Positions 1-64,000 of a stretch of DNA of 64,000 nt are shown piece after piece. The notes beneath the pieces are model-generated. The model made no database searches. It had not been told where the DNA came from and worked only from the letters and a program-made list of their open reading frames with translations. The position numbers and the translations under genes are program-made. Source of the stretch: Felis catus (lineage: Eukaryota); assembly GCF_018350175.1 (NCBI RefSeq), contig NC_058375.1, positions 194,742,001 through 194,806,000 on the forward strand. The letters run 5' to 3'. Positions within the stretch are counted from its first letter, which is position 1. Each line of letters starts with the position of its first letter.

Positions 1-180
1 ATTGAGCCTTATGTCAGACTCTGTGCTGAGCATNNNNNNNNNNNNNNNNNNNNNNNNNNNNNNNNNNNNNNNNNNNNNNNNNNNNNNNNNNNNNNNNNNN
101 NNNNNNNNNNNNNNNNNNNNNNNNNNNNNNNNNNNNNNNNNNNNNNNNNNNNNNNNNNNNNNNNNNNNTAAAAAAAAAAT
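1..180 (+). mobile_element. Can-SINE (SINEC) 3' part, mostly masked
   Basis: gagccttatgtcagactctgtgctgagcat resembles the SINEC body; an A-tail follows the N-run. Confidence 0.7.
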
Positions 181-315
181 AAGGGCACTTATCAGACCAG
201 GGCCCCACTCTCATGATGTCCACATCTAATCCTAATTACCTCCCGAAGGCCATAATCAAATACCATCCCATTGGGAGACAGGGTTTCAACATATGAATTT
301 GGGGAAAACACAAGC
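181..315 (-). mobile_element. MaLR LTR fragment (MLT1A-like)
   Basis: ctaatcctaattacctcccgaaggcc...ttcaacatatgaatttgggg matches the recalled reverse complement of the MLT1A 5' end. Confidence 0.7.
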
Positions 316-2409
316 AGTATCATCTTTCCTCACGATGGTGTTTCTTCTCCTGATCTAAGGAACACATTTTGGGGCAGCCAGTTTCCATCATGGTTGAGAA
401 AGAAAGGGAAGAATTTTGTTCAGTTAATTGGTTGGTTTGTTGGTGTTGGTTTGAAAGACTAGCCTTGGTACTCTCATGTTTTACATCTTATGTTTTTAGC
501 TTTCTTATTATTGATTATCCCTGAATTTAATTCCCTTTGCTCTGGCAACACCTCCTTTATGATCTCTGCACTTAATGCCAAGAATTAGTTTTCTCCTTTA
601 ATTTGGGTTTTAAATAAGAATTACCATAGCTTAAAATCACATAACTTACACTGATTCCAGTATGAGGTTTTTATTGGAAAATGCTGTTAACAAGTTGAAA
701 TCAACAAGACATTTGAATCTCTAACAGGTCACGATGTACATAGCAGGTTGTGTTTACAGGTGTAAGATGACATTGTTCGGAGTTCTACCATCTACACATT
801 ATCTAAACTATGAATTGTCCGTTTTTTTTCTTACAGTGTGTCAGGTTTTTACGTCTGAAAAGGTGTTGCCGTGCTCCTTCCTCTTTTACAGTTTCTTCTC
901 CATCTCTTTCTAATCCTACTTGATACATTTTTAATGTGTATTTATCATGTGTGTTTCTGCATCTCATTATCTACTCCTATATTCCCAATATTCTGGGTCT
1001 CTGATCCAAATATTCTTTCCCAATATTTGGGTTCCTGAATCATTTCTTTAAGATTTTGTTCTTCTACCCTAATCATAAATATGTGTTTTCCAATTCTAAT
1101 AGCATCTTCCGGTCCTTAAGGTTCTCAGTTTCTTACCTACTCATACATCACTGAGGACAATCCAAAGATCCTCATATCTTACTTTTACTAAACTTCTATG
1201 TTTTACCTATCAATCTAAGCTGGTACTCAAAGAGATAACAGAGGGTGTTATGTTCATTACAATATTCAAGGGAAAATAGAAAACAATAAAAGGGAGTTGT
1301 GAAATTTTGATAGACTTTTATTAGTAAAGCTTAGATAGTCCAACTAAATTGAAGAAGGCTTTGTTATGTATCCTAAGAATTTCTGAATTTCATTATTAGT
1401 ATTATATTTTTGTTTTTACTTCTAAAATTATATCCAATTAGTATGTTCATCTGATTTCTTATTATAGACCTGAAATTCTCTTGCCAATTTAAATCTAGTT
1501 ATTATACTAGATACTAAATAATATAAATATTATTTCGACTTAAATTATCACTCTTGATTAGATGGGATTTTTTGAAGTTAGATTATATGGGCTCAAACAG
1601 CCACCAAAATAGCAATGTTTTGTAGTTATGCAAAATAATATTCTTTATAGTAGAAAGAATTTATAAAATAAAACTTAATTATAGGTCAAGTGCATATATT
1701 TGTGATTCACAGAGGTCTGTTCTTCCCCAAATCCCTGTTATTTTTGGTGAAATCAGAATTCATCTAGTCTTGTACCCTAGTAATACCAGAAACATGGGGA
1801 ATTGATTAATTCAGAAAGGAAGATCTAATTTCTATTTCTATATTTGCTACTAATACTGAGAGCCTGAAATGTATCTGTCCTGATTTCTGCCTATAGCTTG
1901 AAACATCTTTCTGAATGTCTGCTATAAGAGGAATCTAAATCCTAAGGACATCTGAAGGTCCAAAGAAAATCAAACCTGAATAGATACTTAAAAAGAGCTT
2001 TTGGAGCTAGAGATTTTTTTTAAGGAACATATAGTAATCTAAAAATGTATGTAAACCAATCTTCCAAATCAGGCCCTACCCAGGGTGAACTTTTCTGAGG
2101 CCAAGAGGGACTGAAATCCAGTGTAAGCTCTGCTCACTGAGCTCTTCACTCAAGGGCTGTATCTACTAAAAGGGCTCATCTTTTTCTGATTCACTTACCC
2201 AGAGGAATGCCTTTTCTAATTTCCACAAAGTTGTCTCGAGGAAAGCAGTATCCCACACCTACAAATGATAAACATTTTTGTGCCATTATTGTGTGTCTTA
2301 CATATTTTGACTCATGTTAGCCTCACAGCTGTATGATATAGGTATTATTATGATTTCCATTTTGTAGGGCTCAGAGTGGTTAAGTAGCTGTCCCAAGGTT
2401 ATGGAGCTA

Positions 2410-2449
2410 AGATTTGAAGCGAAACTAAAACATTTCTGAATGTTATATA

Positions 2450-2501
<52 letters not shown>

Positions 2502-2560
2502 ATGTATATATATATACATATATATAACATTCAGAAATGTTTTAGTTTCGCTTCAAATCT
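2410..2560. repeat. Perfect inverted repeat around an (AT)n/(ATAC) microsatellite
   Basis: agatttgaagcgaaactaaaacatttctgaatgttatata from 2410 is the exact reverse complement of tatataacattcagaaatgttttagtttcgcttcaaatct ending at 2560. Confidence 0.95.
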
Positions 2561-2687
2561 ATCGCTATCAAATATATTATACATATATGTATAATATATG
2601 TATGTATAATATGTATAATATATATATTATGTAAATAAATGTTTACTGATAAGTCCAAGTCTTCCATTTGCAACCACCTGATCTATA

Positions 2688-3122
2688 GAATTCCCAGGAA
2701 ACACACTAAGATATAGAGATGTGTGTACGGGAAGTTTCCTGGGATGTCTTCGCAGGATCAACATCTATGAAGTGTGAAATAAGCAGGATGAGGTAGAGGG
2801 AAAAGCTGAACTGTAATATAGTTGTAACAGAGAACTCAGCCCATCACACAGGAAACTCTCAGCAAGGATGGCTCTCCAAAGCAATCTCCAGATGGAGTAA
2901 GGGAGCCCACATTTATACACCCCCATCCACCCACCCACCTTCATTATGCCTTTGACCAGCCATTAGAAGCAGGCTGCTACCAGGAAGAGCTTAAGTGAGG
3001 CAACTCTCTTTAGCTAAGAGCAACGTCTGGAGAAGAGCTCAGTGGAGAGCTGTCAGCCATTAACAGGCTCAAAGAATAAATATTCATTCCTGCAGAGGGC
3101 ATCTCAGTACCACATCCACTAC
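2688..3122. mobile_element. ERVL LTR relic (LTR33-like)
   Basis: ttcccaggaaacacactaagatatagagat...aagcaggatgaggtagagggaaaagctgaactg resembles the recalled LTR33/LTR16 consensus. Confidence 0.5.
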
Positions 3123-4105
3123 CTGAGCCTGTAGATTGAAAAAGAAGACCAACTGCATAACTTTAGGGAAGGAGAGTCTACCCTACCCAAATTATGGAAT
3201 ATGATGTCCGGATAACTCCACCTCTTTCACATCCTACCCACATTTGAGTACTTTCAACGTGTGACCCCAGCGTTTACATAACAGTCTGATCCACAATCAG
3301 AAAAGCCCTTCATAATTTACAGAGCAATGCTTATCCATTATCCATTATTTCCTTTGTTCTGCACAGTAAATTGATGAAATAGAAAGGAAAACTATTAGAA
3401 ACCTTAGGGCTCTTTGGAAATAATCCACAGAAGTCCATTTTTTCTAGAAGCTATGTGCTCCACTAACAACAGGAATTAAATGGGCAAAAGAGAGGATGAT
3501 GACAGTTATTATTCACCTCAGGAGGGCTTCCTATTTACCTTTGAAGGAAGAAACAAGCTGAATGTTGACAAATTTTGTATTCTCACTTTGCTTAGGCATG
3601 AGTATTACAATATAGTGAACATATTATTTTAGAAAATCCCTTAAAAATGCCAGAAGTTGCCATGTGATCTCAAAGCTCCAGACTTTGATCAGTTCCAGAA
3701 ATTTAATAAGAATCCTTGCCTGGTGGTACTATCAGAAGCCTGCTGAAGAGGGTAGCTTCAGGGAAAATCTTTTTGTCTTTATCACTGATAGTCCCCTTTG
3801 TCTCTCTCTAGGTGGTTCTGATAGTCTGCCAAGGATACAGAAAGCATGTTTTCTAATCAAGAGGTCTACATTCATATCCTTTAGCACTAGAGGGTGATCA
3901 GAATGCACAGACATTTTCCTTTCTCTTAAATCATATTCTGAATTTTACAAAGATTAACTTGCTTGGTGAGCTCTTGACAATTCTGTCTTTCAAGTTGCAC
4001 ATGCTCACCATAAAACATATAAAATTTGGTTTAATCACAAAATGGAATCTCAGTACCAAAAGGGCTTAGTGAGTAGGTGAACAGATGTCTTTTTTTCTTG
4101 TTTGT

Positions 4106-4372
4106 NNNNNNNNNNNNNNNNNNNNNNNNNNNNNNNNNNNNNNNNNNNNNNNNNNNNNNNNNNNNNNNNNNNNNNNNNNNNNNNNNNNNNNNNNNNNNNN
4201 NNNNNNNNNNNNNNNNNNNNNNNNNNNNNNNNNNNNNNNNNNNNNNNNNNNNNNNNNNNNNNNNNNNNNNNNNNNNNNNNNNNNNNNNNNNNNNNNNNNN
4301 NNNNNNNNNNNNNNNNNNNNNNNNNNNNNNNNNNNNNNNNNNNNNNNNNNNNNNNNNNNNNNNNNNNNNNNN
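4106..4372 (+). CDS. UNC80: Probable UNC80 coding exon hidden under an N-run (boundaries unknown; coordinates are those of the mask)
   Basis: The N-run starts directly after a polypyrimidine tract (tctttttttcttgtttgt). Other N-runs here demonstrably cover UNC80 exons. Position and size fit the recalled upstream exon (Gly-rich...GCAYGCGEGHRGLSGDRLRHQ). Inference only; the bases are not visible. Confidence 0.5.
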
Positions 4373-6001
4373 GGGGTGATTAATGCTGATTTGGATTGGG
4401 AAGATTCCCACAACATATCTCAAGACCTCTAAAACCCAGGCCTGGTAAAGCTTAATTGGGAAAACACTTCTGCCTTCTGCCTAGGGCAGGCCAACTCCCA
4501 GTTGGTGAAAGGGTGTATCATTGGAAAGTATGAATTAGAGTCTGAAAGACCTGTGCAAAGATAAAGACATTTAGCAAGTCTCTGATGGTCTGTGACAAAT
4601 GACTTTTTAATCATCTCTGCCTGGGTACTATAGAAACATATTTTATATTAAAGAAAGGGGTCAAAGTTTAGGATTTAGTTTGTTATTCCTATATAGATAG
4701 GGAAAATGGCCCTTATTGGGACAAAACAGGACTATAAAAGTAGCCAGTCATGTTCTGGCTGCTTTGTTTCAGAATGAACCTTGACTCCTAAGTATTTAAG
4801 ATCATGTCCCTTTGAACTGTGTGAAACTTGAAACTCTGCGCTTGGGCTTGCAAAGCATAATGCTGTCATGGAACATGGTCTTATTCCAGCTCATTTTCAT
4901 TTGCCTCAGCTGATTGCGACTTTTCCCTTGACTCTTGAGCAATAACCCACCTCCATAGCAAGTCCAAGATGGGACATTTGCCTCATACATATGTTTGAAT
5001 TGAAACCATAAGAAAATACCATAAGAAAATAAGACTTTTATGTAAATTTGAGTCCAGGAAACCCTTTGGCATATTTTGGCAGAGTTTTAAGATCATGTCA
5101 AAATCTAATGCCAGCCCATTTTTTCTTGGTATTAGTTTTTGTCATGAAATGTTCACACAGTATTAGCATGCTGGGTATCTTTCTTAATATGTCATCCACC
5201 TATCTATCCATTCATCCATCCTTGTCTGTTTCTTTTATGTTCTATTACGTTGTTTTATATTAACTTATTGTATTATATTCACAGTAATTAACTTCTAAAT
5301 TATGAAACTTGGCAACTTTGACCAAGATCTAGATTTTGAGGTCCAAAATTTAAAAATCAAAATAATAATTAGTAAGGCAATAGAAAGCTGACATTGCCCC
5401 CATCTTTGCACATGCATAAGTGATTTTTAATGTGTGGTTTTTAGTTCTATCGCAGTATGAATAAGTGCCTTCAAGGCTAAAACATTAACACTCCTCATAC
5501 AGAAGACCAGTTCCATGAAACGAAACACTAAAAAATAGTAAGTGTCATGCTTGACTTGGAGGTATTAAACTGGCTCTGATGCCACAACCTGTCTTTCTAG
5601 ACTTGAAGAAAATAGGAATAGTTGGATCAGAAGCCGCTTGAGAGACCATTGTTGCTGTTCAGTCTACCATGCTTCCCTCACCGAGACTCCTGAACATTTC
5701 CTGTCAGGATGTCTAGACAGTTTTTTACCTGCCTTCTCAGCTTTGCTGACTTACATGGCAAATCTTCCATTATCTTGTAGCCCAGCTTAATACTCATTAT
5801 AGGGATTATATTTGCCTAATTTTGCTCAGCAAACACATTGTCCAAGGTATACAAATCTGAGAAATTATCCCTGGGAAAGTCTAATTAATTCAAGAAGCTA
5901 GGTCTTTACAAATTTCTAAGGCATTGAATTTTCAGAGGTTGCTTAACTTTTAAGATGTTAAGAATATTTCTTACTTCTACCAGATCAGGGCCTCTATACT
6001 T

Positions 6002-6224
6002 AAAAAATTTTTTTTAATATTTATTTATTTCTGAGAGAGAGAGAGACAGAGACAGAGCATGAGCAGGGGAGGGGCAGAGAGAGAGGGAGACACAAAATCC
6101 AAAGCAGTCTCCAGGCTCTGAGCTGTCAGACACGGGACTGACATGGGACTCGAACTCATGAACTGTGAGATCATGACCTGAGCGAAAGTCGGACGCTCAA
6201 CTGACTGAGCCACCCAGGTGCCCA
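6002..6224 (-). mobile_element. SINEC_Fc-type SINE with 15-bp TSD
   Basis: The reverse complement reads gggcacctgggtggctcagtcagttgagcg...(CT)n, polyA. TSD agggcctctatactt at 5987-6001 and 6225-6239. Confidence 0.95.
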
Positions 6225-7139
6225 AGGGCCTCTATACTTCTTAGAAAGAAAGAGAGAAAGAGAGAGAAAAAGAGAGAAAGAAAGAGAAAAAAAGAAAGAA
6301 AGAAAAAATTACTATAATGATATTCATCAAAATGCCTAATAATTCCAGCATGTGTCTTTTAGATTAACCATTCATTGGTTGTCCCAAAATATTGAAAGGG
6401 AATTCACTCTGACAGTTTTATATCTCTTGGAGAAGAGATTCTTGAATATTCATTCAAAATCAAAATACTTAAGGTTTTGATTCCTGATTCTTGCTTAAAC
6501 TTCTCATTGAACTCATTTAGACGTTCTAATGGCCTCTAAACAGTACATCTGAAACTATGCTGTCATTGGAGTATTTTGTAGAGAAGACAGGATAATTTGT
6601 GCTTCGGGACTTTCCAACCCAGGATTTTAAAGTGCTTCATATGTGTTGCAATCAAGATCTTCACATATTTTTTATGGGGTAAAAATTAAATACTACTTCA
6701 TAAGGGAAATATTTTATGTAAATGCTTTGAAAACATAATTTTTCAGCAAGCAGCATTTATTTTATAAGAAGAAAAAATGAATTTGCCTGAGAACCAGCAA
6801 ACAGCAATATCTCTGGAATAAAAACACCTAATTTCTCAATATTCTAGGACCTAATAAAGGCAAAATGAAAACAATTACCAGTCCACCTGACTTTGTGATA
6901 TAGCCAGAGAGATTACCACAAGGTCATGCCAAGTTTATTGCTAATTCAGCCTTTTATACTCTTTCTTTCCCTCTCAAATTTTTCCAGAAGCTTTCTCTGG
7001 GCCTTGATTTGTTAAAATAGTGATGTAACTTAAATTTTCTTCTGGGAATCCATTAAGGGCCCATCTTATGTGTTTAAATTCTTAGGGACTGCTTTCTCTA
7101 ATCTTACTTCCATGATTGTGCCTGGTTGTCCAAAGTTCT

Positions 7140-7260
7140 CCGTCCTCAATTAAGGTGGTTAACTTGGACAAAGTCCCTGACTTCTGTGAGCCTCAATTTC
7201 CTCCACTGTAATATGGGGATACTCATCAAATCACAGAGGTGTGAAAGTCAAATGTTATAC
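7140..7260 (+). mobile_element. MIR fragment
   Basis: acttggacaaagtccctgacttctgtgagcctcaatttcctccactgtaatatggggata is the MIR core. Confidence 0.7.
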
Positions 7261-8124
7261 AGTTACAAGAAAGAAACATGTTTTAAACAGCAAAGCACCA
7301 CCCAAATGTGATTTTTCTCTCCATGATAGGACAAGGCTGGGAGGCTTCTAATGACCCTCAATACTATCAGTGCATTCTGTCTGTGGCCTTCTGCAGCCAA
7401 TGGCTGTGACGTTACTTGCTCTAATGGAGAGATTATTCCCGTTCTCTTTGTCAGATGGCAGAATCATTTACTGTATTGTCTGAAATATAGTTGTGAGTAG
7501 CAGGGTCTAGCCAGTGGTCACTTGGTTGTCATGTCTATAAAGTAAATTTCTGTTTAAATATCAAACTTTCACATTGAAATACAGACACATAAACAAACTA
7601 GATGTGCCTTTATTTTATGCCTCCTTCATGCTTGAAGGGTCCTCCCTTCCTGGCCATATATGAAAACACTGGATACCCACTTCATATATCCCTCTCACCC
7701 ACTCCATTAAATCTACTTAAGTCCAAAATAGCTGAACATGGGAGTAGCACCCTTCCTCCCACTGCACAAAGCTTTGAGGTTTTCTAAACCTGGATAACCA
7801 ATTCTATAACCTGCCTAATTTTTATACTTGGAGCATTTTTCATTGAGATCTTAAAATCGTGATCTTGGCAAAAAGACTGAATTCCTCTGGCACCAGCATT
7901 AGACGTTAGCCTTGGGTTTTACTTGGAGCAGCCCTTCTAAAAGTAAAGTCCCTCATACTGCTCAGCTTAGTCTCTGCCCCTTCCTTGCTCAGACAAGGGG
8001 GGCTTGCAGGGTTGGCTGGCACCAGCCAGCAGGGATGGACAGAAGCCTTTGCCTTCCGCAGGCTTCTGTCTCAGACTAATGGTATCCCCAGCTTAAGCTG
8101 GTACCTGTGACTTCTTCACTTTTC

Positions 8125-8288
8125 NNNNNNNNNNNNNNNNNNNNNNNNNNNNNNNNNNNNNNNNNNNNNNNNNNNNNNNNNNNNNNNNNNNNNNNNNNNN
8201 NNNNNNNNNNNNNNNNNNNNNNNNNNNNNNNNNNNNNNNNNNNNNNNNNNNNNNNNNNNNNNNNNNNNNNNNNNNNNNNNNNNNNNNN
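8125..8288 (+). CDS. UNC80: Probable UNC80 coding exon hidden under an N-run (likely ending ~8286)
   Basis: Preceded by the pyrimidine tract cttcttcacttttc and followed by aagtaaag, consistent with a [gt]aagt donor at 8287. The next visible exon starts in phase 1 (AC AAG GCT), needing an upstream exon that ends ...D+A as in recalled AQNCLTKLY...FCMEPVTD/N (~148 nt). Confidence 0.65.
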
Positions 8289-8387
8289 AAGTAAAGCTGT
8301 GCCATGTTCCAGGAGAGATCACTATGAGGTGAAACAGGTAGTGTTTCTGAGGTACCCTGAATATGTGGGGATAGACTTTAGAGGAAA

Positions 8388-8390
<3 letters not shown>

Positions 8391-8466
<76 letters not shown>
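8391..8466. repeat. Compound microsatellite (TG)17(AG)21
   Basis: Read directly from the sequence. Confidence 0.95.
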
Positions 8467-8468
<2 letters not shown>

Positions 8469-10348
8469 TGTATAATAGAGTATAAGCAAGAGAAGCTTGC
8501 ACATTATCTTTGGTGACACATTTTGGGGGGTTTCCAAGGAGAACTTAACTCAGCAAAGGGCATTTTGTAAAGCTGTGGCGTCCCCACCATTAGCCCCTCA
8601 ATCTATACACTATCACTCATGGCACTCCTCTCTTTCTCATACAATTTTCTGTTGTATGACCACTGAGGCAAAATCAGGGAACAAGGAGTATATTCATTAG
8701 TTCAACAAATATGAAATGACTACCTAATATGTGCCAGGCAGAGTGCTTGAAAATTTTTTTTCACAAGATAAAACAGGAAAGAAAAGATATATAGAAACAT
8801 AGTAGTAACATAATTTTGATATACTCGTATACACATATATACTAAAATATTTTAAATAGGCAAATAGATATATAGATAATCCCACATACCATTTTAGAAC
8901 TTGGTGTTTTGAGAAAACTCCACTGTAGAAACCTGTGGTATAGGGGGACCAGTGAACATATTGCACTCATAATAGACCTAACACCTTCAATACCACTTGG
9001 GTGTAAACACAGTAATGAAATGAAAGTGATGTATGAAGACTGAGGTGAGTAAAATACACATTTTAATTAGAGCCTGGGAAGAAATAACTTCTTCATGTGG
9101 ATGTTTATGGTTTATATAATATATGTGTGATAGTTGATTAATTTATAATGAAGATCTATTTGATGAATTTGGAAGCAGTTTCCCTATCTTTATTGTTTGG
9201 CGATCACATTTAAAACAATATTGTTCCTCTATAGAGCCCCTAAAACAATGTACATTATCAGAGTTGTTTTAAGCTGAGCACATTACAAATTTTAGAAAAT
9301 AATTAAATGAGAAGAGAGATTCCTGAGTACAAACTATTTTCTCTTTTTTAAGCCATTTGAGATAGAAACTACAAGCAGAGACTAAGAGATTTCTTTCTAT
9401 AATGTAAAGTCTAGGGCTAATCCCCAGCCAGTTGGCACAGACAGTGAGAGGTTATGGTAAAGTGACAAATCCCCCGTGGGACTCTTGAGAGACAGAAGTA
9501 GCTCCCAGTGAATCAGCCAGCCAAACACACAGGTCCCTATCTGATCAGTGTCAGGGCTACATAAATCCTGACCGTACAGTCCACAGATGGTTCACAGTCA
9601 TTAAGAATCTTCTGGCAAGTCTCCAGAATAGCTAATGTGTCCCCTAAGAAATGTTTCCTGGATATGTTGAAAAGTGGCATAAAGTGCCATGGGAGGGTGA
9701 TGGCCTCAGTTCACTGGCATTTCACATCTCAGTGAGTTATAAGGAAGTGGCTCTAAGAGAGGTGGTAGGTTTTCCCTCTTGGTATGGCAAGTCTGTGGAG
9801 GCAAGAAGCTGCTAGAAGTTCTATGCAGCTCGTGGCAGGACTCAGTGTCCTTTTTATTACCAGTGCTAGTGTGAATCCCCCTCAGGGCCCTTTCCCACCT
9901 TTTCCTCCCCCTGGCCAGCTCATGGGGTTGGCCCCACCTCACTCCACTTCTGAAAGACTGAACAATTTCCACTGGGAAGCCAGCATTCCTCACCACCAAA
10001 AAGGCTGAATCAAATAAATTCTCTCTTCAATGAGGAATTCTTATTTTTTAAGTGATCACCTATTTAAAAACTAGGTCTAAATATCTTTCTTAGGGTCAAC
10101 AGTTGATTCTCCCTTTTTGCTAAGACTTATCAATATAAACATTCCACAACACAATGGACTATATCATGGTAAAGACTCTGAGGAAGACTATGAGTTGTTT
10201 ATCTCCAAGTCTCCAAGGTGTATCTTTAGTCCGTTTCTGAATTTTGTGTAGCCCTTCACTAATTCCTGGGTGCCAAATACTTCGTTACTTCTTTAACCTG
10301 TGTAGCTTAATGAAAACATTGCCTTGAATTAGTGCCTTTGCATTCCAG

Positions 10349-10497
10349 ACAAGGCTGGGTTTGGAAATAACTTCACCACGGTGGACAACAAATCCACAGC
10401 CCAAAACGTGGAAGGCATCATCGTCAGCGCCATGTTTAAATCCCTTATCACCCGTTGCGCTTCAACTACACATGAATTGCACAGCCCTGAGAATCTG
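10349..10497 (+). CDS. UNC80: UNC80 internal exon: (N)KAGFGNNFTTVDNKSTAQNVEGIIVSAMFKSLITRCASTTHELHSPENL
   Basis: Acceptor tttgcattccag| and donor |gtgaga; 149 nt, phase 1 to 0. The peptide is recognisable as UNC80 and is in frame with the next exon. Confidence 0.96.
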
Positions 10498-12649
10498 GTG
10501 AGAAGTTCACCTCTTCTTCCCACAGGAGTTCTTGGTCTCTGCTCTAAGAACTGTTCTCAGTCATGGCCATGAGATAGACAAGTTAAAGTCTAAAAGTCTT
10601 CACCTTAAAGTTAAAAATCTCTGTTTTCCCAAAGTGACCAGTAGCTCATGGTGGAGCCTCGATGACACATTTCTCCTCGTTGTTATTCATTATTCTACTT
10701 GAAAATTGACGTATCTTCCTCTTCTACCTCATCAGTTCTGTGGTGATTGCTGAGATAGGTGCAAGGTACTCTGAACCCGTAAAAAGAAAGAGGGGCTGGA
10801 GCACAGCTTATTAACTCATGAAATATTAAATAATACTACACCAAGCATTTTCTTGAAACCACACTTACTTTAAAAATTAAATATACTGCTGGAACTAGTT
10901 TTGTTTTCTTTTATTGAATTTTTTAGGTACTCCTCATAAATGACTGTGTTAATTAAACCACTGAAGCCGCAAGTAGTATGGAGAGAGAAGCAGGTTATAA
11001 CAAGTTAGTGCTTAATTGTGGTTTGGGGTACGAGAAGTAGATTAAGGCTGATGAATCTGACATGACTAGATGAATTCATTTCTCTCTGGGGAGTAAAGGA
11101 ACATTTCTCTATCTTACCAATCTGTTACATATTGTGACTTCTATGTAGAAATCAGCCCATTTATACATATTGACACTATCTGCTAATCTACCTAAATCAA
11201 GGAAATCATTTTAAGCTATTGAAACTATTCGCATCACTTTGGGTAAACAAACTAAAATCCCAAACCTAAGGCAATTTAATTTTGCTGACTGTCAAAGCCA
11301 CCTCAGCAAAGTTTTGGAGCTTGAGAAAAACATGGGCCCCATCCATGCATTTAATTTGGTCATGGCAAGAAGTAATTTGACAAGTTGATTATAATATGTG
11401 TGAGTACTTGTTATACATTTTAGTTTGCAAAATCATGTATAGAAGAAATAACTGTATTTCTTAACTTTCTTTAAATCATCTTAGTTTTGACTTTGAACTC
11501 TCATTTCAGAATGGCTGAAAGTTGAACCCCAGTCATTCTTGGGTTTCCTTACTTCATAGAGTGGTGCAAAGATCCCAAGTCTTTGATAGGACCTAGGACC
11601 TGGGGAGCTCCATGGGTCTCAATCATCAATTCATACCTGTTATTTCACATACTGCTCTCTGCTGCATGCTTAGGGCTGGGCATTCTAGTTAATTTAGAAC
11701 CCTGGTTTTGGGGGTCTTGTCCCTTTTATGGAAGAGCTACCAAAGTATACAGTGAAGGCACAGGGTCTTTCTGACCCTAGAACCAAAAAACACCCTTTCC
11801 ATCTTTTCCCCAGTTACTGCTCCTTCTGATGTTTTAAGGGTCATGGGCATGGTTGTCCCATTGGGCCTTAGGTTTTTAAACCAAAGCTATCAAGTAAGTG
11901 TTTAAGTGGTTTTGTTTAGGCTTCTGTGTTCTGCTTTGCCATGAACCTTTCCTAAGGCAAAGAATACAGTAACTACCTTCTTGAATAGAAAGGAGGAAAT
12001 GCTGATAAAAGCTTAATATCTCAAGAAAAAGGTCCTGTATATATTTTTCAATATGGATTCATCAATGTACTGGTTTTAATAGCCCTATATCACCTGTAGT
12101 TCATAGTCAGGTTCATGTACAAATGAACTTCAACATACACATTTTTTAAACATGTCAAGCAAAATAAATTGTCCTTGAATATCAGGCTCTGTTAGAAGTG
12201 TCTAGATGACTTAGCATACTTTATCACAGTGATGTAGAAAAATGGGAGAAGCTGAATAAGGACTGAAATCTCTAGTCTAAACGAATTTCTGATTGCCTTT
12301 TTTTTGCAGGCATCTCTTCAGAAGTCCCAATTAAGAGAGAAAATTAAAGCTTGGGAATCCAGTGGTTTAAAGTATAAATTGATGTCTTTCTAATGATACA
12401 ACCAACTTTCTGAATATGAAGCATGGTAACCATCCTTTATCGTACTAAGGATGACAGGCAAAGTTCTTGATAATGTTGCTGTAGGAACAATGGAGAGATA
12501 GTGTACCATCGGTTTCATTGTTGTAAATTGCCTTCCTTTTATGATTCCAATGCTGACCTAAGTCTAAGGAATTAGCTTCTCCCACTCTTCCTGTGAAAAC
12601 CACTTAATCACACGACTTTCCCCAAACCTTCCTTCTTGCATCCAAACAG

Positions 12650-12816
12650 GGGCTGTATTGTGATATCCGTCAGCTGGTCCAATTTATCAAAGAGGCTCAT
12701 GGGAATGTCTTCAGGAGAGTGGCCCTCAGCGCTTTGCTTGACAGTGCTGAGAAGTTGGCACCAGGGAAAAAGCTGGAGGAGAATGAATCCGAATCTAAGA
12801 CTGCAGGCAGTAAAAG
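12650..12816 (+). CDS. UNC80: UNC80 internal exon: GLYCDIRQLVQFIKEAHGNVFRRVALSALLDSAEKLAPGKKLEENESESKTAGSK(R)
   Basis: Acceptor ccaaacag| and donor AG|gttgga; 167 nt, phase 0 to 2. The real frame is not in the ORF track and was translated by hand. Confidence 0.95.
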
Positions 12817-13568
12817 GTTGGAAGCTTGAGCTATATATAAACATTAGTGTTTGCCTTCTGTCACTGGAATGTAATCTTCTGTTGTACTGTCCATGTGGTT
12901 CATAGCGTGGTGTATAACTAGTGCAGGCATGGTGGAACTATCTTGAATACATGGCATCACTGGTGATAGTCCAGCTGCAGCTTTGAAAAGGGAGGTGTTT
13001 ACTGTCAAATAAACCCTACCTCTATATAAATCAAAGCTCAGTTGATTTCAGGCTTGCATACTCTTGATCTTTAATTCACAGCTCTCACTAATATGGTGAA
13101 ATGCTATCTGTGTGTTAGTCTTTTCCAAGGAAAATTTACATTTTTGTCCGGAGAGGAAAAGCAATTATTGATGCCGTATCCTTCTGTTCAGTAAGTAATA
13201 TTTTAAACATGGCAGAATAGGAATTGCTGAGCAGCCCTCTGTTGTTTTTCCTTCTAGTATGTATGTTTATTTTATGCCTATTCTATAAAATACGCCACTT
13301 ACCAAGATTAAAAGAAACTCCTAAATTTACCATCTTGTTTGTAGTTAATGACTCTGTTCACGATGATGGTGGTATACTTGGGCAATAAGGCTCTAGGTCA
13401 TGAATGAAATGGTAGGATATGAGTTTCATACAATATAGTCTCACGATGACAGGGTTTGAAAGCAATACACATTGCCTATAAGGGAATGTTCTGCTTTGTG
13501 AAGTATATGAGGTATTGAGGAGTGGTGTCCTGCTCTGTTGTGATTGGTGGAATGCACCATTTGCATAG

Positions 13569-13667
13569 GTCAGAGGCGGGGAGCATTGTGGAGAAAGGCC
13601 AGGTGTCCTCTGCCCCTGAGGAATGTCGCAGCTTCATGTCTGGTCGCCCCTCACAGACTCCAGAGCA
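13569..13667 (+). CDS. UNC80: UNC80 internal exon: (R)SEAGSIVEKGQVSSAPEECRSFMSGRPSQTPE(H)
   Basis: Acceptor tttgcatag| and donor CA|gtaagt; 99 nt, phase 2 to 2. Confidence 0.95.
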
Positions 13668-13981
13668 GTAAGTAGCATTGATTTTTGTCTCCAGTGCAGT
13701 TGGCTGAGCACTTCCTGCTGCAAGAAATCATCTTTGAACTTTGCCTTGCTTCTGACCTTTACTTTTCATTCCCAAAGCCACTAATCTCTACAGACCCAAA
13801 TCACAAATAACCAGCCTCAGGCCTACAGGAAGCTTCCTTAACTGCATTTCCCTTTCCCAGTCTCTACCCCACTTCTGCTTTTCTTGCACACTCCGCAGAT
13901 AAATCATGAAAAATACTGTGCCTGTCAGGTGGGGTGGGGATGTCATCTACTTTCTTGCTTAAAATCACTTATAACTTTTTT

Positions 13982-13999
13982 AATGTTTATTTATATATT

Positions 14000-14053
<54 letters not shown>

Positions 14054-14203
14054 TGAGAGCAGTGGAGGGGTAGAATGAGAGGGAGAAAGAATCCCAGTAG
14101 GCTCTGTACTGTCAGCACAGAGCCCTACATGGGGCTTGAACCCACAAACCTTGATGTCATGCCTCAGCCGATATCAAGAGTCAGACATTTAACCAAATGC
14201 CCG
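13982..14203 (-). mobile_element. Can-SINE with expanded (GA)n and 14-bp TSD
   Basis: SINEC body on the minus strand. TSD cttataactttttt at 13968-13981 and 14204-14217. Confidence 0.9.
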
Positions 14204-15184
14204 CTTATAACTTTTTTCATTTAAATGTATTAATGACTGTCAATGTGCTCAATGAAGCCTTTCCAAAAATAAGTAAGATAAACTTCTCTTGAGCCCAGAT
14301 TTAGCTGAAACATAGACTGTACTCCATTTCACCTTGGTCTTCTCCCAAGATCCATTCCAAAGTTCTCTGAAATCAATCAGTTTATCTCCACTTTTTATAA
14401 TGGCAAAGTCAAAAGCATCTTAAAATTAGTACCCCCAGGAAATGTGAGAATTACTGTAGACAGTAACACAGCCTAGTTCTATGCAAGACCCATTTGTATT
14501 TATTCTTCTTTTGAGAACTATTTACTCACAAATGGTATGATCAATATTTAAAACACAAACATCACTTAAGGTATGCCATTTTACTTCCACAAACTCTGGT
14601 TTACTGTGAAATTATTATCCTTCCAAAAATTCTACAGGGTATTCTAGATTTTATGGTATACCTTCTCCATAATCAAGGAAATCACCATCATCAAATAGAA
14701 CCTTGGTAATTCACAACAAGCAAAGAAAACCTTCAAAGAACAAAAGCCTGCATAGCTCTTGCAGCCCTTCAAAATCTTAGACACTGCCCCTAAATGGCTG
14801 GAGGAAAGTAAAGAGAAGTAAGTAAACTCCCTGAGTCTAGGGACCATATGAGTTTTGCTTACCGTTATAACTTCAATGGTTAGACAGGGCTTAGCCCCCC
14901 TAGTGAACACTTCATATCTATTTCATAAATAAATGAATGAATGACAGTCAATCAATGAAATGATAGAATTGTCAAATTATCATTAAGCTTTTGTTTTCTT
15001 TAACTTCCTTTCTTAAATGTGAGGTTTAAGGAAGTCTTTAAGGACATAGTAAAAATTCAAACATAAGCCCTAAGGGGAAAAATAATGTAAAAGGCAAAAT
15101 TCTGTAGCTGAATAGCCATAAGACTAGTTAAAAGTCTTTACATACAGGGTATGAAAAAAACATCAATAAATAAAAGGAGAAAGA

Positions 15185-15337
15185 GGGGCACCTGGGTGAC
15201 TCGCTTAAGCATTGATTTCTGCTCAGGTCATGATCTCATGGTTTGTGAGTTCGAGCCCCATGTCAGGCTCTCTGCTCTCAGCACAGAGCCTGCTTCAGAT
15301 CCTCTCTCATTCTCTCTCTACACCTCCCCCACTCATG

Positions 15338-15384
<47 letters not shown>

Positions 15385-15421
15385 CTCTCTCTCAAAAATA
15401 AATAAACATTAAAAAAAAAAA
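15185..15421 (+). mobile_element. Can-SINE
   Basis: ggggcacctgggtgactc...gagttcgagcccc...(CT)n...aaaataaataaacattaaaa. Confidence 0.92.
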
Positions 15422-15808
15422 GAAAGGGCTTTTTCCCTCAAAGTAGCACTAGCAACTATTAAGCTAATATGTTCAATGAGATGATTTAATAAGTAAATTG
15501 GATTTTAAAAATAAAACCATCTATCTTCATAGGTGATTTTGTTTTCTAGATTGCAAAATATTCTCTTTCTTCAGTGCTCTGTAAACACTGCCTAATAACT
15601 CAGCATTTAGCATGGGTCTTTTCTTTCCTCTTGGATGAAGACACATGTTTTAATATCCTTCCACATAAAAATTTCCATTTGGAGGGATGACATAGAATGT
15701 TAAATATAGAGCTTTTCCCTATTCTGAGTGGGCCCAGGTAATGAGCATGCTGAATATCCTCTGTTTAGCACCGGAGCAAAGTAGGTGGGTAATCCCAGCT
15801 CCTCCTTT

Positions 15809-15812
<4 letters not shown>

Positions 15813-15870
<58 letters not shown>

Positions 15871-15912
15871 ACCCTTCCCTCCCCTTCCCACCCTTCTCTT
15901 CTCCTTCCTCCT
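15813..15912. repeat. (CT)n microsatellite / polypyrimidine tract
   Basis: Read directly from the sequence. Confidence 0.9.
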
Positions 15913-16193
15913 TAAAAGTCACACTAACAGAGCATATCACTGCCAATACAATAGCCACCATTGCTTTCTTTCTCCCCTCTTAATCTCTACCAACTTAATG
16001 AGTGAAAATAGGGATCTCATTTCAACTGACCCTCCCCTCCCACCCAATTCCTAGTGAGATTAACCTCTGCATATTATTGGCCACTTGTCTTCTTCCTCTT
16101 GTGGAATGCCCTAGTCAAAAATCCCTTTGGAGGTGTCCCCATTTGGCTTACTGAGTCAGGCTAATTTTTTTTTTTACTTTTAAACCTCTCTTA

Positions 16194-16376
16194 GGGGCAC
16201 CTGGGTGGCTCAGACGGTTAAGCCTCCAACTGCGGCTCAGGTCACCATCTCATAATGGGTTCCAGCCCTGCGCCTGGAGCCTGCTTCAAGTTCTGTGTCT
16301 CCCTCTCTCTCAGCCCCTCCCCCACTCACACTCTGTGCCTCTCTCTCAAAAATAAAATAAAACACTGAAAAAAAAA
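16194..16376 (+). mobile_element. Can-SINE (internally deleted)
   Basis: ggggcacctgggtggctcagacggttaagc..., A-tail. Imperfect TSD taaacctctctta / taaaccttactta. Confidence 0.9.
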
Positions 16377-16927
16377 TAAACCTTACTTAAGTTTCCTTGA
16401 CTTAAGAAAACTTAATAATCGCATGATGAAAATAATTTAGTAAACAGATGTGGGATGATGCACCCCCTGGCTGTGGTTGCACTTCACTTATTCATTTATT
16501 GAAATATCTTTGGTTTGTTTAGTGCCAAGAATTTTGCTATACTGGCGTGAGGGTGGTGAATGAGATACAGTACTGTACAAGACTCCGGGAACTTCAAGAC
16601 AAAGTAAAATATTTAGACATCATAAGTGCTTCTATTATGACTCACACCCGCAGAGGAACACCTGCAATAATATTTGGTCTTTTTATTAAGGTTGAAAAAA
16701 ATGATTACCTCTATTTGACAGCTGAGACATGACTGTTTTCAAGAAGTGCTCAGAGTCAACTGTGGTCTCACTTTTTCCACTCCCACTCTGACTCATCCTA
16801 AATCCCAGCCCACCAAAGATCATCCTGCATGATTTGCCTAAATGTCATTGGCAGGAAGTTGAAAGAAATTTAAGGGAATTTCACATGTGTTGTCAGATGT
16901 TTAACTCTATCCTCCGCTTGCTTTCAG

Positions 16928-17142
16928 CGATGAACAAATGCAAGGGGGCAACCTGGGGCGGAAAGATTTCTGGCGCAAGATGTTCAAATCCCAGAGTGCA
17001 GCTAGTGACACCAGCAGCCAATCTGAGCAGGATACTTCAGAATGCACCACTGCCCATTCCGGGACCACCTCTGACCGTCGCGCCCGCTCAAGGTCCCGCA
17101 GAATTTCCCTCCGGAAGAAGCTTAAACTCCCCATAGGTAAAA
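16928..17142 (+). CDS. UNC80: UNC80 internal exon: (H)DEQMQGGNLGRKDFWRKMFKSQSAASDTSSQSEQDTSECTTAHSGTTSDRRARSRSRRISLRKKLKLPI(G or GKR); alternative end at 17136
   Basis: Acceptor ttgctttcag|. Two in-frame donors: G|gtaaaa (exon end 17136) and A|gtatgt (exon end 17142). Phase 2 to 1; matches ORF 16938..17204. Confidence 0.95.
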
Positions 17143-17271
17143 GTATGTCTGTATTTATTTATGGATTCTCTTACTCCCTGCCATGTCCTCAAATCAACTC
17201 ATAATCAAAACAAAGCAATGCATGGTAGGGCAGAGAAAGGGAAAGGCTTCAAGTCACAAGGTTGAGGCTGG

Positions 17272-18165
17272 CTCATTTATTCATTCGTTCATTCATTTTT
17301 TTTTCCGGCAGGTTATTTCTCAGACCCCTACTATGTGCATTTATGATGTGCAAACACTATGCTAGGCATCAAGGATTAAATGGTGAACAAAATTAACACA
17401 GTGCCCAACTTTGCTGAACTTAAAATCTATTAGGGGTGACAGTCACTAAAGCAGATACAACTAAGCATAGTTGCAAACTGTGAATTTTATGAAGGAAATA
17501 TACATTGTGCTATGAAAGCATGCAATGAGATCTGACCTAAATTGGGAGGAGGAGGCAGAGATCAGAGAAAGCTTCCTGGAGGAAGAGAGATTAAGATCTT
17601 CAGAGTACTGGGGGAAGGAAGAAAGAGAGCACTCTAAATGGTAGCAATAGCATTTGTAAAATATTAGGAGGGAGGGAACTAGAAGAACTGAGATGAGAAG
17701 AGTGGCTGTATGACTATGACAGAGCAAGAGGGACTAGGGCATGTGGACCCTACGGGTCAGGTTGGCTCTTCATCCTATAGCCCTACATAGCCTAGGCGGG
17801 ATGATGAACAAGGGAATACCACAAGCAGGCTAGCTTTTTCTAAAGGATCACTGCTTGGACAACATATTGGCGGGAGCCCAAGTGGTTAAGGGAGAGCAGA
17901 TAGAAACCTACCTAGTAGTTCAGATAGAGGTAATGGAAGCTTGGTCACATGGTGACCATGTACAGAGGAGTGGACAGATTTGAGAAACACTTAAGAGGTA
18001 AAATCAAGGGTGCCTGGGTGGCTCAGTCAGTTAAGCATCCAACTTCGGTTTAGGTCATGATCTGGGAGTCAAGCCCTGCATCAGGCCCTGTGCTGACAGC
18101 TTACAGCCTGGAGCCTGCTTTGGATTCTGTGTCTCCCTCTCTCTCTCTGCCCCTCCCCCACTCGT

Positions 18166-18203
<38 letters not shown>

Positions 18204-18310
18204 AAAAATAAATAAACATTTTTTTATAAAAAGAGGTAAAATCAATAGGACTTAATAGAGGATGTGAAAGGTGTCAAAGGGAACTGGATGGAATATAGTT
18301 TTATTCACCA
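17272..18310 (-). mobile_element. L2 3' region, interrupted by a SINE
   Basis: (ttca)n end followed by cactatgctaggc...atggtgaacaaaa and a purine-rich body typical of antisense L2. Confidence 0.7.
18008..18230 (+). mobile_element. Can-SINE with 15-bp TSD, inserted in L2
   Basis: TSD aagaggtaaaatcaa at 17993-18007 and 18231-18245. Confidence 0.95.
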
Positions 18311-18530
18311 AAGAGGCCCAAGTTCTTTTTGTCCTGGTCTTAGTCATGTAATTTTATGGTTCAACACTGAATATTCAAAGCATGTACAATTTTGAAAACA
18401 ATTTGTCTTCACTTCAATTTATACCACGCCATGTAACTTTCATTGCTTGCTGAACACATGCTGACATTTCTTTTTATCTACTTGGGAGAACATGCTATAA
18501 TGGTCTAACTTTTCAAAAATTATTAAATAG

Positions 18531-18637
18531 GAAACTGGCTGAAACGGTCCTCCCTCTCAGGCCTGGCAGATGGCGTGGAGGACCTTCTGGACATCAGCTC
18601 TGTGGACCGCCTGTCTTTCATCAGGCAAAGCTCCAAG
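18531..18637 (+). CDS. UNC80: UNC80 internal exon: (G/R)NWLKRSSLSGLADGVEDLLDISSVDRLSFIRQSSK
   Basis: Acceptor ttattaaatag| and donor AAG|gtaaac; 107 nt, phase 1 to 0. Confidence 0.95.
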
Positions 18638-18934
18638 GTAAACAGGACATCACTTATGTAAGAGAGTGTTGGAGTTGTTGATAGAAAAATTTCAGGACTG
18701 AGAAATGCTAAACACCTGGACTGGCCAAATAAGAAAGAGTCGAAGACACTGTCTTCAAGCTGAACCAAGTTTGGAGAGTTAAATGAGCAATGAAAACTAA
18801 GATATCTAAGTAGTAGGCTATTATTGAAAGGAAGAAAAGAGTAACAAAAAATTTACATAAAATTATAATGCAGATCTAAAGGTGTACATGGGTATTATTT
18901 CCTGGCTATTTTTTTGTTATTCAGTTTTAACTTT

Positions 18935-19385
18935 ATTTTTTTAATTTTTATTATTAAATTCCAGTGTAATTAACAGACAGTGCTATATTACTTTCAAGTG
19001 TACAATATAGTGATTCAACAATTCTATATATTACTCAGCGCTCATCATGATAAGTGTACTCTTAATCCCCATCACCTATTTCACCCACCCCACCACCCAC
19101 CACCCCTCTGGTAACCATCAGTTCTCTGTATCTAAGAGTCTGGTTTTTTGTCTCTTTTTTTCTTGTTCTTTGTTTTGATTTATAAATTCCACATATGAGT
19201 GAAATCATTTGAAATTTGTCTTTCTCTGACTTATGTCACTTAGCATTACACCCTCTAGATCCATCTGTGTTGTTGCAAATGGATTTCTACTCTCTACTTT
19301 TATTCAACATAGTACTAGAAATCCTAGCCACAGCAATCAGACAAGAAAAGTCAATGAAAGGCATCTAAATTAGTATTTCTCAGAT
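18935..19385 (-). mobile_element. 5'-truncated and 5'-inverted L1 insertion
   Basis: The minus-strand L1 3' UTR and ORF2 end (18935-19282) abut a plus-strand ORF2 piece (LLFNIVLEILATAIRQEK, ~19285-19375). Candidate TSD agttttaacttt at 18923-18934 and 19386-19397. Confidence 0.8.
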
Positions 19386-20475
19386 AGTTTTAACTTTTAA
19401 CACACATGTGAAATTCCTGACATCTGAAGCTCCCACCCAACTATGTGGTATTTTTCTAATGTTTCCTCTTATGCATTAAAACCCACATTGATCCTCTTTC
19501 TACTACTTTTGCAACCACCTGAACCATTCTTCCTACTGAAAAGGATAAAGAAATTCAGGATCATTTTTTCCCATTAAGTGCTTCTTCATAATACTATTAA
19601 GCATTGTAACAGCATACTATTTGGAAAAGGTAGTGAATTATACTCAGTGAAATCCATTGCCTACAAGAGTCTTCCCTGTGCATGATCCACACTATAATTT
19701 TTAGTGTATGGTAAGAGTTACATTTCTTTATATATAAATCATTTCCTTATATTATTTCTGCTTTGAATCTCACTAAAGCCAGTTTTCTTCTATATGTTTT
19801 AATAGTATATTTTGAAATTATAAAAAGAACATATCGACATTATAAGACATTTAGAAAATATATTTTCTCCTTCACATTTTTTTTTGGCTAAACTATTGGC
19901 CAAATATTGAGAGTATGTGAAGCCCATAGATTCCTTGCTTGCTGAAAATTTTAAATACTCTTGACCTAAGGGCAAGATCAAGAACACATTTTAACTCCTG
20001 AGGAGAAAACAAACAAACAGACATCTTATTTCACTTTAATTATAGGGTACTTTATGAATTAATTTATACTGTTTTATTTTCATAAAAATTTGAAATCTTC
20101 TATTTGGCTGTCTTCCAGTTTTGTCTCATTATCAATTGTGGTGTGGTTTTTAAAGGATGACTATACCTTGTTGTTCATAAATTTGAGCTTGGATTTTATC
20201 AGAACGAAGCTGTAAGGACATCTCACTTACTCACTGAATTAATTCATAGTGCCTGACTATTTACTTTCAATCTATGACCGGATCCTTCTTCTAATTACAA
20301 TTATAAGTGATGTCTTCTGTGGTACACATACTTACTGACTAACCAGATGTGGAAGTCTGAAGAACTGAAGTAATCTTCATATTCTAAACAACTTATTTTT
20401 CAAGGCAAGAGTTAGTATAAACACAAAGAGTTGCCTTTGAGTTTAGCTATCTTACTACTCTCCTTTTTGTCTCAG

Positions 20476-20572
20476 GTCAAATTTACCAGTGCAGTGAAGC
20501 TTTCTGAAGGTGGGCCAGGGAGTGGAATGGAAAATGGAAGAGATGAAGAGGAGAATTTCTTCAAACGTCTTG
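20476..20572 (+). CDS. UNC80: UNC80 internal exon: VKFTSAVKLSEGGPGSGMENGRDEEENFFKRL(G)
   Basis: Acceptor tttttgtctcag| and donor G|gtaaat; 97 nt, phase 0 to 1. Confidence 0.95.
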
Positions 20573-20869
20573 GTAAATGTCATGCAGCCTAAGAATGACA
20601 TCCAATTTTCATCACACAGAACAAAAATTTGTTTAGATAAAATGGTCCATTTTCTATTTCCACTGATTTCTTTCTTATATGTGTGTTGTACTACTATAGC
20701 TTCTCACTTTCTTATCAATTTTGTTCAACAGACATTTATGGAAGACATTAGGTTTACAAAGAACCTCTCCTTCTGCTATCTGTCCTTTGTTAAAATCTAA
20801 GAGCTTTAAAGAACCTTCAGATATCCATCCACCTATCTACTTAGAAACTCTGCACATTATATCTCTGAC

Positions 20870-21420
20870 AAGTGGCCAGCCACCCTCGGAACACCTCCAC
20901 TGAGGGGGAGTCTGTTACTTTACAAAGCAACTTGTTCCAGAACTAGACAGTTTTAATTGTTAGAAAGTCTTTCCTTACATTCTGAAAATATTCCCATCCA
21001 TAAATTTGATTCATTAGTTCCAGTTATGATATCTGTGGCCAAACACACAAATATACACATGTAATGCTAACTTAGCCTATTATCTATTTCACATTCTCTC
21101 TTTTGATCTCACTTCTGCTGGTCAAACATTTTTGAGTCCTTTTTTTTTTTTTACATGGAAGTGTCTCTAGATCCATCACTATCCTGATTCCATTTTACTG
21201 TGCATTCTAATTAAATGATACACTTTACAAGATATGGAGCTTCAGATGGAATGCAATACATCATATTTGACTTTAATCGGTGTAATAAATAGTGCAACTA
21301 TTAAGCTCCAGGAACATAGCAAGTGTATGAGCACAATTTAAGGTTGCATTATCAACTTTTATATCACATAGTTGGCTTATACTGAATTTTGGATTAACTT
21401 TTGATAACCCTCTTCCACAT
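20870..21420 (-). mobile_element. L3/CR1 relic
   Basis: gacagttttaattgttagaaagtctttccttac matches the recalled CR1/L3 antisense motif. Confidence 0.55.
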
Positions 21421-22373
21421 GAATGAATATCATGCTATATTTTGATATAGCCATTATTAATTCTTCATCTCAAAATAAATAAAATTTATTGTTTCATTAA
21501 TTTGGTAGGTGGTTAAGTCATATGCTCAGAACAGAAATTAAGAGACAGAACTAAAACTAAGTTGAATTTGAAATCTTTTCTTCTTTACAATTGTGCTATA
21601 AGGATTCATCTGCAGAGACATACACATTTCCCTGTTTCCATCCAAATTGTTGCTATTATTACTGACTGGGACAAATATAAAGATATAACCTCTACAACAC
21701 TTCTAATTAACTTTTATTAATTAACAATTTGTGGGTACAGTTTTTTAGCCAACCATATACTTAATTTACTAGAATTAGTAAACATTTTCCCATTTCTTGA
21801 TAAAAATATCATCAGATTTTTAAAAAATCTCACATCTTTATAACTCTATCTAAAGGAAATCTGCAGCTTAGTTCAATACAATGTATTCTTCATGAAGCTA
21901 CAATGATTTCTATGATTACTTCTGTTTTAAATAAAATGTTCCTGTTTAATTATCTCTGACAGAATTTGGCCAGGGCATACATCAAAGTTATTAGTCTATG
22001 GTTTCAAGAATCTTCCTAACTACCAGAACTTTTGTCATTTTCAGTTCCCATAGATTCTTTTTCACTCCTCATGATATCTCAGAGTTTTACATATTCTTTT
22101 ATATATTGTTTATATTTCATTCACAAATAGAAAAGGATGATAGAAAAATTATAGAGAAATATAATATGGAATATTCATAAATTCTGACTTTGGGATCAAT
22201 TTGTGTCAGCAGTTCCTTAAATAAGACTATCTGTTTCTGTGTATACAGAAGACAAAAACCATAAAATCTAAAATTGATATCTGGAATTTTATGTGCTTTT
22301 GACTGGCAACAGAAGATAGCTTACACATCACCATTATTCCTTGCCCACATTCTCTGGCTAATTAAAGATTATA

Positions 22374-22540
22374 GGGGTGCCTGGGTGGCTCAGTTGGTTA
22401 AGCATTCCATTCTTAATTTTGGGTCAGGTCATGATCTCACAGTGCATGGGTTCAAGCCCCGCACAAGGCTCTGAGCTGGCAGTACAGAGCCTGCTCGGAA
22501 TTCTGTCTCTGCCCCTCCCTCCCTCTTGTGTGTGTGCTTG

Positions 22541-22573
<33 letters not shown>

Positions 22574-22609
22574 AAAAATAAATAAATAAACTTTAAAAAA
22601 TTTAAAAAG
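22374..22609 (+). mobile_element. Can-SINE
   Basis: ggggtgcctgggtggctcagttggttaagc..., (CT)n, A-tail; short TSD agattata. Confidence 0.92.
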
Positions 22610-22801
22610 AGATTATAAAAGGTATTCTGTGGGATAATTCCTTCTGGATCTCTTGCAGAAGCCAGATATCCCCAGCTCTTCTAAAAAATTTAAAAAAACA
22701 TTATCTATTAATCTTACTACATTGTAGTTTGCAACAACTAACTGCCCTTGGCCAGGTGAACATCTTTCTCTCTCTCTCTTTCTGAATCTGCTTTTGCCTG
22801 T

Positions 22802-22842
22802 CTTCCTTCCTTCCTTCCTTCCTTCCTTCCTTCCTTCCTTTC
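22802..22842. repeat. (CTTC)n microsatellite
   Basis: Read directly from the sequence. Confidence 0.9.
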
Positions 22843-25800
22843 CAATCCATATGCACAAATGATTCCTATGCACCCATTATAGATGTATTGTCCTTTTCTT
22901 TCTCAATTATTTTGATTTAATTATATTGTCTCTGGTTCTTTAAAGTTATTAAAGAAAACAAACATCAAGCATTCTTACCTTCAATTTAAATGTAGTACTC
23001 AAAATTCACTGAGTTAAGATCAAATGCAATAGTTAATAGGATTTCTTTAAAATGTAAAAACATTATTCAATAAATTAAAAATATATCTGAACATTTAACA
23101 ACACTGAAATTGCATTTATAATAAGCTTTTTCTTCTATGTTTTCATATTCACTAAGAATATTTCATTTTAGAAATCATGTTGTCTTTATTTGAGGGAGGG
23201 AAGATATTTTATTAAAGCAATGTTTTTTTTCAACTGATTAATAAAATTTACTGAAAATCTTCTATGTGCTCAGCTCTGCCATAAATTCCATGGAAGTGCT
23301 GCTTAAAGAAATACTATATTTGAAGTATCCCTTTTTAAGTTTAACACATTATAAAAACTGTATTCTATATAAATTTATAACTTATACCTCAGTAAATTTA
23401 ATGTAAAAGATAGTAAATAAATGCAACTAGAATGTACTGAGACAAAAAAATCATTATGTCCAAGGAAGCCAAGAGGCATCCTTACATCCTAGTAAGTTTA
23501 TATAAAAGATTGACAGGAGATGTATTCTATAGCCAAATTACTTTTAACATTTCTTTTAGGATTACAATATGGAATGCCAACTGGGAACAATTTTACAGTC
23601 AGTTTGTAACATGTACAATGTTGATTTATTTCTTACTATAAGTTTTCCTGACATAATCTCTACCTTCAGCAATATAGAAAACTCTAACCTCCTTCAACAT
23701 GAACAGTTGTGTATTTTGAGGATGCTCTATGGCATAATGATAAGAGCGTAGGCTTGTGGTCATTAGGTCTGGATTTGAATCCTGACTTGATAACTTTCTC
23801 TTGCATGAACTTAGACTGGGCTACTTAACCTATCCCTTCTTTGTGTATCTCTCTGTCTATGTTCTTACTGCTCTCTTGTCTCTCATTCTCTTTCTTTCTC
23901 TTTTTTTTAAATCATCTTTAAAGATTTATCTTAAAGGACTATTACAAAAAATAAAATAAATTATAAAATATTTCATACACTATTTGGCATGTACTAAATG
24001 CTAAACTATGGTAGCAAATATATGGTTATCCATTAATGCTATATAGATACAATGGAAATTTTCCATTATTAATAGCTTTTTCTTACAAGCGTGATTCTTA
24101 TGTCCTGAGCTCATAGGATTCTACTGATCTTCATACCTCAATAAATATCCATCATTCTGTGAAGCAAAGAATATATGTTCTTCCTGACAAAGATTGTTTT
24201 GATCCCTTCTCTCTTCATTATTTTACTTAGACTCTTTAACCATATTGTTTCTGAAGTTCTTTTGATCAAAATGGTACTTCCTTTGGTAATATTAAATAGC
24301 TTTCTTTTAGAATTCACTATCTTGTCAAATAAATATTGAGAAAAATGATGAAAAGCTTATTATTGTTAAGCCTCCTTTAATAAGATGATGACAACTGTCC
24401 TTAATAAATCAGTTAAATAAGAATAAGTTTACTGATCATACATCCTGTCTTATATATTCGTTCTATTACAAATTTGAGGCAGTTATCACCTAATGTATTG
24501 TAAATCTTACTTATAGTAACAAATCATAAAACAACTGGATTCATTAAAAATATATTATTTTATAAAAGTTAAAGGCACTGCTAAGGTTATTCTTTTAACA
24601 GATGAGATTTCTGCTGATATGTGCAACTTAAAAGACTGTATATCAATGACTAATAAAGTGACATACAGATAGGAGAAATAACAGGAAGTTACTGGTTCTG
24701 GTAGTTTTGATAATGCCCAGTGAACAAATAGAGTAGCATTTTGAAAGGCAGCTGTCCAGGAAGTGTTTGTTCCTTATCTGTAGCTTTTAGCTCTACCTCC
24801 TTTGTGTCATTTGAGATTCTGTCTTCCAAATTGTTTGCACCATCAGATTCTTTGTGTTCTATTTCATTTTACAATTGATAAAAAATATGTCACACTAATT
24901 GGAAAAAAAAGTGCTGAAGATGTTGAATATGGAATTTTGAGTATGGAACATTTGCATCTGAAAAGGAAGTATGCTCATAAGGACTGAAATATGGGAAATT
25001 TTGATAATGATCTTTTAATTATATCATGAGGCATTTTTTTGTGCTTATGAAAATTTTCAAACATAGACAAAAAGTAAAAAGGATGGTCTAACGGATCCCA
25101 AATATTCATCACCCATGATCAAACAAAAATTTGATCAAATTTTTCCATATCTGTTTCATCTATCTTTCATGCTTTTTAAAGGTGTTTTTTCAATAAATCC
25201 CAGACATACATACATGTGCCTTTGTGCTGAGGCAGCAGGTAGGAAAAGTAGGGCAGTAGGTAGAAGGGATCAGGGTATTCTTAACAGAAGAGGTGGGAAA
25301 GTCATTTCTGGAGATCCGATCTGTGACTTCTCAATGACAACCTGGAGTTGGTAACCACAAATGAGTGGTGTGAACAGAAATTAAGGGAAGCTCTAAATCA
25401 GTGATTCTCATCCTTGGGGTTTATTCTCAGGTATCACAGGTACATTTCAGAATCCTGAGAAGGGGCTTGGACTGGGTTTTAAAAACAATATTCAGCATAA
25501 TACCCTTATAAAAGGAAATTTTTTTAGATATATATTAGAAACTGTAGTAAAGTCAGGAGATATTTAGGTTTTTCAAATGTGCCTATGGATAAAACTAATG
25601 AAAAACAATACTTTGTATCACTTTTTTCTTAATGTATGATCCTTAGACTTTCTGTGGTCAATAAATCATGTGGAGTGTTTGTTAAAATATGCATATCCCC
25701 CCCAGACATGGCATCAAAATCTCTAGTGATGAGACCTGATATTCTGTATTGAATAAGCTCTAGACCGATTCCTATTCATAGGCAGCTTAATTATGGAAAA

Positions 25801-26462
25801 ATAAGTGTGGGGAGGGATCGGTGGTTCCCAAATCTCTGGTCACAGTGCTGGGTTAGGCTGGCTGCCTCATTATGTTCTGAGAGGCTTACAAAGCACAAAT
25901 TCCTACACTCCACTTCTAAAAATTCTGATTCTGAAAGTCTGGTTGAGATTCAGGATCTTACTAGGTAATTTTGATATACAGCCAGGTTTAGAAATCCTGG
26001 AATTAAATGACCAACATCTAAGATTCTTTACAACTCCAAAAGTCAGTGATTCTTTGTATTATTACCGAGATATCAAGATTCTGTCCTTGATAATAGATTT
26101 AAAATTGCACAGTACTTGCATCGTCCATAAAATAGAAGTTAGTTGTCGATTACAAGAAGAATCATTTTAAATATACTAAGGTCTCTTGCTAGTATTAGAG
26201 AAGAGACCTGGTAGCAAAATGATCAGATCCTATATTCATGTAAACCTCTGCACATGCATATGCTATGTGTCACCAGATTCCCAAAAGCCATGGTACATCT
26301 AAATCAGGCATTAGGATGGAAAGGAAGGAGGTGGAGTCAGGGAGGAAGTTTTCAGGCCAACTCTACAGAAAACATAGTGTTATAACTTTGAAGCTCTTTT
26401 TCAATCTATGACCCATTATACTCTCTCTCCTTCATTCCTCCACCATGGGAAAACCCCTACAG

Positions 26463-26635
26463 GTTGCCACAGCTTTGATGACNNNNNNNNNNNNNNNNNN
26501 NNNNNNNNNNNNNNNNNNNNNNNNNNNNNNNNNNNNNNNNNNNNNNNNNNNNNNNNNNNNNNNNNNNNNNNNNNNNNNNNNNNNNNNNNNNNNNNNNNNN
26601 NNNNNNNNNNNNNNCTGGCAGCTGCTTTGGATCTT
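26463..26635 (+). CDS. UNC80: UNC80 internal exon, partly masked: (G)CHSFDD-[44 masked codons]-LAAALDL
   Basis: Acceptor cccctacag| and donor CTT|gtaagt; 173 nt, phase 1 to 0. The 132-N run preserves the frame and equals the recalled 44-residue spacing between SFDD and LAAALDL. Confidence 0.93.
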
Positions 26636-26744
26636 GTAAGTTGTTAGAAGAATTTGCCCACTCTATCTCCCATTACAATTAATAATGCTAATGGAGGAAA
26701 GCCTGAGTCCCTAATCTTAACCCTATCTGTGGAGTTATTTTTTT

Positions 26745-27335
26745 TAATTAAGGCTTTATTATAGTTTTCAGAGGACAGGTCTTTCAAAACCTCCTTGCTT
26801 AAGCTTATTTATAGGTATTTTATTATTTTGCATACAATTATAAATGGGATTGTTTTCTTAGTTTCCCTTTCTGCTACTTCATTATTAGTGCATAGAAGTG
26901 CAACAGATTTCCATATATTAAATTTGTATCCTGTGACTTTACTGAATTTATTTATCAGTTCTAGTAGATTTTTGGTGGAGTCTTTAGGGTTTTCTATATA
27001 TAGCATTATGTCATCTGCAAATAGTAAAAAGTTTACTTCTTTCTCCAATTTGGATGCTTTCTATTTCTTTTTCTTGTCTGATTGCTATGGCTAGGACTTT
27101 CAATACTGTGTTGAAAGAAAATGACAGTGGACATTCTCGTCTTGTTCCTAATCTTAGAGGAAAAGCTCAGTTTTTCACCATTGAGTATGATGTCAGCTGT
27201 GGGTGTTTTGTGTATGGTCTTTATGATGTTGAGGAATGTTCCCACTAAACCAACTTTGTTGAGAGTTATTTTCAAGAATGAATGTTGTACTTTGCCAAAT
27301 GCTTTATCTACATTTATTGAGATGATCGTATAGTT
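26745..27335 (-). mobile_element. L1 ORF2 fragment (reverse-transcriptase region), degenerate
   Basis: Minus-strand translations [34 protein letters not shown] and TLNKVGLVGTFLNIIKTIHKTPTADIILNGEKL are L1 RT motifs; the piece is frameshifted. Confidence 0.92.
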
Positions 27336-27624
27336 TTTGTGGGTTTATTTTTTTGTTTGCTTTTCTCAGCACTAATGGCAAAAGGAGGAAGAAAGGTGGT
27401 GAGATGAAAAAAGAAAAGGACAAATTTTAATAAATATGCACTGGGAAGTAGACTGTATAGCATTATGATTAAAAGGATATGAGGGCTTTAGAATCTGACT
27501 ACCTGGATCAAAATCACTCTAACATTTACCAGACAAACTTCTGTAAAATGAAAGAGTAATAATAACATACCTACCTCCTCAGGCTAGTGTGAGGATTAAA
27601 TGAGGCATTAAATAGAAAGCCTTC

Positions 27625-27844
27625 GGGGCGCCTGGGTGGCGCAGTCGGTTAAGCGTCCGACTTCAGCCAGGTCACGATCTCGCAGTCCGTGAGTTCGAGC
27701 CCCGCGTCAGGCTCTGGGCTGATGGCTCAGAGCCTGGAGCCTGTTTCTGATTCTGTGTCTCCCTCTCTCTCTGCCCCTCCCCTGTTCATGCTCTGTCTCT
27801 CTCTGTCCCAAAAATAAATAAATGTTGAAAAAAAAATTTTTAAA
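27625..27844 (+). mobile_element. Young SINEC_Fc SINE with 16-bp TSD, inserted in a MIR
   Basis: CpG-rich ggggcgcctgggtggcgcagtcggttaagcgtccgacttcagccaggtcacgatctcg. TSD taaatagaaagccttc at 27609-27624 and 27845-27860. Confidence 0.96.
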
Positions 27845-30239
27845 TAAATAGAAAGCCTTCATCACAGGGCCTGGTAAGATAACTGTTCAATAAAGTAGGT
27901 CATTATTATTATTTTGTTATTATTAGTTTTAGGTTTGTCGTGTATTAGTACTTAAACATCTCTGAGTCTTTGTTTAATTGTCTATCAATTGGAAGAAAGA
28001 TATGAAGGATCAATTTAAATTAATTGTGCAGAAGTGCTTTGAACTTCATGGTATTATATACACAGGTAAGGGTTTAAGGAATATAAAGTGAATCTTCTTT
28101 AGAAAGGGCTTCTGTCAGGTAAACTAGGCCCAGATATGAGTTTTGAACTCAGTCTCTCAACTTCCTTTATTTTCTCTGGTTTAATAAATTCTTCATACAC
28201 TGTGTAAATTCTGGGTACTCACTACCAGATAAGCATCAACAATAAAAGTCTTTTATTTTCTCTTTTAAAAAATACAAACTAAAATAGACTGTTTTTAAAA
28301 CAAAAATCTTTAAGCCTGCCTATAAATGATCTGTTTTCCAGATTTTGTAACACAGGAATAACTGATCATTGGCCACCCATATTTTACCTTTGAAAATAAT
28401 CCAAATCTAATCATGTGATTTATGACATTCTTTTGGTGACATTTGCAGCTTTTGCTCTCAGGATAGTGACTAGCAAGAGAGGTGGTTTCATTTAAGCCTG
28501 AAACACAAATACCACTGTAATCACCCAAAATGATAACTTGTTGTATAAGATTTTTCAGCCAGTTCCCCATTCCCAGATATTTGTCATTGTGAATATTTAT
28601 ATATTCCAAAATGTTCAATATGTATTGATGTCTGCTTTGGTGACTATTAAATGTGAAGAATCATGAACCTCCAGGAGAGCTGAGGCTGGTGACAATTAAT
28701 CAAAAACAAAGTGCCTGTCTAAAGCAAGAGTTTGACAAGGCAAGGAGCCAATCCCTTGTTTTTTAAGTGGGAGAATGGTAACTAGCCTGCCACCCCTTTG
28801 AGTTGTGCAATGATGTTTTTTAATCACTATTGACCTATTCCAAAAGAAGCAGATTAAAATAAACAAATGTAACAAATTCATAAGAAAAAGACAAACAATG
28901 GAACATTCACATAAGGACTAAGTATATGAACAGCCAGTTCATCAAAAATATTAACACTCAATTAAGTATGTTCCATCTTATTTGCACTTAAGAAATGCTC
29001 ATTAACGTGTCCATAAATTCCTATATTCTAACTCTCAAATGATTAGAAAGTGTTGACAGGGAATAAAATGTCAGACACCACTACATGATGTTGGTTAGTG
29101 GTGGAAGCAGCAGGATTTGATTAAGAATAGAAGGAAGTCAGAATAACAGGGTAATAATGAGATGGTGGTAATGGGGAGTGGAGCACTCCTTGGCCCCTCC
29201 CTGCATAGTAAATAATTTTAAAGTGGATATTGTCACAGAGGAGGGGCAGTTCTCTGCATATTAATTATATCAAGTGGCATGAGTGGTGGAATTAAAAAGT
29301 GGCTTAAAAGATATGGCCCCATGTGGCTTAAAAGATACTCATCATATAATTAATTAATTCTACCAATATCCATTGAGAGCTTCCCATGTACCAAGCATGG
29401 TGCTAGCTGTTAATAATGATGCAACAAAACAACTTCTTTTGAACCTTTCTTACTGAAGATTGTATTTGCCTAGTGATCTGTTTTCCAGCCTTCTTAATGT
29501 ACAGCATTCTAGGGTAGATAAACTAATGATTAACATTTATTGTGTGCCTACTGTTTCCAAATGAAAAAAAGACTGAAGCTCAGAAAGACCAACTAACAGT
29601 CCAGGGCTACACAGCTAGCAAAGGATAGAGCCAGATTAGACCTCTGTGTGTCTTTAAAGACTGTATTTTGGTTGTCTCATTTAAAAATTATGTGAGATAA
29701 CTATAGGAACTTATTTTAAAACATGCAAAAGTAATAAATTCTGTATTTTATCCATGATAAATGTAAGTAAGAAAGTAAAGATGACAGAAGTTAGTTGAAC
29801 TCACAGTAACAATTATGCATTAGCACTTTACAGGTAGGTGGTTTAAGCTGTAATGTTCCAAAGGTACCGTCATATCTATTTTCGTGTCAATCTTAAAGTC
29901 ATAGCTACTTTGGGAGATTTTTAGACAAGATGGGGCATCAAATTTCTCAAGCAACTGCCTAATGAGATTATGGAAAATGATAATAACAAACCATATTATT
30001 TCAGATTTTTGAAAAAATGGTAGAAAGATGATATAGACACAGCTGTCCATACAACTTGGAAAATGATGGCATGATAACATTTAAACAGCTATTATGAATT
30101 TTAATGGTCCAAAAGCATTTGAATCCTTTAAAAAGTTTCCTTTACACACGAATACATGATGAACTCATAATCAGAAAATATAGGAGTTTTTCTTTAAAGA
30201 TTCACACTACATATTCACTCTGTAAACCAGTATTTCTTT

Positions 30240-30442
30240 TTTTTAAATGTTTATTCATTTTTGAGAGAGAAGAAGACAGAGCATGAGTGGGAAAGAGGCA
30301 GAGAGAGAGGGAGACACAGAATCTGAAGTAGGCTCCAGGCTCTGAGCTGTCAGCACAAAGCCCGACACAGGGCCTGAACTCACAAACCATGAGATCATGA
30401 CCTGAGCCAAAGTTGTAACGGACTGAGCCACCCAGGGGCTCC
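30240..30442 (-). mobile_element. Can-SINE
   Basis: Minus-strand SINEC body flanked by taaaccagt repeats. Confidence 0.92.
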
Positions 30443-32089
30443 ACTAAACCAGTGATTCTTAATATTTTGGAGACATAGACTCTTTTAGAATTGGATTAAA
30501 GCTCTGGAAATTTTCCCAAGAGAAGTGCACTTGTAGACAAAATTTAACAAATAATATTAGAAGGTTTATGGACTCCCCGCAAAATCCATCCATGAAAACA
30601 AAATTATTAAGAATTAAATCTCAATTAATGCATTATTACTGGCAAATGAAACATTTTAGTCAAGTAATTGGACTGATTACTTTTATTAACAATTATTGGT
30701 GTTATGAAAACAGAATAATTGCTTCCTATATGTAATACTTAGGAATTGTATAAGATATGCAGGCATGGGAGAAATATGAGACTTGTCACAAAGAGAGCAT
30801 TTAAAGATTTGAAAAATAATCCCAATAGAACAAATGAATACTGGTTTCTGAATGTAGATTATTTTAAGAGGAATACTGATCAATACTTTGATAATCAAGT
30901 CTCTTTGCTGTTGACATTTCATCCCCTCCTACCAAAATGGTTTCATACCTATTTGATTTCCAACTGCTATAATGCTTAGTTTTCAAGGAGATGAGGTTAC
31001 AAGGGTTTCCAGATACAAGTACACTCTTTTCCTGCCTGTAGCTTGACTCCTACCCCTAAGTTGGGCTGAATCCCACTGGAAACTTAAAATTTATTTTACT
31101 TCCCCAAAATATGGCTATTGCCAGATAGTTACCAGACCACTAGATTCTCTTTTCTTCCTTTCCTTTGGAACCTACTCTGGCCCTGCTTGACCTTCTCAAT
31201 CTTATAAATCTCATGGTAAGAAATAAAATAAAGGGGATTGATGTTTATAAGCAGTGTCTTTGAGCCTCAAAGAAAAGAAGCATTTTCTGATCATTGTAGA
31301 TGTCCAGTGATGGGGTAGCTCCACTGAGAAGTGATCAGTTCTTTGTCACTAGACTGGATTCAATGGGGGCCACTGTACAGAGGGGCCACAAGAAGTGGGT
31401 GGTTTGTATGATTCCCTTTCATACCTGAGTCTGTGATTCGAGGTCAAGGCCAAAGAGTATACAGAGGTCAGAGGTCACAATTCTAGATATCAGAATCAGT
31501 AAAGGTTTAAAGGAGTGTGGTAGTCTCCATTATCAGACAAAGAATCTGGGTAGAGCTCATTGAATAAAAGGGAGAGGTAATGATGGCGGCAGTAGTGGAT
31601 AACCATAGTAACATTTTCATTATACTTGATAGTTTATAAAGCACTTTCACATTTATTACCTTGTTCACATGAGAGAAAAGGAACCAGCTCAGGGAACAGT
31701 CCCCAACTAAGGGCACAACTTAAATCCAGTTTCTCAAGTACGGAAAAGTGAAGGAACGGATCACTGATGAATTGTGACAAGCATCCTGAGGAAGGGGAAC
31801 AGAGCTGTGTGTCCTGTGTGCTTGACTCAAGGTAGCCTTCGGTGTTTACTGTCATTTGCCCAGGTATGACAACTGCATACCTGTTCATCTGGGTTAAGAG
31901 TTTCTTGGAATTACTCTAACTTTCACAAATGCCCTCCACTAAATGTATTTTTAGCTTTGTTTCCTCTGTATTTGGCTTCACTTAATATCTGATTTCATCT
32001 TCCTCCTGGCTTTCAGAAATGTCTCACTGTTAAAATGTCTTACATGTTTTACAATGCATTTGTGGTTTTTGTCATATAGGTATAATTGT

Positions 32090-32272
32090 GTGAATATGGA
32101 TAGAAATTTCTATCACGTAGAAAGATGAATATAGAAATATCTGTATTTCTACCATATAGAAATATGAATATAGAAACATAGAGAGAGGTAGGTATAAATA
32201 TAAATGGCATAGATGGATAGATTGCTGATTGATAGGTACACAGATGAGATACAGATACAGATATGGATATAG
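32090..32272. repeat. Degenerate AT/AGAT-rich low-complexity repeat
   Basis: Repeated atagaaat, gatag and agatac units. Confidence 0.7.
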
Positions 32273-35200
32273 GCATACTTCTTGATTCTGCCATTTCATC
32301 AGATAGGATTTGGGAGAGGAGGGAAAGACAAATGTGTTCATTTCATCATCACAATCCATTCCAACACTTTCTCCCTTCTCTCCTTTATTGTTTGCTTCTG
32401 TTGGATGTTGCATTTATTTTTAAGTGCAGCTTAAATACACTTTTTCATTATGATGTAATTTTTATTTCAGAAGTTTTCACTGTTTTATTGCCTTAATCAT
32501 AGATTGTAAATGTGACTTTTTCAAATTTGCAATTTTCTTCAGAATTAAAAAGTATCATTAAATGAAAGAAATGTTAGAGATGTCAACATTCCAAGTCTTT
32601 CTGCAAGTTTGGTTTTAAACAATTCTCTTGTCATTATTGCTCTGACTACTCAACTTGGGGATAATTGGTTTAATTTTAAGTCCAGCACAGCTCTGCCTCA
32701 CGCTCTTTCTTTTTAGTACAAATTTAATAGACACAACTGTAAAGCATTTTAGAAAAGACATGTTTTAGAAAAACCTCATTTGTCTCTAGGTTTATGTAAT
32801 CTGCAAGCGCAAAAATAGAAAAATTAAACAGTTCTAACGAAAGGCACTTCTGTCTGTTTTCTGTATCGTTCAGATGAAATATTGTGTCCTTTTTTAGTCA
32901 GTTAAATATATAACATGAACAGACATAGTGATCTCTAATTTATCAGCATGAATAACACTAGTAATAATGTCTTTTGCATTAGGAGAAATTCCAAGAAGGC
33001 AAGAAAGTCAGTGATATTATAGAATTCTCTCTGGCCTGGGATGGAGAAAACCTAATTCTTGGTAAATTACACAGCCTTATAAATAGATAGCTTTAGGAAC
33101 GATTGTATAATTTTTTCTCCAACTGAGGCACTTTGGAGAGTGAAAGGGGATGCTATCAAGAATTATACCAGTTAAGCAGAATAAACTGGAAGTCTTTGGG
33201 AGAAAACGAAACACTGGTTCCCATAGATATAGTCACACTTTCAGGTTCACTGCATCGAATTTGATCCACACAGGGCTTTCCATCATAAGACTACTTGGTG
33301 ATCAATGCAGATTAGCTTCTTTCAGGGAAGTAGGAATATACATGCCTACGAGGAACTATCAAAGTGAAATCATATTGTGTTCTCTTTTGAATCATAAGAA
33401 AGGTTGAAATAATTCAGTAATAACCAAAACTAAATCATGAAATTATTCACTTGATTCTAGTGCTATTTCTATATTATTGAATTTTTTAAAAGATCCTAAG
33501 TATGAAATGTAGCATAAAAGTAATGTATATCATAAACATGAAGAGTTGAAGGGGAAAAAAAGTTTTAATGTCACATATCCACTACTACCTTAAAATAGGA
33601 CATTTCCAGTTTTTTAAAGTTGCTTGGATTCCCTTCCCTAATCATATACCCCCTATCTCCCAGAAGACCCTGCTCTCTTGAACTTTATTTTATCTTTCCT
33701 GTGCTTTCTTTATTTTACCACATGCACTTGTATCTCTAGGAAATACATTGTTTCTTTTTGTTTTGTTTGCCTAGCTCTAAAATTCATTTAAATTAAATTA
33801 TACCATCCTCTTTTTGTTCCATGTTTCATTTGAGTTCACCTTTGTTGATGCTTTAGCATTAATACAATCACTTTCACTGGTGAATGATGTTTGTTTGAAT
33901 ATGTCAGTTTACATAACCATTCAATGTTAGATGGACATTTTTATTTTTTCAAAATTTTGACTATTTTGAACAATGCCTTCATGAGTGTTACTGCATATGG
34001 GCCTTGATTTACAGTTTTCAAAATACATGCGTGGGTGGCATGACTGAATCATAACTTTACTATAGGATACCAAAGTGTATTTCAAAGTAGTTGCAACAAT
34101 TACTGGCACCAACATTGTAATAAAAGCTGCTGTTGCTCTGTGCTCTTGTCTTGAATTGTCCAACATTTTTATCTTTACCAGTCTGATGAATTAAAGTAAC
34201 AACACTTTATATTTCAGCCTAAAATCTGAAATGTCTTCTTATACCATTTACCATTCACGTTTCACTTTGGCAAAAAATCCCATGTGTTTATTTTCTCTTT
34301 TTTGGAGGATTATTTAAATTTTGTTGAGGATTTTAAAAGGATGTAGATATTGTCAATTAGAATCCATTTTCTGTTCCCTACTTTGTGGCTTATTTTCATT
34401 TTATTCCTTATACTAAATTTTAATAAAGAGAAAATTTTAATTTGATTCATTAAAATTTTCTTTATGGCTAGCAGTTTTTTTTAACAGATTTTTAAAGAAA
34501 TTCCAAGGCAATAAATATATTCTTATTTTTTCTTATAAAAGTTTTAAAGTTTGCATTACACACCGAAGTCCTTAGCTAGAACTTACCATGTGATTGGTAT
34601 AAGATAGGAAATTGTTTTCTTAATCCTTTTTTATCCACATGGAAAATAATTATCCTAGCATAATATATTACTAGTTCCTACTTTATTCTCTGATGTGCGG
34701 AGAATTCATTTCATTTATTGCTTTGAATTCATAGTATTATCTTAATTATGTGTCAGATTTCCACATATGCATGAGTGTAATTTTGAGGGTTTCTGTTTTT
34801 GTTTTTTGTTCTATTCCCCTTGCACCCTAAGTTAAACTACTCTGTTTTAATAGCTAGAACTTTTAATGTCACCTAAGCTATTTATGGCTCTTTGCTCTTC
34901 CGTGTGAGTTTTATAATTAGGTTGTCAGGTTTCATAAAAATACTTTGATTTATTCTTGGAATTATATCGAGTCCATAGATAAATATAGAGATAACTGAAA
35001 TTCAAATTGAAATTCAGTTCTTAATTGGTTAGCCAAAAGTTCTGCTTCCTTCTGAATCAATGTAATTTTAATTTTTTTAGTAATTTGTCAATTTCACCTA
35101 CATTTTCATGGGTTTTTTGGCATAACATTTATCATAACATTTTCTTATTAGCTCTTAATCTTTGCAGTATCTGTAGTTATTCTATGTTTTTATTTCTAAA

Positions 35201-35818
35201 ATTGTGGGTTTTTTCTTGTTTAGGCTTGCCAGATATTTCTCAATTTTATTAGTTTTTTTTTTAATGGCCTTGTTGATTCTGTGTTATCTTTGTTCTGAAA
35301 TTCATTACGTCCTGCTCTTTATTTTCTTCTCTGGTTTTGAATTCATTGTATTTTTTTTTTAGCTTATTGGCTGATTGCTGAGCTAATAATTTCACTTTTT
35401 CTTTTCAAAACTGATCATTTAGCTATTAATTTCCCTCAAATACTACTTTAACTACACACCATAAATTTTGATAAGCTGTATTTTTGCTACAACTCATTTT
35501 TAAGTAATTTTTAATTTCTTTAATCTTTTTTTTTGACCCATGGGTTATTTAGATGTGTATGTGTGTGTTTCAGTTTATAAATACCAAGGTTTTATTAGGC
35601 ATCCATTTGCTATTGATTTGTAAGTTTGTTTTTACATACTGATTCTTTGGAATTAATGGAGACTTGTTTTATGAACTAGAACATTATCGATTTTCATAAA
35701 TGTCCCATTTGTGGTTGAAAAGCATGTGCAGTCTCCAATTCTTAGGTGTAGTATTTTATATTCAAATCTCCATTCTTATTTACTTCTTACTGTTTGATAT
35801 GTTGATTACTAAGTTGTG

Positions 35819-36745
35819 GGGTTTTTTAAATTTAAATTTTATGTTTTATTTTTAAAAATTTACATCCAAATTAGTTAGCATATAGTGCAACAATGATTTC
35901 AGGAGTAGATTCCTTAATGCCCCTCACCCATTTAGCCCATCCCCCCTCCCACAACCCCTCCAATAACCCTCAGTTTGTTCTCCATATTTATGAGTCTCTT
36001 CTGTTTTGTCCCCCTCCCTGTTTTGATATTATTTTTGTTTCCCTTCCCTTATGTTCATCTGTTTTGTCTCTTAAAGTCTTCATATGAGTGAAGTCATATG
36101 ATTTTTGTCTTTCTCTGANNNNNNNNNNNNNNNNNNNNNNNNNNNNNNNNNNNNNNNNNNNNNNNNNNNNNNNNNNNNNNNNNNNNNNNNNNNNNNNNNN
36201 NNNNNNNNNNNNNNNNNNNNNNNNNNNNNNNNNNNNNNNNNNNNNNNNNNNNNNNNNNNNNNNNNCTCTTTCCATACTTTGGCTATTGTTGATAGTGCTG
36301 CTAGAAACATGGAGGTGCATGTGTCCCTTCGAAACAGCACACCTGTATCCCTTGGATAAATGCCTAGTAGTGCAATTGCTGGGTTGTAGGGTAGTTCTAT
36401 TTTTAGTTTTTTGAGGAACCTCCATACTGTTTTCCAGAGTGGCTGCACCAGCTTGCACTGCCACCAACAATGCAAAAGAGATCCTCTTTCTCCGCATCCT
36501 CGCCAACATCTGTTGTTGCCTGAGTTGTTAATNNNNNNNNNNNNNNNNNNNNNNNNNNNNNNNNNNNNNNNNNNNNNNNNNNNNNNNNNNNNNNNNNNNN
36601 NNNNNNNNNNNNNNNNNNNNNNNNNNNNNNNNNNNNNNNNNNNNNNNNNNNNNNNNNNNNNNNNNNNNNNNNNNNNNNNNNNNNNNNNNNNNNNNNNNNT
36701 TGTTTCTTGGGTGTTGAGTTTGATAAGTTCTGTATAGATTTTGGA
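35819..36745 (-). mobile_element. 5'-truncated carnivore/felid L1 (ORF2 C-terminus + 3' UTR) with 12-bp TSD
   Basis: Translation [40 protein letters not shown]...SEKDKNHMTSLI*. TSD tactaagttgtg at 35807-35818 and 36746-36757. Confidence 0.95.
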
Positions 36746-37704
36746 TACTAAGTTGTGTTTAAATCTTCACACTGATGGCAAATTTGATGGCATTTATAGT
36801 TGTAGTTCTGACAATCTATATTTATTTAGTAGCAGTTTAGAAGTATGGCAAGTATCTAGTGCTATGAGCCTTTTATCACTGGCTAGTGACCCAGTTTATT
36901 TTTAGTAAGATAGATTTCTCTCTGATTCCAATACAGATGAAATCATTTTATTAGGTTAACATTGGCTTGGTATGTCCTTTTGCCAATAATTTACTTTCAA
37001 CTTTCTATATGTTTGTGTTTTAGGTATGATTCTCATAAAAAAATACACTGAATTTTTTATACTACTTTAACAACCTTTTACCCTGGAAAATTTAATACCT
37101 TTGCACAGATTAATGATTGCTGATATAGATTAACCTCACTTTTTTTTTTGCCTATTACACAGTTTCATTATTTCATTGTATATGTGTTCTTATTTCTATT
37201 TTATATCCTCTTTTAGATTGTGATGGATTTAGTTTTATTTCTATTGATTTGGTTTGGTTTGGTTTAGCTTTGTTTTATTTATTTTCCTTCACTAGATTGG
37301 AAATTATTGTATTCTGTTTTTATTTTTCAAAATTACATATTTCAATAAATGAAGTCTATAGTTAGTATCCATACTATTCCCTCAAACAGTAAAATACTGT
37401 AGAGGATTTTAACCCCAACTATTGTTCAAGATTTAGTTCCAGCTTGTTTTTGTTTTAACATTGACAAAGCAGACAATATTTTTATTGATTTTCAGGAAAA
37501 TTATTTTTGAATGTACCCAAAAGCTTAGCATATTCTCTGCTCCCCATTTCTCCTTGAATCTCATACATTCTTCCTAGGATCCATGTTCTTCTGAAGGTGA
37601 CCTTTCAGAAGTTTCTTTAGTGATGATCAATTGGCAGTAGCTCTCACAACTACAATTTACTTGAAAATGTCTTTATTTTGATCTCATTCTTGAAAGATAC
37701 TTTT

Positions 37705-37916
37705 GGGGCGCCTGGGTGGCTCAGTTGGTTAAGCGTCCGACTTCAGCTCAGGTCATGATCTCGCGGTCTGTGGGTTCGAGCCCCGCGTCGGGCTCTGTGC
37801 TGACTGCTCAGAGCCTGGAGCCTGTTTCAGATTCTGTGTCTCCCTCTTTCTGTGACCCTCCCCTGTTCATGCTCTGTCTCTCTCTGTCTCAAAAATAAAT
37901 AAACGTTAAAAAAAAA
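37705..37916 (+). mobile_element. SINEC_Fc-type SINE with TSD
   Basis: CpG-rich body; TSD tgaaagatactttt at 37691-37704 and 37917-37930. Confidence 0.95.
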
Positions 37917-38402
37917 TGAAAGATACTTTTGCTGGAATTATAATTACAAGCTAACATTTTCTTTCTGTACCTCAAAGTTCTTATCCCATTCTTTTCTGAC
38001 TTTATCAACATTCATTTAAGTAATATGCATAATCTAATCTGTCTCCCTTAATTGCTTTTAACACTTTCTTTTTATTGTTGATATTTTGCAGTTTCACTAA
38101 GATGTTTCTAGCTCATTTTTCTTACTTTAGGTTCATAAAGCCCCTGAATCATGTACTTGGCATATTATATATGTTCTGCAAATTGTTCAATTATTATCTC
38201 TTCAAAACTTCTATCTTTCACATTTTATCTAATCTTTAGTTCTATGAATTAAAAAGGTATATGATAGATCTTATTGTTTTATCCTCTGTTTTTGACAATT
38301 TCTCTTTCATATTTTTAATTTCTTTGTTTCTTTCAATCTATATCCTATATTGCTGAGATATGTCTTCCATTTCATATTTTCTCTTTTCAACTTTGTCTAA
38401 TC

Positions 38403-38615
38403 CCATGGTTCTAAGCCGCAAGAAATTTTACCCAACAAGGGACACTTGACAATGTCTGGAAGAATTTTTTATTGTCACAACCTGGTGGTTGCTACTCGAA
38501 TCTCGTGGGTAGATAACAAAAATGCTGACAAACATCTCCTAATACATAGTGCACCCTCCGTAAAGAAAGAATTATCTGGCCCAAATGGTGATAGTGCTAA
38601 AGTTGAGAACACTTG
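38403..38615. mobile_element. MER20 (hAT-Charlie) DNA transposon relic
   Basis: gggacacttgacaatgtctggaagaattttttattgtcacaac...aagaattatctggcccaaatggtgatagtgctaaagttgagaa matches recalled MER20. Confidence 0.8.
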
Positions 38616-38937
38616 ATCTAATCTGTCTTTTAATCTATACATTGAGTTTGAAATTTCGAGTACTACTTTTTATTTGTAGAAGTTTTATTTGATCCTTGTT
38701 GTAAAACTACCAGGTCAACTTTGATAACCTATTTCTTCATCATACATTTCAATATCCACATTAATCTTTAGATGTATCTGATACCATACAATTCCAATAA
38801 CTCCTGTCTTTGTGAGTTTGATCCTATACTTTGTTGTTTCTGCTCTTACTCACGGTAGATTTTTAAATGTATTTGTTATGTGAACTTAACTTCTTGAGAT
38901 TTTATCTGTGAGAATTCTTTAAGACCTGTATTAAAAG

Positions 38938-39122
38938 CAGTGTTATTTAGCAGATCAGCAATATCAGCATCATCTGTGCACATGTTTGAAATGCAAATTT
39001 TTGGGCCCTCAATATATCTCCTGAATCAGAATCTTTGGGATGGGACCAAAAAAAATCTATTTTTGTCTATATTCCCCAGTGACTCTTATTCACACTTAAG
39101 TCTGAAGATTTGAGAAGTACTG
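38938..39122. mobile_element. MER5A-like relic
   Basis: cagcatcatctg...gaaatgcaaatttttgggccc...ctgaatcagaatct...tttgagaagtactg. Confidence 0.75.
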
Positions 39123-40610
39123 ATGTAAAATATTCCTCCAGAGAGGATTTCCATTTCCTTTCTCAGGCATGGAAGCAGCACTAACCTAAGATTATTTTTA
39201 AATGATCTTTTTAGTGGTCAAGGAGCATGGAAGTCATACCCATTCTAGTCCAAATGTATACAAAAACGTGGGATTTTGATTAGGAGTTCTCATAAAAGAA
39301 TCTTTTTTGTTTTGTTTTTTGTTTGTTTGTTTATTTCTGTTTTACCCAGAGCCAGAGCCAAGTCTTTTCAGGCAAACCTACTTCTGTGGGGTAGATCTTT
39401 TTCTTATTCATTCACTGAACATAAGTCACACCTGGGATCTTGGCTTTATGTAGGAATGAATGAACTGACCTCCCACTCTGCTTGGGCCCAGACATTTAAC
39501 TCATGGCCCATTGAAAACCCAGGGTCTGGCCTCTCCACAGTCAGTAGAAACCCTCAGGGTAATTATTCCTATGCTTGCTCTCACCCCTTTCTTTCCCCCA
39601 CCCAAAATAATACTTTCTTGTAATTTCTTCTCTCCAGCAGTCTATTATCTCATGTTAGAAACAAAAGAAAGACAAAATGAAAACTTTGGGCGATATTTTA
39701 TCCAGTATTTTTAGAAGTCTAAACCAAAGGAAGTTTGTTTCTACACGTAATCCATCAGATTGTCAGAAACAGAAGACTTTATTTAGTTTTTATAATACCC
39801 AAAATTTTAGTGTGATATGAGTAACTGTTAAAATGACTAGCCATCTAGACCATGTACTAAAATATAATGCCTGCCTCTAGCCTGATAACCAAATGATTTC
39901 AGTTGCCCACAGCTACTGTGGAAATGAGCAAGGGCAGAGACAGCCTGTCAGTTACTTACTGATCTCAGTCAGGCAGAGAATTCAATATAGGCTAAGTAAT
40001 AAATACTGACTCACAAGCACATATCCTCTAGCAAACGAGGTTCCAATGCACATTAGGACCCACAATAACTGCTTATTCCCATTGGTTTTAAATAAATAGG
40101 TACCCTATGCCAGCAAGAGCTTTATATTTTATTGTAAGGCAATAAAAATATTATGTAATTCCCCAGGGGCCAACATAAAATATTCAGTCTTTTAAAACAG
40201 TTAGTTCCTGTCCAGTGTTTTTTATATGAGTTTTCAGAATCAGTTAGGTTTCTTCTCACATAATAAGTTTAGATATAGTCCTTCAGGGAAAGAAATGTAT
40301 TGCAATTATAACCTTCAATTAACCATCGTATCTTGGTAACAATATTTTCTAAGTCCCCAGGCAAAATAAAGCACAGCTGCTTGAATTAGTGTTCCAATTC
40401 TCTCCTTCACTTTCATAAAGGAAACATTCAATATACATAATGATCTTATAAAATGCAGGAAAAGTGACAAAGGAAGTCAAGGAGAAGCAGCCAACCCTTG
40501 AAGTTTTCTAGTCATAGAATGTTAGAGAAATCCGTGCTGCATAATGACATTCTTATGACATTTTGTAGCTCTAACTAAATAGCTTTGTAGTCATTGCAGA
40601 GAACACCTTA

Positions 40611-40694
40611 TATAAGAGTGAACCATGTGAAATTGTTAGTATTCAACTATTTTTGACCTTCAAACTTATAAATTCCATAAGATTTCACTGAATA
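40611..40694. mobile_element. MADE2-like (mariner-derived MITE) relic
   Basis: tgaaccatgtgaaattg...atttttgacct.caaa...aattccataagatttcactgaata resembles the recalled ~80-bp palindromic MADE2 consensus. Confidence 0.6.
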
Positions 40695-41070
40695 TTTTAG
40701 GTTAATCTAATCTTCCCAGTTAAAATTGGTTCCTGCCTTGTCTAGGACTATAAGGTTATGCAACAATTGAATTGAAGCTACTCTTTGGCATTACAAAACA
40801 TAAAAAGGTAATCTAGCAGACATGCTAATAAGACAGAAATTTAAATACGCCTACTTTTCTTTCAGGACCACCAGTAAAAATTCTCTGTGGTATACCAATG
40901 GTATCAAATTTTGTTTAGATGTTCACTTTTGACTATGCTCTGATACTCTGTGGTTTTCATCCATGCAGCGTTCTTCTGATTCATTTTTCTCCATTTGTGC
41001 TGTTGTTCTGTGTGATGTGAGTCCATCCCTATCCATTCTGTCATGTCTCCATTTTTTGCTGCTTCTTCAG

Positions 41071-41090
41071 ATTGCGCTGAACTGTAAGAG
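41071..41090 (+). other. UNC80: Candidate cryptic/poison microexon (20 nt) of UNC80
   Basis: ttttttgctgcttcttcag|ATTGCGCTGAACTGTAAGAG|gtaagc has a strong acceptor, a strong donor and an upstream YCAY cluster. Confidence 0.45.
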
Positions 41091-43497
41091 GTAAGCTCCA
41101 TCAAAAAGAGGAAAAATTGACTCTTCTCTATGTCCAGGAAGAATTCTTTTTGTCCAAGGTATTCTAGAACTCTGCCCCTAAAATCAATACTTTCTAAACT
41201 ATACTCTGAAAGGAATTTATAAGGAAAATAATTCCCTATAGCCACACCCCATCTAAAATGCCTTGAAAGCTCTTTCATACACATTGTGAAGTCAGTACTT
41301 AATGCTAAGTATCTTCTACCAGGATGCACAGTAGAGTCCTTAGCTTTGTAGAGTCCTCAACAACTTCCTCAATTGTCTGTATAGTAAGATATATACTACA
41401 ATACCCCCAGAAAGTGGTACTATTCAGTGTCATCTTGACTATAGTATTTCAAGTCTGCTTTCATCCACCAGGTTGATGAGGATTATAATAAAAAGGCAAT
41501 GTTTGAGTTACTCTATGTCCTCATCCCTTAATGCAGATAGTGACATTTCCAAAAGTTACCTACTTTTACAGTTAACATGGATCAAATTCATCAGATAATA
41601 ATCAACCCTCCTTTTCATGTTGTGCTGTATAGTTAATGGGAATTATTTTCATAATGATCTCGATTCCATTTCCAAACTTTAGATTAGGATTTCCTAGGGC
41701 TGATAACTGGTAATATCTGAGTTTTATTATAACTAGTTTTTATGAACAGAAAATCAAAATTGCTTTTCATTCCAAATGCCCTGAGCTTTCTAAGCTTTCT
41801 TCTGAAGGAGGCAAGCCAATGTACATAGGAAAAACCACAAAGCACAATTTGGATTTTTCATTCATCTATTATTAATCTTTTCAGTGTCATCTAATAGATA
41901 AGGGCAATAAAAAGATCCTCTGCCCCATACATTTGAGTTAGGCTAATTTTCGACCTTGGTAATTCTGTAGGAGCCAGGGTTTACAACATAATGCCACCCT
42001 AACAGTGGTTCTGTCTTCCTGTCATTAAGCAATGAATCCCATTGCTTTATATTGGGAATGTGTCAAAATTTGATGGGTTGACAACAAATTTACATGACTC
42101 ACCTTGCCTTCCAGACTGCCATCCATTTTTACAAACAGATGTTCAAGCCTTTTCCAGACACAGATTAGCATATCTGAGATATGTAGTAAAATAAATATTT
42201 AATACAAGAAAAGAGCATAGACGTTTAATCTGTATGTTATGGTACCCCAATACTGATAGGTTTAACGCAGAAAATCATTTGACCCTCTCAATCTCGTCTT
42301 TCTATTCCTGTGACCTACTACCAAATCTTGGCACCAATGCAGTGAATGATAGATTTTCATCATTAGTGTCCACTTTTTTTTTTAATGATAGGTTCTCACC
42401 ATTAATGTTCATCTGGTACTCTACCTTTCCGCATAGGTTAACTTTGCATGTAGTATCGATGCATCATATGCTTTGTGATATTAAGTTCCTACATAAATAT
42501 ATTTCTTATCAGAACTCTTGATGGCTTCCTTTAAGTTGTGGACAATGAGAAAATGCTTAAAGGCTAACTTACTAGAATCATTCAGTGTGTTTGAGATACT
42601 GTGGTATTCAAAGAATGAAGTAACCAACTCTGCCTAAGAAGAGAAACATTAAGGAAGGCTTCTTAGAGGAAGTAACTAAACTTATTAGTAAAAGTGGGAA
42701 TTTACAAGATGGGAAAAAGGCTTAACAGCTCCACAAATCATGGAAACAACATGTGAAAAGGTGTAAGATGTCATATTTAAGGGACTGTAACCTGTTTGTT
42801 ATAGTTAGACCATAGAGTACTTGATACAGAGATAGAAAGGGAGATGAACCAGATAACAAAGGTTGAGTATCTTTATTCATGTTATGATTGAGATGGATGG
42901 AGCCTATAATAAATTTTAAATAGGAAAATGATATGATCATATATTTGTGTTTTAGAGAGTAACGTTACATGACTTTAATGCCCCATTTAAAAAAAATGAC
43001 TTTCTATACACATTCTAGAAATCATCTTTGTCAAGATTTATCTGTGTATATATTAAGACAATGCAGGTACCAAAGAGAAACTAGCAACAATTTGTACATT
43101 AGAAAGGCCTGGTATTGAATCCTGTGTTCACCTCTTCCCAGCTGCATGATCATAGAAAAATTATGCCTCATTTTTAAAAACATTGAAATGAGGATATTAT
43201 TTCTAGTCTAGAGGTTTGTTATTATTCAGAATGACGACTCATAAAAGCTAATCAACATGTAATTGATACTCTCTATATATTAGCCCCTATTTTAATATTG
43301 TGGATTAATGAATCATTAAGAATATTATTGTTTGAAATGTTGAAAAGCATTGGTTACTAATCAGCTTATGGCTATTAGGTAACTCTGAGTTGATGGCCAG
43401 TATTGTGATGTATTTTTTTAAACTGGCTCAAGTTAAATATACACATTGTTGATGTATGTACTTTTTGTTACCTGTTGACCTTCTATGGGAATGTTCC

Positions 43498-43498
43498 T

Positions 43499-43534
<36 letters not shown>

Positions 43535-43546
43535 TTTATTTATTTT
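43498..43546. repeat. (TTTA)n microsatellite
   Basis: Read directly from the sequence. Confidence 0.9.
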
Positions 43547-44372
43547 AGCTTGTGAAGATTTCAGTAGGTAGATGATCCTTACTAGTTTCTTGGTATTAAC
43601 TGAAAGTTGTTTCTTCTTTTCTTTTTTTTTAAGCACATCTTGACATGACAAGATGGAACCATATTTCTCTTTTTTTGAATAAATGCTCTGTTTTTCATTT
43701 ATCAATTGAATAATTTCCTCTTTGTCAAACATTTTCAATTGAAACCATGCCCATTTAAGCAGAATTTTATCTGTTATTCATCACAAAGTAAAGGGGACAA
43801 AAGACTAACTCAACAAAATCTAATAAGCACTTCCTTTTCTTATTAGCCAAAATGCGCAGGAACAGTTGTACTTCTTTGGAGTGTGTGGATGGTCATAGAT
43901 AACATTATCGTTGGAACAAGATCACTATTGACTCCCTTGATTAACATAAGACTAGTTCTAGAAATTGAATATTTGTTTGGCTTGGGTTAAAATTTTAGGT
44001 TTAACAAAAGCTTCATATTAAAAAACTCCTTTGAACATTATCTCACTCTCCTATGCAAATCCCAGCTGCCTCTTAAATATGCAATGATAAAGTCATAAAA
44101 TTACTTGAGATTCTTCAAAAGGGGAAAGCTAAACACAGAAATCTACTTAAAATGTCTAATTCTTCAGTATGCAAATTTGCCTTCAAAGATTCATTTTCCA
44201 GAATTCCCACTACTGTTAACCATGCTACTACCAGTCTGCACTCTGGGAAATATGACTAACCTAAATCAAGGCATGGGGACTAAAATAAACTAAGAGTACT
44301 TAGTAATTCCCTTTAAGGTCGGCCTATTGCTCATTAATCCAACATCATTCTTTCCTCCACAACCGTCCTCAG

Positions 44373-44585
44373 GAAGCTCCTGTGGTAGCCAGAGCAGCTC
44401 TGTTTCTGGAATGTGCCCGTTTTGTTCACCGCTGCAACCGCGGCAACTGGCCAGAGTGGATGAAAGGGCATCACGTGAATATCACGAAGAAAGGCCTTTC
44501 CAGGGGACGCTCTCCCATTGTGGGCAACAAACGGAACCAGAAGCTACAGTGGAATGCTGCCAAGCTCTTCTACCAATGGGGAGAC
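44373..44585 (+). CDS. UNC80: UNC80 internal exon: EAPVVARAALFLECARFVHRCNRGNWPEWMKGHHVNITKKGLSRGRSPIVGNKRNQKLQWNAAKLFYQWGD
   Basis: Acceptor ccgtcctcag| and donor GAC|gtgagc; 213 nt, phase 0 to 0. Confidence 0.97.
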
Positions 44586-44989
44586 GTGAGCTTACGATTT
44601 TCTTATATAAAAATTCAGGTGCTTGGGTGAAGTGAAGAAGTTCTATGTTTTTGTTTGTCTGTTTGTTTGCTTGTGAGACAATTTATTGAGTATCTGTTAT
44701 GTACCATGCAGTGAAAAAAAACATTTTAGGGGAAGATAAACTTAATTCATTTAATGTTCTCAATAAATCTATGAAGTTAGACATTATTTCCTGTCTCCTT
44801 CCTTGGTCCCCTGCCTCCTTCCCCCCTATAAATATAGACATTCCCAGAATTTATTATAGTTTTTTCCTGCATAACCTCCCCCAGGAGTACATTTATGCCT
44901 GTATTTTTAACTGTAACCTATATGCCAGTAGCATAGACTTCTCTATCCATAGCACTGTTCAGATCCCAGGCCAGCATTACCAACTGTAC

Positions 44990-46200
44990 TCTGGAAGCAT
45001 TCACTCAATACCCTGAAACACAATCTGACCAAAATAAAACTCTTCTTCCAATATAAATACACCCTCATCTGCAACCTTTCCTGAACTTTCTATTCTTATA
45101 AATGGTAACACCATTTATCTAAGATGACAGTCTTTGAACATATTCCATCCTTCCTTCCCTTATTGATTCCACCTCTTCCATGTCACTGATGTCCTTTTAG
45201 GTCACATCTTTGTTCTTTTTCATCTGGATGGCTAAAATATTTTCTGATTTGGTCTTCTTCCCACAATCTCCCCTCATCTGACCCATTCTACACACTGCCA
45301 ACAAAATGATCTCCAAATGGCAGAGCCCATCTGAAAGCAGAACATTCATACTTATCTCCCGGCTTCCAGATTTACCCTCTCTAATTCATTCTCCAAACTG
45401 CTCTCACAGTGATTAGGCTAAAATGCAAATCAGATTGTGTTTCTTACCAACTTACAATGCTTCAGTGGCCTTCCTTTTCCCTTGGGATAAAACCCAAATT
45501 ACTTAGCCTGACATCACTGCTCTCTCCACAGCCTTTATTCAAACTACAGCAAGATTATGGATGATGAAGTCAAATGACCTAATGTATCTAAAAGAACATT
45601 TATCTCAATCCTTTGTGTCTAACAGGTGTTCAGTAATAATAAGTTATTACATTAATTTCTGAAAGCAGGATACACGGTTTGTGCATTTCTAGGCAGTTAA
45701 CACAGAGTCTCTCAAAAGAGTAAGGGTTCTCCCCCATTCACACATTGCCTTTCATCATTCTTCAGAATACAAAATGAGGTTCAGCTTCAAGAACTATAGA
45801 TCTAGGCCCAATCTACCCTCCCAGCCTTCCTGCACATGTTTCTCTCTCACAAAATTGTGCTTCAGCCAAGTGGCTTACTTGTCAGTCTCTGAACAGATCT
45901 GTGCACTTCCTTGACAGATCTTTTGGAACTCCCTACCTGGAGTATCCACTCCTCTTCTTCTCCATTAGCCCAAACACCAATTCTTCAACATCTACAGCAA
46001 TCTACAGAAAAGAGACACTGTATGATTCTCTGAACTGAATCTAATCTGTCCATCTCCTGAACTAATAAAATACTTTTTGTCTCTTTCATCAGTTAATGTG
46101 TTATTTTGATGTGTTGTTGCCTCCCCCAGGAGACTGTAAGCTCCTTGAGGGGAAGAGCAAAAGACAGATACCCTATGCTTGGATCTCAGACCATGGTTGC
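44990..46200 (+). mobile_element. Decayed L2 fragments
   Basis: aatggtaacaccatttatct, cccattctacacactgcca and gactgtaagctccttgagggg are L2 3'-region phrases. Confidence 0.6.
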
Positions 46201-47894
46201 TGAACAACCTTCAGCAAGTCTTTCAACCTCCCTCACCTTCCCAGTTGCCAAACAGTGACCCTTCTAGATGAAGGCTTGTAATCTACTAGGGCACATTCAG
46301 CAAAGATACTGGCATACTGTAACAATTTATTCAACTCTATGTGTTATTTACTACCTAACAAATTACCTCACTTAATAAATATTTGATGGAAAAAAAAAAG
46401 GAACAAACCTATCCCTAAGGCATTTTTCTAGCCTTGGAAGAGACAAAGAGCTCTAAATTATTATCTAGACATTTAGTGTTATCCAAGGCAAGTTCATTTT
46501 CTGAGCAACTCTTTAAGCTTTCTGAATTGTGGATTTAACTTAAATTGTTTAGTGTCAACATCCTGGAAAGATCCATGTAGATTTTTTCCCCCTTTGAATT
46601 TCACCATTAAGTTTGTTGGCTCCATTCCAGACTCATAATTGCATGTCTCCTTCTTTAGAGAGGATCTCCAAATAGTGGCATCAGGACAAGGCTTTTTGTT
46701 GAGGTAGTGGTTTTTATTTTTAATGTTTTTCTTTGTTTGCTTAAAACTTCTCAGGTTAGTGACTAAACTTTTAGGATGCCATGACACCTTTTTACAATGC
46801 TTTCCTTCTCATTGATATAGTTTTTGTTACTTGGCACTTAATTCCAGAGTTTAAGGAGAGCTTTTTCTTTCCAGATAGTCAAGACATTCAAATGACTTGC
46901 GTTTTTATTTAAAGAGTTTTGGACATATCCTCATCAATTTGTAGTACTTTGTCTAATTTCTTGCATGCCCAGAATTTAGCAACCTTTCTGAGTATTTGAA
47001 AGAAGTAATACCAGAAGGAAGAAGAAAATTAGTCGGAATTTATACCTATGAATGCATAGACAAGTTCAGTGCTCATTTTAGCTTTTGACTCTCCTTCCTA
47101 AGCACGTGTCTTTTATTGTACACAGTATGTAATTGGAACATAAAAATAATTAGACAGAGGTGGTGTATTTTGTCTCTTCTTGTGGAAAATTCCTTTTGGC
47201 AAATCAGACAATAGTGCATGATGATTCAGAAGAACAGATAGCAGGTATTGGTTCCATGTTGATGTTGGATACTCTACCAAAGGAATAGTTAGTGTCTCTT
47301 ACTCATTCATAGACTATCATGGAGTGGGAGAACAAAGTCTATAAAAAAGACATTACTTTGTACATAATGCCAGATATAAATAAAATTGCTGTACTAGAAT
47401 TCTTGCCAACCTCCAAACTCATTAGCATGGCAGTGACATTCTCATAAAATAGCATAATCAGAAGCACTCTGAGGAACTGAGAGTTCTTATTTTTTTACTA
47501 CAACAAAATCCTCCATTAAAAACAACTTTGCACTCCCTTATATGAGACCTATGAAATAAATGTCCTTCAAGTAAGTGGAAATATATTCAGAAAAAAAAAT
47601 TTGTATGAGAACACAAAGGTTTTGTTCCAGTTCCTACAAGTCTTCAGACTAAATGACCTTGGAGATAGTGTCAATGCCATCCACCCCTGGGTTTCTACAT
47701 AAAGAAACGTGGTGAGTACAGCACATTGGCATATAGAGGAGGCTTATGTATCAGTGTCAATCTCTTTGTTTAATATGCCCTACTAGATGATATATACCTT
47801 CCCATTAACAGTTGCTTATGGACTCTGTAATGTGAAAGCCTATTTTTCAGTCTGACATGCTTTGTGCTGTTTCACTCTTTTTCTCCCATGCTAG

Positions 47895-48030
47895 GCAATT
47901 GGCATCCGGTTGAATGAGCTGTGCCATGGGGAAAGTGAAAGCCCCGCCAANNNNNNNNNNNNNNNNNNNNNNNNNNNNNNNNNNNNNNNNNNNNNNNNNN
48001 NNNNNNNNNNNNNNNNNNNNNNNNNNNNNN
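47895..48030 (+). CDS. UNC80: UNC80 internal exon, 3' part masked: AIGIRLNELCHGESESPA(N)...; end inferred
   Basis: The acceptor ctcccatgctag| and 56 coding nt are visible. The end (~48030, phase 1) is inferred from the recalled continuation LLGLIYDEETKRRLRKEDEEEDFLDD(S) and the phase of the next exon. Confidence 0.85.
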
Positions 48031-49705
48031 NNNNNNNNNNNNNNNNNNNNNNNNNNNNNNNNNNNNNNNNNNNNNNNNNNNNNNGGAGCACTTAATATTT
48101 CTCTTTCCTCTTTCATATTCTTACCACCTTCCCATGTCTCCCCACTGCTCCTTTTCCCTGATTCCCTGTGCATGGATGTAACGCATGTGCATAAAGCCAC
48201 ACAAAGAGAGGGCAAGAACCAAAAAGAGAAGACCATAGACAGACACAAGGAGTTGCAGCCAATACAGAACATCCAATGCTTTGTAGTCTGTGACTCTTAC
48301 TATTATACAAAGGTTAGTATTAGGCCTCTCTGAGAAAATATAGTTGTGGAAAATTACTGAACCAGAAGAGGTTCACTCAGGTTTTGCATTTTGTTATTGC
48401 TCTTGGAGATTAAAAAAAAATGGACCAAATAAAATTGAACATGAAATGCTTCCCAAATCATTAAAATAGTGAATTATTTGATTATAGTTTTTAACATGAA
48501 TTTGAAATATTAAACAATTCAGATTTCTAGAAGTGTGAATGTCTGCTGTACTGTACTTCTTTGTTAAAATTAGAAGTGAGTCCCACCATAGACAAAGAGA
48601 TTCCTGTACACTCCTCTTCAACACCATTTTGCGCATACGTGTGTTGTATACCATACAAGCGTGTTGTGTATGTGTACTACTACCTAAATAAAATTCCTAA
48701 ATGGTTATGGAATTGGTGACATTATCTGATGAAGACAATAATACTTCTTCCTCTTGCCTTTCCCCAGTGGTTTGAAATTTAGACTCCCTGATTATATGTT
48801 AAAGACTGTTGTCAGTTAAGCAATACCAAGATGACTTCATCTTTCTAGTCTTAAACTGTAAAAGCACGGCTGGGTGTAATATTGAGCATAATTAAATAAT
48901 AATCAAAGAAAACTTATTGTCTTCTTTTCCACTTTCATACCAATGATTTTTTTGAAATTTTTTTCATCATTTTGCACTTTCTCATCCTTTATCACATCAG
49001 AGCAAATTTTCTTGACTTAGCTGCTAACAAAATACCAAATTCTGATATCAGTATTTCAGCCTACCAAGTGAACATTGGCCCCCAAAGATTCCCTCAAGTT
49101 CACAGGAGTCTAGACTATCCTAGAATGCCTTTGGATAATTGAATGGAGAATAGAATTGGATCTGGCCTTAAGACCACTTGAGGACTATCCAGCAATCATA
49201 GAACCTAGTGAAGACCCACCAGAAGACATCTCCAAACTGCCCTGGATCTCCTAAGCGTCCTTCAGAACACAGATGAGCTAAAGCACCATTAGATGGATAC
49301 ATCCTCACAGCCCAAAATGAGCTTTAATCTCCATGAGACCACATAAGTGTCATTTACCAATATGTTATGCCTGGTACTTGGGTTTTTGATGAGAGCATGT
49401 AGGACTCAATCATTGTTCATTTTAACAAAACATTTCAGATGATAGTTGCAAGAGAGCCTGGACTAAGACCAAGTTCACTGTTTACAGGATTGACAAGAAG
49501 AATCTGGATGATAATCTCAGGACAAGATCCAGAAGTTTATACTGAATATGTAGTGTTTGATCATTTCTTAAAAACTATTGCACATCCAAACAATTTAGTC
49601 TAGGCTTATATAGCCTCCATTGAAGAGAAGATTGAAATGTCTGGTTTAGTTCTGCTTTCTTGTCAGTACATAGCTCATCTTGCACTTAAAAGGTAATTAT
49701 GGCTC

Positions 49706-49931
49706 GAGTACCTGGGTGGCTCAGTCATTAAGTGTCTGACTCTTGACCTTGTCTCAGGTCATGAGCTCATGGTTTGTGAGATCAAGCCCCGTGTCAGACT
49801 CTGTGTGGATAGCATGAGCCTACTTGGGATTCTCTTTCTCCCTCTCTCTCTGCCCCTCTTCTACTAGCCCACATGCACTCTCCCTCTCTCACAAAATAAA
49901 TAAATAAACTTAAAAAAATTAGTAAGTAAAA
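49706..49931 (+). mobile_element. Can-SINE with 19-bp TSD (one mismatch)
   Basis: TSD taaaaggtaattatggctc (49687-49705) / taaaagataattatggctc (49932-49950). Confidence 0.93.
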
Positions 49932-50944
49932 TAAAAGATAATTATGGCTCCAGTAAATATCCATCTAGAAATTCCAGAGGACTTTGTCTCTTCCATTCTT
50001 AACAGGAAGCCGTGTCTCCAGCCACATACTATCTCTGGAGAAAAAGTAATGGTTTTCATGAGGAAATCACATATCTTCAGAAAGAACATCATTTCCACCC
50101 TCTCTCAGCTAAGCCATAATGTATACATGCTATTCAATTAAGAAAGCCTAATACACAGGAAATCTTTTACAAAGATATTTAGGAATGTTGATCTGTAGTT
50201 GTGATTGCTTGATGCCTTGATTCAAATAGATAACTATTTTCTTTCTAATTTGAGAGGGAGAACTTGACATTACTTTGGTCTTCTTTTCTGAATGTTGATA
50301 AATAATCAGTATATTTCTGTAGGATTAGTGACATGTATCTGAGAACCAATCTTAAGAATTTAAAACATCTCTATGGTGTCACCTTGGCCATTATCTGCCT
50401 CTATAGTAAAATCCATTGTTAGATCTATTATGGAGGCAACATTTTACTCATCCAAAGACTGATATTCTTCAGAATAAAAGAGAATATTTTTATACTTCTA
50501 GTGTAGCTATGCTTTAATATGATAGGCCAATTTGTATAAAGTGTATGATACAAGAGACCAAGTATGTCTTGTCTATGCTGCAGAAACACATCTGGGCTAA
50601 ATTGGAAGCAACATCACTGCCCTCAAGATAGATGTCTCTCACAAAATAAGGTGGTGAGATTTGTGTAGTCCCAAAAGTAGTTCACTACCCTGTACGCAGT
50701 CTAAATCTGACTAAATTAGCAATGTGAAAATCTTGCAAGACTGTTTTCCATTTCTGTTTTTGTTAAAAGGCTTTCTAGTTTAGTGGACTGTGTTATGTTA
50801 TGCTATGAATCTTAAGGAAAATAATTTAGTTCATATTGATTGATATCTTAATACTAAACAATACTAATTATAGAATTACAAAATGGAGGAAGAGAGAGGT
50901 ATATGGTAATGCATAGATCATGCTAAAAGGAATAGGTAAATTGA

Positions 50945-51034
50945 ACATGTATAGGTAACATTCTCATATGCAATTTCATTTTGGACATGTATAGGTGACA
51001 TTCTCATTTGCAATTTGATTTTACACATGTGTAG
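50945..51034. repeat. 40-bp tandem duplication (~2.25 copies)
   Basis: acatgtataggtaacattctcatatgcaatttcattttgg / acatgtataggtgacattctcatttgcaatttgattttac / acatgtgtag. Confidence 0.9.
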
Positions 51035-51110
51035 CTTTGTCCATCAAACCGTGCCTCTGTGTATGTTTTATTGATTTGTTTATTTAGGAAGGAACTCTTT
51101 CATTCCATAG

Positions 51111-51244
51111 GTACTGTGAACCCCTCTAAGTGTGGCTGCCCCTTTGCCTTGAAGATGGCGGCGTGCCAGCTTCTCCTGGAGATTACCACCTTCCTTCGAG
51201 AAACCTTTTCTTGCCTGCCCAGACCACGCACTGAGCCTCTGGTG
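51111..51244 (+). CDS. UNC80: UNC80 internal exon: (S)TVNPSKCGCPFALKMAACQLLLEITTFLRETFSCLPRPRTEPLV
   Basis: Acceptor ttcattccatag| and donor GTG|gtaagt; 134 nt, phase 1 to 0. Confidence 0.96.
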
Positions 51245-52224
51245 GTAAGTCAAGCATGTGTGTTAATAATCAGGTTACTTGGAGAGGCCAGACATGTGGC
51301 TAGGTTTTGAGTAACCACAATTTCCTCAAATGCTCAATGGCCAAATGTATCATATAACTTAAAAATTCAACCAAGGGATTTTCATATATAAAAAGAAAAA
51401 AATCTTTTTTTCTATTACAAAAAATAAGGGTAATAACTCTGAAATTGACCTTGAAATCACTGAAGGTAACACCACTGGGTCCAACATTGTACTGATCGCT
51501 GTCAGTTATGCTGGGAATGTCTAATACAACAAGAGGCTATAAAGCAACAAAAGCATTCCTTTGAGGTCTTAGAGACTGCATCTGGAAGACACAGGGTCTA
51601 CGGAAATGGAATGTGTGCTCCAAACTGGAATCGTGAGTGGGCTTATAAAGGCAAAAGCCACAAGATTACAAAACTTGTTTTAAAAGACGTAATGATTGGT
51701 GCTGGCTGAGTTGAAGCTATCTACTGCAGGATTGGCTATTTAGCTAACAGGTGTTACATTATCTCTATTTTAATCCAAAGGAGAAGGGTGTGTACCAGGA
51801 GGTGGTGGAGTTGCAGTTGACAAATGGCAATTGACAAAAGTAAAAACTTCATGGTGTTGTGGAGACTAAAACAGAACACATACACAGGCCTTACTTCCTC
51901 AATATCCTGTCCTCTATTTTGAGTGACTGTCTTAGCAATGCTGACTTCATTTTGAATCTTCTTTCACAAGCCTTTAAGTTCCTTTACTCTGCAAACTATG
52001 AGGAGTTTTATGACCAGCATTCTCCAGAAATCACTGGCAGAATCTTTCTGTCATAAAAATCTAACTGCTCATAAATCCTTGTAGAAATGTGCTTCCAATG
52101 AGTTTTCTCATTTAAGTTATGGGGAAAAAAATTTATTTAAGTATTTAGCACGTAGACATCTCTAAACATACACTTTTATTACTACAGTACTTCTTATGGA
52201 TCTGGATGGGCAGAAGAAGACTGT

Positions 52225-52284
52225 ACACACACACACACACACACACATGCACGTGTGCACACGCATACCCACATGCACACACAT
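52225..52284. repeat. (CA)n microsatellite, interrupted
   Basis: Read directly from the sequence. Confidence 0.85.
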
Positions 52285-53884
52285 CATACTCCTGTACCGC
52301 TGGGGCCTGATTTGTTTAGCAGAGTATACCAACACTCTGCAAGGACCAGGAGTCTTCACAGAGTATGTGAGATGGGCACACGTCAGAGCCGATTTTCCTT
52401 GGCTCTTAATCCTCTAATAGGCACCAAGTTTCCAGTGGTTCTTTTATTACAGGCACCGCCCAGCCAGAGCTGAGAAACCAGACAAATTCTCTTATTTATT
52501 TATTTTTTTTACACAAGACTTAGACTACTCTACCAGAAAAATTGTTACACGATCCATGTGCTTCTACATTAGCCAATTTTACACTCCACCAGCAGTCCTG
52601 CTTTTTTGACCAGACTCGGCATGAACAAGGCCATACCCCAATCCCTGGGAGAAAACAAAAGAATCCATGCTATTATCCCTGAGCACTGCCTCTACCTCTG
52701 GTTCTCCAATGTCTGGAAGACCTGTTTCCTCACACTCGGAAACATAAAATGGATATTTTTACATTGGAAACATTTATGGGTAAAAGGTATGTTTTCAACA
52801 GAAACATACCAGCATTGGACTGCAAAACTACATTATCTGAATGTCAGAAAGGGACGTTTACTGCCCTGATTTCATTTCCTATTAACCTGGGCCTTTAATT
52901 TTCTGAATGTCACCTCGACTATTATATTGAGACTACTCTATAAAATCAAATCAAGGCCAGCACATGTGCTTGAAGCCAAGTGGGATGAAATATGTGATCT
53001 GTAAGGCCTCTACTGGTGTTATTTTTTCAACATTTTAATTATACTGAAGCCTTCATAAAAGCATGGTGGTACATCTACTTTTCATTTTTCAAATTTTTTT
53101 TGGTCCCCATTTAGATCCATTGTGATTTTTGAAAATAAGAATCTTAAAGTCTTACTCAGTTATTTTTGTTCTCCCTTTCAACTCCACAAAGCTATAGTTT
53201 AGTGTCCCTTGTCATTATAACAAGTTTCATTTTTAAAAAGTCAACCAGATCTGTTAAAAATTACTGTATAACCAACTGGCAGACTAGTAGAAAATGGCAA
53301 GAAATTAAGCTAAATGATCCTTTGGTCATTCAGTCAATGAGAGGAAGGTTTTCACTGCTATATCGCCCTGAACAAGGTCTCAGGGATCTTTTATTCAATA
53401 TACTAGGACTTTCATTGTCAAAGGTAGATTTATGCATTATGTTGAGATGTGACCTTTATAAAATAAATGGGAAGAAGATTTTTCTCCTCTTTAATCTAAC
53501 AACAGTTGATGGTAAACAAAAAGAAAAAAACACCCTTTAAGTTACCTTCCAACCTACTATAAGAAATCAGTATGATAAAACTGTTTTACCAAAACAGAAG
53601 CTGTTAAAAATTAAATTATTAATTAAAATTAAATTATTAAATAAAATTAAAATATTATTTTAGCAAAATGCCTCTGGCAAGAGTATTTATGGATCTTCAG
53701 ATTTTTTTTTAATTCAGTAACATTTTTAATAATAGTAAAAAAAACAACCACCCTAATATATGAAATAATAAAAGTATAAGGTAGTAAAATAATCACATGA
53801 GATGCTATGGATATTCTAGAATCTGAGGCTTGAGAATGGAAGAAAATCGGGACATAAACTTTCTATCAAGAAAAAAAGTTTTTT

Positions 53885-54540
53885 CTGGGAACGCAAGCTG
53901 GTGCAGCCACTCTGGAAAACAGTATGGAGGTTCCTCAAAAAACTAAAAATAGAACTACCCTACAACCCAGCAATTGCACTACTAGGCATTTATCCATGGG
54001 ATACAGGTGTGTTGTTTCAAAGGGACACATGCACCCCCATGTTTATAGCAGCACTAGCAACAATAGCCANNNNNNNNNNNNNNNNNNNNNNNNNNNNNNN
54101 NNNNNNNNNNNNNNNNNNNNNNNNNNNNNNNNNNNNNNNNNNNNNNNNNNNNNNNNNNNNNNNNNNNNNNNNNNNNNNNNNNNNNNNNNNNNNNNNNNNA
54201 CTGAAGGGTATTATGCTAAGTGAAATTAGTCAGTCAGAGAAAGACAAAAATCATATGACTTCACTCATATGAAAACTTTAAGAGACAAAACAGATGAACA
54301 TAAGGGAGGGGAAACAAAAATAATATAAAAACAGATAGGGGGACGAAACAGAGGAGACTCATAAATATGGAGAACAAACTGAGGAGTTGTGGGAGGGGGG
54401 ATGGGCTAAATGGGTAAGGGACACTAAGGAATCTACTCCTGAAATCATTGTTGCATTATCTGCTAACTAATTTGGATGTAAAATTTAAAAAAAAATTAAA
54501 AATAAAGCAAAAGAAAAAAAAGAAAAAGAAATAAAGAAAA
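53885..54540 (+). mobile_element. 5'-truncated carnivore/felid L1 (ORF2 C-terminus + 3' UTR + A-rich tail)
   Basis: Translation [31 protein letters not shown]...SEISQSEKDKNHMTSLI*. TSD-like aagaaaaaaagtYtttt at 53868-53884 and 54541-54557. Confidence 0.95.
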
Positions 54541-54585
54541 AAGAAAAAAAGTCTTTTTGTCAGAAATTGCCATAAGACCCTTTCT

Positions 54586-54810
54586 TTATTTTTTTAATTT
54601 TTTTTAAACGTTTATTTATTTTTGAGACAGAGAGAGACAGAGCATGAACGGGGGAGGGTCAGAGAGAGAGAGGGAGACACAGAATCAGAAACAGGCTCCA
54701 GGCTCTGAGCTGTCGGCACAGAGCCCCACGCGGGGCTTGAACTCATGAACCACGAGATCATGACCTGAGCCGAAGTCGGACGCTTAACAGACTGAGCCAC
54801 CCAGGCGCCC
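54586..54810 (-). mobile_element. SINEC_Fc-type SINE with 16-bp TSD
   Basis: TSD ccataagaccctttct at 54570-54585 and 54810-54825. Confidence 0.95.
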
Positions 54811-56809
54811 CATAAGACCCTTTCTAAGATGGTTGGGATTTTCGTGCAAAATATCTGTTTGAAGAAGTCCTAGTTATACCCAAATTGTTGGGAGAGTAAT
54901 CAAAAGAATCTGAAGTACAAATAATTAAAATAAAAGTTAATTAGTTCATCCACAGTTGTTTCTTGGAGAGGGTCAGGAAATCCCAGGAGACCACTCACTG
55001 GATTGGTGGGGGCATAGAGGTGAAAGAAAAGGCAAAATGACATCAAAAGCTTTTAAAAATTATTAAAGTACGTTTTTACCAACTTAATTTTTTCTCAGAT
55101 CCCTAGATACAACTTAAATAATGGTTTTTTTTTGTTTTTTTTAAGAGCTTCTGGTAGCATTTTTATTCATTGTTTCATAAGCCATACTAACAAATAATGT
55201 TTTTAAAAAAAGAAAAAGAAAAAATAGCTTTGTTACAAGATTTATAATCAAAATAGCATAATAATCAAATTTTTTCTGAATGTTAATTTTCAAACAATAT
55301 TGAGAACAATAAAGAAATCATTTTTGAATAGAGAATTTTGTTTATAAAACTGCTGGTCTATTCAAATGTTTACCAACTGAATTAGTGAAACCAATAACCA
55401 CTGGCCAAGCAACATGAATTAAAACAAGTAATTCTCCTCCAACGGATAGATGAGTCCACCATAATAAAGTAAAAAGCAGTAAGGAAGTCTCTTGTCTACA
55501 CTCATTCATTAGAGAAAGCAACATATTGGATGCTTTTATGCAAGATTTTGCTAGAGGCTATGCCAAATGTGCTGATGGAATTTAACAAATTGGCTTATGA
55601 AAAATATATTGCTGGATTCCAAATGTTCCTAAAGTTAAAAAATCAGAAGCAAAACACAATTCACATATACCAAGGCTAACTGATGGATGTTTATTGAGAA
55701 TAAGACTATGAACAAGGTGGTGTGATAGTTACAGGAAAGGGAATAGGGAGGTTACAGAGGTAATTATATTGAAACAGGAGAACCAACACATAAAAAATTA
55801 TTTCCCGGCTACAAAGAGTGGCCATGAAAAGGGGGCAGAAGGGCCATGGTTGGCCATAGAAGGGGCTGGAAAGACCTGAAGAACATCTCTATAAGAGGTC
55901 ACATTTGAATGTAGCTTTGAAAGATAGATGGGATTTTGACAAATGGATAAAAGAAGAAATTGGAACTGCTTTTGAGAATCAGAGTTTTTACATTACTTTT
56001 TGTCCCAAGTAAGAAATGTATCTAATTAAGTTTGGCTAACAAAATTGAAAATATATTAGGTTTTCTACTTGTTTTCTAAAAGGGATTAATTTCAGAGAAG
56101 CAATTGTATTCCTAGAATATTTTTTGACAATGCCAAATAGATTCTATGTAGTTCCTTTATTTTTCTAGATGTGATGTAATTTTCTAGGTACTGAAATGTA
56201 ACTTCTGTTCTTAATCAAAAGGAAAAGAAGAAACAACATGTAGAGTCTAAAGTTTCATTTATTAATAACAATTAAAATCATTAGATTTTAATTTTGGTGC
56301 AAACTAGTTTTTTTTTTAAATTTTTTTGTTTTCCATATCTAGTTGAATCTGAGAATTTACATCATATTTGGGAGGAAAATGCTCTATAGAAATAAAATTA
56401 GCATTTTATATAGTTTTCCTTTATTACCTCCTCCGAGAGTGTTTTACAGCTAACAATTAAATATGATCTTCTGGTTGAATAAGCCTCCATTCACAGAACA
56501 GGTCAAATTTTCAATTGGGGGCCTCATTGACCAAGCTCCTACAAAATATTTTCCCTCCCCAAGGCTTACTTTAGGATACCGGCTCACTCTGTTCACAAGC
56601 AGATAGTCATGGAACCCCTCTAATCCTGAGGTCCTTCTAGAAGAGAGTGAGAAATATCTCTAATGCCTGATAGTATTTTGAGACTCTGGCCCTCACATAT
56701 GAGATTTCTTAAGCCTGAAATGCCTTTTTCCATTTGTTTGCTGAGCCAACTTTAAGTCCTCAGGACAAAACTCCAACATCACCTCTTTATTCATTTTCTA
56801 TTTCTGTAG

Positions 56810-57268
56810 AAATTTAGCTACTTAAAAAAGTGTAAACATTGTATCTTACATTTCTAGAAATCAGAAGACTCACACAGGTCTTACTGGGCTAGAGTCAAGG
56901 TGTTAAAAAAGGTGCACTCTTTTCTGGGACTCTAGAGAAGACTCTTTCCTTGCCTTTTTTCCATCTTCTTGGGCAACTCACATTGCTTGGCTCATGGTCC
57001 TTTTTTCCATCTTCAAAGCCAGTAATTTGGCATCTCTCTCACTCTTCTTCCGTAGTTATATTCTCCTTTGACCACAGTCTGGAAAAGCTTTCTGCTTTTA
57101 AGGATTTGTGTGATTAGGCCAAGCCCGCTTAACTAATTCAGGATAATTTCCCATCTCAAGATCTCTAACCTAAATCAGCATGCACAAAGTTCCTATTGCA
57201 ATGTAAGGTAACATATTTACCTCTTCCAAGGATTAAGGCATAGACATATGTGGGGGTCCATTATTCTC
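56810..57268 (-). mobile_element. MaLR LTR (MLT1C/D-like)
   Basis: ttggctcatggtcc...ccatcttcaaagccag...caggataatttcccatctcaagatc...tgtaaggtaacatatt...ggggtccattattct. Confidence 0.8.
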
Positions 57269-57769
57269 CTCCAAATCTGATTTCTAAGTTCCTACTCACT
57301 CTCTCAGTCTAGGAATTTATCTTTTGTTTCCCTTCTGAGTCTCTGTCTCAGGATTTTGAGTTCGTTTAGGGCAAGAACCATTTCTTATTTATCCCCCAGT
57401 ACATAATACGTTCATATTCAGTACACTCAGTGTATAATCATTTAATAAACACATGAATGCCAAAGATGTAGGCTAAACTGTGGACAAAGTGTTAGAAGGG
57501 GAGCAAGCTAATTCTAGATTTGGAACAAGGTCTGTGCTTTTTGAAGCTAAAGTATGAAGAAAAGGGAAAAACTATGAGTTAGAGAAGTTTTTTGTTTAAT
57601 TCAAGAAATATGTTTATTGGCCACAACCTGAAATTGGCATTAGATAAAGAAGAATTTGGCTCTGTGCAAATTCAGCTGTGTGCAACTCAAAATGGAGGGA
57701 GGTTTACCACAAGACCAACGCAGCGCTGAGGAGATGCCAGCATTCATGTACTCCTCACTAACATTGCAG

Positions 57770-57935
57770 GACTTAGAGAGCTGCAGACTTCGTTTGGATC
57801 CTGAGTTGGACCGGCACAGATATGAGAGGAAGATCAGCTTTGCTGGGGTCCTGGATGAAAATGAAGACTCAAAAGATTCCCTCCACAGTAGTAGCCACAC
57901 CCTCAAATCAGATGCAGGTGCCGAGGAGAAGAAAG
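57770..57935 (+). CDS. UNC80: UNC80 internal exon: DLESCRLRLDPELDRHRYERKISFAGVLDENEDSKDSLHSSSHTLKSDAGAEEKK
   Basis: Acceptor ctaacattgcag| and donor G|gtatgg; 166 nt, phase 0 to 1. Confidence 0.96.
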
Positions 57936-58879
57936 GTATGGAAAGCAAGAATTTTTTTCCTGTTTCAGTGTTTCTCATAGGATATTTGACCTGGGGTCTA
58001 AACCACAGAATTGTGCACCCAAAGTCCAAAACTGTTGGCTTCATACAGTACTGTGTCCACTTAATGAGGTAGGAAACCACGCTAGTTAGCAGCTGGACTC
58101 GACAGTCGGAGAAGTTCAGATTGTAATTCCAGCTCAGCAACTCTCCATATCCCTACCGATGCCACCAGGTAGTCATCAGATGAACCGTTATTTCATGTAC
58201 CAATAAGGAAGAAACAATACTTCCAATTCAGCCCTTATGCAATACTTTCTTACCATTTAACTCTTAAAGAAAGAGGACTTTCAGACTTAATTAGATGTCA
58301 AATTTTATTATTAATATATATCATTCTTGTGCAGCCAAAGAAAACGGAAAGTATAAATAGAATAAATGGTTTAAAGTCTTTCTAAACTATCTTCAATTCC
58401 AGGTTCCAATTTCTTAATCACTTTGCAACTCAGAATTGTCAGTGTCCATGTTTTCTCTATATGATAATGTCCTCTGTGTCATTAGAATATTAATAATACA
58501 CCATTAAATGGATCTGTAAAGGAAGTAAAGCTGTTGGTGCTAGGTACTTGAGCCAAGATGCGTTTGTACGAAACTAGCCTACCCTCATACTCAATACCTC
58601 CTTCAAGAATGTTGCCAAGCACATCTGACTTACCACCACATGCACTCCATCACCCAACTACCATTTGACTCCCTGGTGTTAAAAGACACTCTGGCACCCA
58701 TTCTGTACATCTTGTTGCTGGTGCTTTAGATGCTCACATGGACATAAGCAATAGCAAACGTGTCATGACAGCTACCTGGCACTAGTGATCTTAAGATGGC
58801 CTCAACTGTAACACAAATATCAATTTCAGATATATGAAAATGTGAAAATATGCACTTCAAATGGTAAAATATAACAACC

Positions 58880-59050
58880 AGCTGTATGACGTTGTCCAAG
58901 TTACTGACCCTCTAAGCCAGTTTTCTGCTCTGTAAAATTAGGTTATTAACACCTACCACATTGTGATATTGAAAGCTTTAAATGAGACAATACGAGCAAA
59001 GCATAAACGTAGTACCTGGTACCTAGATTTGGTATAGGATAAATAATTGT
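58880..59050 (+). mobile_element. MIR fragment
   Basis: tgtatgacgttgtccaagttactgaccctctaagccagttttctgctctgtaaaatt. Confidence 0.7.
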
Positions 59051-60329
59051 TGTCACTGTGGTAGGTTTTATTAATATAATGAGTGTACAGACTAGAACCG
59101 CAGAAAATTCTAAATATAAGCTAAAGATTACCAAGTTTTAAGTTGCTTTCAAGGGATCCTTAAACTGTTAACTTCTCTGATTTTGCTACTTTTTTTTTTG
59201 GCTATTTCTTAAACTCTACCACCCTTCGTTGTGTTTTTCTAATGAATTTCAATTAAAAGAATATCAGTACATTTGTTAAGAGTCAAACACGATTTTATGC
59301 ATTTATGTATTTTCTGGTATCCTAAAGACAATGACTCAATAAATGTTGGATAACTGAAGGAATGAAGGAATCTAGGAAGGAATAGCCCTGGATAGAGAAA
59401 ACAGAAAATCTTTAAAATTTTCTAAGAAATGGCTATACACTGGAAAAAAATTTAATATTTTAAGATCAGATTGTTGTCATGACACTTTTCAAATGCAAAT
59501 AATAACTATATTGTATTGAATTTATGGTCAACCAAGAATTTACTAGCCAAGTCTTAGCAATTTTTGAGCATGAAGGAGTATCAACTCAATATATTTTTCT
59601 ACTATTACTTTTTCAGATAATGTTAACTGCATATGATGAAAAACTTACATTTTTAAAGATATCCCAAGGGGATTTTATTTTGCCTATTCAAAGTTATTAT
59701 GCTAATTATTACTTAAAGTAGCTGAAATAAATATTCCTAATATGGACATGGTTAAACTTGAACAGAGTAAATTCTACGCCATTTTAAAAAATAAAATATC
59801 AGATTAATTTTTAAGAACACTTTAATTTCACGTTTATCATTTATGTAAATTTCCTTTGATGTTCAAAACCGCAAATGCTTCGTGTTTTTTCTCCTCATGG
59901 AATGACTACGTTAATATATGAATGTTGTTTAAGAAGTGAGCAGAAAACTGAAACTATAAATAAAATGAGAACATATTCATAAAACGTCCTTTACTGGTTG
60001 GCAAAATCTTGAAGATTCCTAAGTATTCCTTAATCCTTTGACAAGTTGATAGCAGATGCTAAAGTCATAAGTACTCTGCTAAATGATATTATTAAAAGTT
60101 TATTTAAAATTTTATGCCATCTGTTTTTATAAAAGCTAAAAATGTTGTTCTTGAAGTAAACAACTTGAGGACAATTCAGATTCTACCAGGGAAAACAAAT
60201 GTGAAACAATCCTCAAACTAAAATGTCTGCCTAAAATCCCCAAGCAAGGTCTGTCCCATCGTTTTACCCACATTCCAAATACAAACGAAGACTGGTATTC
60301 CAAAATACAGACACCACGATGTGTCTAAT

Positions 60330-61090
60330 TACTCAACAATCATCTACTGAACACCTGGTATATGCCAGGCACTATTCCAGGGTCCCAGAATATGGCATCC
60401 AACAGGAAAAATGTCCCACATGTATTTCAGTTTATATTAGCAAACAGCTAAATAACAGGGAATAACATAAGATACTAGACTTTCAAGTAATGATAAATGG
60501 TATCAAGGAAAACAAATGAAGGTCAGAGAATTGGTAGTGACCTGGAGTGGGAAGGAGTGTAGTCAGAGAAGGACCCCGAAAGTGGCATTGAGCAGAGACC
60601 TGTATGATGTGAAGGAGCCAGTCATGCAAAGCGCTGAGGCAGGAGTCTTCTGAGCAGACAAAACAGTGAGAGCCAGGCTCTGATGCAGGAATGAACGTGG
60701 AACATTTGAAGAAGGACAAAAAGACCAACATGGTTGCAACAGAAAGAGTTGAAGTAGAAGACTATAGAAAGAGTAGAAGAGTGGCAGGAAATGGGGTTAG
60801 GCAAAGGGCATAAAATTGGATATGTAGATATGGTTAGAAATTTAATTTTGTATGAGTGTGTCTGAGTGTTGTCGGCAGGTTTTGACTAGGAAAGTGATAT
60901 AATATGTGTATTTACGATTTATGAATTTAAAAGATGAGTCAAGCTGTGGGAGGGGATGTAAGCCGGAACAGTGAGGCAGTTACAATAGTCCAGGGAATAG
61001 GTAATGGGGCTTTCAAAATCCTAGGAAATTTTAAGTGTGAAGCTAGCAGGACTTGCTCGTGGATTTAATGTGAGATGAGAGAAAAGGGAA
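60330..61090 (-). mobile_element. L2 3' region
   Basis: actcaacaatcatctactgaacacc...tatgccaggcact...agtcagagaaggacccc...gcattgagcagagacctg. Confidence 0.75.
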
Positions 61091-62961
61091 AAGATGTTTT
61101 ATCCAATTTAGATGTATTTGTTTCACTTTCCCACTAGTTCATGTTCTCATGGAAGTAAAGGCTAAGACTCAATGCTGTACAAGCTCTACTAAAGGTTTTC
61201 AGGTACCAAAATCAAATCTGAATTCTAACTACTGTGTCCTTTGTAAATAATCCATGCCATAATTCTGAGTGCTAATTTTTTTCTGCTACAGGATATATCC
61301 AATTATCTTTGGTAGTATAGAATAGGTTCTCAAAATTGAATTTCGTTCAGGTCACATTAATTTGGGGTTACTTTCCCAAATTTGTACAGTTAAAGTTATC
61401 ATGAAATCATAGAACGCAAGACAGTGTCTCTATAAAAAAAAAAAAAAAGAAGAAGAAAGAAAAATCTCTCTAAGTCTGTTTTCTCCTTCCTAATCTACCT
61501 TGGTATGAAATTGTATTAGTAGTCATTAAAAGTGATAATAATATTCTATTTCAGATGTATTTCAGGTAGGTCATTAAAGCCTCAATTAAGCCTAAAAATA
61601 ATATTTAAAAATGCAGTGGATGAATTCTGTGCTACAATTAAAAAGGAGCCTTATAGTCCATAGTCTTTGTGGAATTTAATCAACTGCACAGCAAGAGTTT
61701 CTATCCAGATGTAAGATTCTATCCAGATGTGTTCAGGGCACTCCACGAGGCCTTTGCCAGCTCAGTGGTGATGGTTTTAGTCTTTCTCAATCGCAAGATT
61801 AAGTCAGAGATTAAACACTGCACATTATTCAACAGAAATTCTTATAGGCTCCTTTTTTGGCATTGAAAGTATACATTTAATTACCATTTTGTAGAGCTGT
61901 ACAAGCTCGATCATGGTCACATACTCTCCTGCGAGTTAGAACCCAAGACTAAAATGCAACCTTCCTGATTGGAACTTTTAAGAAATAATACCTATGCCTT
62001 AAATAATTCATAGGAAATCTTCTTACAAAAATAATGGCCCCTTCCTGATAATGACTAAGCTTTGAAAACTTTTTTTATCCTGCCCTTTTAAAATCAATGT
62101 GTGACAACACCAGAACTCCAAAAGGAAAGGAAGTAGACTGTATATGAGTATGGGAAATAAGGATGGTTTTGTTAAAAAAAAAAAAAGAAAAAATAAGTAG
62201 GTTTCAAGTTTAAACGTGTTTCTTTTACCCTTCTATTTTCCTCACCGATGACTGTTTTTTCCAGAACACTAAAGATGAATAATGCATGTTCTTCTTGGTA
62301 CATATAGACTGTAAGGTTGGCTCAGGGTGTTGCATCATTTGGACTCACATCCCACCCAGCCTTTTGACTGAAGGAAGGATGCTATGACATCACTAGGTGC
62401 ATTGAAAATGGAACTATTTCACACTCATGTTCACCCAAAGCACACCAGTGAAAACAGATCCTTTAGTGCCTTTGCTGAGGAGCTGAGCGGAACCCGCTGC
62501 TGACTGTTGGAGAGAGAAGCGCCTCTTATTTTTATTTCTTAATGAGGTATTCCAAAATGAAGGGGTTTACATGAAGGGGTTTGCATAACTCACATAACTC
62601 TGCAGGTCCCATTTCAAAAGAAAAACAAAAACCAATGGTTTGTGGTTCTATCGAATCAAGGAATGATGTTCTGTAAATGTGCTAACAGTCCTAGATAATG
62701 CTGCTACAAGGGCACACTCATGCTTGTGAACCCTGGGCCAGAAAGACAGCAGGTTGTTCCCAGCACTGATGAGCTATGTGCCCAAGAAAGAAGCTGCACC
62801 AGCCCTTCCTGGTGGACCCAGCCTCCTGGCTGCCTAACAAAGCTGGCTGACCCGGCTGGGGCTTGGGAGGAGCTCCTGGTGCAGACATGCTGCTCATCCC
62901 GGCCGAAAGAGAGGACGCTGTTCAGGGACAAGTTGGGGAGAGCTTGGATCTAACACTGGCT

Positions 62962-63277
62962 NNNNNNNNNNNNNNNNNNNNNNNNNNNNNNNNNNNNNNN
63001 NNNNNNNNNNNNNNNNNNNNNNNNNNNNNNNNNNNNNNNNNNNNNNNNNNNNNNNNNNNNNNNNNNNNNNNNNNNNNNNNNNNNNNNNNNNNNNNNNNNN
63101 NNNNNNNNNNNNNNNNNNNNNNNNNNNNNNNNNNNNNNNNNNNNNNNNNNNNNNNNNNNNNNNNNNNNNNNNNNNNNNNNNNNNNNNNNNNNNNNNNNNN
63201 NNNNNNNNNNNNNNNNNNNNNNNNNNNNNNNNNNNNNNNNNNNNNNNNNNNNNNNNNNNNNNNNNNNNNNNNNNNNN
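62962..63277 (+). CDS. UNC80: Possible masked UNC80 exon (candidate: the alternative ~204-nt VPSRKIRIGG... cassette of long isoforms)
   Basis: A 316-nt N-run in non-repetitive context, preceded by a branch-point-like ctaac at ~62950. It lies after the ...EEKK exon. Identity rests on memory of UNC80 isoforms and is not visible. Confidence 0.4.
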
Positions 63278-63371
63278 TAGTTGAAACCCATTTTCTTACA
63301 CATCAGGAGCTGAAGAGCAGAGCCACAGGCTAGACCACTCATTCAGTCTGAAAACCATGCCACCCTTTAGA

Positions 63372-63522
63372 GCAGGGCTGCTCGAACCTTAACGTGCACA
63401 CGGGTCACCTGCAAGGCTTGTTAAAATGCAGATTCTAATTCAGCAGGTCTCGGGTAGGAACCGTTGACAAGTTTTCTGGTGAAGCTAATGCTGCTGGTTC
63501 AGGAACCACAGTTTGAGCAGTG
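63372..63522. mobile_element. MER5A-like relic
   Basis: tcacctgcaaggcttgttaaaatgcagattctaattcagcaggtct...tgctgctggttcaggaaccacagtttgag. Confidence 0.8.
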
Positions 63523-63697
63523 AGGATATACAGTATACGTTAGGGGAAGAAAACACTTTAATGGCAGGACAGATTTTTGAAATCCAGATGTTTGCACTTC
63601 CGTTCTGATCAGGACCTTGAAAGCAAAATGTAGAAAATCCTTTGGGGGCAGCTAGCTAAAGTTCTTCTGTATGTTAAAGCGTCTATTTCACAGAAAA

Positions 63698-63721
63698 ATA
63701 TATATATATATATATATATAT
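63698..63721. repeat. (AT)n microsatellite
   Basis: Read directly from the sequence. Confidence 0.9.
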
Positions 63722-63754
63722 CTCAGATTATATATCAGAGGGGAAAGACTGTCT

Positions 63755-63915
63755 AGACCTGACAGTGAGTGACCTTCAGCAAGTCAGTTAGCAACTCAGG
63801 GATTTGTTTTCTCCAACTGTGCAGTGGGAATAATTCTATGCCCCCCTCGCCTACTCTGAGGGGACATTTTAAAGATAAACTAAGGGATGATTGTAAAGTA
63901 TGAGCATGAGCTCTG
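63755..63915 (+). mobile_element. MIR fragment
   Basis: gagtgaccttcagcaagtcagttagcaactc...tttctccaactgtgcagtgggaataat. Confidence 0.7.
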
Positions 63916-64000
63916 AATACAATCAAAGGACTAGAGATGAAGTTTGTCACTGTAGGATCCAAAGAGACTTTTGAACTCCAAAATGTGCAAGTCCAATGAG

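What the first reader, a model, noticed from the sequence alone, without database searches (positions are those of the whole stretch)
40955..41101. Candidate NOVA-regulated poison microexon deep in the 17.7-kb UNC80 intron
Seen: a 20-nt segment (41071-41090) is bounded by a strong acceptor (ttttttgctgcttcttcag, no other AG for ~47 nt upstream, two UGC motifs in the pyrimidine tract) and a near-consensus donor (GAG|gtaagc). Eight YCAY tetramers fall in the ~96 nt from 40957 to 41052 (starts 40957, 40961, 40981, 40991, 41023, 41033, 41041, 41049), versus about 1.5 expected at 1/64 per position, with a ninth at 41098. Inclusion between LAAALDL and EAPVV reads IALNCKR-KLLW-stop, with TAG at 44386-44388, ~200 nt before the next junction. 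An internal donor (ACT|gtaaga, 13-nt exon) creates TGA at the junction. Established: upstream YCAY clusters are the NOVA repression signature, NOVA controls cryptic NMD exons in neurons, and UGC next to the 3' splice site is the SRRM3/4 microexon enhancer. Inference: a splicing/NMD switch that tunes UNC80 dose and hence NALCN leak current.
Basis: partly seen in the sequence, partly recalled or inferred. Interest (0 to 1): 0.7.

Follow-up and report, generated by a model that had tools for sequence, protein, structure and literature searches.

The report
Conserved poison microexon in UNC80
A 20-base piece deep in an intron of UNC80, a gene nerve cells need for their sodium leak current, has a counterpart that is spliced into the message in another mammal, where it shifts the reading frame to an early stop, so it is likely an off-switch for the gene that the nerve splicing factor NOVA would normally keep silent.

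Summary
The sequence description is accurate. 41071-41090 is the best-scoring AG..GT pair of 3-51 nt in 464 kb on both strands, and 8 YCAT lie upstream. New evidence: one assembled multi-exon product from a mammal outside Carnivora (P0111) carries the matching insert at this junction (IALSHKR against IALNCKR here). It then follows the shifted frame of the next exon to a stop. So the exon is real, still 20 nt, and shared across mammalian orders, while its peptide and first stop are not kept, as expected of a poison exon. This rests on one record. Inclusion in this species was not seen (a weak test). NMD follows from the stop position (197 nt here, 122 nt in P0111, before the next junction) but was not measured. 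NOVA repression and SRRM3/4 activation rest on motifs only. The 13-nt internal donor is weak and absent in P0111. Tuning of the NALCN current is speculative; heterozygous knockout mice look normal. The exon was not found in the catalogues I could search; VastDB and GENCODE were not checked. Verdict: new member of a known kind.

The parts
26615..26635 (+). Visible 3' end of the upstream UNC80 coding exon (LAAALDL); phase-0 donor at 26636
   Evidence: homologs read directly from this motif into the EAPVV exon
40957..41052 (+). Cluster of 8 YCAT (NOVA-type) motifs; the only TNA branch-point-like A at a usual distance (A at -28) lies inside one of them
   Evidence: NOVA binding inferred, not tested
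41022..41070 (+). 48-nt AG-free zone, pyrimidine tract with TGC at -14 and -11, acceptor AG at 41069-41070
41071..41090 (+). 20-nt frameshifting cassette microexon (reads IALNCKR)
   Evidence: best AG..GT pair in 464 kb; matching insert IALSHKR at the same junction in spliced product P0111
41084..41089 (+). Internal donor (13-nt form); weak and not conserved
   Evidence: score 5.2; incompatible with the His codon of P0111
41091..41101 (+). Near-consensus donor GTAAGC and a ninth YCAT at 41098
   Evidence: score 10.2
44373..44585 (+). Downstream UNC80 coding exon (EAPVV..., 213 nt); after inclusion it is read in the +1 frame, with TAG at 44386-44388 and a second stop TGA at 44461-44463, the position at which P0111 ends
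40866..41016 (+). Second exon-shaped piece (151 nt, in-frame TAA at codon 4) whose donor at 41017 lies 54 nt before the microexon acceptor; possible mutually exclusive poison exon or decoy donor
   Evidence: scores 9.5 and 7.6; 27 such pieces in 928 kb of strand sequence; no RNA evidence

Best explanation
This is a 20-nt cassette exon of UNC80 whose counterpart is spliced in in another mammalian order and shifts the frame to an early stop, so it is likely a poison exon that would send the message to nonsense-mediated decay and that NOVA likely keeps skipped in most central neurons. Step 1 (shown): strong acceptor and donor bound the 20 nt. Step 2 (shown in one record from another species, inferred here): the exon is joined to both neighbours. 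Step 3 (shown by translation): the frame shifts and stops at about residue 1,220-1,250 of 3,270-3,510, 197 nt (here) or 122 nt (P0111) before the next junction. Step 4 (inferred from the 50-55 nt rule, recalled): the message is degraded. Step 5 (inferred from motifs): NOVA bound to the YCAT cluster, which covers the likely branch point, blocks the acceptor, while UGC next to the acceptor lets SRRM3/4 promote inclusion; UNC80 output would then drop where NOVA is low and SRRM3/4 high. My odds: real and shared across orders 0.9; NMD when included 0.85; NOVA-repressed 0.6; measurable effect on leak current 0.25.
For: P0111 (454 aa, one Logan contig of 2,843 nt) spans many UNC80 exons without intron sequence. 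It has a 7-codon insert matching 5 of 7 residues at this exact junction, and 28 of 36 residues of its tail match the predicted shifted frame. Chance of 5 of 7 is 6e-6 to 6e-5. It differs from felid, ferret and pangolin UNC80 (412/418, 410/418, 302/306 identical), so it likely lies outside Carnivora. Length and frameshift are kept while the peptide (at least 3 changes in 21 nt) and first stop differ. The splice sites are the best pair in 464 kb and 2 of 512 strong acceptors have 8 YCAT. NOVA mostly represses cryptic NMD exons from upstream clusters (PMC3552424). UGC is enriched just upstream of SRRM4-regulated microexons (PMC4387716). A truncation at mouse R1266 fails to bind UNC79 (PMC7335163), so the shorter product here would likely lack that function too.
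Against: Only 1 of 133 fetched proteins with the upstream motif has the insert, and a search with its tail among proteins of 30-248 aa found no candidate. No inclusion junction was seen in this species: two raw-read runs had 0 reads on the exon boundary, and in X4 the intronic contig ends where the skip junction alone predicts (44402, not 44400). The YCAY excess is not significant against dinucleotide shuffles (p = 0.19). Conservation of the YCAT cluster and UGC in other species was not observable. The exon is absent from the Felker, Margasyuk, Zhuravskaya, Weyn-Vanhentenryck and LeafCutter2 tables searched, which suggests low inclusion in human and mouse brain. 65 of 72 SRRM4-activated microexons keep the frame. 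At Scn9a E17a an upstream NOVA cluster goes with inclusion. Heterozygous knockouts look normal.
Confidence: 0.55

Rival explanations
1. The exon is a real, conserved poison microexon, but it is controlled otherwise: NOVA promotes inclusion (as at Scn9a E17a), or MBNL, CELF/TDP-43 or PTBP act through the YGCY, UG-rich and CU-rich motifs in the same 130 nt.
For: YGCY at -73, -14, -11 and inside the exon; UG-rich run at -62 to -55; several TCTT/TTCT. Scn9a precedent. The YCAY excess is not significant against dinucleotide shuffles.
Against: All 8 motifs are YCAT, 8 of 13 A's in the stretch sit in them, and one covers the likely branch A; upstream clusters mostly repress in Eom 2013.
Confidence: 0.22
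2. It is an old cryptic exon with low-level leaky inclusion and no regulatory role; the YCAT cluster, if functional, only silences it, and P0111 is a rare product from one unusual sample.
For: One record only; not in five catalogues; exon sequence changed at 3 or more of 21 nt; not dominant in X4.
Against: An unselected ancestral site would be expected to decay, yet it is used in one lineage and is still the best-scoring pair in 464 kb in the other, at the same 20-nt length.
Confidence: 0.17
3. The microexon is used together with a partner event that restores the frame and so adds a short peptide to UNC80.
For: Most neural microexons keep the frame.
Against: P0111 shows inclusion alone with frameshift. 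No other 3-51 nt pair in the intron scores within 2 bits. None of the 23 directly spliced homologs has an in-frame insert here. The 151-nt neighbour carries a stop at codon 4.
Confidence: 0.04
4. It is a chance pseudo-exon never spliced in any species, and P0111 is an assembly artefact.
For: No inclusion seen in this species.
Against: An artefact would not give 5 of 7 matching residues, the exact length and the predicted frame.
Confidence: 0.02

Closest known systems
NOVA-regulated cryptic NMD exons: Dlg3 E15/E16, Scn9a E17a (Eom et al. 2013, PMC3552424; passages seen)
   Same: Intronic NOVA-type cluster upstream of an alternative exon whose inclusion creates a premature stop in a neuronal excitability gene.
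   Different: Here the exon is a 20-nt microexon with a UGC signature, and NOVA binding, direction of regulation and NMD were not measured.
SRRM4/nSR100-activated neural microexons, 3-27 nt (Quesnel-Vallieres et al. 2015, PMC4387716; passages seen)
   Same: Length 20 nt, UGC within 15 nt of the acceptor, long AG-free zone, strong donor.
   Different: Frameshifting (65 of 72 in that set keep the frame), peptide not conserved, and a repressor-type cluster lies upstream.
Conserved poison exons in catalogues (Felker 2023 PMC9882217; Margasyuk 2024 PMC11632617; LeafCutter2 PMC12026817; supplements searched)
   Same: Exon kept across mammalian orders without amino-acid constraint, creating a premature stop.
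   Different: No UNC80 entry in the first two; LeafCutter2 lists only two productive UNC80 cassette exons (about 204 and 57 nt).

Membership tests
Poison (AS-NMD) cassette exon | Spliced in between two coding exons | tested here: met
   One spliced product from another mammal, P0111; not seen in this species (weak test)
Poison (AS-NMD) cassette exon | Inclusion creates a stop more than 50-55 nt before a downstream junction | tested here: met
   197 nt here; 122 nt at the position where P0111 ends, assuming equal exon length; many downstream exons
Poison (AS-NMD) cassette exon | Included form accumulates when NMD is blocked | not testable with these tools
   No NMD-inhibited data set could be selected
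Poison (AS-NMD) cassette exon | Conserved as an exon without amino-acid constraint | tested here: inconclusive
   Two species only: same length and frameshift, 2 of 7 residues and the first stop differ; no genome alignment available
NOVA-repressed cryptic exon | YCAY cluster just upstream of the exon | tested here: met
   8 YCAT in 96 nt; 2 of 512 strong acceptors match this; not significant against dinucleotide shuffles
NOVA-repressed cryptic exon | NOVA CLIP binding at the cluster | not testable with these tools
   No CLIP data reachable
NOVA-repressed cryptic exon | Inclusion rises on NOVA loss | not testable with these tools
   The exon is not among the rows of the Nova-scored table searched
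SRRM3/4-activated neural microexon | 3-27 nt with UGC close to the 3' splice site | tested here: met
   20 nt; TGC at -14 and -11
SRRM3/4-activated neural microexon | Neural-specific inclusion lost without SRRM3/4 | not testable with these tools
   Tissue of P0111 is not given; no knockout data reached

The most novel reading that the evidence does not exclude
UNC80 level, and with it the NALCN leak current, is set per cell type by a NOVA-versus-SRRM3/4 contest over a compact two-exon poison module: the 20-nt microexon and a 151-nt stop-bearing exon whose donor lies only 54 nt upstream, so that the two exclude each other, with the YCAT cluster lying across both. This would give a splicing dial for resting potential, a hiding place for deep-intronic UNC80 disease alleles, and an antisense target to raise or lower NALCN activity.
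Probability: 0.15. Interest if true: 0.7.

Novelty: new member of a known kind. Interest (0 to 1): 0.46.

Why it matters
No splicing-coupled control of UNC80 turned up in ten paper searches. UNC80 is required for the neuronal sodium leak current and its knockout is neonatal lethal in mice (PMC7335163). A conserved poison exon gives a testable route by which NOVA or SRRM3/4 could set UNC80 level. It marks an intronic region to screen in patients with a single coding UNC80 allele, and it is a possible antisense target. Frameshifting microexons are a minority class, so a clean example with both motif types is useful. The mechanism class itself is established, and halving UNC80 has no gross effect in mice, which limits the likely physiological weight.

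Tried and rejected
No related genomes are held for this window. An exact pattern scan of metagenome contigs found 0 matches. A protein-anchored scan gave 16 loci: one close match with only 411 nt upstream, 14 distant matches (41-49% identity) and one 18-residue fragment, none useful for the intron. Reads were laid only on the downstream exon boundary, not on the microexon itself: X24 and X21 gave 0 reads (no test), X2 and X4 one intronic contig each; 4 of 24 listed runs were laid. The tail search among 30-248 aa proteins, 10 further clusters and the best 150 of 490 representative hits gave no second inclusion product. The MicroExonator table search is uninformative: rows list transcripts, my motif spanned the codons that differ in P0111, the coordinate terms had no positive control, and one file was too large to read. 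Yan 2015 and Irimia 2014 were not held under the ids I tried. Folding 41010-41130 shows no unusual structure (z = 0.12). Recursive splicing was rejected because the acceptor is not followed by GT. No RBFOX GCATG lies within 1 kb. The 13-nt form was rejected as the conserved form. My first translation used a wrong exon start and was redone. Earlier scan notes had nothing on this locus.

Full report
Observation. The window holds part of a feline-like UNC80 gene: the exon at 44373-44585 is 100% identical to named pangolin and camel UNC80 over 71 aa, and flanking exons map by tblastn; 'feline' rests on a recalled SINE type and closeness to a named felid protein. Inclusion shifts the frame and reaches TAG at 44386-44388, 197 nt before the next junction; the 13-nt form stops at the junction.

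Is it more than chance? With an approximate, recalled splice-site matrix the pair scores 9.4 and 10.2, above the flanking constitutive sites (6.7 and 7.2). It is the only 3-51 nt pair reaching both scores in 464 kb on both strands; 6 pairs lie within 1 bit and 36 within 2 bits, and none of the others in those sets has more than 6 YCAY upstream. Two of 512 strong acceptors have 8 YCAT within 120 nt, and five clusters of 8 or more YCAT per 96 nt occur in 928 kb of strand sequence. Composition-matched windows average about 2.0 YCAY, with 2 of 418 at 8 or more. The cluster beats mononucleotide shuffles (mean 1.6, 0 of 20,000) but not dinucleotide shuffles (mean 6.7, p = 0.19). Thresholds were set after seeing the site.

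Is it spliced? A search with the peptide upstream of the junction returned 98 proteins. One, P0111 (454 aa, one Logan contig of 2,843 nt), runs through many UNC80 exons without intron sequence, then reads IALSHKR where the window's piece reads IALNCKR, then follows the +1 frame of the next exon to a stop. 28 of 36 tail residues match the frame predicted from the window, which fixes the insert at 20 nt; 5 of 7 matches by chance has probability 6e-6 to 6e-5. An unspliced read-through would begin with Val, as 107 of the 133 proteins with the upstream motif do; 23 show direct splicing, one ends at the motif and one is a bird gene model with an unrelated tail. Most of the directly spliced proteins are gene models biased to open frames, so 1 in 24 is not an inclusion rate. 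P0111 differs from felid (412/418), ferret (410/418) and pangolin (302/306) UNC80; four residues shared by felid and ferret differ in it, two of these also in pangolin. It is therefore likely a mammal outside Carnivora; its species and tissue are not given. No second such product was found.

What is kept and what is not. Length and frameshift are kept. The peptide is not (at least 3 changes in 21 nt, against at least 6 in 90 nt of the next exon), and the first stop is not: P0111 has Trp where the window has TAG and ends at the position of TGA 44461-44463, 122 nt before the junction. Both stops meet the 50-55 nt rule (recalled). This is the pattern of a poison exon and not of a coding microexon. 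The internal donor needs a GT that no His codon can supply, so the 13-nt form is not shared. In eight fish-type proteins that read through the intron it is only 75-105 nt, leaving no room for the module, which is therefore likely younger than the split from teleosts.

In this species. Reads were laid on 44200-44430 only, for 4 of 24 listed runs. Two raw-read runs had 0 of 12.9 million reads each on the stretch, which is no test. In X4 the intronic contig ends at 44402, 30 nt into the exon, where a skip junction would branch for 31-letter words; an inclusion path, sharing AG with the intron end, would branch at 44400. I infer that inclusion is not dominant in that run; contigs drop rare forms. 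X2 ends at 44394, which is uninformative. Inclusion in this species is therefore unshown.

Mechanism. Shown: splice signals, inclusion in one record, frameshift and stop at about residue 1,220-1,250 of 3,270-3,510. Inferred: decay by NMD; repression by NOVA, because the cluster lies directly upstream and the only TNA branch-like A at a usual distance (-28) sits inside a YCAT; activation by SRRM3/4 through the two UGC. Eom 2013 (PMC3552424, passages) reports that NOVA mostly inhibits cryptic NMD exons, with upstream clusters at Dlg3, but at Scn9a E17a an upstream cluster goes with inclusion that is lost in the knockout, so the direction is not fixed by position. Quesnel-Vallieres 2015 (PMC4387716, passages) reports UGC enrichment just upstream of SRRM4-regulated microexons, 65 of 72 of which keep the frame. 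PMC7335163 (passages) shows that UNC80 potentiates the leak current, that a truncation at R1266 does not bind UNC79, and that heterozygous knockouts have no gross abnormality; the last weakens the dose-tuning claim.

A neighbour. A second exon-shaped piece, 40866-41016 (151 nt; acceptor 9.5, donor 7.6; stop at codon 4), ends 54 nt before the microexon acceptor, shorter than a usual minimal intron (recalled), so the two would exclude each other or the donor acts as a decoy. 27 such pieces occur in 928 kb of strand sequence, about 0.3% per 100 nt, with post hoc thresholds. Four YCAT lie inside it and four in the gap. There is no RNA evidence for it.

What is known. Searches for UNC80 with 'poison exon' or 'microexon' gave 0 papers; the other UNC80 searches gave listings with no title on this exon (listings only), and two general searches served to find catalogues. 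Supplements searched by gene name: Eom 2013, 2 files, none; Felker 2023, 5 files with a 1,938-row table, none; Margasyuk 2024, 394 exons, none, but that list excludes GENCODE/RefSeq-annotated exons; Zhuravskaya 2024, 12 of 13 files, none; Weyn-Vanhentenryck 2018, 12 of 15 files, one Unc80 row for a 57-nt exon near the 3' end; LeafCutter2, two productive UNC80 exons of about 204 and 57 nt; MicroExonator, none but uninformative. VastDB, GENCODE, Yan 2015, Irimia 2014 and the unsearched files could list it, so 'unannotated' is not established.

Verdict. A real frameshifting microexon shared across mammalian orders on the evidence of one spliced record, likely a poison exon, with NOVA repression the best but untested guess at its control. 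New member of a known kind; interest 0.46.

Noticed in passing
window 40866-41016: 151-nt exon-shaped piece with a stop at codon 4; its donor at 41017 is 54 nt before the microexon acceptor, so it would be mutually exclusive with the microexon or act as a decoy donor.
   Followed up: partly
window about 17133-17150: Likely tandem donor at the end of the exon near 17138: homologs read IG-NW in 12 of 14 cases and carry two extra residues (KR or KW) in 2 of 14.
   Followed up: partly
window 19042-19137: Densest YCAY window of the + strand (11), but CCAC-rich and repeat-like, not YCAT.
   Followed up: no
P0008-P0026 (eight fish-type proteins): The same intron is only 75-105 nt and stop-free in these read-through proteins, against 17.7 kb here.
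   Followed up: partly
G000 C17, about 46-58 kb upstream of the window (L016-L017): Four further high-scoring 7-50 nt AG..GT pairs on the + strand near the 5' end of UNC80, without YCAY clusters; not examined.
   Followed up: no
window 44271: G>A difference in the X4 contig, likely an allele.
   Followed up: no
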